Assembly: GCA_016926395.1 (NCBI GenBank) | Contig: JAFGOT010000032.1 | Location: 1 to 24,787 of the forward strand | Direction of reading: 5' to 3' | DNA length: 24,787 bases | Origin: Candidatus Woesearchaeota archaeon | GTDB taxonomy: Archaea; Nanobdellota; Nanobdellia; Woesearchaeales; SKGA01 | The notes under the pieces: model-generated | Told to the model about the DNA's origin: nothing | Seen by the model: the letters and a program-made list of their open reading frames with translations, nothing else | The model's database searches: none | Translations under genes and position numbers: made by a program | Part shown: positions 1 through 24,787 of the stretch, in pieces | Numbering within the stretch: the first letter of the stretch is position 1 | Layout of the letters: each line of letters begins with the position of its first letter

Positions 1-843
1 AAAGGGTTAGTTTTAAGTTCAATTAAAATTCCGACTAATCCTAAGCAAGGGAAGACTAAACTTATTAATCTAATAAAGACGATTATTCAATCTCTTCTTG
101 ATGGTTCAAAACATAAAATAACTGCTATTGGAATCTCCATGCCTGGTTTTTGTGATGAAAAAGGAAAACTTCTTGCAGTTGGAAATGTTCTTTCTTTTCT
201 TGAAGGATTTAACATAAAATTATTTTTAGAAAAAAACTTTCACATTCCTGTTATTGTGAAAAATGATTCTCTTTGTTTTACTATGGCTGAATCTGTTCTG
301 GGTGCTGGGAAAAATCATAAAGTTGTTTTAGGCGTTATTTGGGGAAGTGGTATAGGTGCCGGATTGGCTAAAAAAACTAAATCTGGTTGGGAAACCTATT
401 CTGGTGCTCTTGGTTCTTCAATTGAATTTGGTCATATCCCTGTTTATGATATGCGCTTTAGTAAATTCACTGAGTTAGAACTTTTGTGTGGTGGTGCTTT
501 CCTAACAAAACGATATTTGAAGCTTGGAGGAGAAATTAAACATCCAACTGTTGGTGATATTTATTTTTCTAGTGAAAAACTTGCTAAAGAGTTGATGATT
601 GAAACTTTTGAACATTTAGGCAGAGGTATTGCATCTGTTGTTAACATTCTAAATCCGGATGTTATTGTTTTAGGTGGTGGTGTTGCTAAACTTCCTGATG
701 TTGCTTACAAAAAATTATTTTCTCAAATAAAGAAGTACGCACTAAAATCACACACTAAGAGTTTATTTCTTAAACGTTATGAGGTAAGTGATGATGAAGG
801 TTTACTTGGAGCAGCTTATTTTGCATTCTCATTAGGAAAATGA
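1..843 (+). CDS. ROK family sugar kinase/regulator, 5'-truncated by the window edge
   Basis: Frame +1 is open from base 1 (KGLVLSSIKIPTNPKQGK...TAIGISMPGFCD), so the ORF-track start at 139 is internal. ROK motifs: IGISMPG, NDS, GVIWGSGIGAG, EFGH, LNPDVIVLGGGV, GLLGAA. Confidence 0.88.
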   Translation, partial: KGLVLSSIKIPTNPKQGKTKLINLIKTIIQSLLDGSKHKITAIGISMPGFCDEKGKLLAVGNVLSFLEGFNIKLFLEKNFHIPVIVKNDSLCFTMAESVLGAGKNHKVVLGVIWGSGIGAGLAKKTKSGWETYSGALGSSIEFGHIPVYDMRFSKFTELELLCGGAFLTKRYLKLGGEIKHPTVGDIYFSSEKLAKELMIETFEHLGRGIASVVNILNPDVIVLGGGVAKLPDVAYKKLFSQIKKYALKSHTKSLFLKRYEVSDDEGLLGAAYFAFSLGK

Positions 844-1490
844 ATACTTCCATCAAAGTAAATTCCTTTTCTAAGTTTAACAGGTCGCCAAGTATCTTCT
901 ACTAGCTTTGCATCAAGCCATGCTGCTAGTTCTTTTGCATTCCCTATTGTTGCAGAAAGACCTATTAATTGTAATTTTGGATTTTGATCTCTAAGTATTG
1001 TTATTAGTATTTCAAGTGTTGGACCTCTACTTAAATCATTAAGAAGATGTATTTCATCAATTACTACTACTTCAACTTTTTCAAGCCAAGGAGTGTGGTG
1101 TCTGATTAATGAATCAAACTTTTCGCTTGTTGTAATTATTATATCGTATGCTGCTAAATATCTGTCGTCACTATCCATATCGCCACTTGTTAGAGCTATT
1201 TTTAGTTTTGGATGTTTCTTACTAAACTCTTTATATTTCTCACTTGCAAGAGCCCTTAATGGAACGACATAAACTCCCATCGCTCCTGTGCGTTTACCTT
1301 CTTCTCCCAAAACTCGATTAATCAAACCTAATTCTCCAACCAATGTTTTTCCAGAAGCAGTAGGTGTACAAACCAGAAGATTTTTCCCTTTAAACAATCC
1401 TGCTTTTATTGATTTTTCTTGACTTGGTCGAAGTTCTTTAAATCCTAGCTTATCAAGATGGTTTTGGATGTGTTTAGGAATCATACTCAT
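816..1490 (-). CDS. Hel308/Ski2-like DEAD/DEAH-box helicase, N-terminal RecA-like domain only (224 aa)
   Basis: Q motif LRPSQ, Walker A TPTASGKT, Ia VPLRALASEK, Ib TSEKFDSL, motif II DEIH, motif III SAT, then WRPVKLRKG and a stop. Motifs IV-VI are absent. Confidence 0.85.
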   Translation of the reverse strand: MSMIPKHIQNHLDKLGFKELRPSQEKSIKAGLFKGKNLLVCTPTASGKTLVGELGLINRVLGEEGKRTGAMGVYVVPLRALASEKYKEFSKKHPKLKIALTSGDMDSDDRYLAAYDIIITTSEKFDSLIRHHTPWLEKVEVVVIDEIHLLNDLSRGPTLEILITILRDQNPKLQLIGLSATIGNAKELAAWLDAKLVEDTWRPVKLRKGIYFDGSIHFPNENAK

Positions 1491-1539
1491 TTAGAATAAG
1501 TTTAATCTTTTTATATTTATGTTTAAACTTCTAAAAATC

Positions 1540-2055
1540 TCAGACTTCAGAAATTATTCTATATATCTCCCTGAGATTTTTATCATCTGCAATAACAAAT
1601 TTAGTACTTTCAATTATGTGATTTAGTTCATCAATTAATTTTTCGAGTAATTCTTCACGTAACTCTTGTGCGCTTGGTCTTTGTTCGACTATTGTAATAA
1701 AGCCAGTCATTGATTCTCTTATTTTTTGTAATTGTGTTTTTTTATCTTCAAAATATTGTTGATCTTTTATTACAAAATATTGTGCATTCTTAACTTTAAT
1801 ACTGCTTATCATTTGAACATCGGACTCGAGGTGTTCAATTTTGCCTTTCATAGAAATCATTAGTTGGTAAAGTTCTTGTAATGTGTTTTCTCTGTTTGTT
1901 ATGCTTGTTTTATCTATTGTTGATTTGAATTCTTTTATTTTATTACTTATTTGGATTATTATTCCAGAAATTTCATTATCGATTGCTTCATCGTCGATTT
2001 CGATATAGTATAGTTTTTTCCTTTTCGAAGCAAACAGTCGTCCAAAAAAACCCAT
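1540..2055 (-). CDS. Hypothetical helical/coiled-coil protein (171 aa)
   Basis: Clean ORF with an SD-like AGGTGAG upstream on the minus strand and a TTTATAAA box near 2092-2099. No family recognised. Confidence 0.7.
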   Translation of the reverse strand: MGFFGRLFASKRKKLYYIEIDDEAIDNEISGIIIQISNKIKEFKSTIDKTSITNRENTLQELYQLMISMKGKIEHLESDVQMISSIKVKNAQYFVIKDQQYFEDKKTQLQKIRESMTGFITIVEQRPSAQELREELLEKLIDELNHIIESTKFVIADDKNLREIYRIISEV

Positions 2056-2150
2056 TAATAACTCACCTAGTCATTTATCTCTTTTATTCATTTATAAACT
2101 TTACCGACTCACCACTATGTTTATATAGGTGATATTTTTTATTTATTTTT

Positions 2151-3050
2151 ATGGATGATGACTTTAAAAAGAATGCCTTGGCTGCTGGCAAGTTAGCTGG
2201 AGAGGCTTTATTATATGGGAAGACGTTGATTAAACCTGATGTTAAAATTGTTGATATTCTTGATTCTGTTGAATCTTTTATTCAAGAAAAAGGAGGTTTT
2301 CCTGCTTTTCCTTCGCAAATCTCTGTTAATACTATTGCTGCTCATCAGTGTAGTGCTTTAGATGATGATTCTATTGTAAAAGAATCTGATGTTATTAAGC
2401 TTGATGTTGGTGTTCATATTAATGGGTACATTGGTGATAATGCTTTAACTGTTAATCTAAATAATGAATATAAAGAATTGGTTGAAGCTTCAAAAAAAGC
2501 TTTGAAAAATGTTTCTACTATGTTCACGCCTGGAACTCCTGTTGGAGAAATTGGCGGGGTTATTCAAGATACAATAATTGATATGGGTTTTTCTCCTGTA
2601 AAGAATCTATCTGGACATGGTTTGGGATATTTTAATATTCATACATGCCCTTCAATACCTAATGTGCGGCTTGACAATTCAAATGTTTTAGAAGAAAATA
2701 TGCATGTTGCTTGTGAGCCTTTTGCAACTAATGGTAAAGGTGCTATTGCTGAAGGTGGCTCTCCAACTGTTTTTACTTTGCAAGTTCCTCGTCCTGTTCG
2801 AAGCCCTATTGCTCGCGAAGTATTACAAAAAATAAAAACTTATGATGGTTTACCTTTTGCTTCGCGTTGGCTTGAAAGAGAATTTGGTGCTGGAAAAACT
2901 CGTCTTGCTTTAATGGAATTACAAAAGAACGGTTCTTTGATTGCGCATCCTCCTTTGCGAGAAATTGGCAAGGGTATGGTAAGTCAACATGAACACTCCT
3001 TTATTGTTGGTGATAAACCTATTATTACTACTAAAATTGATGATGAGTAA
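2151..3050 (+). CDS. map: Methionine aminopeptidase, type II (archaeal)
   Basis: Motifs AAH, KLDVGVHINGYIGDNALT, NLSGHGL, ACEPFAT and SQHEHS contain the MAP2 metal ligands D, D, H, E, E. Confidence 0.96.
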   Translation: MDDDFKKNALAAGKLAGEALLYGKTLIKPDVKIVDILDSVESFIQEKGGFPAFPSQISVNTIAAHQCSALDDDSIVKESDVIKLDVGVHINGYIGDNALTVNLNNEYKELVEASKKALKNVSTMFTPGTPVGEIGGVIQDTIIDMGFSPVKNLSGHGLGYFNIHTCPSIPNVRLDNSNVLEENMHVACEPFATNGKGAIAEGGSPTVFTLQVPRPVRSPIAREVLQKIKTYDGLPFASRWLEREFGAGKTRLALMELQKNGSLIAHPPLREIGKGMVSQHEHSFIVGDKPIITTKIDDE

Positions 3051-3190
3051 TTTCTTTCTATTGGGAGAATACGATTTTGGTGCAGCTTTTGTGTGAAAAG
3101 GTGCTTGGCAAGGGTATGGTAAGTCAACATGAACACTCCTTTATTGTTGGTGATAAACCTATTATTACTACTAAAATTGATGATGATTAA
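2965..3190 (+). repeat. Direct repeat of the map 3' end: 2965-3050 and 3105-3190 (86 bp, 1 mismatch), 54-bp spacer
   Basis: The 82 bp TTGGCAAGGGTATGG...AAAATTGATGATGA is identical in both copies, followed by GTAA versus TTAA. Confidence 0.97.
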
Positions 3191-3207
3191 CGTTATAAGA
3201 GCTAATC

Positions 3208-3215
3208 TTTATAAA
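3208..3215 (+). promoter_or_regulatory. TATA box of the DRG GTPase gene (probably leaderless mRNA)
   Basis: AATCTTTATAAAC ends 25 nt before the ATG at 3241, and no SD is present. Confidence 0.6.
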
Positions 3216-3240
3216 CAAATTATTCATTTCTACTATTGGT

Positions 3241-4335
3241 ATGGCTGATTATTCTGCAAAGATTAAGGAATTAGAGGAACGTATAGCTAGTACTAAGTAT
3301 AATAAAAAAACTCAAGCAGCTATTGGTCAGTACAAAGCACAGATTGCTAAGCTTAAAGATACTCAAGAAAATCGTGGTTCTGCTAAAGCGGGGGGTGCAG
3401 GTTGGGAAGTTCGAAAAACTGGCGATGGCACTGTTATTCTTCTTGGTTTTCCAAGTGCGGGAAAATCAACTCTTCTTAATGCATTAACTGGTGCTCGATC
3501 CGAAGTTGGTGCTTATGCTTTCACAACACTTACTTGTATTCCTGGTGTCATGACATACAAACATGCAAAAATTCAAATCTTAGATGTTCCTGGTATTGTT
3601 AAAGGAGCTGCTTCTGGTCGAGGTCGTGGTAAAGAAGTTCTTGCAAGTATGCGATCAGCAGATGTTTGTCTCGTTCTTCTTGATGCTACTCGCCCTCATG
3701 AATATAACGTTATTGTAAAAGAAATTTATGATACTCATATTCGTCTAAATCAAATTAGACCTGATGTTAAAATCGTAAAAACAGGCAAAGATGGAATTAA
3801 AATTGGCGCTACTGTTAAATTAACTCATCTTGATGAGGAAACAATTGTTAGTGTTCTAAAAGAATTTCGAATAAATAATGCTGATGTTGTTATTCGTGAA
3901 GATATTACGGTTGATCAACTTATTGATTGTATTGAGAATAACAAAAAATACATGCCTGCACTCACAGTAATCAATAAGGCTGATTTAGTAACAAAAACAG
4001 AACTGAAAAAAATAATGAAGAAATATTCTGGTGATATTGCAATCAGTGCTCAAAAAGAGGAAGGAATTCCTGAGCTTAGAGAATTGATTTTTCAAAAATT
4101 AGATTTAATTCGTGTTTTTATGAAAGAACCTCAACATCCTGCTGACATGGAAGTTCCTCTTATTATGTTTAGAAATTGTACTGTTGAAGATGTTGCTAAT
4201 AAACTTCATCGAGATTTTTCTAAGAGACTTCGTTTTGCAAGAGTTTGGGGTACTAGTGCAAAGTTTGAAGGACAAAAGGTCATGCATAAACATGTCATGC
4301 AAGATAATGATGTAATAGAAATGCATTTAAGATAA
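3241..4335 (+). CDS. DRG/OBG-family GTP-binding protein with C-terminal TGS domain
   Basis: GFPSAGKST, YAFTTLTCIPG, QILDVPGI, NKAD, SA motif; C-terminal KLHRDF...ARVWG..SAKFEGQKV...LQDND-like TGS domain. Confidence 0.95.
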   Translation: MADYSAKIKELEERIASTKYNKKTQAAIGQYKAQIAKLKDTQENRGSAKAGGAGWEVRKTGDGTVILLGFPSAGKSTLLNALTGARSEVGAYAFTTLTCIPGVMTYKHAKIQILDVPGIVKGAASGRGRGKEVLASMRSADVCLVLLDATRPHEYNVIVKEIYDTHIRLNQIRPDVKIVKTGKDGIKIGATVKLTHLDEETIVSVLKEFRINNADVVIREDITVDQLIDCIENNKKYMPALTVINKADLVTKTELKKIMKKYSGDIAISAQKEEGIPELRELIFQKLDLIRVFMKEPQHPADMEVPLIMFRNCTVEDVANKLHRDFSKRLRFARVWGTSAKFEGQKVMHKHVMQDNDVIEMHLR

Positions 4336-4392
4336 TTTTTCTCTAGAATGTAATTCTGACTTTTAGATTATTTGTTCACTGTTTTTTGGTTT

Positions 4393-5946
4393 TTACCAGT
4401 TTAGAAGTTGATGTGTTTTTTTGTAAACAACGTATGTTATGCTAAGATCTTTGCTAGCTCCTTTTCCTGCTTCTTTAATTTTGTTGTCATCTCTTGGTTT
4501 TTCTTTTTCAGCTTCTTTTTTATCGCTCTTCTTCTTTTCACTTGAAGAATTTTCAAAGAATGATTTTCCTAGTTCTCCAAATCCTCGTCCGATATCAAGA
4601 AATGGTCCTAATAATCCAAATTTTGAATTTTTATCGTGAATTCTTTTTGCTTCATTAAAATCTGCATCGTCTTGTTCTTGTTGTTTTTTTTCTTCTGCTC
4701 TTTTTGCAATCATATTTTCTTCGCCAGCTTCTTCTAAATATCTTTCAATATCTTCTTTCATTGCTTCAAATGCTCCGCCGACATGTTCATCAATTGAACT
4801 TATTATGCTCATATCTTCTTCTTGTCGCATTTTTTTATATGTTTCAATATCTTTTTGATGCCAGCCATATGATCTTAATGTTACTGTTACTTTTCCGGTG
4901 TGCGCTACTGCTTGTTGTCCCCATTCAGGTTTAAATGTTAATGTTGGCTTTGTGTCATATCTAAAATTTGCAAGGATACATCTGTAATGTTTATCTTTAT
5001 TTTTTAGGTCTGTTGGTTTTTTTGCCAAGACTTCTATTTCTAATATTGTGTGATCAAATGCGTTAATTAAATCAGGACTGTCAAGTTGCTTTGAGTTTCT
5101 GTTCATTCGATGAGCTGTTTTAATATATGGTTTAACCCATGCCATGTTTAATTCTATTGCTTTCCAGTGTTGCCTTAAATATCTAACTTGGAATTTTCTT
5201 TTAGAAACTGTTTCTTGCATGATATTATTTCGCCAATTAATATATCCATACAATTTTCTTTTTAGAACTGTTCGAACATTTTTGTTAAACTCGCTTGTTT
5301 CACCTTTATCAACTGCATCGTCAATTCCGCCTAAATCATAGACGTGTGTGTTGAAAAACAAGTCAGGAAGAACTGCATACCCTATTCTTGTTGCAAGTCC
5401 ATATATTGAGTCAGGATTTTGTCCTCCTCCTTCAACGAATTGAACGTAATGTTGTTTTAGTGTTATGTCGGCACTCTTACTTTTGTCCCAATTTTTATAC
5501 AGTTCCATTCTTTCATCAAGAACTCGTAATTCTCTGACTAATGGAAATAATTCTTTTATCATCACACCAATACTTCTTAGGAATTGTACTGCTCTGTCTT
5601 GTTGTATTCCTTGCTTTTGTGCGACATTACCAAACATGGCGCTACTTTCGCTGCTGCTAAATATGTCATAAATTTTATCGACTTGAGGATATCCTAAATC
5701 GTATCGTAAAAATTGTAAAAACCAGTGATATGTTTCTTCTAAACTCGTGTCTGTTTTTTCAATAATTGCTTGTTTTCTATTTGTTGGTTCTGGATATGCG
5801 TCTTCGTCTGTTTCATCTGCTGTTTGGTACCATCCTACATTTTCTAAGTTTACAAACTCATCTTCTTCTATTTTCCAGCCTAACTCTTTCCCAAATTCTT
5901 TAACGTAGTCTGTTTTGTTTTCGTAGTGCTTCTTGCTTCCTAACAT
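4393..5946 (-). CDS. Hypothetical protein (517 aa), mostly helical with a charged C-terminal region
   Basis: Long ORF with a TTTATAAA-type box near 5973-5980 upstream. No family recognised with confidence. Confidence 0.8.
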   Translation of the reverse strand: MLGSKKHYENKTDYVKEFGKELGWKIEEDEFVNLENVGWYQTADETDEDAYPEPTNRKQAIIEKTDTSLEETYHWFLQFLRYDLGYPQVDKIYDIFSSSESSAMFGNVAQKQGIQQDRAVQFLRSIGVMIKELFPLVRELRVLDERMELYKNWDKSKSADITLKQHYVQFVEGGGQNPDSIYGLATRIGYAVLPDLFFNTHVYDLGGIDDAVDKGETSEFNKNVRTVLKRKLYGYINWRNNIMQETVSKRKFQVRYLRQHWKAIELNMAWVKPYIKTAHRMNRNSKQLDSPDLINAFDHTILEIEVLAKKPTDLKNKDKHYRCILANFRYDTKPTLTFKPEWGQQAVAHTGKVTVTLRSYGWHQKDIETYKKMRQEEDMSIISSIDEHVGGAFEAMKEDIERYLEEAGEENMIAKRAEEKKQQEQDDADFNEAKRIHDKNSKFGLLGPFLDIGRGFGELGKSFFENSSSEKKKSDKKEAEKEKPRDDNKIKEAGKGASKDLSITYVVYKKTHQLLNW

Positions 5947-6205
5947 CTCTATTGTTTCTTGGGCTCTTTTTGTTTATAAATCTTTGTCACTATATTTCTA
6001 GAGGAAATAAGGGTTATTTTGAATTAAAATATTTAGAATTCGCGTGTTTTAGGCTTTGAGATGTTGTTATTGTGTTGGTTCTCTGCTCGCCAATAGTCTG
6101 GGTCTTACTCCCCCTCATTTCCACTGCAGTATACATTTTTGTATATTAAGTTGCGATTATCCTCTTTATTTTTTTAAGAGCTTTTAATTGATAAGAATTA
6201 GTTAA

Positions 6206-6236
6206 AAATAAAAATAAAAATGCAGATTTTACTCTG
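6206..6236 (-). terminator. Putative rps6e terminator (short hairpin plus T-tract)
   Basis: The minus strand reads GCAG-AGTAAAAT-CTGC followed by ATTTTTATTTTTATTTTT across the stop codon. Confidence 0.5.
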
Positions 6237-6636
6237 CTTTTGGTTCTTCAGCTGCAGGTTCTTCTACTTTTTCAATAGGTTCTTTTCCCCACTTCACAAC
6301 TTTCAAGTTGATCTGTGCAGTTTTTTCACCAATTGTGTTGCCTGCTACCATTTTACGAAGTTTTAGACCTTTTCGTCCTTGGTTTTTCATACCCACTCCG
6401 CCTACAATTAGAATTTTTTTACGTCCACTACCTGTAACGTCTTTTCTCATTGGGAATCCTGCATTATCGCTTCCGCCTCGAACTTCTAGTTCATAGCCTG
6501 CTGGTAATTCTAATGATTCTCCTTTTACAATGTCTCCAATTCGTTTACCGATTAATGGAGTAATATTTTCTTCAGTTAATGTTTTGTTGTATGTTTTTTT
6601 GGTTTTAGCGTCACCAATATTTACTTTAATTTCCAT
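6229..6636 (-). CDS. rps6e: 30S ribosomal protein eS6 (S6e)
   Basis: LIGKRIGDIVKGE, GYELEVRGGSDNAGFPMRKDV, GLKLRKMVAGNTI, QINLKV. Start moved from the GTG at 6645 to the ATG at 6636, which has SD GGTGA 5 nt upstream. Confidence 0.96.
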   Translation of the reverse strand: MEIKVNIGDAKTKKTYNKTLTEENITPLIGKRIGDIVKGESLELPAGYELEVRGGSDNAGFPMRKDVTGSGRKKILIVGGVGMKNQGRKGLKLRKMVAGNTIGEKTAQINLKVVKWGKEPIEKVEEPAAEEPKAE

Positions 6637-6648
6637 TGTATTCACCTT

Positions 6649-6727
6649 CCGAGATTACTCTTGCCAGCAACAACGCTTAGATTTCGGTTCCAGAATCGCG
6701 AGTCGCAGCCACTTATCGGCATCTCAG
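6649..6727 (-). promoter_or_regulatory. Putative structured 5' leader (r-leader candidate) of rps6e
   Basis: GC-rich 79-nt segment closed by CUGAGAU/AUCUCGG with internal hairpins. It lies between the TATA box (6753-6760) and the SD (6642-6646). Confidence 0.55.
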
Positions 6728-6752
6728 TTATTCAACAGAGAATTAAATTCTA

Positions 6753-6760
6753 TTTATAAA
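6753..6760 (-). promoter_or_regulatory. TATA box for rps6e
   Basis: The minus strand reads AATAAG-TTTATAAA-TA, predicting a transcription start near 6730. Confidence 0.6.
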
Positions 6761-6856
6761 CTTATTCCAATCAAAGCATTTTTAAATGATTTATTCCATT
6801 TTTATTGACAGTTAACCGTTCCTTGTTAAGGTGCTGTTTGTGTGAGTTGAACTATT

Positions 6857-7537
6857 ATGGAAGTAATTTTACGTGAAAAACCAAAGGCTAAAGTTTTAAT
6901 TGAAGCGTTCCCTGGTTTTGGACTGGTTGGAACTATAGTGACTGAATATCTTCTTGAACACCTTGATTGTAAACAAATTGGAGAAATTATTTTTGATGAT
7001 TTGCCTGCCACTGTGGCGATACATAAAGGCGAGTTGGTTCATCCAATGGGTATTTTCTATTGTGAGGCATTTGATGCTATTATTCTTCATGCTATTCTTG
7101 ATGTTAAAGGTTTTGAATGGCGAATTGCTCGTGCAATTCTTGATATAAAAAAACAGTTGGATGTTAAAGAAATTTTATCTCTTGAAGGTGTTGCAAGTAA
7201 TGGTGGTGAAGAAATTTATTGTTATAAAAATAAACAATTAGAATCTCTTGGTGCTAAACCTGTTGATGAGTCCGTAATTATGGGGGTTACTGCTGCTCTT
7301 CTATTAAAGGAAAAAGATATTAGTTGTTTGTTTGCGGAGTCTCATTCAAATCTTCCTGATTCCAGAGCTGCTGCAAGAATTATTGAATACCTTGATAAAT
7401 ATCTAAAGTTCGATTTAGATACTAAACCTCTTCTTATGCAAGCAGAAATTTTTGAGAAGAAAGTTAAAGGCATGCTCCAAAAAACAAGCAAAACTGTTTC
7501 TGAGGCAGATAAAAAACAAATGAGTTATTTAGGTTAG
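6857..7537 (+). CDS. PAC2-family proteasome assembly chaperone-like protein
   Basis: LIEAFPGFGLVGTIVTEYL, P...HKGELVHPMGIF, FAESHSNLPDSRAAARII, DTKPLLMQAEIFEKK, C-terminal SYLG (HbYX-like). Confidence 0.9.
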   Translation: MEVILREKPKAKVLIEAFPGFGLVGTIVTEYLLEHLDCKQIGEIIFDDLPATVAIHKGELVHPMGIFYCEAFDAIILHAILDVKGFEWRIARAILDIKKQLDVKEILSLEGVASNGGEEIYCYKNKQLESLGAKPVDESVIMGVTAALLLKEKDISCLFAESHSNLPDSRAAARIIEYLDKYLKFDLDTKPLLMQAEIFEKKVKGMLQKTSKTVSEADKKQMSYLG

Positions 7538-7641
7538 TGGAGAATTTTTTTATCGAAGTTTTTGGTATTGAACTTTGTTCAATCCCTTACGCTCGCCTAT
7601 GCAAGAATGGCATAAGAAACAAATGAGTTATTTAGGTTAGT
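7509..7641 (+). repeat. Direct repeat of the PAC2 gene 3' end: 7509-7538 and 7612-7641 (30 bp, 1 mismatch; 25-bp identical core)
   Basis: ATAA(A/G)AAACAAATGAGTTATTTAGGTTAGT occurs twice around a 73-bp spacer that contains the hairpin ATTGAAC-TTT-GTTCAAT. Confidence 0.93.
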
Positions 7642-7665
7642 TCCTTTATTTTTTTCTTTATTTTT

Positions 7666-8013
7666 TCATAGCAAAATCATTCCTGCTAAAACACTAATCC
7701 CAAGAATAATTCCTATTATCCAAAATATTACCACTAAAACGACTTCTAATAACCAAACTAATACTGCTCTTAAGAATCCTATTCTAAAAAAATACATGTA
7801 CATAAACAATATGATTACAAATGCAACAATACCTCCAATTAATGGAAATAATGCGTTTATTATTAGAACAACAAGACCGGCCAAAATATTTATTATTATT
7901 GTTTTCCAAAGTTTGGTTTTTCCACCAAATAACTTGACTGCAAAATAAAGGGGAAGTGCAGATAAGATAAAAATTAAAGTTATGATTAAAAATGCAGTTA
8001 TTAAAGATCCCAT
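7666..8013 (-). CDS. Hypothetical integral membrane protein (115 aa, about 4 TM helices)
   Basis: Almost entirely hydrophobic with short Lys/Arg loops. Confidence 0.8.
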   Translation of the reverse strand: MGSLITAFLIITLIFILSALPLYFAVKLFGGKTKLWKTIIINILAGLVVLIINALFPLIGGIVAFVIILFMYMYFFRIGFLRAVLVWLLEVVLVVIFWIIGIILGISVLAGMILL

Positions 8014-8107
8014 GATGTCATTATGTTCTTTTATTATTTATTTGTTTGGATATATTCTTTCATTTTCCCCAACAAGTTTAAAAACACATATATCTTTTAC
8101 TAATCTC

Positions 8108-9373
8108 ATGTTTAACTTTGACTTCGCATCAGTGCTCTCCAAAATTACTCCAACTAGCGAAGATGCTGTTAAAATTAAGAATTCTACAAAAAAAGTGGTT
8201 TCTTACTTAGAATCTGCAGGTCCAAAAAATGGTGTTGACGTCAATGTTGTAGCGGGAGGAAGCACTGCTAAAGGAACATATCTTAAAGGTAATTTTGATG
8301 TTGATATTTTCGTTCGTTTCAAAACTGATGAGAAAAACATTTCAGATATTTTAGAACTAATGTTAAGTGAGTTTATTCAAAATAATAACCTTATTTTGGA
8401 ACGAGTACATGGTTCTCGAGATTATTTTAATTTTGAATTTGAAAATTTATTTTTTGAAATTGTTCCTGTAAAATATATTGAAAATAATGTTGATGCTGAT
8501 AATGTTACTGACATGTCGCCTCTTCATGTTTTTTGGGTTAAGAATCATTTAACAGATGAACTTTGTAATGATATTCGTTTGGCTAAACAGTTTTGTAAAG
8601 CTATTGGTGTTTATGGTGCTGAAAGTTATATTAACGGCGTGTCAGGTCATGTTTTAGATATTTTGGTGATTCATTTTGGCGGATTTGTTCCCTTCTTAGA
8701 AAATGTTTCTTTGTGGTCTGGCGCTACTGTTGTTGATCCTGAAGATAAACATGAAAATGTTTTTGAGGAATTAAATCAATCAAAACTTATTTCTCCGTTA
8801 ATTGTTATTGATCCCATTGATCCACAAAGAAATGCTGCTGCTGCAGTTTCAACAGAAAAATATAATTTGTTAATTAAACACGCCAAAGATTTCTTAAAAT
8901 CTCCTGAAGAAAAGTATTTTATTATCCCTTCGTTTGACATTCAAAAATTAATAAGTCACAAACAAAACAGGGAGGATTTGTTTGTTATTGAAGTGGAGCC
9001 ACAAAAAGGAAAAAAAGATGTTGTTATTACTAAAGTCTTAAAAATTTTTGAATTTTTAAAACGACATTTAGTTTTATATGATTTTAATGTTCATCTGTCT
9101 GATTGGAAGATTGATTCCGATAAATGTTATCTTTATTTTTTTATTGACAATCAAGAATTACCTCCCACTCTAGAAAGACAAGGTCCTCCCTTAGAGAATT
9201 TTCAAGCCGTTGAAAGATTTCAAGAAGTGCACAAGGATGCTTTTGAACGTGATGGAAAATTATGGGTTAATGTAAGGCGAGACTTCACAGTATCTGAAAC
9301 TTGTTTACGTCATCTCTTAACTCAGGAGTTTGTTACTCAGAGATGCCAGAACGTAACTCTAAAAACTTTTTAA
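8108..9373 (+). CDS. cca: CCA-adding enzyme (archaeal class I tRNA nucleotidyltransferase)
   Basis: GSTAKGTYLKGNFDVDIFV, HGSRDY, EIVP, DMSPLHV, GVYGAESYINGVSG, IDPIDPQRNAAAA, GPP. Start set at ATG 8108 (TTTAAAAA box at 8077-8084); the extension to 7982 overlaps the divergent gene. Confidence 0.95.
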   Translation: MFNFDFASVLSKITPTSEDAVKIKNSTKKVVSYLESAGPKNGVDVNVVAGGSTAKGTYLKGNFDVDIFVRFKTDEKNISDILELMLSEFIQNNNLILERVHGSRDYFNFEFENLFFEIVPVKYIENNVDADNVTDMSPLHVFWVKNHLTDELCNDIRLAKQFCKAIGVYGAESYINGVSGHVLDILVIHFGGFVPFLENVSLWSGATVVDPEDKHENVFEELNQSKLISPLIVIDPIDPQRNAAAAVSTEKYNLLIKHAKDFLKSPEEKYFIIPSFDIQKLISHKQNREDLFVIEVEPQKGKKDVVITKVLKIFEFLKRHLVLYDFNVHLSDWKIDSDKCYLYFFIDNQELPPTLERQGPPLENFQAVERFQEVHKDAFERDGKLWVNVRRDFTVSETCLRHLLTQEFVTQRCQNVTLKTF

Positions 9374-9675
9374 TCAAGTTTTAGTTGCGTCACTATTTTT
9401 TTGAGGATTTTATCCAACCCGATAAAGATGTTGTGTTCAACTATATCTGCATGGTAGTGTTTACCGTCTGCAGAAAGTTCCACCTTTAATTCAAATTTAG
9501 TTGCCTCATCCTCTGTTTTGTGTATTGGTTTTACTGACAGTTTTAATCCGTCAAATGGGTGTCTATCAGATATTTTTCGAGCGTAATTGCCAACAACTTT
9601 CTTAACAACTACAAATTCTGCATAGCCCAACTCTTTAAAACCAACCAGAGTTATATTTCCCCCTAACTCTATCAT
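9370..9675 (-). CDS. Hypothetical protein, candidate stand-alone HPF/RaiA (ribosome hibernation factor)-like fold
   Basis: 101 aa with a beta-alpha-beta-beta-beta-alpha pattern ending in HNIFIGLDKILKKIVTQL. The fold assignment is inferred by eye. Confidence 0.6.
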   Translation of the reverse strand: MIELGGNITLVGFKELGYAEFVVVKKVVGNYARKISDRHPFDGLKLSVKPIHKTEDEATKFELKVELSADGKHYHADIVEHNIFIGLDKILKKIVTQLKLD

Positions 9676-9765
9676 ATTTACTATCCCCCAAATTGCTATG
9701 GTGTTTTCTTGTTTTGCTAATATTTAATCTTTTCTACTGTTTTTAGGCCATTTTTTAACTAAACC

Positions 9766-9773
9766 TTTATAAA
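9766..9773 (+). promoter_or_regulatory. TATA box for rpl15e
   Basis: AAACC-TTTATAAA-C, predicting a transcription start near 9798, about 105 nt before the ATG. Confidence 0.6.
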
Positions 9774-9803
9774 CCAAATAGTGTTTCTCGTTTTTGTTCT
9801 GAA

Positions 9804-9881
9804 TGTGGGCGTTGCTTGCCTGAACGGAACGGCGACAGTTAATCTGCGCTTAGGGGTTAAAATTACTAATCTTTCCCCGCA
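9804..9881 (+). promoter_or_regulatory. Putative structured 5' leader (r-leader candidate) of rpl15e
   Basis: GC-rich segment closed by UGUGGG/CCCGCA with two internal hairpins, lying between the TATA box and SD GGAGG (9890-9894). Confidence 0.55.
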
Positions 9882-9903
9882 CAACAAATGGAGGCTAATA
9901 AAC

Positions 9904-10476
9904 ATGGGAATGTATAAACATATTCGAGATGCTTGGAAAAAACCAAAAGAAACTCTCGGTGAAACTTATACAGAATATTTGATGCAGTTTCGACGTGAAC
10001 CTGTAACTCTTAGAGTTCTACGTCCTACAAGACTGGATAGAGCAAGATCTCTTGGCTACAAAGCTAAACAAGGAATTATTGTTGTTCGTCAAAAAGTAGG
10101 AAAGGGCGGTCACATGCTCCACAATTTTACTGGTGGACGACGACCTAAAGCTAATACTCGTAAAAAAGTTGTTAACAAATCATATCAAACAATTGCAGAA
10201 GAAAGAGTTGCAAGACACTACTCTAACTGTGAAGTTCTAAACTCTTACTTGGTTGTTGAAGATGGTTCTAATAAATGGTATGAAGTAATCCTTGTTGATC
10301 GAACTTCACCATCTATCCTAAATGATGAAAACCTAAATTGGATTTCACTTCAAAAAGGTCGAGTATACCGTGGACTTACAAGTTCTGGTAAAAAATCTCG
10401 AGGCTTGCGAAATAAAGGTATTGGTGCTGAAAAAGTACGACCTGGTCAAAAAGCTAACAAAAACAGACTCCATTAA
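9904..10476 (+). CDS. rpl15e: 50S ribosomal protein eL15 (L15e)
   Basis: MGMYKHIRDAWKKP, RPTRLDRARSLGYKAKQG, IAEERVARHYSNCEVLNSY, WYEVILVD, GRVYRGLTSSGKKSRGL. The true start is ATG 9904 with SD GGAGG; the ORF-track GTG at 9781 is an over-extension. Confidence 0.97.
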   Translation: MGMYKHIRDAWKKPKETLGETYTEYLMQFRREPVTLRVLRPTRLDRARSLGYKAKQGIIVVRQKVGKGGHMLHNFTGGRRPKANTRKKVVNKSYQTIAEERVARHYSNCEVLNSYLVVEDGSNKWYEVILVDRTSPSILNDENLNWISLQKGRVYRGLTSSGKKSRGLRNKGIGAEKVRPGQKANKNRLH

Positions 10477-10480
10477 GGGG

Positions 10481-10488
10481 TTTTTTTT
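10481..10488 (+). terminator. Oligo-T archaeal terminator after rpl15e
   Basis: T8 run 4 nt after the stop, followed by a new TATA box at 10501-10508. Confidence 0.5.
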
Positions 10489-10534
10489 ATTTCAATAAGA
10501 TTTATAAAAAAAATAAATATTCATGGTGATATAA

Positions 10535-10828
10535 ATGGTTGATAGAGTAGGAGGATTCCGGCGAAACACTCGTTACAAAATGAGAAAAGCTGTGTCCCAA
10601 CGAGGAAAAATCAGTCTTAGAAATTTTTTACAATCCTTTAAAGTAGGAGATAAAGTTCAATTAGTTGCAGAACCTGCATACCAAAAAGGAATGTACCATC
10701 CTAGATTTTATGGAAAAGCTGGTATTGTTTCAAAAGTTGTAGGAACTTGTTACGAAGTAAAAATCAAAGACTTCTCCAAAGAGAAGACTGTAGTTGTACA
10801 TCCTGTACACCTATCTAAATCAAACTAA
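10535..10828 (+). CDS. rpl21e: 50S ribosomal protein eL21 (L21e)
   Basis: GFRRNTRYKMRK, FKVGDKVQL, KGMYHPRFYGKAGIV, KTVVVHPVHL; SD GGTGA. Confidence 0.96.
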   Translation: MVDRVGGFRRNTRYKMRKAVSQRGKISLRNFLQSFKVGDKVQLVAEPAYQKGMYHPRFYGKAGIVSKVVGTCYEVKIKDFSKEKTVVVHPVHLSKSN

Positions 10829-10842
10829 ATCGGTGATGTGTT

Positions 10843-11196
10843 ATGGTAAAGCCTGAAATTTTAGAAAAAAGACCTGTTTCAATTCCTGAGGTAAAAGATA
10901 TGCTTAAGGCTATCCATAAACGAGACGATGAACTTAGTTTTAGGGGTGGAAAGACTGAAGATTATGTTAATGAAGTTGCTCAACTTACTTCTAAAAAAGC
11001 AAAGGATCTATCTAAAGCTATTGAAGATTTAGATATTCCAAGACTTAAACCTGAGCACATTGTTAAAATAATTGACACTCTGCCAGATACTCCAGAACAT
11101 TTGAAAGTTATTTTGAGTGGCTTTAATGTCACGATTACTAAAGAGAATCTCAAAAAGATTGTCGATGCTCTAGATGAGTTTCGTCCGGCGAAATAG
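10843..11196 (+). CDS. rpoF: DNA-directed RNA polymerase subunit F (Rpo4)
   Basis: Follows rpl21e as in the conserved archaeal order. Motifs PVSIPEVKDML, ELSF...KTEDY, KIIDTLPDTPEHLKVIL. Confidence 0.92.
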   Translation: MVKPEILEKRPVSIPEVKDMLKAIHKRDDELSFRGGKTEDYVNEVAQLTSKKAKDLSKAIEDLDIPRLKPEHIVKIIDTLPDTPEHLKVILSGFNVTITKENLKKIVDALDEFRPAK

Positions 11197-11338
11197 GATT
11201 TAAATCCTTTTTCAGGACCTCTCGTCTCCTTTTCTTTGTTATGAAAACACTCATTGTGTTTTTCAACATCCCAAAAACGTAATAACTGCATATTGGCGTT
11301 GAATTATGCTGTATTTGTCTTTTTATCGTTTTTGAGGA
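11195..11338. repeat. Cluster of inverted repeats between rpoF and the DUF655 gene
   Basis: Perfect 14-bp palindrome AGGATTTAAATCCT (11195-11208), hairpin 11238-11267 and a long imperfect hairpin 11269-11338. Confidence 0.6.
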
Positions 11339-11397
11339 CTCTAAATGCAAAAATATATAAGGAACAGGCCTTGAAAGTTAAATATAAGGGGATTACT

Positions 11398-11955
11398 ATG
11401 AAAGAAGTTAAACGAGAAGAAGAAGCTATAATCTTGGACTACTTGTCAAACGGTTACGCTTCAGATACCCGACCAAGTCACTTGAAGACTTCAGTTGCTC
11501 AAGCTATTGGTAAAAATAATCTGAACATTCTAGAATTAGTTCCCCGTAAAGGTGTTGATCTTCAACCTGGTGAAGAAGTTTATGTTGGTGATCAAAAACG
11601 AGATAAAATTCATCATGTTATCGGGAAAATTTCTATTGACAAACTGACAGCTACTGCTAGAGGAGAACTTGAAGATACTATTAAGAATATTATTAAGCTT
11701 CGAGAACCGGAGTTTGTTGATTTTTTTAACAAAAGTCAACCTCTAAGTATCAGGATGCATTCCCTTGAATTACTTCCTGGTCTGGGAAAAAAACACATGC
11801 AAATGGTTGTTGAAGAACGACGAGGCGATCCTTTCAAAAGCTTTGATGATATTAAAGCTAGAGTTAAACTTATTCCTGACCCTGAAAAGTTAATAATCAA
11901 GCGGATTATTAAAGAACTTGAAGGTAATGAGAAGTATGGTCTTTTCGTGAGATAG
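11398..11955 (+). CDS. DUF655 family predicted RNA-binding protein
   Basis: EEEAIILDYLSNG, AQAIG...LEL, RDKIHHV...LTATARGEL, FVDFFNKSQPLSIRMHSLELLPGLGKK, FKSFDDIKARV. Start ATG 11398 rather than the ORF-track 11254. Confidence 0.93.
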   Translation: MKEVKREEEAIILDYLSNGYASDTRPSHLKTSVAQAIGKNNLNILELVPRKGVDLQPGEEVYVGDQKRDKIHHVIGKISIDKLTATARGELEDTIKNIIKLREPEFVDFFNKSQPLSIRMHSLELLPGLGKKHMQMVVEERRGDPFKSFDDIKARVKLIPDPEKLIIKRIIKELEGNEKYGLFVR

Positions 11956-12037
11956 GCTTTTTTTTATTTCTATTTCTTTCTTTAAATACTATCTGAAAAA
12001 GTTTATATAATTTGGATACTTCTCAATAGTGATAACA

Positions 12038-12940
12038 ATGACACCATTCAATCATATTGGGGAACAAGAATTTGAAACTACTTATCTTATGTTTGGACGT
12101 AATGATTCTGAGCTTGTTGGAATAAAGAATTGGTCTTCTGGTCAAAATCGGGTTCAAAGGTTTAAGCTTAACTCTGCTGGGAAATTAAAACCTATTGGCG
12201 AATCGATTCTAAATGAAGATGGCCGAACTGTTGATGGTCTTGTGATGGCTGGTAATCATCATTTCATTGTTACTGAACGTGGAAATGAACCTTATGGTGG
12301 TGTAATTCAATATTATGAATTTACTGATGGTGGAGTCAAAAAATCATATGGTCCTTATCCAACTAGAAATTTTATTGATAGTCCCTCAATGTCAAAGGGA
12401 TTTTTGATGGGAGATACTGTTGTTGATAATCATGGAACTTTTCTTTCAATATATAATTTGAATATGCAACCTCAAGTCATGTTTACTAAGAAAATGCCTT
12501 CTTTTAGAAAAGCAATTTGGTTAAACTCTGTTTCTGGTATTCTAACAATTGGTGATAGTTTAGGCGTTTATAATTGGAATCCGGAGGATTTTGATCTGAA
12601 TAAATTTGATTGTTCTTTATCTGAAACTATTAATAATCATTTAAATCAAGATAGAAAATTTAACCGTTCTATTGGTAGTGTTCTTCAAACTCCTGATAAT
12701 AAGTTGATTTTTGGTGTTCGAGCATACGATAATAGTCCTGGAGTTCATGGGGCAAAGTGTTCGTTAGTTTTCACAAAAGATTATGTTAGTTCTTTACTTG
12801 GTCCTGCAAAGGTTAGTGATGATTTAATTTCTGATGTTCAAGAATTTGATTCTGCTAATAACTTAATATTGAGCCCTTCCGGTAAATTATTGGTTTCTTA
12901 TGGTACTTCAGCTGGAATTAATATCTACAAAAGAGATTAA
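12038..12940 (+). CDS. Hypothetical protein, possible beta-propeller (about 300 aa)
   Basis: Repeated beta-strand blade-like segments, e.g. NNLILSPSGKLLVSYGTSAGINIY and SVLQTPDNKLIFG. TATA at 12002-12009 favours ATG 12038 over GTG 12029. Confidence 0.65.
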   Translation: MTPFNHIGEQEFETTYLMFGRNDSELVGIKNWSSGQNRVQRFKLNSAGKLKPIGESILNEDGRTVDGLVMAGNHHFIVTERGNEPYGGVIQYYEFTDGGVKKSYGPYPTRNFIDSPSMSKGFLMGDTVVDNHGTFLSIYNLNMQPQVMFTKKMPSFRKAIWLNSVSGILTIGDSLGVYNWNPEDFDLNKFDCSLSETINNHLNQDRKFNRSIGSVLQTPDNKLIFGVRAYDNSPGVHGAKCSLVFTKDYVSSLLGPAKVSDDLISDVQEFDSANNLILSPSGKLLVSYGTSAGINIYKRD

Positions 12941-13200
12941 TCCTTTTTTTCTTTTTTTATCTATATATTTATAAATAAACTATCCTTTCCACTGTTTAGC
13001 TGTTTATCATGAGGTCGCTTGTAAAGGCATCCTCTATTAAACAATTGGTGATAAAAATAGCAAGAATTCCTGAAAATATCTTATTTTCAAACATTTCTTC
13101 TATTTGTCCAAAATAAAACTTAGGTAACTAAAATGGCAAAAGCATGTAAAAATCAAAGATTTTTGAGCTTCACCCATTTCATTTATCGGAGATAAATACA

Positions 13201-13680
13201 ATGGCTAAAGAAACTGTAGATGTATTAATTGTTGGTGGTAAAGCTACTGCTGCACCTCCATTAGGTCCTGCTCTAGGTCCAAAAGGCGTTAACATTGGTA
13301 AAGTTGTTGAAGATATCAACAAAAAAACTGCTGACTTTGCAGGTATGCAAGTTCCAGTTAAAGTTATTATTGACACTGAAACTAAATCTTATGAGATTGA
13401 ACTTGGAACTCCTCCAGCTTCTGCTCTTATTAAACAAGAATTAGGTATTAAAAAAGGCGCAGGTAATCCTTTAACTGATGTTGTTGGCGATCTTTCATTT
13501 GACCAAGTTCTAAAAATTACTCGAATGAAAAGTGGTAATTTAACTGGTAAAAACAATAAAATGAAAGCGAAAGAAATCATCGGTACTTGTCGAAGTCTTG
13601 GTGTAACAATTGATGGTAAAAAAGCAAGTGTTGTTCACTCAGAAATTGACAATGGTGATTATGACGCTAAACTTAATTAA
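13201..13680 (+). CDS. rpl11: 50S ribosomal protein uL11
   Basis: GGKATAAPPLGPALGPKGVNIG, TADFAGMQVPVKV, PPASALIK, IIGTCRSLGVTIDG (archaeal-type L11). Confidence 0.97.
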   Translation: MAKETVDVLIVGGKATAAPPLGPALGPKGVNIGKVVEDINKKTADFAGMQVPVKVIIDTETKSYEIELGTPPASALIKQELGIKKGAGNPLTDVVGDLSFDQVLKITRMKSGNLTGKNNKMKAKEIIGTCRSLGVTIDGKKASVVHSEIDNGDYDAKLN

Positions 13681-13748
13681 TTTTATTTTTTTTATTTTAA
13701 TTTCTTATTTTCCCAAACATTTATTATGTATTTCTCAAGAACATTATT

Positions 13749-14333
13749 ATGGTAACTAATTTTGAAGATTTAGTTAATCAAATAAAATCTTGTCGTGATT
13801 GTAAAGAGTTATTTGGTTTTAATCCAAATCCTGTTTTTAGCGGAAATAAAAATGCTAAGATTTTACAAATAAGTCAAGCACCCTCGCAAAATGTTCATAA
13901 CACAAATAAATGTTTTAATGATGCTAGTGGAAAAAAATTACGTAATGAATGGTATCAAATAACCGATGATGTTTTTTATGATGATGACAATTTTTATATT
14001 TCAGGTGTAGGTCACTGTTTTCCTGGTAAAGCTAATAATGGTGGTGATAAAAAACCTCCAAAACATTGTGCTGATAAGTGGTTACGCCAAGAAATTAAAT
14101 TTGTTGATAGTAAAATAATTGTTCTATTGGGTCGTGCTTCTGCTAACTATTTTTTTCCAAAAAAAGATTTTGTTGACTTAATTTTTAACAATCAAGAAAT
14201 TGATGGCAAATTAACTATTGTTCTTCCACACCCATCGCCATTAAATCAAAAATGGTTTAAAGACAATCCAAACTTTGAAAAGAAGCGGTTACAAGAGATT
14301 AGGAAAATTGTTCAATCTGTTTTATTTGATTAA
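13749..14333 (+). CDS. Uracil-DNA glycosylase superfamily protein (family-4-like, Fe-S cysteines)
   Basis: CRDC, QISQAPS, FNDASGKKLR, HCFPGK...PPKHC, IIVLLGRAS, LPHPSPLN. Confidence 0.88.
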   Translation: MVTNFEDLVNQIKSCRDCKELFGFNPNPVFSGNKNAKILQISQAPSQNVHNTNKCFNDASGKKLRNEWYQITDDVFYDDDNFYISGVGHCFPGKANNGGDKKPPKHCADKWLRQEIKFVDSKIIVLLGRASANYFFPKKDFVDLIFNNQEIDGKLTIVLPHPSPLNQKWFKDNPNFEKKRLQEIRKIVQSVLFD

Positions 14334-15091
14334 TCTTTTTTATCAAGTTGTTTTTCTAATCCTGATGATTTAGTTTGACTTGAATTTGAGGTGTTGCTTA
14401 AACTTCCTGTTTTATAGCTTTGATTAATTGGTTTATAATCTGTAGAAATTTTTGGTTGCATGTCCATTGGTCGAAAAAATTCTTGTGATTGAAATTGTTT
14501 TGAAACGTCTGTTTGATAATTTTGTCTGATTTGTTTTTCTTGTTGGCTAATAACGTCTTTAAGTGCCCTATATGTTTCATCAACATTTTCTTTTAGAAAT
14601 GGATTAAGGTCGTATTGCGCGCTTGCACTAACAGAATCTTTAATTGCAAAAAAGTCTGCTGCATCTTGTTTTGACCAATTACTTTTGTATTGTAATTCTC
14701 TAAGTCTATTTGAACTAGCTCCGCTTGCCGCAGTGGTAAGAACGTCTTCATTAATTCTATAACTGGGTTCGCTACCTTTGTAACTTTTGTCTATTTCTTC
14801 ACCAAATATTTCTCTGGCATCTTTTTTTGCGGTTTGTGTTTTATCAAGCATTTCTTCTAGAACTTCTGTTTGTTTATCTATTTCTTCTTGCATGTCAATG
14901 ATTTTTTCTTTCGCTTCATGTTCCATATCTGATTGTGCTTCTTCAATTAACCTTTGCATAGTTTTAATTTGTGTAAGTAGAATTTTGAGATTTTTTTCGT
15001 GTTCAGCCATTTTGCTAAGTAATTCTCGCTTAGCTTCTTCAAGCATTCCGATTCTGATGCCCGCATCGGTTTTCTTTATTTCTTCTGACAT
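14330..15091 (-). CDS. Hypothetical protein with N-terminal coiled coil and low-complexity tail (253 aa)
   Basis: E/K/Q-rich heptads in the first about 100 aa and a Ser/Thr-rich end. Overlaps the convergent UDG gene by 4 bp. Confidence 0.75.
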   Translation of the reverse strand: MSEEIKKTDAGIRIGMLEEAKRELLSKMAEHEKNLKILLTQIKTMQRLIEEAQSDMEHEAKEKIIDMQEEIDKQTEVLEEMLDKTQTAKKDAREIFGEEIDKSYKGSEPSYRINEDVLTTAASGASSNRLRELQYKSNWSKQDAADFFAIKDSVSASAQYDLNPFLKENVDETYRALKDVISQQEKQIRQNYQTDVSKQFQSQEFFRPMDMQPKISTDYKPINQSYKTGSLSNTSNSSQTKSSGLEKQLDKKD

Positions 15092-15176
15092 TATATGATT
15101 TCAATTCTTTCTAGTTTTAAATACTTTACCTAATCTTTAATTACCTTTTTAAATAAAGACTTCTTTTCTTACTTTT

Positions 15177-16025
15177 ATGTCGGATATTGAAACTGCTAGA
15201 ACGATGATTAAAATTTTGACTGGAAAAGAAAATGTTCTTTTTACCACCAGGTGTAATGAGTCCATTCGTGTGGCTATGTTGCTTGTCGCTCTTGAAGATC
15301 GTGCTAATGTTTTATATCAAGAAGAAGGTGGCTGGCTTACTTATGAAAAATACATAAAGCAAGCAAATCTTAATCCTATTAAATTAGTTACTAATTTTGG
15401 ATTAGTTTACCCATCTGAGTTAAAAATTCATGAATTAGATTCTGCTCTTATAATAAATTCTTTAGCGGGTTATATTGCTCCTCAAGATATGGATGAAATA
15501 TTTACTCAGTGTTTAAAACACGATATTTTTTTAGTTAATGATGTGTCCGGAAGCATTGGTTCTACTTATTCTAAACAGGGTGATATTATTGTTGGTAGTT
15601 TTGGTCCTGGAAAACCTGTTGATTTAGGGACTGGTGGTTTTATTGCAACTCAAAGTGATGCTTTGTTTGAAAAAATAAAAGAAATTACTGGTTCTGATTA
15701 TGTCGAACCAGAACTTAACTACAAACTTCTCGTTGAAAAACTAAAAAATCTTGAATCAAGAAGAGACTTTTTAGAAAATAAAGCTAAACAAATAAAATCT
15801 GATTTGTCTGATATGGAAATTGTTCACAAAGATTTAGTTGGATTAAATGTTGTTGTTCTTTTCGATGATGAAAATCAAAAGAAAAAAATTACTGATTATT
15901 GTGATGAAAATAATTTGGAGTATACTGTTTGTCCAAGAGAAATAAGAGTTCTTGAGCCTGCTATTAGTATTGAAGTTAAAAGACTAACTAATCTTACTAA
16001 AAAAACTTTAGAAACGAATCAATGA
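15177..16025 (+). CDS. PLP-dependent transferase, DegT/DnrJ/EryC1/StrS-like (short form)
   Basis: FLVNDVSGSIG (PLP Asp) and GDIIVGSFGPGKPVDLGTGGFIAT (SFxxxK Schiff-base Lys and GxGG motif). Confidence 0.75.
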   Translation: MSDIETARTMIKILTGKENVLFTTRCNESIRVAMLLVALEDRANVLYQEEGGWLTYEKYIKQANLNPIKLVTNFGLVYPSELKIHELDSALIINSLAGYIAPQDMDEIFTQCLKHDIFLVNDVSGSIGSTYSKQGDIIVGSFGPGKPVDLGTGGFIATQSDALFEKIKEITGSDYVEPELNYKLLVEKLKNLESRRDFLENKAKQIKSDLSDMEIVHKDLVGLNVVVLFDDENQKKKITDYCDENNLEYTVCPREIRVLEPAISIEVKRLTNLTKKTLETNQ

Positions 16026-16496
16026 ATGTAGGTGTGTATTTTTCTCCATTTTTAATTTCACTTTTTATTTGTTCTATTTTTTCCACGTTCCTTCTTTTAC
16101 TTCCCAATTGTGTTTATTTATTTCTCCATTGAAATAAATTTTAAATCGAGATTGAAATTCTTTAATATCATTATCTACAAATGTTTTTTCTAATAATAAA
16201 ACTTCATCCTCTTTTACGTGTATTCCTATTTCCTCTTTTAATTCGTCTATTATTGACTCTTTGTATGTTTTTCCAGAATCAACTATTCCGCCCGCAGAAA
16301 AATCCCAGTGCAGGGGATATCTATATTTATGTTCGGATCTTTTTTGTAAATATATTTCTTTTTTATTATTTATAACAAAAACTCCCACTCCTCTTGTTAT
16401 AAAATTTCCACCATGCATTTTTGAATCTTTGATTTGTCCAATAATTTTATCGTTTTTATCTACGATATCAATTACTTTAATTTCTCCAATTCCCAT
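15997..16496 (-). pseudogene. NUDIX hydrolase (IDI-like), interrupted by a 1-nt frameshift in an A6 tract
   Basis: IYLQKRS..K..YP..WDFSAGG and a degenerate Nudix box GIVDSGKTYKESIIDELKEEIG. Stop at 16074-16076; the adjacent frame continues IEQIKSEIKNGEKYTPTFIDSFLKFF to a stop at 15997-15999. Confidence 0.7.
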
Positions 16497-16565
16497 TTTT
16501 GTTTTCTCAGTTGTATTTATTACTACAACACAATTTTTTATTTTTAAATTCTTTTATTTTTATTC

Positions 16566-16895
16566 ATGTCTCTTGAATCAAAAATTACCATGTCTTCTTT
16601 CATAAAATATGCCACTTTTGTAGATATATTTGATGCAATTTCTGGTCCTTTATCTTTGGCTCTTTACTCAAGTGGAAGTGATTATTTGTACTCAGTTGCA
16701 AATGTATTAAATTTTGTAGAATTGGGTATTGTAAAAGCTCCTTTTATTTTTTCATATTTATCTAAAACTAAAGATTTTGGTGCTTTGCTTTACTGGGCTC
16801 CTAAAGAGCTGGTTTCTAACTTTATTCCTCTTTGCTCTCTTATTGATGTTGTTCCTGCGTATCATGCTAGGATTAAATATGAAGAAGGTCGTTGA
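16566..16895 (+). CDS. Hypothetical, probably membrane-associated protein (109 aa)
   Basis: Clean ORF divergent from the Nudix gene, with hydrophobic segments. No family recognised. Confidence 0.6.
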   Translation: MSLESKITMSSFIKYATFVDIFDAISGPLSLALYSSGSDYLYSVANVLNFVELGIVKAPFIFSYLSKTKDFGALLYWAPKELVSNFIPLCSLIDVVPAYHARIKYEEGR

Positions 16896-17058
16896 AGTTA
16901 TGTTGGGTTGTTAAATTACTATTTCCGAAGTGTTAGTTTCGATAAGTTTAAAAATGGTCTTTTGCTCTTAATCATTCATGTCATTAAAAGTACAATTTAG
17001 AACTCAAAAATTCTGTTGTTGTTGTTAATTCTAGACTCATTTTCATCGGTAAGTGGAT

Positions 17059-17129
17059 GCGCACGTGGCCAAGTGGTAAGGCAATGGGTTGCAGCCCCAT
17101 GATCCTCAGTTCAAATCTGGGCGTGCGCT
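17059..17129 (+). tRNA. trnC: tRNA-Cys (GCA), no intron, CCA not encoded
   Basis: Acceptor GCGCACG/CGTGCGC, discriminator U73, D arm GCC..GGC, anticodon stem ATGGG/CCCAT with loop TT-GCA-GC, T arm CTCAG-TTCAAAT-CTGGG. Confidence 0.96.
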
Positions 17130-17132
17130 TTT

Positions 17133-17166
17133 GGAGTGCACCTGGGGATTTTCTCAGGGCGCATCC
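17133..17166 (+). terminator. GC-rich hairpin after tRNA-Cys, followed by a pyrimidine tract (possible terminator or processing element)
   Basis: GGA-GTGC-a-CCTGGG-gatttt-CTCAGG-GCGC-a-TCC, then TTTACCATCTCTTTCCTTTCATTT. Confidence 0.5.
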
Positions 17167-17228
17167 TTTACCATCTCTTTCCTTTCATTTCCAAAAGTTT
17201 ATATTAAACGAAATTTGAGGTTATTATT

Positions 17229-18701
17229 ATGTCACTTAAAATATATAATTCACTAACAAATAAAGTTGAAGATTTTGTTCCTGTTATTCCAAATAAAGTT
17301 CGTATGTATCATTGTGGGCCTACTGTTTATGGTTTCGCTTCAATTGGTAATTTTAAATCTTTTATTTTTGCAGATTTAATTAGGCGATTTCTTGAGTTTA
17401 AAGGATTTGAAGTTACTCAAGTTATGAACATTACTGACGTTGGTCATTTAACTGATGATGGTGATGATGGTGATGATAAGCTTGAAGTTGCTGCTAAAAA
17501 AGAAAAAAAACACCCTCTTGAGATAGCAAAATTTTATACTGATGCATTTAACAAAGATTGGGATACTTTGCGTATGCTTCATCCTAATTTTCAGCCTAAA
17601 GCTACAGAAACCGTTGATGAAATAATTGAATTAATTAAAGTTCTACTTGAAAAAGGTCATGCTTATGAAAGTAATGGCAATATTTATTTTGATGTTAAAT
17701 CTTTTAGTGATTATGGGAAATTATCTGGTAATTCTTTAGAAAAATTAACTAAAAATCGTGTTGAGATTGATGCTAATAAAAAAAATCCTAATGATTTTGT
17801 TTTATGGTTTGGTAATTCTAAATTTGAAAATCATATTCTAAAATGGAATTCGCCTTGGGGTGAAGGATATCCTGGTTGGCATATGGAATGTAGTGCTATG
17901 TGTGCTAAATTTTTGACTCCTGCTTTTGAGAATGGAAAATTAAATCCTGAATTATTCGAAACTATCGATATTCATACAGGTGGTGAAGACAATAAATTTC
18001 CTCATCATGAATGCGAAATTGCTCAGAGCGAAGGCGCTTTTGAAAAACAGTATGTAAAATATTGGATGCATCCTGCATTCCTTCAAATTGAAGGAGGAAA
18101 AATGAGTAAATCCAAAGGTAATGTCTATTATGTCTTTGAATTAATTAAAGAAGGTTTTTCATGGAGAGCTATTCGTTATTTATTGATTTCAGCTCATTAT
18201 AGACAATCTCTTAATTTCACAAAAGAGGGTCTAAGAGCAGCACAAAATTCTCTTGATAGAATAGATGAGATGCTCCGAAAATTAAACAACATTCGTAATG
18301 ATGCTCCCTATGATGAACAAGTTTCTCTTGTTGTTAATGAGATGTTAGTTGTTGTAGAACGTGAAATGGATAATGATTTGAATGTTAGTGGTGCTTTTGG
18401 TGCGATGTTTGAATCAGTTAAAGCTGTTAACATCGGTTTACAAAAAGAAACCATTGGGGAAAACCAAGCCCAAGAAATTATTAATAAATTCTTTGAGTTA
18501 GATTCTATTTTTGGTTTCCTGCCAAAAGAAATTTTGGATGAAGAAGAACTTGAACCTGAAATTGTTGATTTATTAGAACAAAGAGTTAAAGCTCGTGCAC
18601 AAAAAGATTGGACAACAAGTGATGCTCTGCGTGATAAACTTAAAGAGAAAGGTATTCTTGTAAAAGACACCTCTTCGGGTCAAGAATGGTCTAAAGCTTA
18701 G
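17229..18701 (+). CDS. cysS: Cysteine--tRNA ligase
   Basis: CGPTVY, VMNITDVGHL, DFVLW, SPWGEGYPGWHMECSAM, DIHTGGEDNKFPHHECEIAQS, KMSKSKGN, RAQKDWTTSDALRD. The HIGH position reads SIGN. Confidence 0.97.
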   Translation: MSLKIYNSLTNKVEDFVPVIPNKVRMYHCGPTVYGFASIGNFKSFIFADLIRRFLEFKGFEVTQVMNITDVGHLTDDGDDGDDKLEVAAKKEKKHPLEIAKFYTDAFNKDWDTLRMLHPNFQPKATETVDEIIELIKVLLEKGHAYESNGNIYFDVKSFSDYGKLSGNSLEKLTKNRVEIDANKKNPNDFVLWFGNSKFENHILKWNSPWGEGYPGWHMECSAMCAKFLTPAFENGKLNPELFETIDIHTGGEDNKFPHHECEIAQSEGAFEKQYVKYWMHPAFLQIEGGKMSKSKGNVYYVFELIKEGFSWRAIRYLLISAHYRQSLNFTKEGLRAAQNSLDRIDEMLRKLNNIRNDAPYDEQVSLVVNEMLVVVEREMDNDLNVSGAFGAMFESVKAVNIGLQKETIGENQAQEIINKFFELDSIFGFLPKEILDEEELEPEIVDLLEQRVKARAQKDWTTSDALRDKLKEKGILVKDTSSGQEWSKA

Positions 18702-18717
18702 TTTTTTAAGCAATAAT

Positions 18718-18725
18718 TTTATAAA
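18718..18725 (+). promoter_or_regulatory. TATA box for the pilin-like gene pair
   Basis: AATT-TTTATAAA-C after a T6 run ending cysS; SD-like GAGAGG near 18749-18754. Confidence 0.5.
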
Positions 18726-18765
18726 CCTTCATTTCTATTTTTATACTTGAGAGAGGTTTATTTGG

Positions 18766-19221
18766 ATGATTTTCACAGGTCGGGCTCAGGCCGCAGTAGA
18801 ATATTTGTTTATTGTTGCCCTTGCTTTGATGCTCATTGTGCCTGGAAGCATTGTCTTTTATCGGTTTTCAGCCGATTCGCAGGCAGTGGTGGAAGTATCT
18901 AAAATAACTTCTGCTGGTAATGAGATTTTAGGAGTTGCTGAAGAACTTTACTCCTTAGGCGCTGCTTGGGAGACTGTTGATGTTAATTTTCCTAATTCTG
19001 CTACTGGTATGTGGGTTTATAATGCGACGGTGAGTGAGTTGGCTTTGACTTTTGACATGGGCGGTCCTTCTGAAGTGGTCTTTTTCACACACGTTTCTAT
19101 GGGTAATAGTTCCACAAATGATTGCACGAATGGATGTTTTATTCCAATAACTCCTGGTGATAATCGTATTCGAATAGAATCAAATGAAGAAGGTCAGGTG
19201 GTGTTAAGATTAAAAGACTAA
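18766..19221 (+). CDS. Archaeal class III signal peptide (type IV pilin-like) protein, 151 aa
   Basis: G-R-A/Q-A-A-V-E-Y matches the [KR][GA]/Qxxx[DE] prepilin peptidase pattern and is followed by a hydrophobic helix. Small beta-rich C-terminus with one CxxxC pair. Confidence 0.85.
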   Translation: MIFTGRAQAAVEYLFIVALALMLIVPGSIVFYRFSADSQAVVEVSKITSAGNEILGVAEELYSLGAAWETVDVNFPNSATGMWVYNATVSELALTFDMGGPSEVVFFTHVSMGNSSTNDCTNGCFIPITPGDNRIRIESNEEGQVVLRLKD

Positions 19222-22200
19222 AAAAAGCACAGAGTGCTATAGAATTTGTCTTATTAGTTTCTTTTATGCTGTTAATATTCTTCTCTTTTTTCTTATCATT
19301 TCAAAACAAGATAGTGGAAATTGCCAGGGCTCAAGATTTGCAGTATCTACAAGAAGCAAATGATGTTATTATTTCTGAAGTTGCTCTTGCTCAAAAAATG
19401 TATGCTGATTATGAGAGAACATTTATTCTTCCTTCCATTGCTGACAAACCTTATCAAATGAATTTAACCGATCTCAACGAGATTACTTCTTATTATAATG
19501 GTCTTGAGTACGTTAATTTTTTGTCTGTTAATATTTCTGGTGATGTATTTGCCGGTAATATTGAAAGTGGTAAAAACACTATTTATAGAACTGATGGTAT
19601 TGTTTACCTTCCTGACGGGACTGTTTATCGAAACGATGATTATGCAGGTTTTTATGCTAATGTTAATCCTGAGACTTGTTATGAATATAATTATTCTGGA
19701 ACTTGCGCTGACCTTTACAAAATCAATTCTCAATTTAAACAGTTTTGTATAAACTTTTTTGACTTAGTTTGTCCTGTTTGTCCTGATGGTGTTGTCGACC
19801 CTCCTTATGAAGAGTGCGATGATAACGCTGCAGGTAATCATGACTGCTGGCCAGGTGGTGTGTTAAACATTTCCGATCCTTATTGTCATCCTGCTGTTCC
19901 TGATCCTAATTCTGCAGATTCAACTTTTGTTTGGACTTGTAACACTGACTGTCAAGGTGAATCAGTGGAGCGTGGTTGTAATGATGATGGCGGTTGGTGT
20001 GATCAACAAGATGTAAATGTATGTCCTGGAAATGGAGATGCTAACCCTAACAATAATGATTGTGATGGTTTACTAAATATGTCTTTATCAAATAATGAAT
20101 TTAATTTTTCATTAGATTTTAATGCTAATCTTTATGCACAAGATTGTGGTACTAACTGTAATTATCAAATAGTTGATACTCAAGTTTTTAATTTAGCAAC
20201 CTCTTCTTGGGAATCTATTGGTCCGATTTGGCCTTGGAATTTAGATGCTTCTATTGATGTAACTAATACCTTAAAAATTACTGGTTTAAGAGATCAATTT
20301 CAAGACACTTGTGCTCTTGCTTATAGGGATGCTAATGTCACGATAAAAGTGAGTGATGATCCTCATCCAATAACTCGAACAGAGATTTTTAATTTTTATT
20401 TAACTGACTGTCCTGGATGTGGTGATGGGGAAGTTCAAGTTTTTGATACTTACTCTGAAACTTGTGATTATGGCGCTCCTCTTTCAGATCCTGCTGTTTG
20501 TATTCCTGCTTATGGTCCTGCAACTTTTGGAGGCGTTAAAGCTAGTTGTCAATATTGTTCTCCTACTTGTCAATGGGCTACTAATGTAACAACTAAGTTT
20601 TGTGGTAATGATATTGTTGAATCCTTGTATGGTGAAGAGTGTGATAATACTTCTTTGCCTGAGCCTTCTCCTTGGTCACTTGGTGGAACAACTTTCTGTA
20701 ATGTTTATTGTAAAAATGAAACTACCTCTCATTGTGGTGATGGGATAAAAGATATTGGTCATGAAACTTGTGATCTTGGCGGAACTAACAACAATGATAC
20801 TCCTTGTATTCCTTCTTGGGGGACTTCTTGTTCTTATTGTAATTCTGTATGTCAAGAAATAACAATTGATGGTTCTAGTTGCGGTGACACTTATTGCGAT
20901 TTGGGTTTTGAAACTTGTTATTCTTGTTCAAGTGATTGTAATAATCCTGCTTGTGCATCTGTTGCAAATTTAAATTTTTTTTCTTCTAATCAAAATGAAG
21001 GTATTCTTCTAAGTTATGTTAGGGGAGAGGGTTTAGATCATATTGATTTAGATTGGCGTATTAATAATGGAGCAACAAGTATTAACACTATTAATGCTCC
21101 TTTTAGTGAGTTTATTTCTACTGCAGGTTACGGTAATGTTGTTGATCAATCAACTTTCAATAACGATGGTGATTTAGGCGGTGGTTCTACTTCTAATATT
21201 CCAACTTTAGAGAATAGTAATTGTTTATCTGGTCTTGGTTCTTGTTATTCTTTTGGAAATGGAGATTTGATTAAGTTCAATCCTCAAGAAGATGTTCGTT
21301 CTGATTTTTCATTTTCTTTTTGGGTAAGACCGACTTCTTCATTTTCAAGTCTTCCTGTTGTTGATTCTAGTCCTGATTCTGCTAATTTATTTGTTCTCCT
21401 TCCGGAAAATCAAGGAGCTATTAGTCTTGGAACAGGTGTTGCTGTAGGAACAAATGGTGCTTATGTCTTTGCTAATTTTGCAGGAAATTATTTCGCAGTA
21501 GCAGGAGGTCCCAAATCTTTTTCAGATTGGACTTTTATTACTGTAGTTTTTGAAAATAATAGGCCTTATATTTACGCTAATGGTGTTCCTTTAGGGACGA
21601 GTTTATCTAATTCACTAACTACTTTTCCTCCAAGAATTATAGGTGGTTCTTCATTCAATGGTTTGGTTGATGAGTTTAGGGTTTTTGACAGGGTTTTATC
21701 TGATTCTGATATTGTTCACTTATACAATCATTATACTTCTAGAGGAAGTTCATCTCTTAAAGCTCGTGTTCAAAAAGTTGTTCCTGGTGAAACTTGGAAA
21801 GTTAAATTAACTTCTTATGATGTTAATGGTGTTGCGATTCCTGTTCTTTATTCCAATGCTCTTTATATTCCTGGTTGTGGTGATGGTAATATTGATTTAG
21901 GAGAGGATTGTGATGATGGTTTTCCAAATCCTGCTTCTGAAGTTTGTCAAACAAATTCAAATAATAATAATTGTAATTTTAATAATCCTAATGAAAACTT
22001 TTATGATGTGATTAGAACAGATTATTCATATTGTAATACTGGTTGTGATGCTGGAACTTATTCTGCTAATTATTACTGTGGTGATGGTATTAAGCAAACT
22101 TCAAATGGTGAAACCTGCGATTATGGATCTTATAATGGAGGCATTTATTGTGATGGTTTTGGAACTACTCCCTCTTATGGTGTTGATTGCTATACTTGTT

Positions 22201-24787
22201 CAAGCACTTGTCAACTTAGTGCAAACCCTGTAAATCCTTCTTGTGGTGATGGAACTATTGATTGGTCGCAAGGAGAACTTTGTGATACGGGTAATCCTGC
22301 AGATGGTTGTTGCAATAGTAACGAGGTAGCTAAAATAAGTAGTAATTACTACCCTGGCTGTGATGCTGTTTCTTATAATGTTATTTGTGATAGTTCTATT
22401 TCTGGAACTAGCTTTACTCAAGATGGTCTATGTGTTTGTGATTCTTCAACTTGTTCATCTAATTCCGATAGTGATAATTGTTATACTTCTGGGTCTGGTA
22501 AATTTGTTTGTAAACATTCAAATAAATATTATAGTGGCAATTCTGGTGTTTGTTCGTTTGGAGATCAATGTGATGCTACTTTAACTGATGGGACGTTTAA
22601 TTATGAATATTCTAGTTTAAGACACTATTTTGTTTCTCTAAGAGTTGATTGTGATAGCACTGGAAATGGAAATACTTGTATTGATTATTCTACTAATCCT
22701 TCTATTTATGCTTGTTGCACTGATGATACTACTGATACTACTGTTGAAAAATGTGTTACGCCTGCGGGTGTTTGCGTGAATGGATTTAGTAACAGTCGTG
22801 AAATAATTTCTCTTGGTGGTGAACAGGCTTATTGTTATCAAGGTACTTGGTACGATTTAGATAGTTATAAAACTAGTTGTGAAATTGCACCTGGTGGTCA
22901 TGATTGGTTAAAGGCTGGACGAAATAGTTTAGGCGAGTATTCTGATAGAACTTCCTTTGAATGTTGTGGCGATGATAGTGGTGAGTATGTAATTCCTTTA
23001 TCTTGTGATGCTGATTTAACTTGTGGTTCTGCTGATTCTGTTTGTTGTTCTTCTTCCCGTGATTGTTACTTAAACTCAAACACTTGTTATACTTCTGGCT
23101 TTAGTGCTGTTGATGTTAATGGTGATGGTGATGATGATTACTGTTTATCTGGAACTTGGTATGATTGTGAAACCGATGCTGACTGCCCAACTAATATTGT
23201 GTGTGATTCAAACCATGATTGTGTTTTAGCTCCTGACGGTCATACTTGTACTTCTGATTCTACTTGTGCAAGTGGTTATTGCGATAATGATGGTGTTGGT
23301 GCTGCTGATGATGGTGTTTGTTACACGCCTATAGCAGGTAATAATAATTGTAATGGTGGAAATTGTTTTGACAATCAAGATGGTTATTGTGAGGCAGATA
23401 CCGGTCATGCAGATGCTTTCGCTGACGAAAGAGATTCTTATTGGGTAAATAGTAATACCTCTTCTTCAAATTATTATGGTTGTCCAGCTCATAGTTCTTG
23501 TATTGTCGCATACAGTCCTGCATGTCAAGCTTACGATGGTGATTACAATGATCCGATTTGTGGTTTAGTAGGTGGAACTTGGACTTCTATGAATGGTGGT
23601 GTTGATAGCACTGATTGTACTTCTGGTGTCACTTGTGGAACTGCAGGAGGGTATTATTGTTGTGGTGATGATTCTAATGAATTTATTGATTCCTTTGGTC
23701 GTTATACTACTGGAAATGCAGGTATTGCTATTAATTTAGGTTCTGTTAGTGCTTGTTGTGCTGCTGATAATGCTTGTATTGATAAAGATGGAAATTGTGT
23801 TACTTATTATACTGGTGGATATCTTGCTTCAACTCAATCTAATGATTGGATAGCTGCGTGTGGTGGTGGTTCTACCTCAAGCACAATGGATGATTGGATA
23901 GATTGTGATTATAGTGAATTACGTTGTGGATTTTGTGCAGGTACTGGCGAGACTGCTGTTTGGATTTCTGAAGGTGAATCTTCGACATCTTTACCTGGAG
24001 AATATTCTGATGGCGCAACTGAATGTTGTGGTGATGATGCTAATGAATATTATCGTCATTATGATGTTTATAATACGCAATATGGATTAACTACTGGTGC
24101 TGATAATACTGCTGATGATGCTTGTTGTAATAGCGCTACTGATTGTGTTTATAATGGAAGATGTTATTCGCCTGGTTATTATGATTTGATTGGCAGTGAT
24201 GGTGTTGTCGATATGAAGTGTCATACTGATGGTCGTTGGTTAGATGTTGATTATCATAGTTCTTATTGTGACTCTGCTGTTGGTACTGGTCATTGGAATA
24301 TTGGCGGTAGTGCTACTGTAGAAGATAGCTACTATACAACCAATGGAGGAACTTCAAGTTATTGTTATATTGGTTCTTCTGGAAATCCAAGTCAGCAATG
24401 TTGTTGTGGTGATGATCCTGGTGAGCTCTATAAAAATAGAGTTTGTTCGTTTAGATGTGTTACTGATTTAACAGATGTTTCTTGTTGCACTGAACTTGAT
24501 GATTGCGTTTATAATGGTGTTTGTTACCCTGCAGGAACTGATGATGTTGTTATAGGTGCGAAGTGTATGTTAGGTTCTTGGAGAAAATCTTTAATATTCC
24601 ACGATATCTGCGGCGATGGTATTTGTTCACTTGCAGAAGCAGATTCAGGTTCTTGTCCTGAAGATTGTGATCTTATAGGTCCTTTTTGTGGTGATGGTTC
24701 TTGTAATAATGGCGAGACTTGTTCTTCTTGTTCTTCTGATTGTGGTGCTTGTCTTTATTGTGGTGATGGAATTTGTAATAATGGCGA
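19209..24787 (+). CDS. Giant cysteine-rich surface protein (at least 1859 aa, 3'-truncated): pilin-like N-terminus, CGDG cysteine-rich repeats, LamG/ConA-like domain, CCGDDxxE repeats
   Basis: Hand translation of frame +3 shows no stop from 19188 to the window end. N-terminus KRLKKA/QSAIEFVLLVSFMLLIFFSFF; repeats such as CGDGNIDLGEDCDDG; LamG motifs FSFSFWVRP, WTFITVV..YANG and FNGLVDEFRVFDRVLSDSDIVHLY. The ATT start is inferred. Confidence 0.92.
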   Translation, partial: MKRLKKAQSAIEFVLLVSFMLLIFFSFFLSFQNKIVEIARAQDLQYLQEANDVIISEVALAQKMYADYERTFILPSIADKPYQMNLTDLNEITSYYNGLEYVNFLSVNISGDVFAGNIESGKNTIYRTDGIVYLPDGTVYRNDDYAGFYANVNPETCYEYNYSGTCADLYKINSQFKQFCINFFDLVCPVCPDGVVDPPYEECDDNAAGNHDCWPGGVLNISDPYCHPAVPDPNSADSTFVWTCNTDCQGESVERGCNDDGGWCDQQDVNVCPGNGDANPNNNDCDGLLNMSLSNNEFNFSLDFNANLYAQDCGTNCNYQIVDTQVFNLATSSWESIGPIWPWNLDASIDVTNTLKITGLRDQFQDTCALAYRDANVTIKVSDDPHPITRTEIFNFYLTDCPGCGDGEVQVFDTYSETCDYGAPLSDPAVCIPAYGPATFGGVKASCQYCSPTCQWATNVTTKFCGNDIVESLYGEECDNTSLPEPSPWSLGGTTFCNVYCKNETTSHCGDGIKDIGHETCDLGGTNNNDTPCIPSWGTSCSYCNSVCQEITIDGSSCGDTYCDLGFETCYSCSSDCNNPACASVANLNFFSSNQNEGILLSYVRGEGLDHIDLDWRINNGATSINTINAPFSEFISTAGYGNVVDQSTFNNDGDLGGGSTSNIPTLENSNCLSGLGSCYSFGNGDLIKFNPQEDVRSDFSFSFWVRPTSSFSSLPVVDSSPDSANLFVLLPENQGAISLGTGVAVGTNGAYVFANFAGNYFAVAGGPKSFSDWTFITVVFENNRPYIYANGVPLGTSLSNSLTTFPPRIIGGSSFNGLVDEFRVFDRVLSDSDIVHLYNHYTSRGSSSLKARVQKVVPGETWKVKLTSYDVNGVAIPVLYSNALYIPGCGDGNIDLGEDCDDGFPNPASEVCQTNSNNNNCNFNNPNENFYDVIRTDYSYCNTGCDAGTYSANYYCGDGIKQTSNGETCDYGSYNGGIYCDGFGTTPSYGVDCYTCSSTCQLSANPVNPSCGDGTIDWSQGELCDTGNPADGCCNSNEVAKISSNYYPGCDAVSYNVICDSSISGTSFTQDGLCVCDSSTCSSNSDSDNCYTSGSGKFVCKHSNKYYSGNSGVCSFGDQCDATLTDGTFNYEYSSLRHYFVSLRVDCDSTGNGNTCIDYSTNPSIYACCTDDTTDTTVEKCVTPAGVCVNGFSNSREIISLGGEQAYCYQGTWYDLDSYKTSCEIAPGGHDWLKAGRNSLGEYSDRTSFECCGDDSGEYVIPLSCDADLTCGSADSVCCSSSRDCYLNSNTCYTSGFSAVDVNGDGDDDYCLSGTWYDCETDADCPTNIVCDSNHDCVLAPDGHTCTSDSTCASGYCDNDGVGAADDGVCYTPIAGNNNCNGGNCFDNQDGYCEADTGHADAFADERDSYWVNSNTSSSNYYGCPAHSSCIVAYSPACQAYDGDYNDPICGLVGGTWTSMNGGVDSTDCTSGVTCGTAGGYYCCGDDSNEFIDSFGRYTTGNAGIAINLGSVSACCAADNACIDKDGNCVTYYTGGYLASTQSNDWIAACGGGSTSSTMDDWIDCDYSELRCGFCAGTGETAVWISEGESSTSLPGEYSDGATECCGDDANEYYRHYDVYNTQYGLTTGADNTADDACCNSATDCVYNGRCYSPGYYDLIGSDGVVDMKCHTDGRWLDVDYHSSYCDSAVGTGHWNIGGSATVEDSYYTTNGGTSSYCYIGSSGNPSQQCCCGDDPGELYKNRVCSFRCVTDLTDVSCCTELDDCVYNGVCYPAGTDDVVIGAKCMLGSWRKSLIFHDICGDGICSLAEADSGSCPEDCDLIGPFCGDGSCNNGETCSSCSSDCGACLYCGDGICNNG
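24687..24787 (+). repeat. Tandem 72-bp coding repeat (CGDGxCNNGE) at the window edge
   Basis: TGTGGTGATGG-TTC/AAT-TTGTAATAATGGCGA at 24687 and 24759. Confidence 0.8.

Follow-up and report, generated by a model that had tools for sequence, protein, structure and literature searches.

A conserved helix adjoining the Shine-Dalgarno sequence of rps6e defines a candidate eS6 leader family in Woesearchaeota

Ribosomal protein L1 of Methanococcus (MvaL1) represses its own mRNA through a mimic of its rRNA site located near the start of the message, and archaeal L7Ae does so through leaders that carry a kink-turn (K-turn). To our knowledge, the feedback RNAs of archaeal ribosomal proteins that are known or have been proposed are few, namely those of L1 and L7Ae and the candidates for S15, eL15 and L4, with none for eS6, a protein present only in archaea and eukaryotes and for which we know of no mRNA target. 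A survey of ribosomal protein leaders (r-leaders) described in archaea those of S15 (in two forms), eL15 and L4, none of them for eS6 or from DPANN archaea (PMC7247131). In this work, we analyzed the DNA upstream of rps6e, the gene encoding eS6, in a woesearchaeal genome where an earlier sequence-only reading had proposed a structured RNA leader as a candidate eS6 autoregulatory element. That reading had also known of no leader described for eS6, and neither Rfam 15 nor a full-text search of the literature revealed one. Within the limits of Rfam 15 and the literature searched, the rps6e leaders reported here are a new r-leader family.

The DNA under study, referred to here as the window, is a stretch of 24,787 nucleotides from Candidatus Woesearchaeota archaeon, which constitutes contig 38 of a genome of 1.02 Mb that is 82.5% complete. 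On its minus strand, rps6e (6229..6636, with the ATG at 6636-6634) encodes a protein of 135 amino acids that was assigned to Pfam PF01092 (Ribosomal_S6e, E 7.4e-31) and that also has counterparts among the eS6 chains of archaeal ribosome structures (6TMF, 6SW9, 6SKF, 4V6U, 9FHL, 8HKX and 9O17). A GC-rich element of 79 nt precedes the gene (6649..6727, minus strand) and covers the whole structured leader, from the 5' strand to the 3' strand of a closing helix, P1; GC content reaches 0.47-0.53 between positions 6640 and 6739, compared to 0.18-0.25 in the flanks and 0.32 in the genome. The TATA box of the rps6e promoter, TTTATAAA, was read from the sequence at 6753..6760 (minus strand), where the purine-rich AATAAG (6761-6766, minus strand) precedes it. 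On the other side of the element, an AA dinucleotide separates the 3' strand of P1 from the Shine-Dalgarno (SD) sequence GGUGA (6642..6646, minus strand), which is complementary to the 3' end of the 16S rRNA (...GGAUCACCUCCU) of a genome of the same genus, G001. A search of the window genome's own assembly returned no 16S rRNA, and 16S rRNA from relatives stands in for it in all comparisons. Coordinates, GC island, promoter and SD had all been proposed in the sequence-only reading, and were confirmed by inspection of the sequence and by the GC profile.

Upstream of rps6e, a divergently oriented gene coding for a PAC2-family protein has its own promoter. Since a T-rich run follows the rps6e stop codon (~6220-6204, minus strand) and the next gene carries a TATA box of its own, rps6e is monocistronic.

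Beyond the end of rps6e we also observed a block of 24-30 nt, GUAUACUGCAGUGGAAAU(A/G)AGGGGG (6110-6134, minus strand), situated about 95-120 nt past the stop codon and conserved at 93-96% identity in at least 11 relatives, although the identity of their eS6 proteins is only 60-83%. This block is always found on the same strand and downstream of rps6e, at a variable distance, and it is non-coding, given that the codon preceding it is not consistently a start codon. Pairing is possible between its GGAAAUGAGGG and CCCUUAUUUCC, which lies some 100 nt farther downstream (complement 6003-6013), just ahead of a start codon in several relatives. Rfam was empty for the block and no rRNA complementarity was found; we regard it as a candidate non-coding RNA or a candidate leader of the 517-amino-acid gene that follows. 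This open reading frame (4393-5946, minus strand) belongs to no Pfam family and is kept downstream of rps6e in G001 (L003, 3..968), with a similar N-terminal segment (ENKTDYVK.FGK.LGWKIEE).

Archaeal TATA boxes are centred about 26-27 nt upstream of the transcription start. In the window, 25 nt separate the TATA box from CUGAGAU, the 5' strand of P1, and the C at 6727 lies 33 nt from the box. Among 85 relatives that bear the motif defined below and have a TATA-like box, the C of CUGA is most often 31 nt away from that box, and 54 of them fall within 31-35 nt. From the usual spacing and these distances, the transcript is predicted to begin 1-4 nt before P1, so that the element would represent the entire 5' untranslated region (UTR) up to the SD. 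The original suggestion that the structure starts near the predicted transcription start thus held beyond the window, with the helix beginning at the predicted position in most genomes. No U-tract terminator was found after the leader, and the ribosome-binding site adjoining the 3' strand of P1 would serve as the expression platform.

In the window leader, P1 is formed by CUGAGAU (6721..6727, minus strand), whose CUGAG is invariant across the family, and AUCUCGG (6649..6655, minus strand), which ends 2 nt ahead of the SD; the two strands enclose an interior of 65 nt. Above P1, the minimum free energy (MFE) structure contains an inner stem-loop domain, GCU-GCGAC-U-CGC ... GCG-UU-GUUGC-U-GGC (6663..6709, minus strand), capped by a hairpin (6696-6680, minus strand) that can be drawn as AUUC-UGGAACC-GAAAU or as UGGA-ACCGAAA-UCUA, and connected to P1 by the 3' joining strand AAGAGUA (6656..6662, minus strand). 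A candidate P2 hairpin with an A-rich loop, GCC-GAUAAGU-GGC (6708..6720, minus strand), cannot coexist with the three outermost base pairs of the inner stem, and a fold constrained to contain P2 has an energy of -19.9 compared to -20.5 for the MFE structure. The multibranch fold drawn by eye in the sequence-only reading reached only -16.4, falling some 4 kcal/mol short of the MFE. Its P1 was right, being conserved and covarying among relatives, and two of its other pairings found no support: ACUC/GAGU consumes bases of the inner stem, which covaries, and UUG-CUGG-CAA clashes with the same stem.

Folding of the single sequence gave no better result than chance, as the MFE of -20.5 kcal/mol has to be compared with -19.1 +/- 2.9 for dinucleotide shuffles (z -0.48); the plus strand folded worse (-16.0), also without significance. 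For this reason, the case for the leader rests on comparison. Together with the location between the divergent promoters of rps6e and the PAC2 gene, this lack of a significant fold is what might be expected of an operator acting at the DNA level, in the form of an inverted repeat for a transcription factor, or of a GC-rich remnant devoid of function. The comparison of relatives described below bears on these two readings.

Upstream regions of eS6 genes were collected from 40 related genomes, 80 genome records and 78 metagenome contigs, which yielded 170 distinct sequences. The relatives, which were found through their eS6, are named Candidatus Woesearchaeota or Nanoarchaeota archaeon and are hence DPANN archaea; some records are labelled "uncultured Methanosarcinales archaeon", apparently by a pipeline. 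A region was scored as bearing the motif when it contained a helix CUGA...YYCGG of at least 5 contiguous pairs (mostly 6-7) that ended 9-21 nt before the ATG. By this definition, the motif was present in 91 of the 170 distinct regions and missing from about 46% of those sampled. In the relatives, P1 stops 0-2 nt short of the SD or its last 1-2 G also belong to the SD, and the purines of the SD (GAGGA, AGGAU, GAGGU etc.) adjoin the helix, with the ATG 9-21 nt on. Conservation of the 3' strand of P1 may be due in part to the SD itself.

The leaders could be sorted into four classes. The first consists of bare hairpins, 18-33 nt long, whose loop is rich in A, such as CUGAGG-UUAAGAC-CCUCGG, the smallest of them having 18-25 nt. 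Three-way junctions of about 50-60 nt make up the second; they have a P1 of 7 bp followed directly by P2-like hairpins with UAUAAA, UAUAU or GUUAAA loops (for example CACCC-UAUAU-GGGG), then by a variable P3 and a joining strand of 3-4 nt. Most genomes of the window's genus have the third, a 46-nt form with a P1 of 10 bp, a 5' bulge of 6-7 nt that is A-rich, and a second helix GCUGC-tetraloop-GCGGC. Expanded forms constitute the fourth, in which we placed the window leader with its 47-nt stem-loop above P1. The leaders are a previously undescribed, Woesearchaeota-wide rps6e family in which the interior above P1 varies by lineage.

Two further arrangements were observed in the collected regions. 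In one sub-lineage (L070, L081, L082, L093 and L116), a short CUGAGG-AUUUAG-GCCUCUGG hairpin is located some 60-100 nt farther upstream, CUCUGGGAGG occurs as another copy at the SD, and a TATA-like TTTATTCTAATATA lies between the copies; this two-copy arrangement may reflect alternative pairing or a displaced promoter. In three GC-rich metagenome contigs of non-woesearchaeal origin (L195, L206 and L208), another conserved hairpin, CAUCCGUU...AACGGGAU, directly precedes the eS6 ATG, and other archaea may accordingly have rps6e leaders of other shapes.

In an alignment of 10 same-genus sequences (A1), 92.6% of the cells in paired columns could pair, compared to 25-50% when the 3' partners were slid by 1-3 columns. 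Double changes occurred in 8 of 15 pairs, including 6 of the 10 pairs of P1, and none of 500 column shuffles reached the covariation score of A1. The three-way-junction class was represented by a separate alignment (A3) and model (R2), and realignment over 35 hits gave alignment A4, where 89.4% of the cells pair versus 25-53% after sliding, with double changes in 6 of 13 pairs. Here P1 was 99% paired; its C-G, U.G, G-C, A-U and G-C pairs were invariant or nearly so (35/35), and the sixth pair covaried (GC in 20 sequences, AU in 6, CG in 5 and UG in 1). All three modelled pairs of P3 showed double changes, and pairing in P2 amounted to only 61.5% in this model-fitted alignment. The conservation and covariation in relatives on which the first proposal had been made to depend were thus both found.

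These data also indicate on which strand and at which level the structure exists. As the invariant U.G and the many G.U pairs would turn into mismatches if the opposite strand were read, the structure belongs to the sense-strand RNA. An operator or a remnant is difficult to reconcile with G.U and U.G pairs and compensatory changes that work only in such an RNA, with an element placed downstream of the TATA box and within the transcript, or with a position conserved over many families; we consider either of them very improbable.

In order to establish which genes carry the structure, whole genomes were searched with two models. Model R1, run against 41 whole genomes, found exactly one match in each of 12 out of 13 same-genus genomes, always directly upstream of eS6, in addition to a single weak stray match (E 0.08). 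With model R2, 15 matches at E<=0.01 were obtained in 150 whole genomes of the order, one per genome, and all 15 were located 8-16 nt upstream of eS6 on the same strand. The window leader is likewise unique within its 1.02-Mb genome, where loose pattern matches (contigs C15 and C21) sit inside coding regions; a general leader or a repeat was therefore ruled out. A phylum-wide scan with an IUPAC pattern proved too loose, its controls matching nearly as often, and was discarded.

The window leader itself was not recovered by either model: R1 with filters off produced a partial match of 7.5 bits (E 6), and R2 gave nothing at E<=1. We attribute this result to the insert of 47 nt that it carries in place of the tetraloop or short hairpin of its relatives. 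The closest relative, L147 (a metagenome contig of 1 kb whose eS6 is 83% identical in amino acid sequence), shares with the window the TATA box, CUGAGAU...AUCUCGG and the AAGAG of the joining strand. Between the two, 13 consensus pairs of the inner stem are kept, with 3 compensatory and 2 one-sided changes. At the place of the window's GCCGAUAAGUG, L147 has an AU-rich insert that replaces the P2 hairpin. The P2 of the sequence-only reading was consequently upheld in part: it has analogues in the three-way-junction class of distant relatives (for example CUGAGAU-GCCC-UAUAAA-GGGU in L098), but it is absent in L147 and competes with the inner stem. The base of that stem, GCUGC/GC(U)GGC, has its counterpart in GCUGC-tetraloop-GCGGC, the P2 that covaries in the 46-nt form of the genus. 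The window copy thus appears to be an outlier, the membership of which rests on the invariant P1, on the spacing to promoter and SD, on synteny, and on G001 and L147 as intermediates.

A simple explanation for a helix in this position is that it works independently of any protein, as a 5' hairpin that shields rps6e mRNA from 5'-to-3' decay or fixes its translation at a low level, with no feedback by eS6. Such a role would suit a P1 that opens the predicted transcript and, in many genomes, shares the first 1-2 G of the SD, and it would suit the smallest members, which are plain hairpins of 18-25 nt. It leaves unexplained, however, five base pairs that stay invariant while the rest varies freely across more than 100 families, an invariant U.G where a C-G would be stabler, and the restriction to one gene per genome. 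We therefore consider a purely structural hairpin unlikely. The persistence of five base pairs across many families with a variable remainder argues instead for sequence-specific recognition.

We then considered which factor could recognize the leader. At the gathering threshold, Rfam 15 reported only tRNA in the whole window, and no eL15 leader was among its results although rpl15e has its upstream region there (9804-9881). Within the leader region, relaxing the threshold to E<=10 brought up only PYLIS_4, with 16 bits versus a cut-off of 50, and 20 relatives searched at E<=1 gave only tRNA and an overlapping, weak, sub-threshold match to mascRNA-menRNA. A tRNA or split tRNA was rejected, as ARAGORN gives only a tRNA-Cys located elsewhere. 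Likewise, a K-turn or L7Ae site was rejected by inspection of A1 and A3, which showed an internal loop of 6-7 nt on the 5' side versus 0-1 nt on the 3' side and no opposed GA/AG. A match to an unrelated known RNA, which would have refuted the sequence-only reading, was thus not found in Rfam 15 for the window or for the 20 relatives.

Recognition by a trans-acting factor other than eS6, whether a different ribosomal or translation protein, a small RNA or a small-molecule ligand (that is, a riboswitch), might be read from the three-way-junction forms with their conserved loops, such as UAUAAA and ACCGAAA, and it gains from the fact that the assignment to eS6 relies only on gene association and a short resemblance to rRNA. 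Nevertheless, the transcript codes for eS6 alone, the genus form shows no tandem G.A signature of a K-turn (its 3' internal-loop strand having 0-1 nt), and Rfam returned no riboswitch or known protein-binding family. For a riboswitch in particular, members of 18-25 nt are too small to hold a metabolite pocket, and this reading was rejected on the anatomy of the leaders. Overall, a factor of this kind seems to us improbable.

The sequence-only reading had also proposed a comparison with the 16S rRNA region contacted by eS6. In yeast, eS6 acts early in organizing the 5' domain, and the helices it contacts are h6, h8, h10 and h13 (PMC12825303). In an archaeal 30S-ABCE1 complex, the hinge residues of ABCE1 that touch G137-A139 of h8, which from the numbering would be the apical GAAA loop, also stack on R69 of eS6 and form a hydrogen bond with its M1 (PMC7196836). 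No statement on an eS6-h8 contact was found in PMC3553981 (Armache 2013) or in a preprint on the human 40S subunit. Archaeal eS6 contacts no other ribosomal protein and is therefore an autonomous RNA binder (PMC9932298).

In G001, h8 reads CUUCGG-GAAA-CUGAGG-GUAAAC, and 27 relatives have YYUYGG-GAAA-CURARG, with GAUAAC before it and an A-rich stretch, GUAAAC or CUAAAC, after it. The invariant part of P1 and the apical stem of h8 are the same duplex, CUGAG(G)/(C)YUCGG, down to the U.G wobble beside the terminal C-G, and in both RNAs the CUGAG strand runs into an A-rich segment (AUAGAAG, UAUAAA, CUAAGA or GAUAAGU in the leaders). The leader would be a circular permutation of this stem: the C-G end of h8 is capped by GAAA, whereas in the leader the 5' end of the mRNA and the SD are located there.

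The likeness spans only 5-6 bp, and about 10% of dinucleotide-shuffled 16S sequences contain a YUCGG-N3-10-CUGAR hairpin. Furthermore, the leader is more conserved than h8, as exemplified by G022 and G023, in which h8 has CUAAGG/CCUUGG but the leader keeps CUGAG/CUCGG. A lineage-by-lineage covariation of P1 with h8 was inconsistent and was rejected; the sole trend, a U at the fifth pair in the rRNA and in most leaders of the window's family with C elsewhere, is a single phylogenetic event with exceptions. Thus, the comparison proposed at the outset yielded a candidate site, in that the P1 duplex equals the h8 apical stem, but this agreement stands at a chance level of about 10% and changes in h8 are not tracked by the leader. 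Since so short a duplex arises by chance at that rate and the leader does not follow h8, we regard mimicry of h8 as suggestive only.

A second identity with 16S rRNA was considered and dismissed. The 11-mer GGCUGCGACUC of the leader (6699-6709, minus strand) is identical to nt 1188-1198 of G001 16S rRNA, in the head domain. Its score of 23 has to be set against 18.2 +/- 2.2 for shuffles, 8 of 200 of which reach it, so that the identity is probably due to chance, and nt 1188-1198 is no eS6 region.

Translational feedback by eS6 through the rps6e leader is in our opinion the best explanation, and we hold it with moderate confidence. It is preferred on account of the placement of the leader, its covariation, its exclusivity to one ribosomal protein gene and its direct contact with the ribosome-binding site; that rps6e is the only gene on the transcript also counts for eS6. 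According to this proposal, rps6e mRNA would begin with the P1 helix, the 3' strand of which would run directly into the SD. When eS6 is in excess over free 16S rRNA, it would bind P1 and the adjoining A-rich segment, a portion of the leader that would resemble the apical stem and internal loop of h8 beside eS6 in the 30S subunit. Bound eS6 would hold P1 shut and keep the 30S subunit from reaching the SD next to it, and less eS6 would be made. The narrower proposal, that woesearchaeal eS6 may control its own translation by means of a circularly permuted copy of the h8 stem placed at the extreme 5' end of the mRNA and against the SD, is advanced tentatively and appears to us rather doubtful as a whole; eS6 binding, rRNA imitation and repression are what we infer.

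Represented by more than 90 examples that covary clearly and are strictly specific to one gene, the motif is ready for RNA-family curation, and it offers a short defined RNA of 18-80 nt for the study of RNA recognition by eS6. It also suggests that genome-reduced DPANN archaea keep a dedicated, predicted control of ribosome stoichiometry. If the feedback proposal is true, eS6 would gain its first autoregulatory RNA and the DPANN archaea their first described r-leader family; if mimicry of h8 is true, a circularly permuted mimic would join the known strategies of rRNA imitation.

The nearest counterparts of the rps6e leaders are the archaeal r-leaders of Eckert and Weinberg 2020 (S15-Halobacteria, S15-Methanomicrobia, eL15-Euryarchaeota and L4-Archaeoglobi; PMC7247131), which are likewise covarying structures in 5' UTRs. 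In that work too, the ligand was deduced from the gene and a resemblance to an rRNA site was proposed, and eL15, like eS6, is a protein of archaeal/eukaryotic type (PMC7247131). The rps6e leader differs from this set (PMC7247131) in its ligand, its DPANN lineage, its sequence and structure, and its proposed site, h8 of 16S rRNA. MvaL1 acts through a 23S-like L1 site and L7Ae through a K-turn, whereas the rps6e leader is without a K-turn signature. The leaders of bacterial S15 offer another parallel: a small-subunit protein is thought to read a G.U/G-C helix copied from 16S rRNA, the site adjoins the SD so that binding controls initiation, and several unrelated shapes serve one protein across lineages, as do the classes of rps6e leaders. 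For bacterial S15, both binding and mechanism (entrapment or displacement) come from experiments, whereas the rps6e leader is known from sequence, and the protein and the rRNA site are different in the two cases.

What the first reader, a model, noticed from the sequence alone, without database searches (positions are those of the whole stretch)
19209..24787. Giant pilin-anchored, disulfide-rich modular adhesin missed by the ORF track
The ORF is absent from the track, apparently because it runs off the window. Architecture from hand translation: pilin-like domain (about 19209-19620); at least 8 CGDG-x5-9-E-x-CD or related repeats of the Myxococcus cysteine-rich/DUF4215 type (19779, 20418, 20601, 20733, 20880, 21876, 22077, 22242); a LamG/ConA-like domain (about 21240-21735); a Ca-binding-like DVNGDGDDD (23112); an EGF-like CxxDxDC unit (23166); CCGDDxxE repeats; and terminal CGDGxC..ETCxxCxxDC repeats. 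Fusing more than 1700 aa of lectin-like and Cys-rich modules onto a type IV pilin-like head suggests a very large filament-incorporated adhesin. It would be a strong candidate host-recognition apparatus for a DPANN episymbiont (inference).
Basis: partly seen in the sequence, partly recalled or inferred. Interest (0 to 1): 0.85.

Follow-up and report, generated by a model that had tools for sequence, protein, structure and literature searches.

The report
Giant modular pilin of a DPANN archaeon
A tiny Woesearchaeota-type archaeon has a complete pilus-subunit domain fused to more than 1,670 residues of lectin-like and cysteine-rich modules, so it is probably a pilus-displayed adhesin and a testable candidate for how such cells grip a partner or a surface.

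Summary

- **Pilin module:** residues 1-188 form a complete type IV pilin-like module. It has a class III signal (KKA|QSAIEF, Glu at +5), a hydrophobic helix and a beta-sheet head (AlphaFold pLDDT 90).
- **Family:** the module belongs to a large Woesearchaeota-type family, found in 220 of 300 genomes sampled from the order. Most members are stand-alone proteins of 130-200 aa. They sit just downstream of a second small pilin gene, usually overlapping it.
- **A second pair:** a paralogous pair in this genome lies in a pilus operon with an assembly ATPase and two platform genes.
- **The fusion:** three same-genus genomes carry a 189-190 aa stand-alone orthologue in the same synteny. One independent relative (P0005, 57% identity) shares the pilin-plus-cysteine-rich architecture. 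Other family members carry beta-helix, CBM96, LamG, cadherin-like or DUF2341 tails.
- **Start codon:** there is no ATG, GTG or TTG. ATT at 19209 lies where relatives have ATG.
- **Missing end:** the C-terminus is not assembled.

The best reading is an archaeal modular minor pilin, analogous to Streptococcus sanguinis PilC, that displays adhesive modules. Processing, filament incorporation and the binding target are all untested. I class it as a new variant of a known kind, of moderate interest.

The parts
18766..19221 (+). Small pilin-like gene (P0002, 151 aa). It has a class III-type N-terminus (GRA|QAAVEY) and is the conserved upstream partner of the giant gene.
   Evidence: Translation. Pfam Class_IIIsignal at E = 0.025, below threshold. 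Homologues lie directly upstream of a family-A1 pilin gene in 29 of 32 loci examined.
19195..19202 (+). Shine-Dalgarno-like AGGTGGTG, 6 nt upstream of the ATT start.
   Evidence: Read from the sequence. Its function is inferred.
19209..19211 (+). Inferred ATT start codon. It overlaps the upstream gene by 13 nt.
   Evidence: There is no ATG, GTG or TTG between the stop at 19185 and 19266. 'IKR..AQSA' lines up with 'MKRAQSA' of a congener. No base differences in the two DNA runs. The same-genus genome G204 and two other relatives also lack a canonical start.
19209..19772 (+). Complete pilin module (residues 1-188). It has a 7-residue basic leader, a predicted cleavage site KKA|Q, Glu at +5, a hydrophobic helix (residues 8-31), a beta-sheet head and a four-cysteine helical cap.
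   Evidence: Exhaustive HMMER search: 481 representatives at E <= 1e-3, mostly 130-200 aa. Stand-alone relatives end at the cysteine aligned with residue 188. AlphaFold pLDDT 90.6 and 90.4. The top structural matches are type IV pilins, Z up to 5.7.
19773..21254 (+). Cysteine-rich region 1 (residues 189-682). It holds five CGDG-x-E-x-CD-type repeats (191, 404, 465, 509, 558) with beta-rich spacers.
   Evidence: Motif scan against shuffles and the module listing. No Pfam or NCBIfam match.
21255..21713 (+). LamG / concanavalin A-like lectin domain (residues 683-835).
   Evidence: Pfam PF13385 at E = 6e-15, 56.1 bits against a cut-off of 27.6.
21876..22298 (+). Three more CGDG-type repeats (residues 890, 957, 1012).
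   Evidence: TIGR02232 scores below threshold here (E = 0.021, 14.6 bits).
22599..24608 (+). Four CCGDDxxE modules (residues 1252, 1484, 1606, 1732) of roughly 120-230 aa each. The region includes a DxNxDGDxD calcium-loop-like motif at 23112-23138.
   Evidence: The same modules occur in P0005 and in P0154-P0156, P0161 (P0155 and P0161 carry ordinary signal peptides; P0154 and P0156 lack one, and P0154 at least sits on a 3.1 kb contig), at 32-41% identity.
24609..24785 (+). Terminal CGDGxC..E..C..DC mini-repeats. The contig and both Logan contigs break here.
   Evidence: depth 43.8 against 19.9. The motif is widespread in metagenomic surface proteins, and in some it precedes a C-terminal membrane anchor.

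Best explanation
The ORF encodes an archaeal modular type IV pilin. A complete minor-pilin module (residues 1-188) is fused at its C-terminus to at least 1,671 residues of extracellular binding modules: a LamG/ConA-like lectin domain, CGDG-type repeats and CCGDD-type disulfide-rich modules.

**Proposed mechanism (inferred).**
- Translation starts at ATT 19209, coupled to the upstream small pilin gene.
- The genome's prepilin peptidase cuts after Ala7.
- The hydrophobic helix docks the protein, probably with its small partner pilin, into a filament built in trans by one of the two Epd-like ('system 1') ATPase/platform loci on contig C19.
- The bulky tail would fit only at the tip, or sparsely along the filament. 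There it would bind glycans or proteins on a partner cell or a surface.

**Shown here:** the gene structure, the homology, the operon context, the presence of the machinery and the predicted fold.

**Not shown:** processing, assembly into a filament, and any ligand.
For: **The N-terminus is a pilin.**
- The class III motif K-A|Q-S with Glu at +5 and a 24-residue hydrophobic stretch is read. It is the only strongly hydrophobic segment in 1,859 residues.
- Members of the family match Pfam DUF7266 (30 of 62), Class_IIIsignal (15 of 62) and TadE (8 of 62).
- The AlphaFold model gives a 59-residue helix plus a beta-sheet, pLDDT 90.6.
- For the head-only model, about 20 of the 50 best matches among 48,161 chains are type IV pilins or minor pseudopilins. 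They include PilA4 (Z 5.7), EpsI/GspI (5.0-5.1) and S. sanguinis PilB (5.0).

**The machinery is present.** The genome has a prepilin peptidase on C9, plus two ATPase loci on C19, each with two platform genes.

**Minor-pilin context.**
- A paralogous pair (C19:57393-58253) lies inside a pilus operon, ahead of three more pilin-like genes, the ATPase and the platform genes.
- The pair 'small pilin then family-A1 pilin' is adjacent in 29 of 32 loci. The two genes overlap by 4 nt in 15 of 24 pairs.

**The fusion is real.**
- The frame is uninterrupted.
- Two independent Logan assemblies are identical across the junction.
- P0005 (57% identity in the pilin module) has the same pilin-plus-cysteine-rich-plus-CCGDD layout.

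**The tails are adhesion-type modules.**
- LamG here.
- Relatives carry Beta_helix, four CBM96 domains, two LamG plus cadherin-like, or LamG plus DUF2341.
- At least 7 gains or losses are forced by well-supported branches.

**Precedent.** Bacterial modular pilins include S. sanguinis PilC, whose ConA-like lectin module is stabilised by the small pilin PilA (PMC8179133, PMC9934059). In archaea, class III signal proteins with binding domains are known, and Epd-like pilins are reported in Nanobdellati (PMC13705601).
Against: - There is no canonical start codon, so expression depends on ATT initiation or on reinitiation.
- The only RNA evidence is two short, low-depth contigs from a metatranscriptome, which may contain DNA.
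- The C-terminus is missing. Related CGDGxC-bearing proteins (L031, L035, L045) and the CCGDD protein P0155 end in a membrane anchor. Such an anchor here would argue against a tip location.
- The gene is not in a pilus operon.
- Structural similarity to solved pilins is weak (Z below 6), and Foldseek found nothing.
- The protein itself gives no significant Pfam class III hit (TadE at E = 2.1).
- No dedicated disulfide oxidase was found: no VKOR, and only a sub-threshold thioredoxin-like hit, in a genome that is 82.5% complete.
Confidence: 0.6

Rival explanations
1. It is a cell-surface adhesin that only borrows a pilin-type N-terminus. The class III signal and helix would serve for export and membrane or pseudopilus anchoring, as proposed for the archaeal bindosome's binding proteins. 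The giant tail would then project from the cell envelope and not from a long pilus.
For: Archaeal class III signal proteins with non-pilin binding domains are widespread (PMC13705601). The gene lies away from the pilus operons. Related cysteine-rich proteins are Sec-exported and anchored at the C-terminus. A tail of more than 1,670 residues is far larger than in any characterised modular pilin (an 860-residue protein is called the most extreme case in PMC8179133).
Against: A whole 188-residue pilin fold is retained, not only a signal and helix. Its orthologues and paralogues are pilin-sized genes inside pilus operons, paired with a partner pilin.
Confidence: 0.25
2. It is a decaying or silent gene. 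A recent lineage-specific fusion would have lost its ATG (now ATT) and would not be translated efficiently.
For: There is no canonical start. The fusion is not found in three congeners. Synteny downstream is broken: the conserved neighbours lie on C25, beside a type I restriction-modification cluster.
Against: The open frame of 1,866 codons is intact. The cysteine count is even and the repeat motifs are conserved. ATT sits exactly where relatives have ATG, behind a Shine-Dalgarno-like site. Another congener also lacks a canonical start in an otherwise intact gene. Identical RNA-library contigs cover 19182-19392 and 22848-22998.
Confidence: 0.08
3. It is an assembly chimera that joins a pilin gene to an unrelated cysteine-rich gene.
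For: This is a metagenome-assembled genome. The contig ends in repeats, and the congeners lack the tail.
Against: Single Logan contigs from two runs span 18762-24730 with no differences, although the runs may be the source samples. P0005 from another data set shows the same junction architecture. The frame is preserved exactly at the domain boundary.
Confidence: 0.03

Closest known systems
Streptococcus sanguinis modular minor pilins PilC (with its partner PilA) and PilB (PMC9934059, PMC8179133)
   Same: An N-terminal pilin module has functional modules grafted at its C-terminus. PilC carries a ConA-like lectin module and is stabilised by a small partner pilin, and a tip location is proposed. 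Here there is also a LamG/ConA-like module and a conserved small partner pilin gene. PilB is among the structural matches to the head model (Z 5.0).
   Different: This protein is archaeal, with an archaeal-type cleavage motif and no sequence homology to PilB or PilC. It is more than 3.5 times longer than PilC. Most of the tail consists of disulfide-rich repeats that have no Pfam model. Binding and tip location are untested.
Epd-like ('system 1') archaeal type IV pili and their minor pilins and adhesin-like proteins (Methanococcus maripaludis; PMC4858521, PMC13705601)
   Same: The genome has ATPase loci with two platform genes each and a run of several pilin-like genes, as described for system 1, which is reported in Nanobdellati/DPANN. 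Large DUF2341 or adhesin-like proteins accompany those loci, and the relative P0117 carries DUF2341 plus LamG on this same pilin module.
   Different: Here the adhesive modules are covalently fused to a pilin module and the gene is encoded away from the machinery. In the papers I read I found no description of this Woesearchaeota-type pilin family or of its fused forms.
Tip-located minor pilins with extra domains in bacteria: CofB/TcpB and GspK with GspI/GspJ
   Same: These are minor pilins that carry bulky extra domains and act with small partner pilins at the filament tip. EpsI, GspI and XcpV are among the best structural matches (Z 4.7-5.1).
   Different: The structural scores are weak and there is no sequence relationship. 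The extra domains are of different kinds and far smaller.
Archaeal class III signal-peptide binding proteins (the bindosome of Sulfolobales and relatives; PMC13705601)
   Same: A class III signal and hydrophobic helix precede a large functional extracellular domain, and the genes are encoded away from the assembly machinery.
   Different: Those are solute-binding proteins linked to ABC transporters and have only the signal and helix. This protein keeps a complete pilin head and carries lectin and cysteine-rich adhesin-type modules.
Cysteine-rich acidic repeat of Myxococcus (TIGR02232) / DUF4215 (PF13948)
   Same: The CGDG-x(5-9)-E-x-CD core motif looks alike. There is a sub-threshold TIGR02232 hit (E = 0.021). 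The relative P0043 has a sub-threshold DUF4215 hit (E = 7e-4).
   Different: No hit reaches a curated cut-off, so membership is not established.

Membership tests
Type IV pilin-like (class III signal peptide) proteins of archaea | A short basic leader ending in [KR][GA], followed by [ALIFQMVED][ILMVTAS] (the FlaFind-type cleavage motif, recalled from Szabo et al. 2007 as cited in PMC13705601) | tested here: met
   Residues 1-9 read I-K-R-L-K-K-A|Q-S. Q8 is conserved in at least 90% of 62 family members.
Type IV pilin-like (class III signal peptide) proteins of archaea | A hydrophobic stretch of about 20 residues directly after the cleavage site, with Glu at +5 | tested here: met
   QSAIE, then a hydrophobic run to residue 31. 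This is the highest hydropathy window in the protein, at residues 10-32. E12 is conserved in at least 90% of the family.
Type IV pilin-like (class III signal peptide) proteins of archaea | Pilin fold: a long N-terminal helix packed on an antiparallel beta-sheet | tested here: met
   The AlphaFold model (pLDDT 90.6) has helix 5-63 and six strands. The head-only model has pLDDT 90.4. Many of the best VIA matches are solved pilins, but Z is only 4.7-5.7. The predicted architecture therefore fits, while structural homology is only weakly supported.
Type IV pilin-like (class III signal peptide) proteins of archaea | A significant match to curated class III, pilin or TadE profiles | tested here: inconclusive
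   The protein itself gives only TadE at E = 2.1. Its family members match DUF7266 (30 of 62, best 3.2e-7), Class_IIIsignal (15 of 62, best 7.3e-5) and TadE (8 of 62).
Type IV pilin-like (class III signal peptide) proteins of archaea | Cognate prepilin peptidase, assembly ATPase and platform protein in the genome | tested here: met
   PF01478 at C9:1175-1534. PF00437 at C19:64461 and C19:81808. PF00482 four times on C19.
Type IV pilin-like (class III signal peptide) proteins of archaea | Cleavage by the peptidase and polymerisation into a filament | not testable with these tools
   This needs biochemistry or imaging.
Modular pilins (sensu Raynaud et al. 2021, PMC8179133) | A complete N-terminal pilin module followed by one or more extra functional modules not specific to pilus biology | tested here: met
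   Stand-alone homologues end at the cysteine aligned with residue 188. The tail contains Pfam LamG above its cut-off.
Modular pilins (sensu Raynaud et al. 2021, PMC8179133) | The extra module has a direct role in a pilus-mediated function such as adhesion | not testable with these tools
   This is inferred only from the kinds of domain present.
Laminin_G_3 / concanavalin A-like lectin superfamily (PF13385) | A profile match above the gathering threshold | tested here: met
   56.1 bits against 27.6, covering residues 683-835 and profile positions 2-150 of 151.
Myxococcus cysteine-rich acidic repeat (TIGR02232) / DUF4215 (PF13948) | A profile match above the curated cut-off | tested here: not met
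   TIGR02232 scores 14.6 bits against 20.8. PF13948 gives no hit even at E <= 10. HMMER's filters may hide very weak matches.
Archaeal T4F 'system 1' (Epd-like) locus component | Encoded in a locus with the ATPase and two platform genes | tested here: not met
   The giant gene lies on C38 next to the cysteinyl-tRNA synthetase gene. Only its paralogue at C19:57843-58253 is inside such a locus. It could still be assembled in trans.

The most novel reading that the evidence does not exclude
The conserved, translationally coupled pair 'small pilin plus family-A1 pilin' of Woesearchaeota-type DPANN archaea may be a pilus-tip priming complex. Lineages would repeatedly graft different binding modules onto it: lectins, CBMs, cadherin-like domains, beta-helices and disulfide-rich repeats. 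The grafted tail would then be the determinant of which host cell or surface each episymbiont recognises. On this reading the giant protein is the host-specificity factor of its lineage.
Probability: 0.3. Interest if true: 0.8.

Novelty: new variant of a known kind. Interest (0 to 1): 0.55.

Why it matters
How DPANN archaea find and hold their partners is largely unknown, and almost none are cultivated.

This finding gives a defined and widespread pilin family: it was found in 220 of 300 genomes sampled from the order. Its members are sometimes extended by adhesive modules of quite different kinds. That provides concrete candidates for attachment factors that can be expressed, localised and tested for ligands.

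It also extends the 'modular pilin' principle, established in bacteria, to archaea and to a much larger size. This protein has at least 1,859 residues, and relatives reach 2,322-2,338.

The cysteine-rich CCGDD and CGDG modules have no profile in Pfam or NCBIfam.

Tried and rejected
- **Missing C-terminus.** No other contig end of the genome carries a cysteine-rich open frame. The conserved downstream neighbours lie mid-contig on C25. The metagenome scan returned only proteins that share the terminal CGDGxC mini-repeat, neither this gene nor close relatives. A search among proteins of 3,255-5,000 residues found nothing (weak evidence).
- **Giants with the same pilin module.** A word-based search among proteins of 1,022-3,254 aa found only the window's own protein. 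The exhaustive search did find fused relatives.
- **Internal and paralogue similarity.** BLAST of the protein against itself, and against the three other giant cysteine-rich ORFs of the genome, gave nothing at the thresholds used. Those other giants have ordinary signal peptides.
- **Structure searches.** Foldseek against the PDB gave no match for either model. The VIA search with the full-length module was swamped by coiled coils.
- **Profile against PDB sequences.** Nothing useful.
- **ESM Atlas.** No usable hit for residues 1180-1800.
- **Disulfide oxidases.** No VKOR, and only a sub-threshold Thioredoxin_4 hit on C26. The genome is 82.5% complete, so absence is not shown.
- **Not used.** My sequon count looked too low against a reading by eye, so I make no glycosylation claim.

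Full report
**Setting.** The window is the whole of contig C38 of a genome of about 1.02 Mb and 32% G+C, in 40 contigs and 82.5% complete. Its genes are archaeal: ribosomal proteins S6e, L15e and L21e, Rpb4, PAC2 and DUF655. Named relatives of the pilin module, and one relative of the tail, are Candidatus Woesearchaeota MAGs.

**The ORF.** The frame is open from the stop at 19185-19187 to 24785, which is 1,866 codons. The first ATG, GTG or TTG is at 19266, inside the hydrophobic helix, so an ORF track restricted to those starts would lose the signal peptide.

The reading that makes biological sense begins at ATT 19209, six bases after an AGGTGGTG Shine-Dalgarno-like site, and overlaps the upstream gene by 13 nt. 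The encoded IKR..AQSA lines up with MKRAQSA of a same-genus orthologue. Another congener (G204) and two more distant relatives also lack a canonical start in this gene. Non-AUG initiation, or reinitiation after the coupled upstream gene, therefore seems to be a recurrent feature and not an error.

Logan contigs of two DNA runs from one study cover 18762-24730 with no differences or gaps. Both stop at 24730 in the terminal repeats, where depth doubles. These runs may be the source samples. One metatranscriptome of that study holds two short identical contigs, 19182-19392 and 22848-22998, which is only a weak hint of transcription.

**The N-terminal module is a pilin.** Residues 1-31 show a basic leader, the motif K-A|Q-S, Glu at +5 and a hydrophobic stretch.
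- An exhaustive HMMER search with residues 1-194 found 481 cluster representatives at E <= 1e-3, and 82 at E <= 1e-10. Most are 130-200 aa and align from their first residues.
- The closest stand-alone members end exactly at the fourth conserved cysteine, which aligns with residue 188. That marks the fusion point at 19772/19773.
- The query itself does not reach any curated pilin profile. Of 62 family members, 30 match DUF7266, 15 match Class_IIIsignal and 8 match TadE.
- AlphaFold with this alignment gives pLDDT 90.6: a helix over residues 5-63, six strands and a short helical cap.
- With the helix shortened (pLDDT 90.4), a Foldseek-independent search of 48,161 chains puts Thermus PilA4 first (Z 5.7, rmsd 2.7 Å, 67 residues aligned). 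About 20 pilins or minor pseudopilins are among the top 50, including EpsI, GspI, XcpV, PilV, PilX, FimU and S. sanguinis PilB. These scores are low in absolute terms, so I count them as consistent and not decisive.

**Machinery and context.** The genome has a prepilin peptidase (C9). It also has two loci on C19 that each hold an ATPase and two platform genes, the layout described for archaeal 'system 1' Epd-like pili (PMC13705601).

Upstream of one ATPase lies a run of pilin-like genes. Its first two members (C19:57393-57812 and 57843-58253) are paralogues of the window's pair, P0002 and the giant's pilin module. Across the order the family occurs in 220 of 300 sampled genomes. This tally includes five unpublished genomes (G131, G182, G205, G207, G244), and no specific claim rests on them.

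In 29 of 32 loci retrieved with P0002, a family-A1 gene follows directly on the same strand. In 15 of 24 pairs the start overlaps the upstream stop by 4 nt. This is the signature of a tightly co-expressed pair of minor pilins.

**The fusion is lineage-specific but real.** Three same-genus genomes keep the synteny 'cysteinyl-tRNA synthetase, small pilin, family-A1 pilin'. Their A1 pilin is 189-190 aa and is followed by unrelated housekeeping genes. In this genome those neighbours sit on C25, beside a type I restriction-modification cluster.

An independent protein, P0005 (670 aa, possibly partial), is 57% identical in the pilin module. It continues into the same kind of cysteine-rich and CCGDD sequence.

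Other family members carry quite different tails: Beta_helix, four CBM96 domains, two LamG plus cadherin-like domains (2,322 aa), or LamG plus DUF2341. In a FastTree of 148 pilin modules, the 24 proteins of at least 300 aa need 19 changes of state, of which at least 7 are forced by well-supported branches. The query's nearest neighbour is P0005, and the next nearest are stand-alone pilins. The tree has few columns and is poorly resolved.

**The tail.** Only LamG (residues 683-835) matches a curated profile. The CGDG-type repeats resemble the Myxococcus cysteine-rich repeat only below threshold. The four CCGDD modules and the DxNxDGDxD loop recur at 32-41% identity in other large proteins. P0155 and P0161 of these have ordinary signal peptides, and P0155 also has a C-terminal anchor.

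The tail has 138 cysteines, is strongly acidic (226 Asp+Glu against 55 Lys+Arg) and has no further hydrophobic segment. The terminal CGDGxC mini-repeat is common in metagenomic surface proteins and sometimes precedes a membrane anchor. This is why the missing C-terminus matters.

**Interpretation.** The protein works like a modular pilin as defined in bacteria (PMC8179133). The closest functional parallel is S. sanguinis PilC, a ConA-like lectin pilin stabilised by the small pilin PilA at the pilus tip (PMC9934059). I place about 0.6 on pilus display with an adhesive role and 0.25 on an envelope-anchored adhesin that only uses the pilin-type N-terminus. The remainder goes to a silent gene or an artefact.

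I found no description of this Woesearchaeota-type pilin family, or of its fused forms, in the papers searched. A text search of this kind cannot prove absence.

Noticed in passing
window 19185-19232; L017:2190-2275 (G204): The second gene of the coupled pilin pair lacks any ATG, GTG or TTG start here (ATT) and in a same-genus genome (ATA region). Other congeners have ATG overlapping the upstream stop (ATGA). This suggests non-canonical initiation, or termination-reinitiation, in this gene pair.
   Followed up: partly
G000 C19:54785-67454: A full pilus operon. It has a probable major pilin (179 aa, KGQAAMEF), then five pilin-like genes including one of 893 aa, a 381-aa gene, the ATPase and two platform genes. 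A second ATPase with two platform genes lies at C19:81259-84625.
   Followed up: partly
G000 C4:10657-16734, C4:21237-25514, C33:4030-9792: Three more giant cysteine-rich ORFs (2,026, 1,426 and 1,921 aa) have ordinary signal peptides. They show no BLAST similarity to the giant pilin at E <= 1e-5.
   Followed up: partly
G000 C25:13130-24302: In congeners a small ORF, a glycogen phosphorylase-like gene and enolase follow the pilin pair. Here that block lies on another contig, next to a RadC-like gene and a type I restriction-modification cluster. This suggests an insertion or rearrangement at the site where the pilin acquired its tail.
   Followed up: no
window 21282-21737 (residues 692-843): A weak NCBIfam match of the LamG region to the 'TafC family fimbrial protein' (E = 0.0023, 17 bits against a cut-off of 410). 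It probably reflects a shared LamG-like domain.
   Followed up: no
window 816-2055 (- strand): A 224-aa ORF holds only the DEAD-box helicase N-terminal domain. It is followed by a 171-aa ORF with no Pfam match, so this may be a split or frameshifted helicase gene.
   Followed up: no
window 4393-5946 (-), 12029-12940 (+), 14330-15091 (-): Three sizeable ORFs (517, 303 and 253 aa) have no significant Pfam family.
   Followed up: no
L031, L035, L045 (metagenome loci): The mini-repeat CGDGxC..E..C..DC forms tandem arrays just before a C-terminal transmembrane helix and basic tail in several unrelated metagenomic proteins. It looks like a widespread stalk or spacer module with no Pfam or NCBIfam match in the searches run here.
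   Followed up: partly
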